The notes under the pieces: generated by a model | What the model saw: only the letters and a program-made list of their open reading frames with translations | Databases searched by the model: none | Told to the model about the DNA's origin: nothing | Position numbers and translations under genes: made by a program | Shown here: positions 1 through 64,000 of the stretch, one piece after another | How positions within the stretch are numbered: the first letter of the stretch is position 1 | Layout: each line of letters begins with the position of its first letter | Assembly: GCA_002269645.1 (NCBI GenBank) | Contig: NIVC01000225.1 | Coordinates: 710,927 to 774,926 of the forward strand | Direction of reading: 5' to 3' | Length of the DNA: 64,000 bases | Source: Macrostomum lignano | Taxonomy: Eukaryota

Positions 1-341
1 AAATAACCATTTATCAAAAAAGAGGGAAAACTGAAGCTGAAGTTGTTTTCAAGTTGAAGAAAGCGGCATTTGCAATTTGTTGATAACAATAAAAAATTAT
101 AACCGGAAAATATTGCAGGAAGCAAACAGATAGGACTAGGCTTATAAAATATGAAAACAGCCATTATTGATTAGCAATTGATAGTAAAAAATAATTGACT
201 CCAACACCTCAACAAAGTGAAATCAATTTCTGCGTGCATTGTTATAATGGCAAAATGAATACATTGAGTAAACTTTATTAAGCGTCTAGAGACGGTGGTT
301 CAATCAAACTCAAACCACATTCACTACTCAAACTTCACTAC

Positions 342-974
342 TCAAAGATGATCTGTCCCAGTGAACTTGGCCTCCTTAATGTCGTCACGGTTGAGGAAGG
401 CGGCGATTTTCTCGCGACCGCCAAAAGCTTCGTAGAACGCCTTGACAGAGGGCAGACTGTCGGTGCAGCTGGGGCTCAGAGCCACCAGAGCCAGCAGCAG
501 GTCGAAGAAAATGTAATCAACAAGGGTAATCTTGCCAAGCAACAGGTGAGTCTTGTCCTCCTGACTCGCCAGCTGCTTCTCAAACGGTTCCAGTAGGGCT
601 GGAACAGACTCTAGAAACGGCTGCTTGCCAGCGTCATAGTTTTCGTAGATCATTCGCAAAAACTTCGTTCGAATGTCGATTGTCTGATCAATCCACATTT
701 CAATTTGGGCCTGCTCGATGTTGTTGCTACCCATTAGGCCGTGCTCGCGGCCAAGGTAGCGAGCGATGGTGTGAGACTGAGATATTTTAGTCTTGCCATT
801 GATCGTGAGCACTGGCAGCTGGCCAAATGGCATTGTAGGCTTCACTTCAGCCCAGGTGTCCTTAGTGATTAAGTTAAACTTGTACTCAATACACTGGTCC
901 TCCAAGATCAGACGGATCATGTTGCCCAGGCCTTTCACTGGGAAATAGGTCAGCTCGTAGGTGTTGCTGGACAT
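342..974 (-). CDS. Glutathione S-transferase, Pi-class-like (copy 1), intronless, 210 aa
   Basis: Full ORF with N-terminal YFPVKG (catalytic Tyr), PFGQLP cis-Pro loop, SQSHTIARYLG motif and IYENYDAGK / PFEKQL / TLVDY C-domain motifs matching the GSTP-type fold as recalled. Confidence 0.93.
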   Translation of the reverse strand: MSSNTYELTYFPVKGLGNMIRLILEDQCIEYKFNLITKDTWAEVKPTMPFGQLPVLTINGKTKISQSHTIARYLGREHGLMGSNNIEQAQIEMWIDQTIDIRTKFLRMIYENYDAGKQPFLESVPALLEPFEKQLASQEDKTHLLLGKITLVDYIFFDLLLALVALSPSCTDSLPSVKAFYEAFGGREKIAAFLNRDDIKEAKFTGTDHL

Positions 975-2805
975 TGCGGCTGCGGGTTTGCAATAATTTT
1001 GTGTTCACTTTATATGCTGGAATTGAATGCGGTTTTTAAAATGTGGTGCACTATAACTAAAACGACACCACAGTCAAAGTTCACGTCTACACACTTATGG
1101 TTACCTGGATCATGTTCTCACAATTTTTTGATATTGTTTCCTATATAGGCTAATACCGCAATATCTGTCAGGATAAAACCATTGACAAAAAGCCTGTGAA
1201 AACTTACAAGAATGAATGAAGATTTATATTAGGATACCGTTTGAGTAAAAGTTATAGCTCGCAGTTAATAAGTAGCTAGTTTAGAAATCGGCGGCTAGAG
1301 TGAGAGAGAGAGAATCTGCCATGAGTCTACCAGCTGCTATATATTTACGGACAACTGCAGTCTATCCACGTGGTTGAGGTGGGTTTAGACGAGGTAATGA
1401 TCGATACACTGAATAAGCCTAATGCGCAGTTGGCATGCAGAGCTTACGACTCGTAGAAGAAACGAAACGACTTGGGACTTGAGTGGCCATTCCAATTCGC
1501 TACACAATTCATGATTGGCATAGCAGTTGGAAAGGCAGACATAGTCCATTGCAGCTGCAGCAGCTGGTTAGTCTAACGTATTTAATATTGAGCTGAGCGA
1601 ATGAACGCGGACCTGGATTTTTCAGAGCCCTGGTAAGTTGAGCTACCAGAGCATGCAGGGGATACGGCTACTCGATAATACTACCCTGGAGCAAAACTAG
1701 CTAGATTAAACTAGTCGCGAGTGGGGATCAAATCCAATACATGCCCAGAAGTATAAGACGCGCAATTAACAATTATGATTTGTACTTTTCTCTCTACAGC
1801 TAATTTGTGTTCCTCTGACATTATGTAAACATGTTTCTTGTCATCATTGAAATGTGTTCCAAATGAGAAAAATTACATTGTATATGGACTCTATGTCATT
1901 CCTTGGTTTCCCGTCCAGATGTTTAACTTAAGACGTCCACCCTATTCAGGTACTATCTCTCACGACCAGAGAGAGTTGATTAGATAGTAAGAAACCCACA
2001 CTTTGTAGAAAATAAAATGAGTCATTTAGCCTAAAAAGATTTTGACGGACAAGCAGACCCCGTACCGTCTCTAATCGAAAGCATACAACAACCTCCAAAA
2101 ACAGTCTAGCAGAGACCAACTTCTAGGTTGCTTTACGAAAAGACTTCACTGGTGGAAACTACACAAAATGATTACATAGTGTCACTATTACACGTATCTC
2201 CCTTGGCTTATCGTACAACACACGCTACACATTGTAATTCTAAAATCCTAGATCTGAAACTAATATCAATTAAATTGACAGACTAATGCTTTTACAATCG
2301 GATCGATTTTCTATTAAATTATCCATACCTAACACTTATTAATTGACTCGTAAACATTCTCATTCTCTAAGCTGCTTCAAACATAGAAATAAACAGCAAA
2401 CCACTCTACTAAGAAATAAGTAGAACTAAACGAGTTATATTTAATTACTAGAAATGGTGTGCAGTTTTTTCTGCAGATAGAATATTTTAACAAAATTTCT
2501 GCAACACAACGGTGAAGAAACGAAGTAATTCTAGCCAGAAAAATTGAATTGAATTTTAAACTAGAAGTGATGCCGTTTGCTTAACATATATATATATAAA
2601 ATGTTTAATCAAAAAGTATACGGAAAAGATGTTCTAAAAGCATTTAGATAAACAGACAACTGAATTGTACTAGGAAAATGTCACAGCTAGGGCTATAGAA
2701 GATGGAATGCTAACGATAGTAAACTACAAGGGTTGTTAGCTCTCACATCAGTCATATAGTTTCAATTTCAATTCCACACTGGTTTCCAAGAACAATCGAG
2801 CAAAT

Positions 2806-3432
2806 TTAAACATGCATCGATCCGGTGAACTTCATCGACTTGATCTCTGGCTTTTCCAGGAAAGCGTGCAGATTCTTCCTGGCACCGAAGCTGGTGTAGA
2901 ACGCTTTGACGTGGGGCGAGCTGTCCAGACAGGTCGGGCTCAGAGCGGTGAGCACGAGGAGCACATCGAACACGATGTAGTCAGCCAGGGTCAGCTTGCC
3001 AAACAGCAGGTGAGCACTGTCTCCAGTCAGCTGCTTCTCAAATGGCACCAGCTGGGCTGGAATAGAGTCGATAAACGGCTGCTTGCCGGCCTCATAATTT
3101 TCGTAGATCATTCGCAAAAACTTCGTTCGAATGTCGATTGTCTGATCGATCCACATTTCAATTTGGGCCTGCTCGATGTTGTTGCTACCCATCAGGCCGT
3201 GCTCGCGGCCAAGGTAGCGAGCGATGGTGTGAGACTGAGATATTTTAGTCTTGCCATTGATCGTGAGCACTGGCAGCTGGCCAAATGGCGTTGTAGGCTT
3301 AAAGTCAGCCCAGGTGTCCTTAGTGATTAAGTTGAACTTGTACTTGATAGATTGGTCCTCCAAGATCAGACGGATCATGTTGCCCAGGCCTTTCACTGGG
3401 AAATAGGCCAACTCGTAGGTGTTGCTGGACAT
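2806..3432 (-). CDS. Glutathione S-transferase, Pi-class-like (copy 2), chimeric, 208 aa
   Basis: Same motifs. The N-terminal ~120 aa are nearly identical to copy 1; from PFEKQLTGDSAHLL onward it is nearly identical to copy 3. Confidence 0.93.
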   Translation of the reverse strand: MSSNTYELAYFPVKGLGNMIRLILEDQSIKYKFNLITKDTWADFKPTTPFGQLPVLTINGKTKISQSHTIARYLGREHGLMGSNNIEQAQIEMWIDQTIDIRTKFLRMIYENYEAGKQPFIDSIPAQLVPFEKQLTGDSAHLLFGKLTLADYIVFDVLLVLTALSPTCLDSSPHVKAFYTSFGARKNLHAFLEKPEIKSMKFTGSMHV

Positions 3433-4207
3433 TGCGGCTGCGGGTTTGCAAATATATATAAATATAATGGAAGAACTTCTACAGATGTTTTCTATGTCTG
3501 TATGCTAAGTAAAGCGTAGCTGGGGATCAAGGGGGGGCTTGAAAAGTGTTGAAAGGAGTCAACAGAAATGGTCGGCCAATTGTTGTGGACATCCGGCATG
3601 ACTTTTGTCTAGTTTTTAGGTGGCTTCATGGGATGGTTGGTGCACTTTTGAAAACCAGAAATCGACACCACAATCAAAGTTGGCGTCTAAAGTTTTATCG
3701 AGACTAAACTTGAGTAGATGCCTGGATCATGGTCTCAAATTTCTGCTTTTGTTTCCTACATTGACTATACCTCAATATATCTCAGGGTGGCACCATTGAA
3801 AACTCTATCCAATAATAAAAACGCTAGTGAAAACTTACAAGAATAAAGACTTATTCAAATACCGTCTATGTAAAAGTTAAAGAATTAGTGATAATAACCA
3901 GACAAATGAACTGAATCTTAAACCGGATATGATGCCGCATGCTTAAAATATGTATATAGTGTTGATTATAAAACGATACAAACTAAAATTGTTTATAAAT
4001 GTTTATAAATAATGTAAATGTTTATAAATAAATAAACACACAACAGTTGTAATAATACAGCTAGAAAATAGTCATAATTAGGGTTATAGAAGATAGTAGA
4101 ATGCTAACGATAGTGAACTACAATAGTTATAAGCTCTCATATCAGCCGTATAGTTTCGATTTCAATTGCAGACTGTTTAAAAAACATCATTAATAATCCT
4201 AGCCCAT

Positions 4208-4831
4208 TTAAAGATGCGGCGATCCGGTGAACTTCATCGACTTGATCTCTGGCTTTTCCAGGAAAGCGTGCAGATTCTTCCTGGCACCGAAGCTGGTGTA
4301 GAACGCTTTGACGCGGGGCGAGCTGTCCAGACAGGTCGGGCTCAGAGCGGTGAGCACGTGAAGCACATCGAACACGATGTAGTCAGCCAGGGTCAGCTTG
4401 CCAAACAGCAGGTGAGCACTGTCTCCAGTCAGCTGCTTCTCAAACGGCGCCAATTCGGTCGGGATAGATTCAAGGAACGGCTTGAGTCCGTTCTCATAGT
4501 CGGTGTAGATCATTTTGGCGAATTTTTTGCGCAAATCGGCGCTCTGGTCGATCCACATTTCAATTTGGGCCTGCTCGATGTTGTTGCTACCCATCAGGCC
4601 GTGCTCGCGGCCAAGGTAGCGAGCGATGGTGTGAGACTGAGCAATCTGGGTCGATCCGTTAACAGTGAGCACTGGCACCTGGCCAAACGGTGTAGTCGGC
4701 TTTACCTGGGGCCAGTTCTCCCCTACCGGCTTGTACTCGTACGGGATGCCCTGATCCTCCAGGACAATGCGAACCATGTTACCGTAGCCCTTCACGGGAA
4801 AGTACATGAACTCGTATTTGTTGCCAGACAT
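4208..4831 (-). CDS. Glutathione S-transferase, Pi-class-like (copy 3), 207 aa
   Basis: The true start is most likely MSGNKYEFMYFPVKG (ATG at 4831), by alignment with the starts of copies 1 and 2. The 101-aa upstream extension in the ORF track is AT-rich and non-homologous. Confidence 0.92.
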   Translation of the reverse strand: MSGNKYEFMYFPVKGYGNMVRIVLEDQGIPYEYKPVGENWPQVKPTTPFGQVPVLTVNGSTQIAQSHTIARYLGREHGLMGSNNIEQAQIEMWIDQSADLRKKFAKMIYTDYENGLKPFLESIPTELAPFEKQLTGDSAHLLFGKLTLADYIVFDVLHVLTALSPTCLDSSPRVKAFYTSFGARKNLHAFLEKPEIKSMKFTGSPHL

Positions 4832-6949
4832 TTCTAGATAGCTTGTGTTCGTTAGTTTGTTTTGGTCTGAAATTGAAAGAAATGAAGAATAAAAAACTGT
4901 TGTGTAAACTTTCAAAATAAAGTATATTCTCATCAACATTAAAAAGGTCGCCGCCTTTGAGACTGCGCAGACTGCAAAGATTGGATGGATTGAAGCTCCC
5001 GCCCGGTTTTTCATTGCTTTGTTAAACCTTTTTTGAATATCAAAATGGTTGGCCAGGTGATAGACGCTAGTCGAAACACACTGCTCACTGGGACGACTTT
5101 TCAATGTTGCAGAGTATATATTAAACAATGTCATTTGTGATTAAACTGCCTGTAAAGAATTCAAAAGAGTTTCAAGAGTTCAAAAGGCCCTTTTAGGGCC
5201 AGTTGACGCTACTGCCAGTAGTATATGAACTATTGCTCAAATATTGGCCAGAACCGTTTTAAAAATCTGGTCTGAACCAACAATATATTGATTTGAACAT
5301 ACATTCACTAATGACATTGCTTAACTTAGTTATATTAATAAAACAAGTTTTAATAATGAATGTCTTAATATATTTGAAACTTACAATTAAATACAGTTGA
5401 GAAGAGCAGATCGCGATTACAGACAGAGAGTGGCAGGAGAATTGTTACACATGAGAAGGGTTTATATACAGTACAGAGAAGAAGGAAGGCTTCTATTAAC
5501 ACAACTGGATTTGCGGGGAGGTGAGTTGGATTGAACCGACCACCCACCTCTCTCCACCGTCGGGACCACACCCCATGCCCGTCCCCCTGGTTTAAACCAG
5601 TTGAGGCACGGAGAAAGTACACGGAATTTTGTAAGAAAAAACCACGACCGCGGGAGAGACTCTAGACCGGCTGTATAGCCACCTCAGAACGCCCAGCCAA
5701 TGAGATATTTGAGCATCAACAGACCCTCTATTCTCTGTACGGATAGGTAAATGAGTGTACCTAACCACACCCACCCATCCACATATACAACAGCCAACCT
5801 CTCCACTCCGTCTCTCATACAAACAACGTATAATCAACGTTGTTCTTGCGTAGAAAACAGGCAGACGCGTGAATGACACGCTGCTACTTGAATTAGCACT
5901 CAGTAACTCGCTTCAATTCAATCCAGGGCAAGAGTAAGACCCACCACAAGTCGTACGAACAATGCAAGCTTCCATTTAAAGAACTAATTCTACTTTTTTG
6001 TTAAGCTTTGATTATCGATTATTTCTATCGATTATCTTTACTTAACTGGTTAACAGCACAGTGGATGACAACAGACTAGCACACCCAGTCCCGTTTTTTG
6101 GGGCTTGCTTGAACTGAATGTATAGGCATAGAAGCATGGGGATGCAAGGGTTTTTTAGCTTCAAATTGAGCTTTGACTAGCAACCTGCGCCCCCCCCCGT
6201 TGGGGAGGCAACAAAGAAAGAAAGAATGTTGAGAATAAGTATGTAGGTTTTGACCTTGTACAGTCACTGATGTTAATCTTTAAGGGAAATGAATTTTAAA
6301 GCAAAAAATCACCAGCCCTGAAAGCCTAAGATATCAGCATCTGAACAACCCCCAATGAGAAATTTCAACAATGCCATCATGAGCATCGACATCTCAGAAA
6401 TTCCCCCCAAGCGTCGATTCTTTTCTGGTTGAATTCCTTCATCATAGCATTTCAGCAAATCCTCATGAGCTTTTACATTGAGCTTTACATTCAATTTGAG
6501 CCCTAAAAAACCAAGGTTTAAAATGTTTAAAAAACTTATTCATTCGAAAAAAAGTTTTCTCAAAATTATAAAATTTCGCAAAGTATAGCCTTCCAAACCT
6601 TATTATACTACTATAACAGGCAAGGTAAAAGTAGGCACATAAGAAAAAGCCAACAAGATAGAACAAAAAACTGAATTATCTGACCATGTTGACTTTACCA
6701 AACAAAACTGCTTTTACACATTTTCCGTTTTTCGTTTACACTATAAGTGAGAGTTGAAGTAACGCACAGTCACGCAAAAGTCTGTGACAAAGTTATCTTC
6801 TAAACAAATATGTCTTGGTCCAGTTACAGCAACGTGCAAGCCAGTTTAACGGCGTATTCGTAGATCATCGCAATATGCAACAATTCTTTACGGAATGTTG
6901 TTATTCTTCATCAAAGCATACCTACAATTTTCAACCCTGAAGCGAATAA

Positions 6950-7515
6950 GCACAGTAGCCTCAAACCATGAAGCAACTAAGGACAGTAGCCTCATACCCT
7001 GAAGCAACTAAGGACAGTAGCCTCATACCCTGAAGCAACTAAGGACAGTAACCTTATACCCTGAAGCAACTAAGGACAGTAGCCTCATACCATGAAGCGA
7101 TTTATGACAGTAACCTCATACCCTGAAGCGATTTATCACAGTAGCCTCATACCATGAAGCGATTTATGACAGTAACCTCATACCCTGAAGCGATTTATCA
7201 CAGTAGCCTCATACCCTGAAGCGATTTATGACAGTAACCTCATACCCTGAAGCGATTTATGACAGTAACCTCATACCCTGAAGCAACCAAGGACAGTAGC
7301 CTCATACCCTAAAGCGATTAAAGACAGTAGCCTCATACCCTGAAGCAACTAAGGACAGTAGCCTCATACCCTGAAGCGATTAAGGACAGAAGCCTCACAC
7401 CCTGAAGCGATTAAGGACAGAAGCCTCACACCCTGAAGCAACTAAGGACAGTAGCCTCACACCCTGAAGCAACTAAGGACAGTAGCCTCATACCCTGAAG
7501 CGATTAAGGACAGAA
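6950..7515. repeat. Minisatellite, 31-bp unit (AAGGACAGTAGCCTCATACCCTGAAGCAACT), about 18 copies
   Basis: Direct tandem repeats with unit variants (CAACT / CGATT). Confidence 0.95.
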
Positions 7516-7979
7516 GCGATATCATTGCAGAAAATCCAGCTAAACAAGTTTTTGATAAGCTTATTCATGTTAACTAGGAGTAGATTTGACACAGCTGATT
7601 AGTAGCAGAATTTGCAAAGTTAAGACAAACTGACACGGATACCACAAGCTTTAATGAAATGAATTCATAGTTTAAACAGATTAATAAACACAGGGTTTTG
7701 TGTCCGTGTGAAATGAGGTCCTGTCTTATCTTCAACCAATTTCACATTATACTTATACTGTAAATAAAAACAATACCTGTGTTCAGTATCAATCAAAACA
7801 TGTGCCAAGAAAAACGGTGGGTGGTCGAAAGTTAATGCAACATATCATAGATCAATTATTGTATTTAATATCATAATTTTAAATTCAAACAAAAGTGCAG
7901 GATAAGGCATTGAGGATACTATACTATAATTGGCTTGGCCAAAATCCTGATGCAATGAAGCGCGATTAATGACAGTAGG

Positions 7980-9285
7980 CTTGGAGGGGAATTGCTGAGA
8001 TGTCAAGGCTTATGGGGTAATCGCTGAGATTTTAAGGCTTGGGAATTGGTTAGATTTCAAGGCTTACAGGGGGAATTGCTGAGATTTCAAGGCTTACAGG
8101 GGGAATTGCTGAGATTTCAAGGCTTACAGGGGGAATTGCTGAGATGTCAAGGCTTACAGGGGAATTGCTGAGATGTCAAGGCTTACAGGGGAATTGCTGA
8201 AATTTCAAGGCTTACAGGGCGAATTGGTTAGATTTCAAGGCTTACAGGGGGAATTGCTGAGATGTCAAGGCTTGCAGGGGAATTGCTGAGATTTCAAGGC
8301 TTACAGGGGGAATTGCTGAGATTTCAAGGCTTACAGGGGGAATTGGTGAGAGTTCAAGGCTTACAGGGCGAATTGGTGAGATTTCAAGGCTTACAGGGGG
8401 AATTGCTGAGATTTCAAGGCTTACAGGGCGAATTGCTGAGATTTCAAGGCTTACAGGGCGAATTGGTGAGATTTCAAGGCTTACAGGGCGAATTGGTTAG
8501 ATTTCAAGGCTTACAGGGGGAATTGCTGAGATTTCAAGGCTTACAGGGCGAATTGGTGAGATTTCAAGGCTTACAGGGCGAATTGGTTAGATTTCAAGGC
8601 TTACAGGGGGAATTGCTGAGATGTCAAGGCTTACAGGGGAATTGCTGAAATTTCAAGGCTTACAGGGCGAATTGGTTAGATTTCAAGGCTTACAGGGGGA
8701 ATTGCTGAGATGTCAAGGCTTGCAGGGGGAATTGCTGAGATGTCAAGGCTTGCAGGGGAATTGCTGAGATTTCAAGGCTTACAGGGGGAATTGCTGAGAT
8801 TTCAAGGCTTACAGGGGGAATTGCTGAGATGTCAAGGCTTGCAGGGGAATTGCTGAGATTTCAAGGCTTACAGGGGGAATTGCTGAGATTTCAAGGCTTA
8901 CAGGGGGAATTGGTGAGAGTTCAAGGCTTACAGGGCGAATTGGTGAGATTTCAAGGCTTACAGGGGGAATTGGTGAGAGTTCAAGGCTTACAGGGCGAAT
9001 TGGTGAGATTTCAAGGCTTACAGGGGGAATTGCTGAGATTTCAAGGCTTACAGGGCGAATTGCTGAGATTTCAAGGCTTACAGGGCGAATTGCTGAGATT
9101 TCAAGGCTTACAGGGCGAATTGCTGAGATTTCAAGGCTTACAGGGCGAATTGGTGAGATTTCAAGGCTTACAGGGCGAATTGGTGAGATTTCAAGGCTTA
9201 CAGGGGGAATTGCTGAGATTTCAAGGCTTGGGAATTGCTGAAATGTCAAAGCTTACAAGAGGAATTGCTGAGATTTCAAGGCCAA
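7980..9285. repeat. Minisatellite, 30-bp unit (GAATTGCTGAGATTTCAAGGCTTACAGGGG), about 43 copies
   Basis: Direct tandem repeat; explains the LLRFQGLQGE-type ORFs at 8262-9299. Confidence 0.97.
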
Positions 9286-12200
9286 GAGGATCCACATAAA
9301 TAATTTTGTCCCTTGCTTATTGGCCACTTCAAAGGGGGCACTAGATTGCAAGTATAGACCTATATATATGTTCAATTATAAACTAAAAGTTATATATCAA
9401 GGTTAGTTATAACATTTATCATTTTCAATTTTAAATTATTAATAATCTTCTAAAAAATAAATATTTGGGACCATTTTATAAGTATTTTGGATACCTTAAC
9501 AATCCAAAACTCAATTTATAAGCAATTCTATGACTTTTCAAGATGTAAACCTAATTATGTATACCCAAATTTGGTGCAAGCAAGAAAAGTCTATATACTC
9601 GTAAATATACAATGTAATATATTTATAAAGCTTTGTAGGTCTTTTTACATACAAGGAACATATATGTATACTATATTTTATGCAGTAATGACAATAAAAT
9701 AGGTGTATTACTATTATAGTAATTGAATAAAATTTAAAAAACTTTTATCCTACTATGTTTTTGAATATATATATGATTGTTTTATATGGAAAAGTAATCA
9801 GTACCAATACATATTTCCTATATCTAGTTCCCATATCTATGCCACAAAATAAATTAAAAGACTTAAAACTTGAAAGACTATTGGAACCATTGATTCAATG
9901 AATGGGAATAAGTGTTAGATTTTTTAGAAACGAATTAATGTTGCCAATTTAAAAGCTTATGTGAGGTGAGCTCTTAAAAGTCACTAGGGTTGAAAACTCA
10001 ACAGGAAAGATTTTCCACATCATATACCCATTGTGTATATAGGGATAATAAGGACTAATGTTAAGATAAATGCTCACTTTCAATGTGAAGGGAGCTCTTA
10101 AGTCCCTAAGGGTTGGGGACTCAAGCAATAAAGATAATTGACACAAAATGCACATCATAGTTGGGATGGTAGGGGCTAAAGTAAGGATAAATGAAGCCAA
10201 TAGGGAAGCTATTTAGCATTTGCGACTATCATAAAAGTATAGACTATAAACAATTCAAGAGGCTTTTGCTGCCTAATTATTTGGAGATTAGGTACCAACT
10301 AATAAGCAGACCATTGCTCTCATAGATCTTAATAAGCATGGGAGATTTTGTTACCTTACTTTGCTCTAAGTCTAATTGTGTCATCTACTAATTTGTCTTT
10401 CATTGCAACATAAACCATATGTTATGGTAATCATACATGTGCAATGAGACATTTAGCCTTAATAAGACACTCATAATTACTCTTGCCATCTATCCAAAAT
10501 TGCATTAGTTTTGCTTTAGGGTTTCTTTCACAAGTAAGTCACATTTTTGGTCAAAAAGTATGTTAATATAGCCAGTTTAAATCAGAAAGGTTGCAAATAT
10601 ATAATAGTAATGTCATGTTTAAAGAGGAAAAAGAGAAGCGAGAATGGGGAAAAAAGAAGAGAGTAAAAGAAAGAAGGAAGAGGAAGAGGGGAGAAAGGAG
10701 AGAAAACACTCAAAATTAAATCAAGTTGATAGGCATTGAACACCATAAATATGCATTCTACACTAATTGCAGAACATTACTCATAGTTAGCTGCATTCTT
10801 ATAACTGTAAAAGCCAGTAGCAAGAAGTCCTAATGCCCCTCTATAATACTCTTAATAAGTGTCATTGGCTGGCAGTGCATTGAAACCACAGAAAGAAATT
10901 TATAGAGCTTTGAGAAAATTTATTTATAGATACAGATATAGATATGGATAGGCTATAAGAAAAATTTAAAGATATGGCTACAGATACAATTGCAAAAATT
11001 TTCTAGTAAAAGCAAAACTCTAATTATCATCTAGTTTCAATATAAATGCTTTTTTATAGCCTAAAACCAACAATTAAAATAGAGAATAGAGGGGTTAAGA
11101 TAAAGAGATTCTTCAAAATACAAGTACAATGGTTTAATATAACATTGATATCAAATTATATAAAAATTATGGGCGGGTACAGCAAGTGGACTTTACCTGG
11201 TTTTAATGGTCGAGTGACCTGTCTCACTGCCCCCCCTTTTTTATTGCCTTGTACTTTTTTATGCGCTGTACATATGCCTTCTGACTAGCACCCCAAACCC
11301 CCAGTGTGTGTGTGTGCTTTATTTATATGTTGCTCAGCTTAGCGTGAGAGGGCGCTGCTGCCGCTCAAATTTTTTTCTTTTTAATTTTCGAATCAATACA
11401 CTTGATTGTTCAAGTGCAATACACTTGAATTATTTGTCCCCAAATCGCTTTGGGGCCTGCCTTGTTGTGCTTGATCACCACTTGTTCCATCTCTGCCTCT
11501 TCATTCCAGACATTAATTTATATTAAACCTATATAATAGATTAATTTTACAAAATGACCATAACATTTTTATTAATAAATAAGTTTAGTGATTTAGTTAC
11601 TTAGGGCCTAGTGCATTTTAGGACCAAGATTTTAATATACATCTGCATTGCATATTTGATTTATTAGCTATATTGCATATATTTTGTATATCTATCAGGG
11701 GCATAGTCAAGGGGGATTCTGAGGATTTACTAAAATAGTTTGTAGCAGTTATTACATATTAGTATTATTAGTGTTGTACTCTTTCCTTTGTTGCCTTTCC
11801 TATCAACCATAGACAACATTGTGTTTGGTTAGAAAGCTTTTTGTATAAGCCAAGAAATATACTCATCTTAGAGTGCATTAATAAAAACAACTTAATAGTA
11901 GTCAGCTACAAGTTAAATGAAATTTTATTCTCAGTCTAAGCTTTCATTTCATTATTTTATTTATAATATAAATTTATTTAATAAATATATTGATTAATAT
12001 TTAACATCTTATTTTTCATTTATTTTGCTCATTTATTCTAAGCAAATACTTAATAACAAATACTTATTACTTATACCTTTGGATAACTTCAAAACAATCT
12101 GCATAAAAATAAAGCAATTTGTAAGTTTTAATCTTCTGTTCAATAAAAATTTGGTCAAACAATTTTGTTAGATAAGTCCCTTCTTTTGCCTTAGTTTCAA

Positions 12201-15200
12201 CAAGGGACCTATTTATATTAATACAGTGCCATAGTCAAGATGGCTTTTTTCACAGAAAATTCCAACACAAAAGGGGGTTGAACATGCGCTGCACTGTGTA
12301 AAAATAAAGCAAGGTAGAAAAATCTGGCGCAGTATGGCATAAGACAAAAAATTGGCATAATTTGGTGCAAAATAAAAATTTCTGAGGAGACAATATTTTC
12401 TGACAGAAAATTAACATGTAATTTCTTTTTATTAGCACTTTTTATTTGCTAGTATATTGACAGCTTTTTACTTAATTTATGTTAACATTGCATTTTCTAT
12501 GAAAAAGATTCAAATACAATTTTTACTAGTATTTTTCAAATGGAAAATTACTGATTTTTGTATTTTTTCAAAAAGTAGTGGTACATGGCACAAGCAAACT
12601 TTTTTGATAGGAATAGTTCCAGTGCATGGTGCAAGCCAACTTTTTTATAGGATTTATTAGTACACAGTGCAATCAAACTTTTTGATAGGATTCATTCCAG
12701 CGCAGGCATGCCATGATCCTGATTATGGATATAGCATCCCTCTAATATACCCTGCTAATGTATTATTATATTGTATGGCATTTATATCTACTGAATTTTA
12801 GAAAAAAATAATTGCTAGTTAACTTAGTTATAGGCAACTGACATAAAAAATCTCACAGTCCTATGTATGATGCAAATTATTAATACTAGTAGGCCTAACT
12901 AATATAAATATAACAAGTCTACAGGTTCTTGAATCAATTAAACATATAGACCCTACTCTACTCTCATTAAAATCTGTCATGCATTGCTTAAGCATAAAAT
13001 TGAGCATAAAATTTCCTTCCTCAATAGATTAGTCATGTTTATAACTTATTGCTTTGTCTATGTCCTCTGACCTCTATGCGACACGACAACAGTACGAAAT
13101 AATTGGAGACAAGTGTAAAGTCAAATAAATAGAGTATACTAGAACTAGAGCTTTTGACATTCCTGTACTCTCAGGTTTTTGCACTACACACGTATTTTAC
13201 AACAGGTGAAGTGGCCAACATTGGTCGTATGGTTCCATTTACAATAACGCGTGCACAGCTTGGTTTGTCTCTCGCTGGAAGTACAAGGTGTAAGAAAAAT
13301 TATTTCTTTCGAATAAAATAAGAGACTTAAAAAAAATATTCCACACAATTTGCCGTAGTTATCATTGTTGTTTTAATTAATTTTTGTAGTAAAACGCTTT
13401 TCAAAGTAATTAAATTTTAATATCATAGTAATTTCGTGAGAAATAAAAACATTTCACGCTTACTTTGTTTATATCACCAAAGCCACAAAACTTTAGGCTT
13501 ACAGTCAATCCGGTGACAATGCGATTAGTGTGCAGCTTTTACTGCAAATAAAGAACACATCGATTTAAATGCAGTTTCTTGTTGACATTTATTTCCAAAG
13601 AAATAGCGATCTAGGCTAAAACTGTTGAAAAGTCTAGCTAGTCACCTCGATCTCTGCGCAACCTCTCAGTTGAAAAGATTCGACCTTCGTGAAATTTTGA
13701 TCTTGTGAAATTTGGAGCTTGAGAACAGTCTGGCCAAGGACAACTGTATACTGTACAGTGGTCCCGTGTCTATAGCTATACAATGTACATGTATACTGTG
13801 CACGGTACATGTAGATCAGGTTGTATGGAGTTTCGCTCCATATAATGAAACAATAACAAGTAGTAATTTCTGACGATTTAAAGTTTCCAGCAGCTAGCTT
13901 ATGAATTTTTTTGAGTGTATGAAATGAATTGAAATTTTACATGTAGTTTCGGTAAATGGCAATTTGTTGTGAGCTTCGAGAGCTCCACCTGTTGCTGTTC
14001 TGCTTGTTCGACAAATTTAAATCCGAGCGAATGAAACTCGCTCATATTTAAATTTAAATCCGAAGGCCACGAAAGCAAACCCGCGGCACTTCGTAGGTAC
14101 AGAATATCTTGCATGGGTTGATTATACTGAATTATTGCGACCAACGTGCGTTAGGTTTAATTTACAATGCTCGTATAGTTCAATGAGAAATTAAAATATA
14201 TAGAGAAGGCCGCGGGCTCATATATCACATGCATTATATTTAGTTGTACATTTGTAAACAAATGTACTAAAACTTAAGCTGCAATATGTTAAAAAAGCAA
14301 ATAGTTCAATTAAACAGGCAAGTTCCAATTTCTCTTTTTTACTTATGGACCCAGTTCGGGTTGCTCTCGCCTTCGTCCGCAAAGGCAAAAACGATCAGGC
14401 GTTAATAAATTTTATGGCCATATTCACTATTATAAGCCATAAAACCATGCATATAGGGTTTGGTTCTGCGTCTTATAAGCATCTGAATCTGACGTTTTGT
14501 TCTGCGCATTCAGTTTATGCCATGCTTAGCTACTGCTTTAATTTGTTCCTTTTGGTATTTAATCTATGCTAAACCCTCAGTCCCGTAACACAATTAGACG
14601 TCCCTGTGAGGATGCAAATACGTCTCTAATTGGGGACGTATAATTCTAAGCCGCAAAAGTAGATAAAAGAAAGCCAGAGACACGCATAGTTCTTAAAAAT
14701 CACTGGAAAATGGGAAAATATGGCTTGTTTTGTAGTAAAACATCAAGGCTAAGAATTTTTTATGAGTAATGTATGCATTATATACGTATCGTTTCGTATT
14801 TTTGGGACGAAAGAAACGAGAGGGAGAAAGTTTTTTTAATATGAATAATTTTGAATCAATATCATTTTTACTTATACCTAACTAGCTTTTCATTGTAATA
14901 AGCAAATTTACCATAATAATATATAATACATTCAGCTAGAATTGTTTTAACTAGTAAAAATTTAAACTCACAAATATAATGTGACTGCGCGCGCACATGC
15001 ACACTCATTCATTGTTCAGCGCTGATGCGTCTAGACTTAGTGGACCACATCAATTTCAAATTATTGCTACGCATCCTGTATAATATGAGATTTTAGTGTG
15101 TGCAGTAAACATATGTTTTCCTCACTAATGTTCGTAAGCACTAATAATTGAGTACGTTTATAAATAAATATAATTCTATAGTTATGACAAAAATTGGGAG

Positions 15201-15829
15201 CCCAATCAAGTATATACCAAATAATCAGGCGCTGTAAATTTTTGTATGTCTTTTTGCAATAAACTACCATGGATTTGTAATCTGATTATTTATGATGCGT
15301 GTAGTGATATATTAGCTAGTGCCATATTTATTTTGCTTAATATTTGTTTGGTACTTAATTGCTTTATCTAGAGTACCATAGCTTATGTGTATCTCATGCC
15401 TGATATGATTTAGTAGGGCCTAGTTAATCAACATTTCATGTGCAATTGAATAGTGCTCAAAATCATGGAATATCTCGATTTTTATTGAGTAATTTGCCAA
15501 ATTTACACAAGAGTTAAACCCACTGTGATGGCTCATTAGAATTAGTTTTTACTTTTTCCTCATTTGAGCTTTAAAAGTTGCATGCATGCAACCATTTGTT
15601 AGTATCTAAATATGTTGATAAGTTAAGAATTGCTCCAGAAATTTCATTAGTTGTGGGGTTTTTGCTTATAAATCTTATTAATGTTAGTTTTATAATTGGA
15701 ATGTAGCATAATTATGACAATGCCATGGCTAAGAAATAAACAGTGATTTTATGCTACTAGTTTTCAAATATTATTGTTATTAGATTATTAAATTATAAGA
15801 TTGCTACAGATGACGGGTCTATGACATTT

Positions 15830-16015
15830 TACTGCCTCAATTTGACTGCCACAAATTGACTGCTACCCTTTTGACTGCTGACAATTTGACTGCCACCCAT
15901 TTATTTGACTGCCATCCTTTTGACTGCTGACAATTTGACTGCTGGTCATTTGACTGCTGCCATTTTGACTCCCAGCAACATTTGACTGCCAGTGACATTT
16001 GACTGCCACTCACAC
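15830..16015. repeat. Degenerate short tandem repeat (TTTGACTGC core) inside the transposon
   Basis: About 10 copies of TTTGACTGC/CC at 15-20 bp spacing. Confidence 0.8.
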
Positions 16016-16144
16016 TTTGAATATGAATCTAAGCAATTTCCTTAGCTGCCATAGTTGTATGCTTCATTGCTTGTCACCCATTTGTGATCTGGATTTCCTA
16101 TTGTTAGCCATCACTTAAATTATTTGTTGTAACCCTTTTTGCAG

Positions 16145-16713
16145 AGGAAGTATTGCGCTGGTCGAGCAGAAAATGCCGTTAAAATATCAGACGCCGTGTT
16201 GGCAATGCTGGTTTGGACGGCAAAGCCGTCCGTTTTGTGCAACTACAATATGGAAGGCCGAAGAGGCGACAAGCAAAAGTTGCCTGCACCAGTGGCCGAC
16301 TGCGTAGTTGGTGAGTCTCTTGGTTTGCGCTGCTCTTTTAAAATAAACGCGTGGGACTCATGCAAACTCTTAAACGCATTTTTTCAGGAGTCGTGCTGGA
16401 CTCAAAATCCCTCCGCCGCCAGTTGGGATGCATCAGTGCCAGATCCTTTGTCGGCAGCGTCTTAAAGCGAATGAAACGGAAGTCCCAATCTGGTGCCGAA
16501 TGCCTTGGTGTCGACAATGCAAACGAGCACACGGACAGTCGCGAAGAGACGGCCGAAACAGTCGAGCCGAGTGGAGAGACTGACGAGGAGATAGACGAGG
16601 AGATGGACGAGGAGATCGACGAAGAGATGGACGAGGAGATCGACGAAGAGATCGACGAGGAGATCGACGAGGTCAACGAAGAGATGAACGAGGCAGATGT
16701 AGAGAGCGACTGA
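16145..16713 (+). CDS. Transposon-borne spliced ORF, BEN/DUF4806-like helical domain plus acidic tail (5' end not found)
   Basis: Exon 16145-16310 (cag acceptor, G|GTGAGT donor), 77-bp intron, exon 16388-16713, joining in frame: RKYCAGRAENAVKISDAVLAMLVWTAKPSVLCNYNMEGRRGDKQKLPAPVADCVVGVVLDSKSLRRQLGCISARSFVGSVLKRMKRK, then a (DEEI/M)n tail and stop. The NYNMEG..K..L and terminal LKRMKRK pattern resembles BEN-like domains by eye only. Confidence 0.55.
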
Positions 16714-19036
16714 CTCGACTGCAACCGACCCCACCCCACCCCGACTCTGCAGCTCCACCCACTCTGTCCCATTCTCACTCGTGCGCACGCGTCGCGACGA
16801 ACTGTCTCTCTCATTCTCACTGTCTCTCATTTCCCACTGTCTCTCGCACTCCCACTTTGTCCCTCTATCTCTCTCATTCTCCCCTTTAACTCTCTCCCTC
16901 TCTTTCTCTAACTTTCTCACTCTCACTCTCGGTGTGAGGTGTAGAATTTGTTGCTAAACGACTTTTCCAACCACGCAAACTGATGCCTCATTTTTTCTGC
17001 CATTTTTTCTCTATGTTGATAAAGATTGATGCTTAAAACTGAGTGAAATTTGCTGATTTTAATGAGCATTTTCATACCCCAATGGCAGTTGTTATTTTGA
17101 CATGAGGCATCAGTTTGTGTGATTGCAAAATTTGTTTGGCAAGAAATTCTACACCTCACACATCACAAATCTCAGCATCACTGCCATAGCAAACAACTTT
17201 AATCCATCAAATTTGTGTTACAATCTCTTGTTGAAGTTTTCTGTTCAGGGAAATTTGTTAAAAGTTGTTCTGACATTTTGTTATAAAGTTTTTTTCTACG
17301 TCACCCTCACGTAGATATAAGTATTTACATTACTTTTTAAAATCAATTTTAAACACGTACAAACTACAGTAATGTGAATCACTAAGTACACATATGAGAA
17401 CCTTAGAACCGCATCTCGTATGCGTGGAAATCATACAGTTTTGTATGTGTTTGTGTGAAGTACTCGAGGTCTGCAGCTCTATTAAATTCAGTTTTTTGTT
17501 TGGCGTGAAATTTTGCCGCAGAGTCAGTCCGTGCAGAAGTGCAACAAGGATGGCAAATGCATGCGGTCGAGTTATTATGAAGGTCTCATAGGAGTCGCCT
17601 GGGGACGGCCATGGCACGTCTCGAAATTTCGTATCGGACACGTATCTGCAACTATCAAAAGTACTGTCCCTGAGACGAAACTTCTGGACCTCGGGGGGAC
17701 GTCTCCGATACGTATCGATACGAAAAATTGCGTTACGGGAGTGATGATTTACAAATTCGTCCATATGGTTTTTGCTGACTTATGCAATCTACTGGTATTA
17801 AAAAACAAATGTTGGTCCGGATTCGATCGATGCTCTTCAAAATCGTATTTGCTAATTAATACATCGTAACTGCATGTATAGGTTCGTCAGTAAATGATCA
17901 AATTGCTTTGTTGGTTGTGTCATCCCGCGATTAAGCAGAAACTTTAAACCCAGCTAAAATTCATTGCATATTGGCCCCTGCAGATGATTTGTTTGATTTG
18001 TCATCAAAATTAATTTAACAGATGTGAAGATCATATGAAAGCCGCGTCTAAGAACTTTTTTGACGCACTAGTTGATAGTATTACGCCCGTGAAAGAGAGA
18101 ACTGCTTATCAAGTATACTGTATAATGTAATTGGTAAGCCTAACAGAAGTGGCACGTATTCGAAGGCTGCGATATAGCAGGCCGACTAAGGAGCAGCTAG
18201 AGTACTAACTTTACTTTATCGAGCCAGCTTATGGCTTTGCATGTAAATTTTTCTTTATCTTATTCACTCAGACTTTATAAATACATGTGACTCTGATCAA
18301 TTTCGTTTATAAACTTCCACAACAACGGTTATATAACACACTGTATAATGTTACCACGTGTCCTTTGAAAAATTAAGATCGAACCGCTTCATGGTTTCAC
18401 CCCATGACCGGTGATAACACCGGCTGTCCTGTTTCTTTCCGCATTGTACAAGCCACAGAAAAATTATAACAATAATTCCACCTGACCTGCCAAATTTCCG
18501 GGTTTATTCCGTTCTTAATTTAAACTGCAAGCCGGTACTCGCAACTTTGCTATAGTAGTTATACGATTTTAGAGAATTTACCAACAACAATCAGAGCCAA
18601 CGCAAATTTTTAAATAAACTACATATAGCTTGCGACTTCTCAACCTTGATATCTCAGCAATTTCTCCTACAGGGTAATGAAAAGTGTACAAGGAAAATTC
18701 AATTAAATTAAATGTTTTTGTTTTCAGCAGCACAAAATTGATTGTAATTGACACTCAGATTAGAATTACGAGCTATTATTTTTACTATATATTTGTGCTA
18801 CACGTTATACATGTAGAAAAATGTAAACTATTATATATATAACTAATAAGTTTATCAGGATTATCAGAATTCTAAATTCTATTTTATTCAGGATTAAATA
18901 TCCTACATCTAATCGAATGCTACTTTAAGTAGGGTTAGTTGTAAACATTTAAAATTTTATTCAGAGCATTAATTTTATATACGAGCGTAGGCTCGTAGTC
19001 GCAACAAAAATGATAGAAAACTAATAAAGAATGGAT

Positions 19037-24135
<5,099 letters not shown>

Positions 24136-25657
24136 CTGAAGTGAATGCAGCTTGACACTGACTGAAAGGCCAAACATGGGAGAAAACATTGAAAAACCTA
24201 CCGTCTGATGTAAATGTCGAATTTCTTGCGTAATCGTGTCGCTAAAAATAGAATCATTTAACTACTCGCAGCCAATCAGCAATAACTTAGGGTAGAAAGA
24301 TGGGATTCTGTCATCTTGTTGCTAAAAATAGATTTTTTAAAGAATTTTTTTAAAGACTTGCCGACCAATCAGCGGAAGGTTAAATATAAAGATTCTAATG
24401 TATAAGGACAATAGAAAGCAAACGCAATAAAAAAACAATTCTCACCCGTCTAAGTGGGTAATTCGATATTCTTTCCATGAACATTGACTCATCAAACAGC
24501 ATATAGACCGTGCTGGTTTTTGGTTGAATATAGCAACAAATTTCGTACTTGTGACTGCCAAGAAGTACAATATCAGTGTCATTGTTGAAGCTCCTGACTA
24601 AAATTGGGAAAACAATGTGGAATTTACATTGTACTAACTCACTTGCATTATCTAGATAGTTCAAACGCCAAGATAAACTCACCTTCTCCTGCTGTGCCTT
24701 CATCAGAATGAAATATTTGAAAGTATTGCTGCAGCGGGTCTCTTTGAGCTTCTGTAAAGATTGTAAAGATCTGTAAAGATTGTTGACAGTCAAAACAGTA
24801 CCTAATGCATAGGAAAATCATCGCATATTTTATTTTTGCTAAATAAATTTAAACGCTTTTTGACTCATCTCTTAACTTTAACTATTTTCAGGTACATTTC
24901 AGGTAAAATTACCGGCTAAATCAATGGCCGACATGAATCGAAATTTATTTAGCTGAGAATATTTTTATTGACAAAACTAAAGCCATAGTGTATTTTGTTT
25001 CAAAAGTTGTCGATTGTCGTGTGCGATTCGCACCCCATGAGGGCCAACCACCAAGGCACAGAGAGTGCACATGCCTGACCGATTAGAAAGTCAATGAAAT
25101 CTGCGTACTAACCGCAACCAATTCTGCTTAACCTATGGCGATCCCTGGGTCTGGTTATTCTTCAGCAATTCCCCCAAACTGTATGGCATATGGGAATAAA
25201 TGGGAAAGAGAGAAAGGTTTCATGCTTATAGATTAAATATTGAAAGTGCCATTTTTAGGCTTTCATCTTTTAGTGGTGTGTTTACAAAAGCTCTTATCGT
25301 ATTTATGGCTACCCTCCAGGCCGGGATGAAGGCTTGCATGGCCCGCCATAATCACGGACATCGATAGTGCAAGTAAGCATTGGCGGAAGTTGACCTGTTC
25401 GACTTATAAATACCAGCTATCATACTCTCCCAGATTGCTTCCAGGTTGAGTTGAGTAGCGCAGTTTTGTACTGTAGATAGCCACATGGACTACTTTAGCC
25501 TTTAAGGACCCTTAGTCCACTTGACTCGCTGCTGTAATCTTGATGCAGAACTCTAATCTAAAGTCTCCCCCGTTGTCCGTGTCATCAAACAGAGTGGATT
25601 TCCACTTGAAAGTCGCTTTGTGATGTATAGAAACACTGTTGAATCCGACTGGATGGC

Positions 25658-25865
<208 letters not shown>

Positions 25866-26689
25866 CACGGACAGACTCGCGCAGTCAGTCAGTCAGCAGT
25901 TGCTGACCGCATGCATTCGCATAGTTTCTGCCTACCCTAGCAAGCAAAGATGGCAGGCGCACTGCAGCAGACGAAACTTCTGGGTGTCAAGGAACTTCAC
26001 CCCCCCCCCTCTTCACTCGATGCCAGACGGCAGGCAGCAGCTCTGTATGAACTGGTATATTATAGTAAGACCACCATTTGTCCTGACTGGCGTACAGCGC
26101 AGACTTATTACACTAATTAGGGCACTGACAGCTTTGCGGAGTTGCAAAACGCTACACAGTTTTGGAAGGTCATTTCTCATTATTTCCCTCTCCCTCCCCG
26201 GCTGCTATCCACTTTCTTTTCTCCTCGTATCTCCCAGTCTGTATTAAAGAATTCTTCTTTTCCTGTATTCTATATTTTTAGCTATTATAGCCCCGTCTTC
26301 TTATCCACATTTTCTGCAACAATTGCTATCGGCTGCTACATTCTGTTTTGGACTCTATAGCGCAGTTAGTAGTCATTGGGTGAATTAGAAGCGACTTAAG
26401 TGTAATGGCTTAAATGCCTCTTTTAATATTAAGGTTTCAAACTATTCTGTTTATAATAAAGTAAAATTGGCTTCAGAAATATTTGCTACAGTTGGGGAAC
26501 TGTGCGCTGTTATTGGTGTGATTGGCTTAGTGTAGCAGAATTTGGTGTCTGAACTAAACGTATTCGTACGAATTCTGACGAAGAGTTCATATTTTTGTGT
26601 AGCCATGTAGGCTTAGACGGTCACGTTGAGGCTTTCTTTTCTCTCAACAAACCCGAGGGAAAGGTTGGTCCTAAAAATCACAGGGAAAT

Positions 26690-27330
26690 GCAATGGCCCC
26701 AAACAGATCATATAATGAACGGTGGTAGCCCTAAAAGGATCACTAGGAACGGTGGTTGCCCCAAAAATATCAACGAGTGGTGGTGGCCCCAAAAGATAAA
26801 CAAGGAACGTTGGTGGCCCCAAAAATATCAACGAGTGGTGGTGGCCCCAAAGAATCATAGAAAACGGTGGTGGCCCCAAAAGATAAACAGGGAAGGTGGT
26901 GGCCCCGAAAGATAAACAGGAAGGTGGTGGCCCCAAAGATTCACATGGAACAGTGCTGGCCCCAAAAGGATCACAGGGAACGGTGGTGGCCCCAAAAATA
27001 TCAACGAGTGGTGGTGGCCCCAAAGAATCATAGAAAACGGTGGTGGCCCCAAAAGATAAACAGGGAAGGTGGTGGCCCCGAAAGATAAACAGGAAGGTGG
27101 TGGCCCCAAAGATTCACATGGAACAGTGCTGGCCCCAAAAGGATCACAGGGAACGGTGGTGGCCCCAAAAGGATCACAGGGAACGGTGGTGGCCCCAAAA
27201 GGATCACAGGGAACGGTGATGGCCCCAAAAGGATCACAGGGAACGGTGGTGGCCCCAAAAGGATCACAGGGAACGGTGGTGGCCCCAAAAGGATCACAGG
27301 GAACGGTGATGGCCCCAAAAGGATCACAGA
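26690..27330. repeat. Minisatellite array A, ~30-bp unit GGTGGTGGCCCCAAAAGGATCACAGGGAAC
   Basis: Direct tandem repeat with variant units; same family as arrays at 29760 and 32832. Confidence 0.95.
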
Positions 27331-27779
27331 AAGCGATGGCCGTGTCACCAAAGGAACGCTGCTGGCTCAAATAGAAACGGCAAAGTAATTTTTTGGCCCA
27401 GAAAAAGCTGCTTTTATGGCCAGTGAAAAGACGGTGCACTAATATCCCTTTTGAAGGACGACTTTGTAAAGAGTAAAAACATGACGCGGTCAGGTTTGTT
27501 TTGTAAAAATACAGTCGATTGATATCTTTATTGCAGACATAACTTTAGCCAGTAAATTCATTATAAGCACTCTAAATACAACCTGGACACCAGATGCCAA
27601 ACAAACTTTATATACGCTATTTTTTTTTCAGGCCACTTGATAGGCCTGCAATTTCTTGTTTTGGTCCACTACACCAAAATTGCTGACATTATATAGGGAA
27701 GACAATGTTTATACCGCAGTCAAATCATTGTGGACATTGTGAACTTTTGTTGCCCAAAAAGAAGTACCTGCATTCTTAC

Positions 27780-29704
27780 TAGGTAAAGTATTAGTATGCC
27801 TTGCAAAGTTATTCTGTCTAAAGACACTGAAGTAGTTTTGTCGCAGATCTGTTGCATTGGCTTCTGTGCACACGAAACGCTAACTATACATGTACATGTC
27901 TTCATGTATATCCATAACGCTTAAAGTTCACCTCCAATGCTCTTTCTAAGGATTTTAAACGCCTTGAATTCCAGAGATGGTAAATAGGGTTTACAGCGGC
28001 CCTGACAGCCTGACTTTCTCGTCATTAAGTCAGCCAATTTAAGTCCTTGTTAGCGCCTGTCTCTTGGTGTGCGGCGGGCGCCCTTGTCCCTTGGTTGGCG
28101 TCCCTATATCTCTGTCTCTTGGTGAGCGCTCCTATTCCTGTCTCTTGGTGTGCGTCCCTGTCCTTTGGTGGGCGCCCCTGTCTCTTGGTGGGCGTCCCTG
28201 TCTCTTGGTGAGCACCCCTGTCTCTTGGTGGGCGTCCCTGTCTCTTGGTGAGCACCCTTTGTCTCTTGGTGGGCGTCCCTGTCTATATTCCTGGGACGCC
28301 CACCATATATGTAAGTCAACCTACATGTATATAGAAGTTCGACTTATATCAGCCCTTGTCTCTTGGTTGGCGCCCCTGTCTCTTGGTTGGCGCCCCTGTC
28401 TCTTGGTTGGCGCCCCTGTCTCTTGGTTGGCGCCCCTGTCTCTTGGTTGGCGCCCCTGTCTCTTGGTTGGCGCCCCTGTCTCTTGGTTGGCGCCCCTGTC
28501 TCTTGGTTGGCGCCCCTGTCTCTTGGTTGGCGCCCCTGTCTCTTGGTTGGCGCCCCTGTCTCTTGGTGAGCGCTCCTACCTTCGTCTCTTAGACGGGTGG
28601 ATCGTGGATGTCACTCACATCCAAGAAAGATCTAGCAAAAAGTTTGGCTCCTGTCATTCGTCGAAAACCTCTGACGAAATGGATAAGCCTGTTTTATTTA
28701 GGTGCAATCTGACCCTCAGCATACGCCAAGCTGCTTAAACTCTATAATAAAATCTCATATACTGTAAAGTCAAGAATCTAAGGAATATACGGTAGTTACA
28801 ATAGTTGACTTATATCAGCTCACCGGAACAGCTGTAGGTCAATAGCAAAGTCATTATCAAACCAAATAAGCTGGTTATATACACGCAAGTAGTGCCAACA
28901 AATGCCGATTGTTGAAACGGCTGCCTGCTGGGCGCCATCAATCAGGTTTTTTAGTTGAGAGTACAACTTGGCTGTCTTGCAAGAAAATAATCTGACAGTA
29001 GGTACCGGATCCTCTGGGAGACTCAACCAGAACTGAACGATATAAAAAGTAAAAAGAAGATGATCCAAGCTTCTAATAGAACAGCGACAGAAAAAGAAGC
29101 AGAATGGAGGAGGTAAGGCAGACTTTTCTATCCTATATAACGATTGGTTGTCAGGGCCGCTGAGAGATGAGGCTTTTCCTGAGCGCCAAGGGGGTCGCTC
29201 GCCCTCCCCCATCGGTCGCCCACTTGCACTATGCAGTCAGTCAACGACCAATACGAATTGAGTCGGGGCAGGAGAAAAATATAAATCTTCATTTGGAATT
29301 TCTTCCAACAGAGAGACTGGTTGGAGGGGGACTTGAAACTGATATCCCTTACCGAGAGCTCGAAGCCCGAGCTGCTGAAGGGAAAACCAATAGGAAGAGC
29401 TGCGAGAGAAGATGAGCAATTCCCAGAAAAATGGCTTCAGGACTTTACCAACACTAAAATAGTATATTATATATACATATATACTTTCAGTACTGATTTA
29501 TATAGACCGATATTGGAAGTCAATCGATAAAGAAAGTAAGCTCATAGGATTAACCAATCTCAAGGCTCAGCTCACACTTCAGTATTTTCATGTGAAAACG
29601 CTGCACTCTAACCTTTCATGACAGACGGCGGGTCGCTTGCTGATCCCAAAAAAAATAATTCCCCAACTTCCAGTGCATTGGAAACACAAGAAGTACGCAC
29701 AGAC
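27780..29704 (-). CDS. Internal exons of an unidentified gene (copy 1 of the duplicated block)
   Basis: Six consecutive phase-compatible GT-AG exons: 29704-29613, 29399-29353, 29032-28824, 28688-28619, 28001-27932, 27883-27780, open for ~197 aa (…SSSGFELSFWLSLPEDP…YSQLKNLIDG…). Several donors are strong (GTAAGG, GTGAGC, GTGAGT, GTAAGA). No family recognised, and competing plus-strand parses exist. Confidence 0.4.
28050..28570. repeat. Minisatellite, 20-bp unit CGCCCCTGTCTCTTGGTTGG (duplicated at 31200-31640)
   Basis: Directly visible; a degenerate block followed by a homogeneous block. Confidence 0.95.
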
Positions 29705-29759
29705 CTTCAACCATTAAATTTTATAAACACGAATTGCCTTGGCCCCAACCTAAAAAACT

Positions 29760-30482
29760 CAAAAAATATCAACAAGGAGCGGTGGTGGCCCCAAAGAATC
29801 ACAGGAAAGGTGGTGGCTCCAAAGAATCACAGGAGCGGTGGTGGCCCTAAAAGGATCACAAGGAACGGTGGTGGCCTCAAAGAATCACAGGGAAGGTGGT
29901 GGCCACAAAAGATAAACAGGGAACGGTGGTGGCCTCAAAGAATCACAGGGAAGGTGGTGGCCCCAAAGAATCACAGGGAAGGTGGTGGCCCTAAAAGATA
30001 AACAGGGAACGGTGGTGGCCCCAAAGAATCACAGGGAAGGTGGTGGCCCCAAAAGATAAACAGGGAACGGCGGTGGCCCCAAAAGAATCACAGGGAACGG
30101 TGGTGGCCCCAAAAGGATCACAGGGAACGGTGGTGGCCCCAAAAGGATCACAGGGAACGGTGGTGGCCCCAAAAGGATCACAGGGAACGGTGGTGGCCCC
30201 AAAAGGATCACAGGGAACGGCATTGGGCCCCAAAGAAATACAGGAAACCGTGATGGCCCCAAAGATTCACATGGAACAGTGCTGGCCCCAAAAGGATCAC
30301 AGGGAACGGTGGTGGCCCCAAAAGGATCACAGGGAACGGCATTGGGCCCCAAAGAAATACAGGAAACCGTGATGGCCCCAAAGATTCACATGGAACAGTG
30401 CTGGCCCCAAAAGGATCACAGGGAACGGTGGTGGCCCCAAAAGGATCACAGGGAACGGTGGTGGCCCCAAAAGGATCACAGA
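29760..30482. repeat. Minisatellite array B (hybrid: start as array C, end as array A)
   Basis: 29761-~30200 matches 32832-~33270 unit for unit; ~30370-30490 matches the end of array A (~27100-27340). Confidence 0.9.
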
Positions 30483-30931
30483 AAGCGATGGCCGTGTCAC
30501 CAAAGGAACGCTGCTGGCTCAAATAGAAACGGCAAAGTAATTTTTTGGCCCAGAAAAAGCTGCTTTTATGGCCAGTGAAAAGACGGTGCACTAATATCCC
30601 TTTTGAAGGACGACTTTGTAAAGAGTAAAAAAATGACGCGGTCAGGTTTGTTTTGTAAAAATACAGTCGATTGATATCTTTATTGCAGACATAACTTTAG
30701 CCAGTAAATTCATTATAAGCACTCTAAATACAACCTGGACACCAGATGCCAAACAAACTTTATATACGCTATTTTTTTTTCAGGCCACTTGATAGGCCTG
30801 CAATTTCTTGTTTTGGTCCACTACACCAAAATTGCTGACTTTATATAGGGAAGACAATGTTTATACCGCAGTCAAATCATTGTGGACATTGTGAACTTTT
30901 GTTGCCCAAAAAGAAGTACCTGCATTCTTAC

Positions 30932-32775
30932 TAGGTAAAGTATTAGTATGCCTTGCAAAGTTATTCTGTCTAAAGACACTGAAGTAGTTTTGTCGCAGAT
31001 CTGTTGCATTGGCTTCTGTGCACACGAAACGCTAACTATACATGTACATGTCTTCATGTATATCCATAACGCTTAAAGTTCACCTCCAATGCTCTTTCTA
31101 AGGATTTTAAACGCCTTGAATTCCAGAGATGGTAAATAGGGTTTACAGCGGCCCTGACAGCCTGACTTTCTCGTCATTAAGTCAGCCAATTTAAGTCCTT
31201 GTTAGCGCCTGTCTCTTGGTGTGCGGCGGGCGCCCTTGTCCCTTGGTTGGCGTCCCTATATCTCTGTCTCTTGGTGAGCGCTCCTATTCCTGTCTCTTGG
31301 TGTGCGTCCCTGTCCTTTGGTGGGCGCCCCTGTCTCTTGGTGGGCGTCCCTGTCTCTTGGTGAGCACCCCTGTCTCTTGGTGGGCGTCCCTGTCTCTTGG
31401 TGAGCACCCTTTGTCTCTTGGTGGGCGTCCCTGTCTATATTCCTGGGACGCCCACCATATATGTAAGTCAACCTACATGTATATAGAAGTTCGACTTATA
31501 TCAGCCCTTGTCTCTTGGTTGGCGCCCCTGTCTCTTGGTTGGCGCCCCTGTCTCTTGGTTGGCGCCCCTGTCTCTTGGTTGGCGCCCCTGTCTCTTGGTT
31601 GGCGCCCCTGTCTCTTGGTTGGCGCCCCTGTCTCTTGGTGAGCGCTCCTACCTTCGTCTCTTAGACGGGTGGATCGTGGATGTCACTCACATCCAAGAAA
31701 GATCTAGCAAAAAGTTTGGCTCCTGTCATTCGTCGAAAACCTCTGACGAAATGGATAAGCCTGTTTTATTTAGGTGCAATCTGACCCTCAGCATACGCCA
31801 AGCTGCTTAAACTCTATAATAAAATCTCATATACTGTAAAGTCAAGAATCTAAGGAATATACGGTAGTTACAATAGTTGACTTATATCAGCTCACCGGAA
31901 CAGCTGTAGGTCAATAGCAAAGTCATTATCAAACCAAATAAGCTGGTTATATACACGCAAGTAGTGCCAACAAATGCCGATTGTTGAAACGGCTGCCTGC
32001 TGGGCGCCATCAATCAGGTTTTTTAGTTGAGAGTACAACTTGGCTGTCTTGCAAGAAAATAATCTGACAGTAGGTACCGGATCCTCTGGGAGACTCAACC
32101 AGAACTGAACGATATAAAAAGTAAAAAGAAGATGATCCAAGCTTCTAATAGAACAGCGACAGAAAAAGAAGCAGAATGGAGGAGGTAAGGCAGACTTTTC
32201 TATCCTATATAACGATTGGTTGTCAGGGCCGCTGAGAGATGAGGCTTTTCCTGAGCGCCAAGGGGGTCGCTCGCCCTCCCCATCGGTCGCCCACTTGCAC
32301 TATGCAGTCAGTCAACGACCAATACGAATTGAGTCGGGGCAGGAGAAAAATATAAATCTTCATTTGGAATTTCTTCCAACAGAGAGACTGGTTGGAGGGG
32401 GACTTGAAACTGATATCCCTTACCGAGAGCTCGAAGCCCGAGCTGCTGAAGGGAAAACCAATAGGAAGAGCTGCGAGAGAAGATGAGCAATTCCCAGAAA
32501 AATGGCTTCAGGACTTTACCAACACTAAAATAGTATATTATATATACATATATACTTTCAGTACTGATTTATATAGACCGATATTGGAAGTCAATCGATA
32601 AAGAAAGTAAGCTCATAGGATTAACCAATCTCAAGGCTCAGCTCACACTTCAGTATTTTCATGTGAAAACGCTGCACTCTAACCTTTCATGACAGACGGC
32701 GGGTCGCTTGCTGATCCCAAAAAAAATAATTCCCCAACTTCCAGTGCATTGGAAACACAAGAAGTACGCACAGAC
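30932..32775 (-). CDS. Internal exons of the same unidentified gene (copy 2 of the duplicated block)
   Basis: Same six exons shifted by 3152/3072/3071 bp. A candidate upstream exon ends at the TG|GTAAGA donor near 33593. Confidence 0.4.
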
Positions 32776-32831
32776 CTTCAACCATTAAATTTTATAAACA
32801 CGAATTGCCTTGGCCCCAACCTAAAAAACTC

Positions 32832-33500
32832 AAAAAATATCAACAAGGAGCGGTGGTGGCCCCAAAGAATCACAGGAAAGGTGGTGGCTCCAAAGAATCA
32901 CAGGAGCGGTGGTGGCCCTAAAAGGATCACAAGGAACGGTGGTGGCCTCAAAGAATCACAGGGAAGGTGGTGGCCACAAAAGATAAACAGGGAACGGTGG
33001 TGGCCTCAAAGAATCACAGGGAAGGTGGTGGCCCCAAAGAATCACAGGGAAGGTGGTGGCCCTAAAAGATAAACAGGGAACGGTGGTGGCCCCAAAGAAT
33101 CACAGGGAAGGTGGTGGCCCCAAAAGATAAACAGGGAACGGCGGTGGCCCCAAAAGAATCACAGGGAACGGTGGTGGCCCCAAAAGGATCACAGGGAACG
33201 GTGGTGGCCCCAAAAGGATCACAGGGAACGGTGGTGGCCCCAAAAGGATCACAGGGAACGGTGGTGGCCCAAAGAAAAGATCAACAAAGAACGGTGGTGG
33301 CCCCAAGAAAAGATCAACAAACAACGGTGGTGGCCCCAAGAAAAGATCAACAAAGAACGGTGGTGGCCCCAAGAAAAGATCAACAAAGAACGGTGGTGGC
33401 CCCAAGAAAAGATCAACAAAGAACGGTGTTGGCCCCAAGAAAAGATCAACAAAGAACGGTGGTGGCCCCAAGAAAGGATCAACAAAGAACGGTGGTGGCC
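32832..33500. repeat. Minisatellite array C, ~30-bp GGTGGTGGCCCCAA family
   Basis: Direct tandem repeat; the distal part switches to an AAGAAAAGATCAACAAAGAAC variant unit. Confidence 0.95.
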
Positions 33501-34248
33501 CTAAAAATCTGAGAGTAGGTCAGCAGCTTTCAGGCTGATCTGCGATACGTTGTTGGACCACAAAAATCCATAAGGCTCTCACTGAGTCTTACCAACATCG
33601 TGAAAATAAAGTCAAAGTGAGCTCACAAACGGTTAGTCTTGGCGAATTGCCAGTATTCAAACATTATTAGCAGGGCTACACATCACAGCTTATTTTATTT
33701 TATTTATATTTGATTATTAACTGGCAATCTTCACCCTCGAAATACTACTTACACTAAGAATGTTAGTAAGTAGTAAATAAAGAAAATATAGAATTTTAAA
33801 GCTACATTTGAACTGAAATTGGCCAGACAACAGAGCCAAGTGTGATAATAAAGCATAAATAGCTAGATAAAACTTTGTTTCTGTGTCAAAGTGGACGGAC
33901 TTGAAAACATCCCATTTTGGACACGGATCATTTGAAGGTCAAGAGCGTTTCATAGAAAGCTCTGAAGAGAAAAAAACTTCAACAAGGCAACATCGGATCC
34001 TGTATTTACTAAAGCGACAGCGATGTTCACAAAAACACTACTGACCAACTTGATGCAGCAGTAGCGTGTGCTGCAAGTTCATCACCAAAATTTGAGAAAA
34101 CAGTTATTTTAACAAATCAAAAAACAACTGCAAAATAACTGAAGGCATGCATTTTTATATGGAAAAGACCGTATTTTATTCAAATTTTTTAGTAATATAA
34201 TCTTAGGATTATAATCATCACACCTGACGGAGATTAATTGTCCAAATT

Positions 34249-37200
34249 TCAGTAAAAGTCCTCGCCGTCTTCGGCTTTGCGACGCCGGTACTCGGCGGCC
34301 GCTTCCGGGCCGAGCAGTTCGAGGTCGGCCTCGGACAGAATCACCCCGCGGGGCAGGTAGCCGATGAGTCTGGAATAGGTTTCAGATTGCAGATTGGAAT
34401 GAATGCGAATCGGAATTTGGGATTTAAGACTAACGAATCCCCAATCCTACTCAAAGATCCCCCAAAATCCCCAATCCTACTCAAAGATTCCTTAAGATCC
34501 CAAATCCTACTCAAAGATCCCTAAAATCCCCAATCCTACTAAAAGATACCTAAAATCCCCAATCCAGATCCTTAAAATCCCCAATCCTACTCAAAGATTC
34601 CTTAAGATCCCAAATCCTACTCAAAGCTTTCCAAAATCCCCAATACTACTTAAAGATCCCTAAAATCCCCAATCCTACCTAATGATCCCCCGAATCCCCG
34701 ATCCTAGTCAAAGATCCCATAAATCCCCGATCCTACCCAAAGATCTCTAAAATCTTCAATTCTACTCAAAGATCCCTAAAATCTTCAATCCTACTCAAAG
34801 ATCCTTTAAAATCCCTAATCCTACTCAAAGATCTCTAAAATCTCCAATTCTACTCAAAGATTCCCAAATCCCCAATCCTACTCAAAGATCCCTAAAATCT
34901 CCAATTCTACTTAAAGATCCCCAAAATCCCCAATCCTACTCAAAGATCCTTTAAAATCGCCGATCCTACGAGAACTTAGAGATCCCTAAAATTCCAAAAT
35001 CTATCCAAATATCCATAAAATCCCTGATGCTATTTAAACAAAGCTTTTTAAAATCCCAATCCTATTCAAAGATCTCTAAAATCTCAATCTTACTCAAAGA
35101 TCCATAAAATCCCCGATCCTACCTAGAAATCCTCAAAAATCCTCAAAAATCCCAATTCCTATACATAAATCCTCACGTCTCTGAGTTATTAAGTATCCCA
35201 AATCCAAAGATTCTCAAACTCTAATCAATTATTTGGGGAGCCAAGATCCCAGCAAAGCCGACCATCACTTGAAGAAGTTCAGCCGGCTCCCTTGGCAACT
35301 CACTTGCTGGCGTGCTCGCGCACGAGCCTCTGCCGCTCCTCCTCCACAATGCGACGTCGGTACTCCTCCTGCTGGCGCTCCTGCTCCGCCGCAGCGTCCT
35401 TGGCCTGGCGCTGCGCCGCGAACGCTGCCCGGCGCTCCTCCAGAAGTCGTTCGACCTCGCGCTTGTGCTCCGCCTGTTTTAGGCGCCGTTTCTGCGCATT
35501 CATCTGCTCTAACCGGTCGTCCTCGGCAAACTTGGCCAGCATCTGCTGCCGGTAGCGCTCCTCCTCGGCTCGCTCGGCTGCCAGCCGGGCCTCCTTGGCC
35601 TCCAGCTGCTGCTCGTGCTGGGCGCGCATCTCCAGCCGCTGTCGGATTCGACGTTCGGCCTCATCGCGCTCGGCTCGGCGAGCCCGAGCGGCGGCCTCCT
35701 CTTCGACGAGCTCTTGGCGAACCTTAGAATGGTTGCGGTGGGCGTCGATTGAATGGTTAATTAGACGACGAAGCATATACAGGCTTGGTTACTCTTGCCG
35801 TTTACCGTCGAAGTCATATCGGTATTTTGCTAATAATGTGGCGAGGCTTACTTTTTAGCAACGAAAGGTATAGTTACTCTTGCTGTTTACTTATGCAGAC
35901 TTTTGCAATATTTTGTTGCTTAAACGACTAACGGGATCAACCCTGGGAGCCAGTAAAACAGCTTTCTACTTTCAGTTCAGTAGCAAAGAAGAATACATAA
36001 GCTATTTTATAAAAACTAGGCGGCTGAAATGACTTTGATAAGTTTAGAAGCCCAAGCTTGCAGGCGTAAACAACTTGCTAATTGGTTCAGCAATAATGTA
36101 CATTGGCCAGTACACTGAAATGTACTGGCCAATGAACACTGAAACACTGAAACTTTAGGCTGGAATTCCGAGAAAGGCAATAAAATTGGGGCGGGTGGGG
36201 GGGTAGTGTGGAAAGGCGCGGTTGGGGGTTTAAGTTGGGTGGGTAAGAGCCAATAAATAAGCCTTGGCTTTAGAGCCTGAGGCTTTAAAAATACAATAAA
36301 ATGCTTCTGTTTAACTTACTACTGAACTAACAGTAGCTTACACGCAATTGTGCTGAGTGGCCTATCTAGTTATTCTACATTTAGTAGCTGTGCCTAAGGG
36401 TAAGTGCTACTGCAATCTGATATTATATCTGAGCCTCAAAGTCAACCTGGGTCAACCTGGAACGAACGAGTTAATGCAAATTTGTCCTTTAAGCAAAACA
36501 ATTCCAAAGACAAAAGCGTCTCAGAGCCGCCATCTCACGTCTTCCAGCTCCCGTTTGGCGGCCTCCTCCGCCTGGATGCGAGCGTGCAGCTCCGCCCTGA
36601 CGCGATCCTGCGCCTCCTCGCGTGCGCGCCTCTCGGCCGCGACGGCCGCCTCGCGAGCGCCCTGCGACTGAAGGAATCGCTTAATCTTGGCGTTCTCTTC
36701 CTCCAATCGGCGCCTTTCAGCCTCCTTCCAGGCGGCGCGTTCCGCTTGGAACTCGCGGATGTACTGCTGAGTGGCGTGGCGCTTCTCCATCTCGCGCTGA
36801 CGCTCGCGCTCGTCTTCGTCGTGCAGCCGGCGGACAATCTCGTCGATCATGAGCTTCTCTTTGAGGAACTCTGCGTAGGCGGCCTGACGGGCGCGCTCCT
36901 GGTCCTCTAGCTGGCGCTCCAGCTGTGCTTGGTACTCGGCCTTCTCCTTGGCCTGATGGATTGGCGAGGTTAAGGGGCGACATGTAAATTTAACAATCGA
37001 AGCCAGATTAAGAAACATTCAGATCACAGTGGCACAATGTGAGCAGTCGCCCTTAAGGGGGCATCGCTGCTAGTCCAATATACTAAAATCAATTAACTGC
37101 AGTGGTACAATACGAGCAGTCGCCCTTAAGGGGGGCATCGTTGCTAGTCCAATATACTAAAATCAATTAACTGCAGTGGTACAATACGAGCAGTCGCCCT

Positions 37201-38660
37201 TAAGGGGGGCATCGTTGCTAGTCCAATATACTAAAATCAATTAACTGCAGTGGTACAATACGAGCAGTCGCCCTTAAGGGGGGCATCACCGCTAGTCCAA
37301 TATACTAAAATCAATTAACTGCAGTGGTACAATACGAGCAGTCGCCCTTAATGGGGGCATCACCGCTAGTCCAATATACTAAAATCAATTAACTGCAGTG
37401 GTTACAATGTGAGCAGTCCCCCTTCAAGGGGTATCGCTGCTAGTCTAAAAATATACAAAAGAAAACAGAAAATATTTCAAACATATATTGACCTTGATCA
37501 CCCGGCGCTCTTCGTCAGCCAATTTGGCGCGCTCCGCCTCCTCGGCCATCTGGCGCACAAGTTCGGCGTCGCCGTGCATCTCGTCGTATTCGCGCGCCCG
37601 GCGCTCGGCCATCTGGGCGGCGCGCTCTTTGGCAACGTAGGCGGCGCGCAGTTTGGCTTCAAGCTCGCGGATTTCAGTGCTGCCTTCGCGAATCTGCGCA
37701 CAATTGATTTTTTAATAAACATTGATGGACATTGCGCCATTTATAGTAATAATACCCCTAATGATCAAATAGAAGTAGTACCCACCTGCTGTCGCATCTT
37801 CTCGTCTTTTGTGGCCTCTGCTTTGACTCGCTCCAACTGTCTGGCCAGCTGCTCCTCCTGCTCCCGCTGCCGGTCCCGCATCTGGCGCTCAGCGGCCGCC
37901 CGGGATAGGCGCTCGCCCAGCTCCAGCTCCTGGCGCTGCTGCTCAGCTAGGCGGAGTAGGCGCTTCTTTTCAGTCTGCGCACGTTTTTAGGGCGGTTTTT
38001 TAGTGCAAGACTACTTAAAATGGCAGTTAAAGGTAACTTGAAGCTATTTTGGCAAGACGCTTTAGGACACAAACACACTGGAAGCCCCTAATAAGCACTT
38101 CTGAAAAGTGGCTTCATATTTTCGAAAACAAACTTGCTATACAACTCCGACATTTCATATCTCCGACACTTCAGTTTACCAGCATCTTTCACAACTCCAA
38201 AACCTTATATCTCCATTAGGGTTAAAGCTTTTCGGAGATATGAAATCACCCTACCTCTGACACTCCACTTTGGCACCCATAACAGCCACGAACTGGCGCC
38301 TTCTAAACTTCCATTCTACCTAGTCTACCAATTTCGCTGACTCCTTGAGCACATACAAGGGCACCAATAATGTACGCGGGCACGCACTCATACAGGGTGC
38401 ACAGCGGCCCTGACTTTCTAATCGTCAGGCATGTACACTCTCTGCTGTAAATCGCATGGCCTATTATTGTGCACACAAAATGCAGCAGCAAACCTGCTCT
38501 GCTCCCCCCAGACTGGAACCACACAAACCTTCTCATCATTGTGCAGGGCCTCCTCCGCCCGCCTGTTATTGAGAATCTCCTTTGTTCGATCCTCGCGAGC
38601 CTGCTCTGTGCGCAGCTGCTTTGCCTGCTGCTCTTGGTAGGCTCTGCGCATTGATGCCAT
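34249..38660 (-). CDS. MNS1: Meiosis-specific nuclear structural protein 1 (ciliary coiled-coil protein), 6 coding exons, 491 aa
   Basis: Exons 38660-38529, 37974-37786, 37693-37493, 36952-36539, 35722-35304, 34369-34249 join in frame. Motifs DEKMRQQIRE..EIRELEAKLRAAY..KERAAQ, FLKEKLMIDEIVR, MLAKFAEDDRLEQMNAQKRRLKQ.EH and LIGYLPRGV match MNS1 as recalled. An acceptor just upstream of the ATG implies a 5'UTR exon further right. Confidence 0.93.
34430..35220. repeat. Degenerate 29-30-bp intronic minisatellite (AAAATCCCCAATCCTACTCAAAGATCCCT)
   Basis: Fills the last MNS1 intron. Confidence 0.9.
37025..37445. repeat. Intronic tandem repeat, 74-bp unit, 5-6 copies
   Basis: GAGCAGTCGCCC recurs at 37114, 37188, 37262; MNS1 intron 3. 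Confidence 0.95.
38340..38460 (-). mobile_element. Diverged body fragment of the same SINE-like family in MNS1 intron 1
   Basis: CTGACTCC..GAGCA..CATACAAG..GTACGC.GGCA..CACTCA.ACAGG..ACAGCGGCCCT.ACTTT..AAT.GT.AGGCATGTACAC aligns with 53497-53600. Confidence 0.65.
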
Positions 38661-41600
38661 GCTGAGATAGGTCAGTGATGCAGACTTTCAGAATTGCAGG
38701 CTTTAACTTTCACTATGAATAGATTTTCTGCTTGAAGAATTTTTTCATGCAATTTGCAGAATAAATGTGCCTCCTATTATTTATTCATAGCATCTTGTAT
38801 ATGATTGTATTTGGATAAATAAAAGCAAGCATATTCTAGAAGCTATTTATACTAATATTGTAAAAAGAATATACAAAATGAAATAAAACTATTAAAATTT
38901 ATTATACTACTGACACTTCTATTGTACAATATTTTGAAGCTATCAATGAATAATACAAGGGACTATAACAACGTTTTAATTTTTTTAAATAGCAAAAATT
39001 ATATATATCCAAGTATTTTTAAGAATACTTAAAAGTAATAAGAGCTTTGAATTACTTTCATGTCAATAAAACATTTCCAAATTAGATTTACTAATTTTAT
39101 AATGCTTATATCCAGGGACACAATCAATCAGAGGATAAGGGAGATAGATGCCCTCCCCCTTTTTACAGAAGCCTACAGAAAAGACCAAGCACTTTTTTAA
39201 AAATATATATGCTCATCTTTTGCCCTCTTGGGTCTTCATACTTTTGGCCTACTTTAATGAAATTTTAGTTGTGTCACTGCTTATTTGACATGCATGTTCA
39301 AATAAAATATAACAAGTTATGATTACCATAAAGCCACAGTATACAGGTCAAGCTAAAAGCTAAGAAATATAATTAAAAAACTATCTTGCTAAAAACAGTA
39401 AAATTGTTAGTAGAATTATTATATAATCAACAAAATGACTATTTTCTATTTCTCTATTTTCTAGCTAATTAATAAAAACTTTTTAGATTCATAAAATTCT
39501 ACTTTATTAATATCTAAATTATTCATCAAAATTTACTCATTAAAATTCAGTTACATGCAACATGGGCATTTAATTTTTAATATTTTCTTATAGCCCATGC
39601 AACATTACTATATAATATATTTTAAATATTGTCACATTTTGACTTTATTACATTTTATTTTAAGCAGAAAAGAGATAAAGAATACAAACGCTAATGTTAA
39701 GACAATAAAAAGTGATACTATCTAGAATAATTGTTGATGGTATAGTACATTATAATCTATAACTTATAAGAAACTATAATAAGATTTAAAATCATAAAAT
39801 AAAACTAAATAGAAATTGTAATAAAATTGTAATAAGAAGTATACACTTGATAAATAGTTAATTCTAATATGAGCTACACACATTGTCAGGACCATTACTA
39901 TTTCATTTAATGCATTCAAGTTGATGTACTTTATTACGAAATTTAAGATGCAGTACATGTAAGACGTATACGACACATAGAACTGATAATTACTAAAGAA
40001 CCACTGATAAAATCAATACATGTTTCCTGCATGTATGTCTCGTCTCGTTCAGAGCATAAAACAAACAACAAATGAAGAAAGTGATCAAGTTATGCCAAAA
40101 TCATTCGTTTGATTGATTTGAGCTAGAGTATGTCAATTTTTAGCAGAATAATGAGAAAACATTCCCTCAAACTTTAATTAAGTCACTAGACTAGACGATC
40201 AAACTTATTTTTAAGTTTTACGGTACAAAAGAGACAGAATGAGCTGAAATTTTCATCTTCAGATAGGCATTTAAAATATTTTAAATGTTTCTTAGTGTTA
40301 CTAAGGCAAAATATAAAGATTTAAAACAAATGAGTTTTGACCAAGGTTTGAAACCTTAAAGTTCCACTTCAAACTGGTATAGGTTACTTTAAGTTTTTTA
40401 ATCCGTTAATAATCACTGTAAAAGAAATTACTTTAAATACAAAATAAACGCTTTCAATTCACTAGCTCGCTATCAAACTTTTTAAAAGCTAAATTATTAT
40501 GAAAAGTGCGTATACGTTACTAAATTGACACCTTTCATACATCTTTCTATCGCGCCTCTTAAAACTGAAAGTTGCCTTTCACATAGTACTCGTACGTAAT
40601 AACAGGGAGTTGTCGCCATGGAATTGACAGTAATATACAATGTATATACATGTACGGGACACAAAAAACTAAGAATCCATCAAGTGCTGATCTGCATGGA
40701 AAGGTAGTATACGACAGGTCCGTTGCAACACACTTAAAGTGGGGGTCGAACCTAGCTTGCGCAGGCAGACTGATGCCGGCTAATTATTCATGGCTTGACT
40801 TTCGACAGTTTGCTAAAGCCACACGGTACGTACGTCTTCCACCACTCGATGAGTGTTCACAGATAGTGGTATTTCATGCTGAATTTTTATGGCAAAATTT
40901 TAATTTGGGCTACATGTACATGAATATGAGGATTTTACGATTTAAACACAGCTTTCTTGTTCGTATTTAATTTTGACGCAAAAAATTGCGGCATTGATAG
41001 CTTGAAAGTCTAAAAATTATGCACCGCAAGTCACGTGACAATGCAACATGCCTAAATCCAATTATTTCTTCATCAAGTGCCAATATCCACCTTCGAAATA
41101 TATTTTAAACAAACAAACAGACAACCGTTAACCTTTTTGAATAGAAAAGCAAAAACAAAAACTACTTGGTCGCTACTTACAGTAGCTGAACATAAAAACG
41201 AGAAGGAAAAAATAATGGCACAAAAGCAAAAGTAATAATGAAAAAGAGAGACACTGGGAAAAAACTTTCAACCGGAAACCCGTACACACAACACACGAAC
41301 AGGTGAAAATTAATTAATTTTATAAAATAAGACACGAAACAACAGTAAAACAATAAATTATTATAGTAGACTTCACATTAAGGCTGCATTGTTGAAATAA
41401 ATGAATCGGTCAATTCTACTTAAAGTAATATGAACGAGACTACTTAAAAATTTATTGATTGCGCATCAGGAAAACAGGAATAGTGAAAATATAATAAAGT
41501 ATAGAAATAAGTACAGAGATGCACATACAGTAATAGATTTTCATAAATTTTCGATAAAGACGAGAAGACTGGAAACCAAATCTGATAATAAATTATAATA

Positions 41601-42227
41601 TTATGTATGCAATACAAATATAATAAAAATGACACAGAAAGTGTACATTGGCAGGTCTACTTGTAATGATAATGAAATTCTACTCGTAGTTTTATTTATC
41701 TAGCAATCGTTAGAACTGACTACTATATAAATACACTAAAACTCGGCTAAAAATCTTTGCCGTAATGGCCAAGTTGTAATGTGTTATATTTAATATACTC
41801 CAGTAGTACATCATTTACCAGGACAAAAACCACATTTTTTTCCTATTCATCCAATACAGCAATAAACAAAGACTCCTGCTTTAACAGAGAACTCTTATTT
41901 GTGCAACAACCAAGACTGTTAATTCAAGCATAGCCTACGCTTGAAACAAAGACTCTTAAGTCTTAACTCAAACATGCCATATTCTTGCAACAAAAAGATC
42001 CTTTTTATCAACCAGCTACTTTCGGAATAAAGACTTTACATTTGACAGATAAATGTTTTTTGGAACTAAGACTATTAATTCAAGCATCTTCAGTTAAATC
42101 AGTCTTAATATCGTAAAGAAATCCCGAGAATTATTAGAAAATACTCCTAAGAGACTCCAGTTCGCAGCACTTTAATCTAGACGCAAAAAATGAATGTACT
42201 TTAAGAGAAAACACATCCAATCCGCGC

Positions 42228-45200
42228 TCACAGATCGCCGCCGTGTGTCTTGCGGAAATACTCTTCCTTCTTCTCCGGATCCGGGATGATGGTGGCGGCA
42301 CCTGGACGCCAGCCAGCCGGGCAAACCTCGCCGTGCTTGTCAGTGTACTGGAACGCCTGCACTAGTCGAAGGGTCTCGTCAACCGAGCGACCAACGGGCA
42401 GGTCGTTCATAGTGATCTGCCTGAGCACGCCTTTGTCGTCAATGATGAAGAGGCCGCGGAGACTGTGACCGGCTGATTCCAGATAGACGCCATAGTCTTT
42501 GGCAATCTGGTAATGATTTGGTTTTATGGTTAGATAGTCTACTTTAATAAGGTAGCCTGAGATTCGAGAACTGATAAAATCTCACACCTGATATTTGCGA
42601 ACTGATGGAATCTCACACCTGGCATTTGCGAACTGATGGAATCTCACACCTGGCATTTGAGAACTGATGGAATCTCACACCTGATATTTGAGAACTGATG
42701 GAATCTCACACCTGACATTTGAGAACTGATGGAATCTCACACCTGAGATTTGAGAACTGATGGAATCTCACACCTGATATTTGAGAACTGATGGAATCTC
42801 ACACCTGACATTTGAGAACTGATGGAATCTCACACCTGAGATTTGAGAACTCACTCATGGAATCTCACACCTGAGAGAAAAGATCAAGCTCTCTGATTTA
42901 TAAATACCTGATGGGTCAGATCGGACAGCAGTGGAATCTGCAGATCGCCAAGGCCGCCTTTATCGCGCGGAGTCTTCAGCCAGGCCAGGTGAGTGAACGG
43001 ACTGTCAACCGAGGCGGCCACAACTTCGGTGTTGATTTTGCGGAAATCGTTAACCCGATCGCTGAATGCAATTATCTCGGTTGGACAGACAAAGGTGAAA
43101 TCCAACGGATAGAAAAAGAAGACAAGGTATTTGCCTTTGTAGTCCGACAGTTTAATCTCCTTCATCTGGCGGTTGATGACGGCTGTACCGCTAAATGCTG
43201 GGGCCGGCTTCGAGACTAGAAAAATTTCGTGAAGATCCATGTAGAACATGCTCTGCTTTATTTGCTAAGGAGTCATAAAACAATTTTGCTCTAAACGATT
43301 ATTTTCGAATTTCGAATAGTTTTAGAATGGTTCTAAGATAATGCTCTAATAGTGCCTCTCACTGATCCGTGAGCTGGCACTGCATGCTTCTCCCTGATCC
43401 TTCAGCTGGCACTGCATGCTTCTCCCTGATCCTTCAACTGAGCTGGCACTGCATGCTTCTCCCTTCAGCTGGCACTGCATGCTTCTCCCTGATCCTTCAG
43501 CTGGCACTGCATGCTTCTCCCTGATCCTTGAGCTGGTACTGCATGCTTCTCCCTGATTTTTTAGCTGGTACTGCATGCTTCTCCCTGATCCTTGAGCTGG
43601 TACTGCATGCTTCTCCCTGATCCTTGAGCTGGTACTGCATGCTTCTCCCTGATCCTTCAGCTGGTACTGCATGCTTCTCCCTGATCCTTCAGCTGGCACT
43701 GCATGCTTCTCCCTGATCCTTCCTTTAGCTGGTACTGCATGCTTCTCCCTGATCCTTCAGCTGGTACTGCATGCTTCTCCCTGATCCTTGAGCTGGTACT
43801 GCATGCTTCTCCCTGATCCTTGAGCTGGTACTGCATGCTTCTCCCTGATCCTTTAGCTGGTACTGCATGCTTCTCCCTGATCCTTTAGCTGGTACAGCAT
43901 GCTTCTCCCTGATCCTTTAGCTGGTACAGCATGCTTCTCCCTGATCCTTTAGCTGGTACTGCATGCTTCTCCCTGATCCTTGAGCTGGTACTGCATGCTT
44001 CTCCCTGATCCTTTAGCTGGTACTGCATGCTTGTCAATATTATTGATTAAGGTATATTTTCCTAACTGTAAAAAAATTTAGAATAGAAAACAACATTGTT
44101 ATTGTAATTTTGAAATTAAATTTGCTACAATGAGCCAATGGCGGCCCTTTTACGTTTGAAATGGTGTCTCTGTTATATTTGACATGGTGCCTCTTTAATG
44201 TTCAATATGGTGGCTTTTTAATGTTTGACATGGTGGCTCTTATATGTTTGACATGGAGTCACATATATGTTTGACATGGTGGCTCTTTTATGTTTGACAT
44301 GATGGCTCTTCTATGTTTGACATTGCGCTTCTTTTATGTTTAGCAGTTTTGTGTTTTTAAGATGTTTTAATAAAAAAGTTATTTTGCACTACTAAGATTT
44401 GAAGCCAGGTTGCTACATTAGCAGTCTAGTCTGTTTGCATCTTGGCTATCTCTTTTCAATTGGAGAACATGAATCGTGGCCCTTATAATTCAATACTTAT
44501 AGCAAGTCGGTTAGAGTAAAAAGTTATGACATAATCAATTTCTCAGTCAGCCAGTATCAGTCTCAATTTAAAGTAGCAATATGGTTACGCAATTGAAATC
44601 AAGTTGTGTGTGCATTTCTTTGACACTGTTTTCAACTTGTTGATGCAATTTGTATCAGAATTGAAGTTCAACCAGTTAGTTTTTTTTCTCTAGCATTCTT
44701 ACAATGCATTTTCAAGTCAAAAATTTTGCTTTACCTTTGTAAAAATAATGTTTTTTGAATATTTAATCCCTTTAACATTGAGTAATTTCTTAGCCAGGAT
44801 GCATGTACCGTCCCAGAAAAAATTCTGATTGAATGGTGAAGTTTGAAGAAAATTGGTTGAGCTAATTTTTTTTGAAATCAATTGCATAGCTAGATACAGA
44901 CAGTTCATTTTAGCATATAGGAGATAATTTTTACTTTTTACTTTTTTATGCTTGTAGTTATAACAAGTGGGGTGTAGCCTCTTAAATTTAAATAAGTATA
45001 TGTATACTATATAGTAAAGCCCTATACTATATACCATAATCCAGGCATATGTACTATGATTATTAGAATACAATCCACTTCAGTAATAACCATTTTGGTA
45101 ACAGACACTTTGGTAACAAAAAATGACCACTTTGGTAATAGCCATTTTGGTAAACAGCCACTTTGGTAACAAAGCAGATTTATGACTATCAACACTTTAT

Positions 45201-46147
45201 TTTTATGATAATTAAGTTTAGCAATAATTACTTTAATAAATAATATCTCAAATATCTTTCTAGTTGAACAAGTATCTTTCTGTTAAAATTTCTAGTTGAA
45301 CTATACTATAATTTGTTTAAACTTGTGCATTAACTTTGAGAAAATTTTGAAGGCAAAGAAAATTGATCAATTGAAATTAATTGGTCAATAAGGGCCTAGG
45401 CCCTATATACTTAAAATTTAAATTTTAAATAATTAATAAAGAAAAAAATTGACTATTTCTTTCTAAGTCACTATTTGCTAACTAGATGATAGATCTTAAT
45501 GTATACAGTATTACAGTATACAATATTTGGTCAATTATAAGATGTCTCGGATGCATCATGCATGGTATCTGACTCATCTGGAAATTAAAATACATTAGTT
45601 AAAACACTTTTAACAAATTAAACAAATTAAAATTAACCAAATAAAAATAATTATTTCTTTAAAGTTTGCTTGAACATTCTGTTGGAGCTTATCAATTAAT
45701 ACATATTATATATTATTCTCACTTGTTACTGAAGTGGCTGTTACTGAAATGGCTGTTACTGAAGTGGACTGTTACCAATTATCAGTGGCTACTTGCAAGT
45801 AGTTGCAAAGGAAACAGCACAATAATTTTGCCTAGAATCAGGTATTAGATTTAGGTTTAGAAAAAAAGCCATAGGCCTAGGCACAATTGATTTTAAACAT
45901 AAATATATTAGTGTAGGCCTAATAATGCGAAATTTATTAAATTTTTTAAGAAATGAAAAATTGAAAAATTCATATTATTTCACTTACTTTGGGCTTTGCT
46001 AATGTGAAGAGAGTGGCTCCAAGTTGGGCTCGATTCTTGAGGGTAAACTTGACCATCGCCATAATTTTGACATTTTTCAGCATTTGTGGCAGCAATTATG
46101 CCGACAATAAATCCAAAAACACACAGAAAGAAATTATTGGCTGTCAT
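42228..46147 (-). CDS. PRDX4: Peroxiredoxin-4 (secretory-pathway typical 2-Cys Prx), 3 exons, 248 aa
   Basis: Exon 46147-45988 encodes a signal peptide plus [23 protein letters not shown]; exon 43215-42908 encodes [31 protein letters not shown]; exon 42506-42228 encodes ..[17 protein letters not shown]. Both catalytic Cys are present and the phases (1, 0) are consistent. Confidence 0.95.
42555..42875. repeat. Intronic minisatellite, 31-bp unit GAGAACTGATGGAATCTCACACCTGATATTT, about 10 copies
   Basis: PRDX4 intron 2. Confidence 0.95.
43365..44035. repeat. Intronic minisatellite, 32-bp unit AGCTGGTACTGCATGCTTCTCCCTGATCCTTG, about 21 copies
   Basis: PRDX4 intron 1. Confidence 0.96.
44140..44880 (-). 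mobile_element. Dispersed repeat, inverted copy of 47330-49050
   Basis: Reverse complement aligns over ~700 bp with the 47330-47900 unique part plus a short version of the 23-bp array; identity is clearly incomplete (many substitutions). Confidence 0.8.
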
Positions 46148-47329
46148 AGTGCAACTGTGATATTTATTTTGATAAAATTTAACTGTTTTTACTTTATAGT
46201 AAGTAAAATGATTTTAATCAAAGCAAATAAGCAAAGCAGCAGTTTTCTGACAAAAAAATGTGCTGACGATCTTTCTCACAATTTAACTCTTTAAAAAAGA
46301 GCGCAAATGATAATTCAGTAAAGCAAATAAATAATTTTTTAAGCCTAGCTGCACAACAAAAACAAACTTAATGTTTGTAAAAGTTGAAAAAATTAGTTTA
46401 TTTTTATAAATAATAAGAAGGTATATGCTTCAAGTAAGGCTGTTTGTTTTCTGCAGTTTATTTGACAATAATAAAATACTTCTATTAAAATTAATTTCTT
46501 AATTAAAAACTTAGGCCTACATACACTACACTACACCTTACTAAAAAGTTTACAGAAATTTTTCTGAGTAGGATAGTTGTTCTGATAATTACAACAGTGA
46601 TAAATACAGGCAGAATTGCAAGGCACTAAGGCTAGGGGCCTACCCCAACCAATTTTTCGCCATCTTCTTTTTGATTGTCTAAACAGTTTTTGAAACTTTG
46701 ATACTTTTGAAGCAGCTTTGTGTTGCCCCTCCCCTCCCCCTCCTCAAAAATGTTCTAGATCTATGCCTTAACTTCCCCTTAAGTAAGATACCAATTGTTG
46801 TTAAGAAATAGTAATAGATCGTTTCGTTTATTAGGCAACTATGGATAGAGTGTAGGCCTTATGCTCCTTATGCTATGGTCCATGCCATGATAGGCATGGC
46901 ATGGACATGGCATAGGCCTAACTCCTATGAAATGTGAATTGCTGTCCAAATATGTCAGTTCTAAACCTAGCTAAAAAATCAGACAGGCGCCTAGATTTTA
47001 GCGAATTTTAGCTAGGGCCTATTTAATAAAATAGTTATTATTATCACATTGTCTTAAGAGCTAGGCCCTAAGCTGAAACTTAAAAATGTAAGCATGTTTA
47101 ACTACACCATTTGTTTGTTAGACAAACCATTTTTAGTATATGCAAATTTTGGTTTTGTTGTTTTGTTTCAATGGTATATTCTCTACTATATTCTTTAGCA
47201 TATATTTATTCTTCAATATTAGCCAACAATCCCAACATTAACATAGACCTAATTAATATTAGTCCCTCCCCTTATTGATTGTCCTTTATACTAAAAATGA
47301 AATGTCTATGTATATGTGTGAGATAGATT

Positions 47330-49050
47330 CCAGAAAAAAATGGCTCAACGGATTTTCTTCAAACTTGCACTATTTAATCAGAAATTTTCCTGGGACGGTA
47401 CATGCATCCTGGCTAAGAAATTGCTCAATGTTAAAGGGATTAAATATTCGAAAAACATGCTTTTTTGCAAAGGTCAAGCAGCTTTTTCGACCTGAAATGC
47501 ATTGTAAGAATTCTAGAGAAAAAACTGACTGGCTGAAGTCCAATTGTGATAAAGATTGCATCACAACAAGTTGAAAACAGTGTCGAAGAAATGCACACAC
47601 AACTTGATTAAAATTGCGTAACCATATTGCTAACTTAAATTGAGACTGATACTGGCTGACTGAGAAATTGATTATGTCATAACTTTTTACTCCAATTGAC
47701 TTGCTGTAAGAATTGAATTATAAGGGCCACAATTCATGTTCTCCAATTGAGAAGAGATAGCCCAGATGTGAACAGACTGGACTGCTAATGTAGAGACCTG
47801 GGTTCGAATCTTAGTAGTGCAAAAATATTTTTTTTATTAAAAACCTCAAAACACAAAACTTCTGAACATAAAAGAAGCGCAATATCAAAACATAGAAAAG
47901 CCACCGTGTCAAACATAAAAGAGCCACCATTTCGAACATTAAAGAGCCACCATTTCGAACATTAAAGAGCCACTATGTCAAACATTAAAGAGCCACCATG
48001 TTAAACATTAAAGAGCCACCATGTCAAACATTAAAGAGCCACCATGTAAAACATAAACATGACTCTGTGTCAAACAATAAAGAGCCACCATGTTGAACAA
48101 TAAAGAGCCACCATATCGAACATTAAAGAGCCACCATGTCAAACATTTAAGAGCCACCATATCAAACATATATGTGACTTTATGTCTAACATTAAAGAGC
48201 CATCATGTCAAACATAAAAGAGCCACCATGAAGAACATTAAAGAGCCACCATGTCAAACATTTAAGAGCCACCATATCAAACATTTAAGAGCCACCATGT
48301 CAAACATATATGTGACTTTATGTCAAACAATAAAGAGCCACCATTTCGAACAGTAAAGAGCCACCATGTAGAATATTAAAGAGCCACCATGTTAAACATA
48401 AAAGAGCCACCATGTCAAACATTTCAAAGCCACCATGTCAAACCTAAAAGAGCCACCATGTTGAATATAAAAGAGCCACCATGTCAAACATAAAAGAGCT
48501 ACCATGTCTAACATTAAAGAGCCACTTTGTCTAACATTAAAGAGCCACCATGTTAAACATTTAAGAGCCACCATGTTAAACATTTAAGAGCCACCATGTT
48601 AAACATAAAAGAGCCACCATGTCAAACCTAAAAGAGCCACCATGTCAAACCTAAAAGAGCCACCATGTCAAACATTTAAGAGTCACTTTGTCTAACATTA
48701 AAGAGCCACCATGTCGAACATTAAAGAGCCACCATGTCAAACATAAAAGAGCTATACCTTGAAGAATATTAAAGAGCCACCATGTCGAACATTAGAGAGT
48801 CCCCATGCCGAACATAAAAGAGCCATCATGTAGAATAATAAAGAGCCACCATGAAGAACATTAAAGAGCCACCATGTCAAACATTTAAGAGCCACCATGT
48901 CAAACATTAAAGAGCCACCATGTCAAACATTAAAGAGCCACCATGTTAGACATTGAAAAGCCGCCATATCAAACATAAAAGAGTTACCATGTCAAACATA
49001 AAAGAGCCACCATGTCGAACATAAAAGATACACAATTTCAAACGTGAAAG
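47330..49050 (+). mobile_element. Dispersed repeat with internal tRNA-like segment (~47755-47820) and an expanded 23-bp array (AAAGAGCCACCATGTCAAACATT, ~47890-49030, ~49 copies)
   Basis: TAGCCCAGATG (A-box-like), GGACTGCTAAT (tRNA-Ser GCT-like anticodon loop) and GGTTCGAATC (B-box) occur in order; the counterpart is at 44390-44455. Confidence 0.7.
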
Positions 49051-49109
49051 TAAGCGAATTTTAAAGGAGCCACTATAATGCTAAGGAAATTGTCGCACTA
49101 TCAACTTAT

Positions 49110-49355
49110 TGTCTGGTGGATGCTTGCTATTTGGGGATGCTATCTATCTAGGGGATGCTTGCTATCTGGAGGATGCTTGCTATCTGGGGGATGCTTGCTA
49201 TCTTGGGGATGCTTGCTATCTTGGGGATGCTTGCTATCTGGGGGATGCTTGCTATCTGGGGGATGCTTGCTATCTGGGGGATGCTTACTATTTGGGGGAT
49301 GCTTGCTATCTGGGGGATGCTTGCTATCTGGGGGATGCTTGCTGTCTTGGGATGA
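49110..49355. repeat. Minisatellite, 18-bp unit GATGCTTGCTATCTGGGG, about 13 copies
   Basis: Directly visible. Confidence 0.95.
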
Positions 49356-51055
49356 TTTCTTTTTGCATTGCACTTCATTTGAGTATTTTGTCTTCTCTTT
49401 GTGAAGGCTTTATTTGGCTATATTTTTGTTACTTGTAGAGAACAGAGATTCTATACAGATGTCCCCCAACGGGGGGCAAAGATTGCTAGTTTGATACTAT
49501 AGATAGGCCCTCTAGCTAGATAGGATTCATCCTTATATAGTTATATTAATAATTGTAAGAATAATTTACTAAAATAAAAAGTTAATAAATGTTTCAAAGT
49601 TTTTTAAATAAATTTTATTGCTAATGTCATTGTCATATAGTTATACTTTGAATAGCCGCTTCTAAATATTCTAACTTCTAATTAAGAAATTAAAAGTATT
49701 TGCCAACTGCCACCATCAATACCAACCATGTCAAATTATACTGACAAGCCCAGCTCTCCCAACCTAGCCAGCTGCTGTGCATCTAGCGCCTATAGCTAGC
49801 TAGCCATGTCATCTAGGCAGAGCAGTAATGCCCTGAGCCTCTTTAAAATATGCTGCTGCTATCCCTTCAAGGGCTGCAGTGGCTTGGTCAGGCAAGAAGC
49901 CTGCGTTTTGTTGACTTGCTTTTAAGAGATGCTGAAATCTCCAACCCCTATGGACTTGTTATTCTACACAAATCTATACTTGCGCGCACATTATGACAGC
50001 AACCCAACTTATTGGCAACCCAGGGTTGCTGTAGCCTATAGTTTTTTGTTGTTGTTGTAACTTCTAATTAGGAAATAAAAAATGAGTAAAAAAACTTGGT
50101 TTTATTATTGTCTAAATAATATAGCTTAAAAATATGTTTTTATAAACCTATCTAGTCATGGTTTAGCTTAAATAATATTTATTAAAAGTTAAAAATTAAT
50201 AAAAATATTTATGTATATATATTTTTGCATTTTTGCTTTGCTGAAAATGTATATAAAGTTTATTTTATCTAGATTTTAATTTTATTCTTTGTAAAGTCTG
50301 TTACAGTGGTTTTGTTCCTATCTTTGCAAAATCCCACTGATGCTACAAAGTTGTGCTAGGTTTATTTCCCTTGTCTTTAATATTCCTCACAGGTGTTACC
50401 TAAGTTGTAACAGGCCTATTGGCTCTCTTATAATTAATTGTAATATTTTTTGTTAGTACATTTCTGGTAACTATTAGTGATTATCTGGTAGCATTCTTAT
50501 ATATAGTTTGGTAGCATCTAATGTATACTAAGAAATTGTTATTGCCAATATTTTGCTTAGTAAAACAAACTTAAACTGGTTTCTATCTTTGTGCAAATTT
50601 AGTGTGGCTACTAGTAAACTATTTTTTGCAGGTAAAGCAATAGAAAATATATAAAACAAAAATATAAATTGATTTTATTAGGCACATGTAATACAGGAAT
50701 AGACAAAATTATGTGAAATAAATGACTATGAGTATAGGCTATTTACAAGTCTTTTTCCTTAATATATATATGTATATTTAATTAATAAAATGACAAACCA
50801 ATTAAAGAGATATATTTGTTCCATTTGTAACCAGTTATAGTTTAAATAAGGCATAAATAATAATGAGCTTTATAAATATATATCTCAAACTTAAATAACT
50901 TATAAGTTATTATAAATACTTGTCGAATTCATGAGCAAGAAACTTCAACCACTGCTCACAACTAAACAAAACAAGACTTTGTCTTCTCATTGTAGTAGTT
51001 AAACTAACTCTTCTAGTTATTTCCTTTTAGTTTTGTTATAATTTCCTTTGGAACA

Positions 51056-54000
51056 ATGTCCAGTGGGGAGCAGACCAAACTAATTGGAGCAGATGGTCTG
51101 TCAAAGCAAGCCGAGCTGAACCAAGAATCTGCTGGCAAGCAAGTGACCAGCAAAGATGCTGCAGAAGATGAAGAGGTCGAACGAGCCGGATGCTCGCCAG
51201 CATTCTGTCGCTTTCCTTTGTCCGTTTATTTCATTGTGACCAACGAATTCTGCGAACGGTTCAACTACTTTGGCGTTCGAACCATCCTGACACTTTACTT
51301 GCTAAAGTTTATCGGCCTGAGCTCGGATCATTCAACCGCCATCTTTCACCTGTTTGTTGTGGTCTGCTATTTCTCGCCAATCATTGGCGGCATCGTTGCT
51401 GATAGCTTGTTGGGCAGATTCTGGACTATTGTCATCTTGTCCATTGTCTACTGTATTGGCGGGGTGGTGCTTGCGGCTACAGCAGTTCCTCATCTTGGCT
51501 TAGCCGGCGCCCTGATCGGCCTGTTGCTGATTGGCCTGGGCACTGGTGGAATCAAGCCGAATGTTGCCGCCTTTGGCGCCGATCAAATCCCAGAGGGCAA
51601 GGCCTGGATGCGCGAGGCATTCTTCTCAACATTCTATTTTGCTATCAACCTGGGCTCGCTTCTGTCTACCATTCTAATTCCGGTGGTTCGCTCCAATGTC
51701 TACTGCATGGACGACAATTGCTACGCATTGGCTTTCGGCATACCCGCTGTCGCTATGGCGCTGGCCATTGTAATCTTCATTGTTGGCAAGCCAATGTACC
51801 GAATGGTCCAGCCAGGCAAAAGTGTAGTCGGCCAGGCTGCCTGCTGCATTGTCAGCGCCGCCAAGAACTACAGGGCCGCCTCTGTCAAAGACGCGGATAG
51901 GCAGTTCCTTGACTACGCCGATTCTGACCGATTCCCGCCGGAGTTTGTGCGCGATCTGAGGCAGTTCAGCCGCCTATTGCTGCTGTATATCCCGTTCCCC
52001 ATCTTCTGGGCCCTGTTCGATCAGATGGGTTCGAGATGGACTATTCAAGCGTCACTGATGGACGGCTACATGTTCTGGGATTGGTCAATTCTGCCCGATC
52101 AGATGCAGGCATTGAATTCGCTGCTGATTCTGGTGCTCATACCGATTTTCGACTGCTGCATCTACCCGCTGCTCAGTGAGTGCTGCTGGCGCGTTGGACT
52201 CTTCTAGCCGAGTGCCTGGGTTCGATTCTGTGACTTTTGCACCTGAGTGTCCTGGGTTCGATTCTGTGACTGTTACACCTGAGTGCCTGGGTTCGATTCT
52301 GTGACTGTTACACCTGAGTGCCTGGGTTCGATTCTGTGACTGTTGCACCTGAGTGTCCTGACTCCTGGGTTCGATTCTGTGACTGTTGCACCTGAGTGCC
52401 TGGGTTCGATTCTGTGACTGTTGCACCTGAGTTTCTGGGTTCGATTCTGTGACTATTGCACCTGAGTGCCTGGGTTCGATTCTGTGACTGTTGCACCTGA
52501 GTGCCTGGGTTCGATTCTATGTCTGTTGCACCTGAGTGCCTGGGTTCGATTCTGTGACTGTTGCACCTAAGTGCCCTGGGTTCGACTCTGTGACTGTTGC
52601 ACCTGAGTGCCTGGGTTCGATTCTGTGACTGTTGTACCAGAGTGTCCTGACTCCTGGGTTCGATTCTGTGACTGTTGCACCTGAGTGTCCAACTTCGATT
52701 CTGTGACTGCTGCACCTGAGTGCCTGAGTTCGATTCTGTGACTGTTGCACCTGAGTGCCTGGGTTCGATTCTGTGACTGCTGCACCTGAGTGTCCTGGAT
52801 TCGACTCTGTGACTGTTGCACATGAGTGTCCAAGTTCGATTCTGTGACTGTTGCACCTGAGTGTCCAAGTTCGATTCTGTGACTGTTGCACCTGAGTGTC
52901 CAAGTTCGATTCTGTGACTGTTGCACCTGAGTGTCCAAGTTCGATTCTGTGACTGTTGCACCTGAGTGTCCAAGTTCGATTCTGTTACTTGCTTTTTGAG
53001 TAACTATTTAAAACTCGCGTTAATATGCAGTTAACTATTCAGTGTACTTGCAGATGCTTAAATATGTCTCTGCCTTGTCGACAGCCGTAAAAGTATGAGA
53101 TTTTTTATTTGTCAATAAATTGGATCACTTTAATAAAGTAATTCTGCATTTCAGGCAGATGGCAAGGTAAGATAAATCGTTTGATAGAACTCGTTTGTTT
53201 GGTTTGTTAGAAGTGATTTGTATTTTGTGATTTTTTAGTTTTCCACGATTATGGGCAGTTGGCGGTTTTGCAATAAAAATGTTGTGATTGCGTAATTGTC
53301 TTGAAATTGCGTTAAATTTGTTTGAAAACCGGTGATTATATTTTGAGTTTGTTTACGGTTTCAGCTATCCAATGTTTAGGCAAACAAGTCTGATGTTTTT
53401 ATTTATTATTAGAGGCAGGGGGGTTGTGTGCACCCTGGCGCAATTTAAGCGTCATTGGCACACAACCGGCGAGAGGCATTACTGCCCATTCCGCCGACTC
53501 CCCTGAGCAGGCATACAAGCGAGCGGATACGTACGCAGGCATACACTCACACAGGAGTGTACAGCGGCCCTAACTTTATCAATTGTTAGGCATGTACACT
53601 TCACTGCGCCTTGGGGGGGGGGTTGGCTCTCAAGGCCGTTAATTGCACAAGCGAGCCAAGCCAAGATTCCAATCCAGCCCCAAATGAATGTGGCTGCACT
53701 TGGAATCGAGCCTGGGTCGCGGCACACCAGAGCAGCTGCGCTACCGCTGGGCTACGGCCCCCCGATGTTTTTATTTGTCAACAAGAAATTTTACTGCAAG
53801 ATAATTTAAATTATCGATTTTTCTGATCTAGTTGATTTAGTTGATGAATCTATTATTACGTTTTTTAGAATAAAATTGTATAGATTAGTAGATTATACAT
53901 TACTTTTATAAAACAATGCAGATTGCACAGTTCCATAGCCAATAAAATACCCCTCCCCATAAAACAGGCAGATTGCACAGTTCTATAGCCAATAAACAAC

Positions 54001-57000
54001 CCCCCATAAAACAGGCAGATTGCACAGTTCTATAGCCAATAAACAACCCCCCATAAAACAGGCAGATTGCACAGTTCTATAGCCAATAAACAACCCCCCA
54101 TAAAACAGGCAGATTGCACAGTTCTATAGCCAATAAACAACCCCCCATAAAACAGGCAGATTGCACAGTTCTATAGCCAATAAACAACCCCCCATAAAAC
54201 AGGCAGATTGCACAGTTCTATAGCCAATAAACAACCCCCCATAAAACAGGCAGATTGCGCAGTTCTATAGCCAATAAACAACCCCCCATAAAACAGGCAG
54301 ATTGCACAGTTCTATAGCCAATAAACAACCCCCATAAAACAGGCAGATTGCACAGTTCTATAGCCAATAAACAACCCCCCATAAAACAGGCAGATTGCAC
54401 AGTTCTATAGCCAATAAACAACCCCCCATAAAACAGGCAGATTGCACAGTTCTATAGCCAATAAACAACCCCCATAAAACAGGCAGATTGCACAGTTCTA
54501 TAGCCAATAAACAACCCCCATAAAACAGGCAGATTGCACAGTTCTATAGCCAATAAACTACCTTATAAAACTCTAATTAAGGGATAATCGGATTAAGGTA
54601 AAATAATACAGGGTCTGTGATTATTGATCTATTTTGAAAAAAGGTAATGCAAGGTGTTAATATAACGTTTAATGCACGTTTTTTAATCGCTCCACGCATT
54701 GATTGATTGCTCCGCAACAGGTAAGCTGCACCTGTCTACCACCCTGTGCAAGCGAATGGGCGTCGGCATGCTGTTGGCCTCTTCTGCCTTCATCGCCGCC
54801 ATGGCCGTCCAGATGCGCATCGACGCGGAGCTGCCCACCGTGCCCAAAACTGGCCAGATCAAACTGAAGTTCGTCAATTCCTTGACTGGCACGTCTTCGC
54901 CCTGCGGAGTCATCTTTGAGTACGACGGCGTCACTCGGGATCTAGCGCATCTCGGTTTCTCTAGGGCCAGCCTGCATACCAAGGTGAGCTGATGACGGAT
55001 CCCCTGTTGCTGGGCCAGCCTCCCAGATCCCCTGTTGCTGGGCCAGCCTCCCAGATCCTCAGTTGTTGGGCCAGCCTCCCAAATCCTCAGCTGCTGGGCC
55101 AGCCTCCCAGATCCTCTGTTGCTGGGCCAGCCTCCCAGATCCCACGTTGCTGGGCCAGCCTCCCAGATCCCACGTTGCTGGGCCAGCCTCCCAGATCCCA
55201 CTTTGCTGGGCCAGCCTCCCAGATCCCACGTTGCTGGGCCATTCTCCCAGATCCTCAGTTTCATGGCCAGCCTCCAAGATCCTCAGATCCCCAGTTGCTG
55301 GGCCGGTCTCCCAAATCCGCAGTTGCTTTTCTAAATGTTAGACTCTAGCCAGTTCTCCAGCTGGGATGGCTGAAGCCAATCCATGGATTCCCACTCCACC
55401 ACAGACGCCTCATCTGTGGAACGTAGCGATGCACACGAGTCCGGACTGCCCAGACACGGTGAAAAGAGCCGCCAATCTCACCCTGCCGGGCGGCAACAAC
55501 TCCTATGACGTCATAGTCTATGGCTCCGGCAGGCTGGCCGCGGTCCCGGCAGCCACCGAGAAGAACCGCAAAGGCCTCAGCCTCATCCGCGTGATGCTGA
55601 CCAATCCGAAACTGGCCGATCGTCTGCTCGACGACAAGCTGATTCTTAGAAAGATCAGCCGAGTCAAAGAGGGCATCGATTTCGCCTTGAATTTAACAGC
55701 CAGCCCGAAAAGTTCGGTTGCTAAGGGCGATATTCGGTTCACGGATTACCAACCGGTGCACAGTGGATTTTATTCTGTTCAGCTGGTTGGCAACTACACT
55801 GGCCGGGGCGAGCCGGAGCTGCCTAATGTTGGCTTTAGCAGTGAGTTATTTTACTTATGGACACCTGTTAATCAAACTGTTTGGCAATTGGGTATTCCTT
55901 TGGTAACACAGGAATGTAATGTTTTTTAAACCGGTTCTAAATATAGTAGTTTCTGCCTGAATGATTCTTGAAATGTGTAAAAATCTTCTCGTTAATCCAC
56001 CCCCCTCTAAGTCGTTCCTTAAACCACCTCTAAACCGTTGCTTAATCCTTCCCTAAAATCCTTCCCTAAAAACTCCTTAATCCTTTCTTTAACCGTTCCT
56101 CAATCCTTCCCTAAACCGTTCCTTAATCCTTCCCCAAACCGTTCCTCAATCCTTCCCCAAACCGTTCCTCAATCCTTTCCCAAACCGTTCCTCAATCCTT
56201 CCCCAAACCGTTCCTCAATCCTTTCCCAAACCGTTCCTCAATCCTTCCCCAAACCGTTCCTCAATCCTTTCCCAAACCGTTCCTCAATCCTTTCCCAAAC
56301 CGTTCCTCAATCCTTCCCCAAACCGTTCCTCAATCCTTCCCTAAACCGTTCCTTAATCCTTCCCTAAACCGTTCCTCAATCCTTCCCTAAACCGTTCCTC
56401 AATCCTTCCCCAAACCGTTCCTCAATCCTTCCCCAAACCGTTCCTCAATCCTTTCCCAAACCGTTCCTCAATCCTTCCCCAAACCGTTCCTCAATCCTTC
56501 CCTAAACCGTTCCTTAATCCTTCCCTAAACCGTTCCTCAATCCTTCCCTAAACCGTTCCTCAATCCTTCCCCAAACCGTTCCTCAATCCTTCCCCAAACC
56601 GTTCCTCAATCCTTTCCCAAACCGTTCCTCAATCCTTCCCCAAACCGTTCCTCAATCCTTCCCTAAACCGTTCCTTAATCCTTCCCTAAACCATTCCTTA
56701 ATCCTTCCCTAAACCGTTCCTTAATCCTTCCCTAAACCATTCCTTAATCCTTCCCTAAACCGCTCCTTAATCCTTCCCTAAACCGTTCCTTAATCCCATT
56801 TTCTAAACGGCTTCTGTCTTTAGCAAATACATGAACCTTAGGAGTTGTGAATTCCAAATGGCAAACACAGACACCAAAATATTTATTAAAATAATTTCTT
56901 CTAACAGTGTATTTGTAACGTGTAAATATAGGATCTGTAAGCTCAGATTGGATGCATCACGGTCGTAAGTATGGCGCTTAATTCGGCTTAAATCTCATTA

Positions 57001-60000
57001 TGTTTACAAGTTAATAATTTAATGTATGTCAAACTGATTGCGTTTATGCAGTTGATTGTTTGTTCGTTGGGGGTATTATTGCCTTCGCTTTTTGCAACGA
57101 TTTGTACGCATCAAGAAGTTAGGTTATTATTTCGGTTCTTTGATGAATTATGCTTTGCCCATAGACTAATGATGAGTGTAAATATCTTGGCCATAGACTA
57201 ATGATGAGTGGAGATATCTTGGCCATAGACTAATGATGAGTGGAGATATCTTGGCCATAGACTAATGATGAGTGGAGATATCTTGGCCATAGACTAATGG
57301 TGAGTGGAAATATCTTGGCCATAGACTAATGGTGAGTGGAAATATCTTGGCCATAGACTAATGATGAGTGGAGATATCTTGGCCATAGACTAATGATGAG
57401 TGGAGACATCTTGGCCATAGACTAATGATGAGTGGAAATATCTTGGCCATAGACTAATGGTGAGTGGAAATATCTTGGCCATAGACTAATGATGAGTGGA
57501 GATATCTTGGCCATAGACTAATGATGAGTGGAGACATCTTGGCCATAGACTAATGATGAGTGGAAATATCTTTGCCATAGACTAATGATGAGTGGAGACA
57601 TCTTGGCCATAGACTAATGATGAGTGGAAATATCTTGGCCATAGACTAATGGTGAGTGGAGATATCTTGGCCATAGACTAATGGTGAGTGGAGATATCTT
57701 GGCCATAGACTAATGATGAGTGGAGATATCTTGGCCATAGACTAATGGTGAGTGGAAATATCTTGGCCATAGACTAATGGTGAGTGGAAATATCTTGGCC
57801 ATAGACTAATGATGAGTGGAGATATCTTGGCCATAGACTAATGATGAGTGGAAATATCTTGGTCATAGACTAATGATGAGTGGAGATATCTTGGCCATAG
57901 ACTAATGATGAGTGGAGATATCTTGGCCATAGACTAATGGTGAGTGGAGATATCTTGGCCATAGACTAATGATGAGTGGAGATATCTTGGCCATAGACTA
58001 ATGATGAGTGGAGATATCTTGGCCATAGACTAATGGTGAGTGGAGATATCTTGGCCATAGACTAATGATGAGTGGAGATATCTTGGCCATAGACTAATGA
58101 TGAGTGGAGATATCTTGGCCATAGACTAATGATGAGTGGAGATATCTTGGCCATAGACTAATGATGAGTGGAGATATCTTGGCCATAGACTAATGGTGAG
58201 CGGAGATATCTTGGCCATAGACTAATGATGAGTGGAAATATCTTGGCCATAGAATAGGTAAAAAATAGCTTCTTAAAATCACGAATTTTTAAATTACATT
58301 TTCACAACAAAGATTTTAACTGCTTGAGTTGAGCTGACAGCAGATTAAAAAGCGACCCAGCCTGCTTCCTGGCGATAAGAATGTTGGGATTGGATCGAAA
58401 GAGAGTTAACCTTGAAATTGGAATATACTTTTTCACAAGATATACCCTATAGGCGGTCCCCTAGGAAATCTGAGTGAGTTTACCCCCAACCCCAGTTAAT
58501 CTCGCACGCGATCCTAAGCGGATATTAAAAATGTTAGAAAAAATAAGAAGGCAATGTTGTCCGCTTCCGAGATACTTCCAGAAAGTATGGAAGAAGTTTC
58601 TTTCAGATTTCTTACATTTTTTGGAATTTTTAGGCATACTAAACCAGAATAGAAAGTTGATACAGGGCTTGGTCAATTTTTTATTAGTCTGGCAAAGAAG
58701 CAAACTCGCTTTAGATAGGGTAAAAAAATAAAATGAAATAGAATTTTTAACCATAGACTATTGTAACAAACTATTTGTACCATAGACTATCGTACCATAG
58801 ACTATCGTACCATAGACTATCGTACCATAGACTATCGTACCATAGACTATCGTACCATAGACTATCGTACCATAGACTATTGTACCATAGACTATCGTAC
58901 CATAGACTATCGTACCATAGACTATTGTACGATAGACTATTGTACCATAGACTATCGTACCATAGACTATTGTACGATAGACTAGTGTACCATAAACTAT
59001 TTCATTATAGACAGCCCGTCAAGAGAAGTGTTTAACATCAATTTTCGACGCTACAATAGTTCTATATAGTCCTTTAAAAAGGATGCTCGAGCTTTAACTA
59101 AATTATTAGCAAACTTTTTTATTACGAAACCATTCTTGTTAATAGTTTTTTTGAAATAAAATAGTTCATACATTTGAAGCCTGACCAAACCAGTGCTATT
59201 GTTGACCATGGGTTAAATTTAGCTATAAAACATTATAATAATAATGTACACAGAAAATTCTTAAATACTATATGTATGGCAGCTGAGCACGAGCAATGAG
59301 AATAGCGTGTTCAGGGGTATCTCAACAGTGTGTGAGAGTGTGTGTGTGTGTGTGTGTAAATAATCTAGGCTGAGTGAGAGATGCTAAGAGAGGCAGTTTG
59401 GGCGTGGCTTGTAACTTTTTGACAGCGGAAATTCATAATTTTACTAGTATATGCAATTTCACATGCATACTGTCAGGGTTCCACTTTGGCACTGGTATTT
59501 TGGAATTTAGAAATGTTTGCAATTTTCTGTTTGACAAGTTCATTAAAGATTTCATGCTTTATTGTTGGATTGTTACAGTTTGACTTGGTCTGGTCTTTCC
59601 GTTTCTACTCTCACCTCTCCGCTCTTCCACTCTCTCTCCCACTCTGTCCGCTCTCTCCCCGCTCTGTCCGCTCTCCCCCGCTCTGTCCGCTCTCTCCCGC
59701 TCTCTCCCACTCTCCGCTCTTCCACTCTCTCACTCTCCCCGCTCTCTCCCACTCTTTCCGCTCTCTCCCACTCTGTCCGCTCTCTCCCACTCTGTCCGCT
59801 CTCTCCCACTCTGTCCGCTCTCTTCCACTCTGTCCGCTCTCTCCCACTCCGTCCGCTCTCTTCCACTCTGTCCGCTCTCTCCACTCTCCGCTCTCTCCCA
59901 CTCTGTCCGCTCTCTCCCACTCTCCGCTCTCTCCCACTCTGTCCGCTCTCTCCCACTCTCCGCTCTCTCCCACTCTGTCCGCTCTCTCCCACTCTCTTTC

Positions 60001-60600
60001 CGCTTTTGTTTTCCCTAACTCCTCGCGGTCCCTTCGATCTGTACCTGATTCCCATCTCCCCTAATTACGCTCGTAGCGCATTAACTATCGCGCAGCCGCC
60101 CGCCCCCGCCCGCAGACGGCCAGATTATCTCTCTGGTTCTCTACGAAGACTCTGACGGTAAAATTCGCTCCTTCCTAATCGAAGAGGTCCGAGCTAATTC
60201 CGTCTCAATGATGTGGCAGGTGCCGCAGTACGTGCTAATCTCAATCGCTGAAGTGCTCTTCTCCATCTCCGGCCTGGCTCTCTCCTATGCTGAAGCGCCA
60301 GCCTCCATGAAATCTCTTGTCCAAGCGCTCTGGCTAATGTGCGTTGCTATTGGCAACGTGGTTGTTATGGTTGTAAGCGAGGTTAGAATTATACCCTATC
60401 AGAGCTACGAGTTCCTGATGTTCGCCCTGCTAATGCTGCTGAACGTGTTTGTCTTCATCCTATTGGCCATGCGCTATCAGCCATTCAGTGCGGACCCCGA
60501 CAGTGAGCTGCCAATGGTGCCGCCAACTTCTAAACCGGCCCCATTAACCGAGCAAGATGATAAGAGCAACGTTAACAGCGGATACACTGCCGAAGACTAA
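51056..60600 (+). CDS. Proton-coupled oligopeptide transporter, SLC15A1/A2 (PEPT1/2)-like, 4 exons, 788 aa
   Basis: Exons 51056-52175, 54721-54983, 55342-55840, 60116-60600 join in frame (2367 nt). Motifs NEFCERFNYFG (ExxERF), GTGGIKPNVAAFGADQ, FYFAINLGSL, FWALFDQMGSRW, WQVPQY and EAPASMKS are present, with the animal-type extracellular loop domain in exons 2-4. Confidence 0.95.
52205..52985. repeat. Intronic minisatellite, 34-35-bp unit GCACCTGAGTGCCTGGGTTCGATTCTGTGACTGTT, about 22 copies
   Basis: SLC15 intron 1, starting ~30 nt after the donor. Confidence 0.96.
53405..53763 (-). mobile_element. tRNA-derived SINE-like element, 359 bp, with 13-bp TSD
   Basis: The minus-strand head GGGCCGTAGCCCAGCGG...GGCTCGATTCC has A- and B-box-like motifs. 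GATGTTTTTATTT is repeated at 53392-53404 and 53764-53776, and the 3' end is AAT-rich. A homologous body fragment lies at ~38340-38460. Confidence 0.8.
53925..54555. repeat. Intronic minisatellite, 46-47-bp unit, about 13 copies
   Basis: CAATAAACAACCCCCCATAAAACAGGCAGATTGCACAGTTCTATAGC repeated; SLC15 intron 1. Confidence 0.97.
54995..55325. repeat. Intronic minisatellite, 30-bp unit TTGCTGGGCCAGCCTCCCAGATCC.., about 11 copies
   Basis: Fills SLC15 intron 2 (54984-55341) nearly end to end. Confidence 0.95.
56010..56795. repeat. Intronic minisatellite, 23-bp unit AAACCGTTCCTCAATCCTTCCCC, about 34 copies
   Basis: SLC15 intron 3. Confidence 0.97.
57160..58250. repeat. Intronic minisatellite, 32-bp unit GGCCATAGACTAATGATGAGTGGAGATATCTT, about 34 copies
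   Basis: SLC15 intron 3; highly homogeneous. Confidence 0.98.
58760..59000. repeat. Intronic minisatellite, 15-bp unit CCATAGACTATCGTA, about 16 copies
   Basis: SLC15 intron 3. Confidence 0.96.
59600..60000. repeat. Pyrimidine-rich degenerate tandem repeat (CTCTCTCCCACTCTGTCCG)
   Basis: Directly visible, upstream of the last SLC15 acceptor. Confidence 0.9.
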
Positions 60601-60804
60601 GGGGATGACAGCTTATTTTGTAAGCGTAAATTAAGCTGCTGAAAATGCGTCTTAAGACTGAAGATTTTTTCATTATATTTTTTGTTGTCAGTCAGTTTTT
60701 TTCATCTCCGCCCCTTGTGCGTACCTCATCATTATAACTGTGTACTTAACTCCTCTGGTAGCAACTGTCCTTTGTGATGCCTGCCTGTGCTTTACATGGG
60801 GAGA

Positions 60805-61250
60805 GATTGCTGTCAAACAGCTGTGTTCTGAAGGGTGAGATTTTGCTGTCAAACAGCTGTTCTGAAGGGTGAGATTTTGCCGTCAAACCGCTGTTTTGAA
60901 GGGTGAGATTTTGTAGTCAAACTGATATTTTGAAGGGTAAGATTTTGCTGTCAATCAGATGTTTTGAAGGGTGAGTTTTTGTAGTTAAACAGACATTTTA
61001 AAGTGGGAGATTTTGTATTCAAGCTGATGTTTTGAAAGGTGAGACTTTTAGTGAAATACATGTTTTAAACTGTGAGATTTTGTAGTCAAACGGCTGTTTT
61101 GAAGGGTGAGATTTTGTAGTCAGACGGCTGTTTTGAAGGGTGAGATTTTGTATTCAAGCTGATGTTTTGAAGGGTGAGATTTTCAGTGAAACATGTTTTG
61201 AACTGTGAGATTTTGTAGTCAAACGGCTGTTTTGAAGGGTGAGATTTTGT
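60805..61250. repeat. Degenerate ~34-bp tandem repeat (GAAGGGTGAGATTTTG core) downstream of SLC15
   Basis: About 12 diverged units. Confidence 0.8.
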
Positions 61251-62639
61251 TGAAATAAGCAGGTCCTTTCAAGAGGGATTTGATACCATAAGTGTCTTGT
61301 AAAGGATGAGATTTTTCTTAAAAGTATTTGTCAATATCACGCACAGGTCATCACTCTGTGGACAGTGTGCACTCGTTACATCGATAATTAATTTATTATT
61401 TTCTATTCTCAAACGACTACTCCTGCGCTACTGGATTTTAGAATTTTCTCTTGAAGAATTTTGACCTACATTGATACTTCATTTTGCATTGCGCGTTGAC
61501 TATTTAAATCAACTTTAAGAATTATTATATTAGAGTAAATAAGTATTTGCGTTGTCGCGAGCAATCAATATAAACATTATGTAGGCGGGATATCGCATTA
61601 CTTTCTATGGAGTATTAAATATTATTACCTGCTTGTCAGGTATGATGAGGTGAATCGTTATCGTTTAATTTAATTCTTATTGGCAGGATATCCGTGACGT
61701 TTTGATAAGTCTGTTTCATTTTTCTGTCAGGCAGACGGACTTAATGTGACGGAGCGTAAATTATATTCCATTCGAATTTATTTTAAATTTTATTTTTGTT
61801 TTAATTAATAAAAGTTTTAAGTCATAGATTTGTTTGTTGTTTTTTGTTTAAAATTTCTATCGGCCACGGATTTCCCGTGCTTGATTTAAAAAATTATTCA
61901 ATTTTTGTTTAAATGCTTTGTTATAATTGATTTGTGTTGTTTTTTTTGTTTTACTAAACTCAGTGAAAAAAAATCCGTAAGCGCTCTATTGCAAATCTTC
62001 CTATATGTTTAATCTGTCTTTATATTTGTTATAATCTTTTTCAGCGCTTTCTTGACCAACTATTTTTCCTATATAGAAGTTCCAAATGTACTTGCGTTTT
62101 TATTGTTTGTCGGTTTTGTCCGTGGCTTATTGACCTGTATTATTATTATTTTATTATCACTGCTAATATTATTTTGACGTCTCTTATTGCGGCTCTTCCC
62201 TGTTCTTGTTTATTTTTAAACAATGAACGATTAAAACACCTGAATTGTCTTAGCAAAGTTATATTTATTTTTAATATGTACAATGAAATGCTGTTATTCA
62301 ATAGGCTTATCTTATAACATCAACAGCATAGTTAATTAGATTTTTTGGGTTGGTATAACATTATTATTATTGTCGAAACTGATAAGTTTTATTTATTTTT
62401 TTCAGTGTTTTTATGCTCGATATTTATATTATTAAATATATATATATATATATGTCTGCACACACCATCAGCCCGTGTGCTTTTCTCTCGTCCCAGTGTG
62501 TGCCCGCTTTTTGTGTCGCAGAAAGTCTGTCTGTGTCCATTTTTTTTGTTTAAATTGTTTGTTTAAGTCTTGAAGCATTTGCCCAGCTAGGACTACTTGC
62601 GTGTAGCGTCTGGACGAGTATCTTGTGTCCTCGCTCGCG

Positions 62640-63025
62640 TGCTTCGCCTCTCTTACTTCTCCCTCTCTCTATCTCTCATCTTCCCTTCCCCACTCTCCCC
62701 TCTATCTCCCTACTCTCCATCTCCCCTCCATCTCCTCTCTCCCCTCCATCTCCTCTCTCCCCTCCATCTCCTCTCTCCCCTCCATCTATTTTCAATCTCC
62801 TTTCTCCCCTCCATCTCCCTCTCTCTTCCATCTCCCCTCTCCCCTTCATCTCCTTTTCTTCTCTATCACTTGATCTCCCTTCTCTCAATCTCTCCTCCAT
62901 CTCCCTTCTCTCCATCTCCCTTCCATCTCCCCTCTCTCCTCCATCTCCCCTCCTCCCTCTCCATCTCCCCTCTCCCCTCCATCTCCCTTCCACCTCCCCT
63001 CTTCCCTCCACTCCATCTCCCTTTG
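62640..63025. repeat. CT-rich low-complexity tract (CCATCTCCCCTCT)
   Basis: Directly visible; explains ORFs 62597-63062. Confidence 0.9.
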
Positions 63026-63156
63026 CCCTGTTAGAACTGCGATCGGATATTCGATAGTGCACTGTTGCTGGGGAAGTTTCGCTTTAGTGAAGTGACTAAA
63101 GTGACTTAGGTGACTAATCTAAAATTTCCAAGTTGATTTTTGTTTTGCTTTTCAAG

Positions 63157-63796
63157 AGTCAATCTGTCATCATGGCAACAGCTCACGCGGCGGAAGAGGC
63201 GGCAGCGGCTTGTCTCCACAGAAGCGGCAGCCGCAGCTGGCTCCGACCGCATCGCCTCTGCTGTCAATCTCTCAACGGCCAGCTGGCTCTGCGCCGTCCA
63301 CCGTGTCGCCAGCTGCCGCGGCGTCCAGACGGCGTCAACAGGCATCTCAGCCCGCCGCCTCGCCTGCCTCGGCCTCGTCAACGTCTCGCAGCAGCGGACT
63401 TGACAGCGGCATCGGCAGCGCCAGACAGACGTCAGCAGCGACCGGCGCTTCCGCCGCAGGTCCAGCGACGCCACGCCGGGAGGCTCCCAACGAACTGCTA
63501 ATGGAATTCGTCGAATGCGTTATGACTAAAGATTTTAATAACGCGGCAAAACTATGCGAAATGATTCTGCTGTACGAGCCTAACAATCTGGAGGCGCTGC
63601 AGTTCAGAGCCGTCATCTCAGACAGGCTGCTGCTGGATCAGCTGAGCTCTGGCAACGAAGATGACGACGATGACGACACCGAGGATGGCGATGATAGCGA
63701 CGATGACGACGAAGACGATGACGATGATCAAGAGGATGGAGAAGCTGGAACGAAGAGGACGAAGGATTGGGCAGCGATTCTAATAGAAATCCTTGA
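63157..63796 (+). CDS. ERICH2: ERICH2-like (glutamate-rich protein 2) coding exon; upstream exon not identified; probable 1-nt frameshift near 63749
   Basis: Acceptor ttttcaag at 63156, a Ser/Ala/Pro-rich region, then EAPNELLMEFVECVMTKDFNNAAKLCEMILLYEPNNLEALQF, matching the ERICH2 core (APLEL..EF....LA.KLCQMILIYEP.N.EA..F) as recalled, followed by an Asp/Glu tract. Confidence 0.75.
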
Positions 63797-63844
63797 TGTT
63801 GGCTGCTTGATTCACTGTGGAAGTAGCTTATCTGAGATATGTTT

Positions 63845-64000
63845 TCCCTTTGATATGCCGCCGGAATTTCCCTTTGATGTGCCGCCGATATCTCCCTATG
63901 ATGTGCCGCCTTGGAATTTCCTTTGATGTGCCGCCGTATCTCCCTTTGATGTGCCGCCGCGGAATTTCCCTTTGATGTGCCGCTCGGAATTTCCCTTTGA
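63845..64000. repeat. Minisatellite, 24-bp unit TTTGATGTGCCGCCGGAATTTCCC, runs off the window
   Basis: Directly visible. Confidence 0.92.

What the first reader, a model, noticed from the sequence alone, without database searches (positions are those of the whole stretch)
342..4831. Anti-Lepore-type chimeric GST: the middle gene is copy-1 5' half fused to copy-3 3' half
Seen: GST2 matches GST1 through ..IYENY(E/D)AGKQPF and matches GST3 from PFEKQLTGDSAHLL to the end, with the switch at about 3030-3080. The flanks agree: GST2 upstream (3655-3880) aligns with GST1 upstream (1050-1265), and GST2 downstream (2510-2805) aligns with GST3 downstream (3880-4207). In transcription order GST3 - hybrid - GST1, this is the product expected from unequal crossing-over between a GST3-GST1 pair, as in anti-Lepore globins (established mechanism). 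Inference: the hybrid pairs one paralogue's glutathione-binding N-domain with the other's C-terminal helices, which shape the hydrophobic substrate site, and so could have a new specificity.
Basis: partly seen in the sequence, partly recalled or inferred. Interest (0 to 1): 0.72.

Follow-up and report, generated by a model that had tools for sequence, protein, structure and literature searches.

The report
Chimeric middle GST in flatworm cluster
The middle of three tandem detoxification-enzyme (pi-class GST) genes of the flatworm Macrostomum lignano really is a front-of-one, back-of-the-other chimera made by an old unequal exchange, but much of its near-identity to its neighbours comes from later gene conversion; it is a clean but ordinary example.

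Summary
G2 (2806-3432, minus strand) groups with G1 (342-974) over nt 1-360 and with G3 (4208-4831) from nt 391 to the end, each with 100% bootstrap. The maximum chi-square breakpoint lies at nt 382/386|387 (window ~3046-3051), permutation p<0.0005. Both flanks are homologous as described (z 30-59).

The flanks are chimeric right up to the coding ends and both parents remain, so an anti-Lepore-type unequal exchange between G3 and G1 is the best origin. It is old, however: flank K2P is 0.19-0.27, against 0.01-0.05 between three assembled copies of the locus, all of which carry the chimera.

The near-identity of the coding halves is younger than the flanks, which points to interlocus gene conversion:
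- The 3' tract differs at 3 of 221 nt in the window.
- G2 and G3 share locus-specific polymorphisms.
- A 99-nt tract is almost identical in all three genes.

The junction lies inside helix alpha5, not at the domain boundary. The substrate-site positions that differ between the parents all fall in the G1-derived part, so a new specificity is not indicated.

The organism is Macrostomum lignano. A fourth GST lies just outside the window. I rate this a new member of a known kind, of modest interest.

The parts
342..974 (-). G1, pi-class GST, 210 aa; the downstream parent (last of the three in transcription order)
   Evidence: Intact ORF. Pfam GST_N and GST_C. It groups with an outgroup G1-type cDNA in both halves.
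2806..3432 (-). G2, the chimeric pi-class GST, 208 aa
   Evidence: Intact ORF. Best solved-structure match is GSTP1, E=4.5e-40. Mosaic shown. Between loci dN is 0.004-0.010 and dS 0.068-0.084.
4208..4831 (-). G3, pi-class GST, 207 aa; the upstream parent
   Evidence: It groups with an outgroup G3-type cDNA (100% bootstrap).
3073..3451 (-). G1-like 5' tract of G2 (19 nt upstream of the ATG to nt 360); counterpart in G1 is 615-993
   Evidence: 16 differences in 379 nt. G1+G2 bootstrap 100%.
3142..3240 (-). 99-nt tract (G2 nt 193-291, aa 65-97) almost identical in all three genes; counterparts are 684-782 (G1) and 4544-4642 (G3)
   Evidence: 2 to 4 differences among the three window genes, against about 20 to G0 and about 35% G1-G3 divergence elsewhere. 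G1+G2+G3 cluster to the exclusion of both outgroup orthologues, 85% bootstrap.
3043..3072 (-). Junction zone (G2 nt 361-390, aa 121-130, helix alpha5): diverged from both parents, weakly G1-affiliated
   Evidence: 9/30 differences to G1 and 11/30 to G3. Four fixed G2-unique substitutions. G1+G2 bootstrap 73%. Predicted helix alpha5 spans aa 113-135.
3028..3045 (-). 18-nt island (CCGTTTGAGAAGCAGCTG, encoding PFEKQL) identical between G1 (570-587) and G3 (4430-4447); the likely site of the original exchange
   Evidence: It is the third-longest exact G1/G3 match; the two longer runs both lie in the 99-nt tract. It sits immediately 3' of the last G1-specific site.
2822..3042 (-). G3-like 3' tract of G2 (nt 391-611); counterpart in G3 is 4224-4444; a recent conversion tract
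   Evidence: 3 differences in 221 nt. Synonymous third positions differ at 1/72, against 59/260 in the adjoining flank, p=3e-6. Shared polymorphisms at alignment columns 537 and 606.
2806..2821 (-). Last 16 nt of G2, already flank-like in divergence from G3
   Evidence: 3/16 differences to G3 4208-4223. Three fixed G2-unique sites.
2524..2784 (-). G2 downstream flank, homologous to the G3 downstream flank 3887-4178
   Evidence: 77% identity over 260 aligned nt, K2P 0.27, z=30. Present in all three loci.
3659..3882 (-). G2 upstream flank, homologous to the G1 upstream flank 1059-1257
   Evidence: 80% identity, K2P 0.23, z=30.
1258..2524 (.). 1.27-kb segment of the G2-G1 spacer with no counterpart in the G3-G2 spacer (an insertion here or a deletion there)
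   Evidence: No other copy in the window. Present at 98% identity in L002 and L003.
3452..3658 (.). About 200-nt segment next to the G2 start with no counterpart upstream of G1

Best explanation
G2 is a functional chimeric pi-class glutathione S-transferase. It was created once, in the Macrostomum lignano lineage, by an unequal (non-allelic) exchange between the coding sequences of two already very divergent tandem paralogues, G3 (upstream) and G1 (downstream).

The exchange duplicated one period of the array: the G3 3' part, the spacer and the G1 5' part. This gave the order G3, chimera, G1. The exchange point most likely lay at or next to the 18-nt island of G1/G3 identity that encodes PFEKQL (G2 nt 388-405), which sits in helix alpha5.

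The event is old. Afterwards the similarity it had set up channelled interlocus gene conversion: G2 with G3 over nt 391-611 (recent and recurrent), G2 with G1 over the 5' 360 nt (less recent), and all three genes over nt 193-291.

The junction zone and the extreme 3' end lie at the edges of these tracts. They escaped conversion and have flank-like divergence.

Shown: the mosaic, the flank homology, the age difference between flanks and tracts, and the presence of the chimera in three loci. Inferred: the exact exchange point, the type of exchange (meiotic crossing-over, sister-chromatid exchange or template switching), and the idea that homology limits shaped the tract ends.
For: - Mosaic and breakpoint.
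- Flanks: chimeric up to the coding boundaries. The G2 and G1 upstream regions are identical for 19 nt before the ATG and then 80-83% identical (z 30-59). The G2 and G3 downstream regions are 77-79% identical (z 30-46) from about 21-29 nt after the stop. Control pairs give z<2.
- Spacers: the two spacers are homologous along their length apart from two indels, as expected if one period was duplicated.
- Neutral rates are comparable: between loci, flank K is 0.009-0.047 (one 0.13 outlier: the G3 downstream flank of L002 carries a replaced segment) and dS is 0.007-0.084.
- Flank age: paralogue flank K2P is 0.19-0.27.
- 3' tract: 3, 5 and 14 differences in 222 nt, with synonymous third positions 1/72, 3/72 and 5/68 against a flank of about 22% (p=3e-6 to 8e-3).
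- 5' tract: 4-fold sites differ at 0-2 of 17-27 per segment, against a flank of 17-20%.
- Concerted evolution: in the 3' tract G2_W differs from G3_W at 3 sites and from G2_L2 at 7. Columns 537 and 606 co-vary between G2 and G3 within a locus. G2 of L002 carries a G1-like patch at columns 492-494.
- Central tract: nt 193-291 differs at 0-4 sites among all nine genes, and the three paralogues cluster to the exclusion of both outgroup orthologues.
- Islands: the junction plus the 3' tail hold 7 of the 13 fixed G2-unique substitutions in 43 nt (p=6e-6). Junction divergence from G1 (7-9 of 30) matches the flank divergence.
- G2 is intact in three loci with dN/dS about 0.06-0.12.
- It is annotated from transcripts as BOX15_Mlig001320g2.
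Against: - No 2-gene (G3-G1) haplotype or species was available to show the ancestral state.
- The 18-nt identity island is short for classical homologous crossing-over, so the exchange may have been microhomology-mediated or replication-based rather than meiotic crossing-over.
- The first 21-29 nt after the stop codons align poorly and include an 8-nt indel.
- For the first 189 nt, the NG86 dS (0.12-0.20) is not clearly below the flank K, so conversion on the 5' side rests mainly on 4-fold sites and on nt 190-360.
- The three loci are not independent samples. They are redundant copies, homeologues or alleles within one inbred line's assembly.
Confidence: 0.75

Rival explanations
1. Conversion-only mosaic. 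G2 began as an ordinary whole-gene tandem duplicate of G1 (or of G3). Its other half was later overwritten by gene conversion from the other neighbour, with no intragenic unequal exchange.
For: Gene conversion is clearly active in this cluster: the 99-nt tract shared by all three genes, the locus-specific shared polymorphisms and the G1-like micro-patch in G2 of L002. The coding tracts are younger than the flanks. The globin literature warns that the same chimeric pattern can arise from conversion (PMC4041002).
Against: - The G2 flanks are themselves chimeric up to the coding ends.
- G1 and G3 flanks share no detectable homology (z<2), so a conversion tract could not have run about 300 nt into a non-homologous flank.
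- The flank is also much more diverged than the coding tract, so the two were not copied in one event.
- A whole-gene duplication would need both breakpoints within about 25 nt of two stop codons (or two start codons) by chance.
- Conversion of a 65%-identical half is mechanistically unlikely.
Confidence: 0.13
2. One reading: a single, fairly recent unequal crossing-over and nothing else. On this view the present identity profile is the direct footprint of that one event.
For: The clean two-block mosaic and the correct array order. For the first 189 nt, dS (0.12-0.20) is close to the flank K.
Against: - Flanks are 17-23% diverged, whereas the 3' tract is 1.4% diverged (window) with 1/72 synonymous third positions changed.
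- The chimera is present in three loci that are 3-4% diverged. Within a locus, G2-G3 distance in the 3' tract is equal to or below between-locus distances.
- Identity drops abruptly at nt ~612 and at -20 from the ATG.
- G1 and G3 are nearly identical over nt 193-291.
Confidence: 0.07
3. Assembly or annotation artefact. The middle gene is a chimeric mis-assembly of reads from G1 and G3 in a highly repetitive, redundantly assembled genome.
For: The Mlig_3_7 assembly is redundant and repeat-rich (PMC5730564). Several gene models at this locus are wrongly joined (P0023, P0024, P0025).
Against: Three separate contigs carry the same G3-G2-G1 structure, each with its own substitutions. G2 has 13 fixed substitutions found in neither parent. 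UniRef models that appear to derive from another M. lignano gene set contain the same G2 sequence. The spacers are unique sequence.
Confidence: 0.02

Closest known systems
Anti-Lepore haemoglobin duplications and the chimeric HBB/HBD fusion genes of mammals (Gaudry et al. 2014, PMC4041002)
   Same: - The three-gene product is upstream parent, chimera, downstream parent.
- The chimera has the 5' part and 5' flank of the downstream gene and the 3' part and 3' flank of the upstream gene.
- Coding sequence is later blurred by interparalogue gene conversion, while the flanks keep the duplication history.
- As in Canoidea, both parents are retained intact.
   Different: - The genes are intronless, so there is no intron 2 to use as a marker.
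- The parents were already saturated at synonymous sites (dS>1), so the exchange used only a very short identity island.
- By their shared locus-tag prefix, the genes appear to sit in one trans-spliced transcriptional unit, so promoter inheritance, which is central in globins, probably matters little.
- Conversion now acts separately on the two halves, each with a different partner.
Pi-class glutathione S-transferases (mammalian GSTP1; Onchocerca volvulus GST2, PDB 1tu7)
   Same: - Best solved-structure matches: GSTP1 E=4.5e-40 and 1tu7 E=3e-36.
- Catalytic Tyr (Y10 aligned to GSTP1 Y7).
- The Q-S glutathione-binding pair (Q66 and S67 aligned to Q64 and S65).
- An aromatic 'key' residue (F50 aligned to Y49).
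- A confidently predicted canonical two-domain fold (pLDDT 93).
   Different: Only about 35-40% identical. The GSTP1 R13 position is Leu in G1 and G2 and Tyr in G3. No enzymatic data exist for these proteins.
Concerted evolution of tandem detoxification or multigene clusters by interlocus gene conversion (general reviews PMC3924818, PMC3924832)
   Same: Short tracts of a few hundred nt, confined to coding sequence, with sharp ends. Paralogues within a genome copy are as similar as orthologous copies. Polymorphisms are shared between paralogues.
   Different: Here the recipient is a chimera, so its two halves are kept similar to two different donors. A third tract unites all three genes.

Membership tests
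Pi-class GST | GST N-terminal (thioredoxin-like) and C-terminal helical domains | tested here: met
   Pfam GST_N/GST_N_3 and GST_C/GST_C_3 are above cut-off in all three proteins. The predicted fold is beta-alpha-beta-alpha-beta-beta-alpha followed by helices alpha4-alpha8, pLDDT 93.3.
Pi-class GST | Closer to pi than to sigma, mu or alpha class representatives | tested here: met
   PDB search: GSTP1 entries E 4.5e-40 to 1e-37, sigma 5e-28, mu 1e-26 or weaker.
Pi-class GST | Catalytic tyrosine and glutathione-site residues (GSTP1 Y7, W38, K44, Q51-L52, Q64-S65; list recalled from the GSTP1 literature) | tested here: met
   In the alignment the G2 residues Y10, W41, K45, Q52-L53 and Q66-S67 occupy these positions. 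Y10, W41, Q52, Q66 and S67 are invariant across the 19 homologues.
Pi-class GST | Glutathione-conjugating activity | not testable with these tools
   Needs recombinant enzyme assays.
Anti-Lepore-type duplication product (unequal exchange between tandem paralogues) | Array order is upstream parent, chimera, downstream parent, with both parents present | tested here: met
   In transcription order: G3 (4831-4208), G2 (3432-2806), G1 (974-342). The order is the same in L002 and L003.
Anti-Lepore-type duplication product (unequal exchange between tandem paralogues) | Chimera has the 5' part of the downstream parent and the 3' part of the upstream parent, with a single switch | tested here: met
   Maximum chi-square 132-154, p<0.0005, one breakpoint at nt 382/386|387. 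Partitioned trees give 100% bootstrap on each side.
Anti-Lepore-type duplication product (unequal exchange between tandem paralogues) | 5' flank matches the downstream parent and 3' flank matches the upstream parent, up to the gene ends; the two spacers are homologous to each other | tested here: met
   z 30-59 for the expected pairs and <2 for the G1/G3 controls (G2 against G3 upstream gives z about 4-5 from one short shared motif). There are 19 identical nt before the ATG. Two indels (1.27 kb and about 0.2 kb) interrupt the spacers.
Anti-Lepore-type duplication product (unequal exchange between tandem paralogues) | Coding halves and flanks have the same age (if nothing happened afterwards) | tested here: not met
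   Flank K2P is 0.19-0.27. In the 3' tract synonymous third positions differ at 1-7%; in the 5' tract 4-fold sites differ at 0-2 of 17-27 per segment. A later conversion overlay explains this. It lowers 'single recent event', not 'origin by unequal exchange'.
Anti-Lepore-type duplication product (unequal exchange between tandem paralogues) | An ancestral 2-copy arrangement exists in a relative or another haplotype | not testable with these tools
   All three assembled loci have three copies plus G0. The outgroup sequences available are about 1-kb cDNAs whose UTRs do not align. No other Macrostomum genome could be searched.
Interlocus (ectopic) gene conversion / concerted evolution | Tract identity far above that of adjoining homologous sequence, with sharp boundaries | tested here: met
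   The 3' tract has 3/221 differences, against 3/16 in the last 16 nt and 59/260 in the flank. The 99-nt tract has 2-4 differences in the window (0-4 across all nine genes), against about 35% G1-G3 divergence on both sides.
Interlocus (ectopic) gene conversion / concerted evolution | Paralogues within one genome copy are as close as, or closer than, the same gene in different copies; polymorphisms are shared | tested here: met
   This holds for the 3' tract and the central tract (G1+G2+G3 85%). It does not hold for the 5' tract, where G1 and G2 differ by 13-16 sites against 2-11 between loci.

The most novel reading that the evidence does not exclude
The chimera may be more than a by-product. 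Because its two halves each stay convertible with a different, otherwise mutually unconvertible parent, G2 could act as a standing bridge that passes variants between G1 and G3. For example, G2-derived states now appear in G3 of the window and L003. With G1-type 'key' and alpha4 surfaces joined to G3-type alpha5-alpha8, it could also form heterodimers with both parents. The cluster of G2-specific substitutions at the alpha5 junction would then be compensatory or adaptive rather than merely unconverted.
Probability: 0.1. Interest if true: 0.5.

Novelty: new member of a known kind. Interest (0 to 1): 0.3.

Why it matters
Scientifically this is a tidy, well-resolved invertebrate example of a textbook process: unequal exchange creates a chimeric paralogue, and partitioned gene conversion follows. 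It occurs in a detoxification gene family of a flatworm that is increasingly used in toxicology and regeneration work. It shows that flanks, not coding identity, date such events.

There are practical consequences for anyone working on M. lignano GSTs:
- 5' probes, primers and dsRNAs will cross-hit G1 and G2, and 3' ones will cross-hit G2 and G3.
- The 99-nt core hits all three genes.
- Only the 30-nt junction and the 3' end are specific to G2.
- Several public gene models at this locus are wrongly fused.

It does not open a new kind of biology.

Tried and rejected
- A global alignment of the two spacers with cheap gap extension gave meaningless scattered blocks beyond the first ~280 nt. I replaced it with local pairwise alignments and shuffle controls.
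- The nine-sequence MAFFT alignments of the flanks inflated paralogue divergence to p about 0.3, because non-homologous sequences were forced in. I used pairwise values instead.
- I first misread the block labels and placed the junction at nt 301-345. The sliding window and residue counting corrected this.
- My early idea that the junction is 'equally distant from both parents, hence a remnant of an independent old gene' was dropped. Site by site it is interleaved and groups weakly with G1 (73%), with divergence like the flanks.
- An exact look-up of the G2 protein found nothing on record. The related loci were reached through G3 and G0 instead.
- I tested the 1.27-kb spacer segment as a possible transposon; there is no second copy in the window.
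- Outgroup cDNA UTRs do not align with M. lignano flanks, so they could not polarise the flank history.
- Literature searches for described chimeric GSTs or for M. lignano GST clusters found nothing specific.
- NG86 dS for nt 1-189 alone does not separate the 5' tract from the flank. The claim of conversion on the 5' side is therefore weaker than on the 3' side.

Full report
WHAT IS THERE

The first 5 kb of the window carry three intact, intronless reading frames on the minus strand: G1 342-974 (210 aa), G2 2806-3432 (208 aa) and G3 4208-4831 (207 aa). The mechanical G3 ORF runs on to 5134, but the Met at 4831 aligns with the other two starts. All three have GST N- and C-terminal domains. The best solved-structure relatives of G2 are pi-class enzymes: GSTP1 at E=4.5e-40 and Onchocerca GST2 at 3e-36, against sigma at 5e-28 and mu at 1e-26. 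No other GST lies in the remaining 59 kb.

The organism is the free-living flatworm Macrostomum lignano. The window belongs to a 775-kb contig of assembly GCA_002269645.1.

Two further contigs of the same assembly are collinear with the window at 96-97% identity: NIVC01002503.1 (L001/L002) and NIVC01000797.1 (L003). Both carry the same G3-G2-G1 array. They also show a fourth, more distant GST (G0, about 50% identical) 2.2-3.3 kb downstream of G1, just beyond the left edge of the window, followed by a Pex2/12 peroxin gene. The published description of this assembly states that it is redundant, with 180 Mb in blocks at least 95% identical, because the sequenced line has extra large chromosomes (PMC5730564). 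The three loci are therefore homeologous or allelic copies. I used them as replicates and as a yardstick for neutral divergence.

CHECK OF THE OBSERVATION

The mosaic is real and far beyond chance. In the window triplet there are 184 informative sites. To the left of G2 nt 382/387, 94 are G1-like and 10 G3-like. To the right, 1 is G1-like and 79 are G3-like. The maximum chi-square is 143.9 with permutation p<0.0005, and the other two loci give 154 and 132 at the same place.

I built NJ trees on partitions, using G0 and two outgroup cDNAs as references: L004 (G1-type) and L005 (G3-type), both from other, unidentified SRA samples. The results were:
- nt 1-192: G1+G2 100%.
- nt 292-360: G1+G2 100%.
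- nt 391-end: G2+G3 100%.

- G2 downstream 2524-2784 aligns with G3 downstream 3887-4178 (77% identity over 260 aligned nt, z=30 against shuffles).
- G2 upstream 3659-3882 aligns with G1 upstream 1059-1257 (80%, z=30).
- The 19 nt before the two ATGs are identical.
- Control pairs give z<2.

ORIGIN

The G3-G2 spacer (775 nt) and the G2-G1 spacer (1831 nt) are homologous to each other from end to end. The exceptions are a unique 1.27-kb segment in the latter (1258-2524) and an extra ~200 nt next to the G2 start (3452-3658). Homologous spacers only show that one period of the array was duplicated. What locates the breakpoints is that the G2 flanks are G1-type right up to the ATG and G3-type from within about 25 nt of the stop, while the flanks of G1 and G3 share no detectable homology.

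The two ends of the duplicated unit must therefore lie at equivalent positions inside the two coding sequences, which are the only stretch G1 and G3 have in common. That is an unequal homologous exchange. The order (upstream parent, chimera with downstream-parent 5' end, downstream parent) is that of the duplication, or anti-Lepore, product. This is the flank criterion used for the beta-globin chimeras (PMC4041002).

A conversion-only origin would need a tract running about 300 nt into non-homologous flank. It would also need conversion between halves that are only about 65% identical. I consider it unlikely (probability about 0.13).

The outgroup cDNAs have UTRs that do not align with any M. 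lignano flank. G1-type and G3-type lineages each have their own orthologue elsewhere. The parents are therefore ancient (dS>1). The unalignable UTRs suggest, but do not prove, that the chimera arose later, within the M. lignano lineage.

WHY ONE EVENT IS NOT THE WHOLE STORY

Between the three loci, flank divergence (K2P 0.009-0.047, apart from one 0.13 outlier where the G3 downstream flank of L002 carries a replaced segment) and synonymous divergence (dS 0.007-0.084) are similar. Flanks therefore do not evolve faster than silent sites.

Between paralogues the picture is uneven:

| Region | Divergence |
|---|---|
| G2-G3 downstream flanks | K2P 0.25-0.27 |
| G2-G1 upstream flanks | K2P 0.19-0.23 |
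| G2-G3 3' tract (nt 391-611) | 3, 5 and 14 differences in 221-222 nt in the three loci |
| 3' tract, synonymous third positions | 1/72, 3/72 and 5/68, against about 22% in the adjoining flank (p=3e-6, 1e-4, 8e-3) |

Identity collapses abruptly at both ends of that tract. There are 3 differences in the last 16 coding nt, followed by an 8-nt indel just after the stop.

Within the 3' tract, G2 and G3 of the same locus are as close as the same gene in different loci: G2_W differs from G3_W at 3 sites and from G2_L2 at 7. Only one codon (alignment columns 483 and 485, Leu against His) is a fixed difference. Columns 537 and 606 carry the same locus-specific alleles in both genes. G2 of L002 has a G1-like patch at columns 492-494. 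G3 of L002 keeps G1- or G0-like, presumably ancestral, states at columns 439 and 575, where G3 of the other two loci has the G2 state. This is recurrent interlocus gene conversion that continued after the three copies diverged.

On the 5' side the evidence is weaker but points the same way. At 4-fold sites there are 0-2 differences per 17-27 sites, against 17-20% in the flank. Synonymous third positions over nt 190-360 differ significantly from the flank (p 0.002-0.03). The NG86 dS of nt 1-189 (0.12-0.20), however, is not clearly below the flank K. G1 and G2 also remain separate clades there (13-16 differences against 2-11 between loci).

Finally, nt 193-291 (aa 65-97, the glutathione-binding Q-S motif and the start of alpha4) differ by only 0-4 nt among all nine genes, against about 20 to G0. 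The three paralogues cluster there to the exclusion of their own outgroup orthologues (85%). That is a third conversion tract.

THE JUNCTION

G2 nt 361-390 (window 3043-3072, aa 121-130) differs from G1 at 7-9 of 30 sites and from G3 at 10-13. It groups weakly with G1 (73%). It carries four substitutions that are fixed in G2 and found in neither parent. Together with the last 13-16 coding nt, it holds 7 of the 13 such substitutions (p=6e-6). Its divergence from G1 equals that of the flanks.

My reading, which is inference, is that these are islands at the edges of the conversion domains. Conversion with G1 cannot run past the point where homology to G1 ends, and likewise for G3, so the islands have aged since the original exchange.

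Immediately 3' of the island lies an 18-nt stretch (CCGTTTGAGAAGCAGCTG) that is identical in G1 and G3. It is the longest exact G1/G3 match outside the 99-nt tract and the most plausible site of the original exchange. Eighteen nt is short for classical crossing-over. The exchange may therefore have been microhomology-mediated or a replication template switch, either of which gives the same product. I cannot separate these possibilities.

FUNCTION

G2 is intact in all three loci, and its between-locus dN/dS is about 0.06-0.12. In the transcript-based annotation it is BOX15_Mlig001320g2, numbered with G3 (g1) and G1 (g3) under one shared prefix. According to the genome paper, that naming reflects precursor RNAs cut by spliced-leader trans-splicing (PMC5730564). 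The annotated mRNAs start directly after AG acceptors: 5 nt before the ATG in G1 and G2, and 35 nt before it in G3. G2 is therefore very probably an expressed, functional enzyme. This is inferred from the annotation, not from reads.

A confident model (pLDDT 93.3) places the N-domain at aa 6-77, alpha4 at 85-110 and alpha5 at 113-135. The junction is thus inside alpha5, not at the domain boundary. The G1-derived part comprises the whole glutathione-binding domain plus alpha4 and most of alpha5. The G3-derived part is the end of alpha5, alpha6-alpha8 and the C-terminal tail.

I mapped the GSTP1 substrate-site residues, a list recalled from the GSTP1 literature, through the alignment:
- The positions that differ between the parents are aa 16 (Leu in G1/G2, Tyr in G3), aa 38 (Lys, Glu) and aa 106 (Leu, Ala). 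All lie in the G1-derived part.
- The C-terminal Thr-Gly is the same in both parents.
The substrate pocket of G2 is therefore predicted to be essentially G1-type. If the chimera differs functionally, the alpha5 interface and the unique C-terminal tail (SMHV) are the places to look.

COMPARISON AND VERDICT

Mechanistically this is the GST counterpart of the anti-Lepore-type HBB/HBD chimeras with a later conversion overlay (PMC4041002). It is a member of the pi class by every sequence criterion tested. The one criterion of a simple anti-Lepore product that fails, equal age of halves and flanks, is explained by gene conversion. That failure lowers 'single recent event', not 'origin by unequal exchange'.

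I found no prior description of this cluster. It is a new member of a known kind, with modest interest (0.3). Nothing in this work required a referred step.

Noticed in passing
outside the window's left edge; L002 10001-10636 and L003 10001-10636: A fourth pi-like GST (G0 = P0009, about 50% identical to G1) lies 2.15-3.3 kb downstream of G1, followed by a Pex2/Pex12 RING peroxin gene and an amino-acid transporter gene. The cluster is therefore at least four genes, and the window cuts it.
   Followed up: partly
window 6934-7517 and 7986-9282; also 19267-20035, 20722-21747, 22599-23662 and many more: The window is packed with minisatellites and microsatellites: 31-bp x19, 30-bp x44, 45-bp x17, AATAG x205, AGAT x221 and about 25 further arrays. 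The 30-bp array upstream of G3 has about 44 copies here but only about 11 in L001 (6608-6940), so copy number varies between the assembled copies.
   Followed up: partly
L003 3595-6704; proteins P0023, P0024, P0025: Public gene models at this locus are mis-joined. P0025 splices the G2 5' end to the G1 3' end across about 2.5 kb. UniRef A0A1I8HV54 (620 aa) fuses three GSTs into one protein and A0A1I8J9W7 (411 aa) fuses two. The near-identical tracts probably mislead transcript assembly and mapping.
   Followed up: partly
window ~4867-4872 (upstream of G3), 3438-3444 (G2), 980-986 (G1), minus strand: Annotated mRNAs begin directly after AG acceptors: TTTCAG 35 nt before the G3 ATG, and CCCGCAG 5 nt before the G1 and G2 ATGs. 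The three genes share one locus-tag prefix (Mlig001320g1-g3). This suggests a polycistronic precursor resolved by spliced-leader trans-splicing. The 101 codons upstream of the G3 Met in the mechanical ORF (4832-5134) are probably not coding.
   Followed up: partly
window about 4884-4922 (53-91 nt upstream of the G3 ATG) against about 3811-3848 (G2 upstream) and about 1194-1216 (G1 upstream): A short 21-37 nt similarity links the G3 upstream region to the G1/G2 upstream homology block (z about 4-5 in all three loci for G2 against G3). The G1/G2 version contains GTAAGT. It could be a shared regulatory or splice-related element, or chance.
   Followed up: no
window 1258-2524: A 1.27-kb unique segment in the G2-G1 spacer has no counterpart in the G3-G2 spacer, no second copy in the window and only short ORFs. 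It is conserved at 98% in the other two loci. Its origin (an insertion here or a deletion in the other spacer) is unknown.
   Followed up: partly
L002 about 5239-5242 (G2 of that locus, alignment columns 492-495): A 3-4 nt patch in the G3-like half of G2 carries the G1 state (GGT), changing Thr to Val as in G1. This looks like a micro-conversion from G1 into the 'wrong' half.
   Followed up: no
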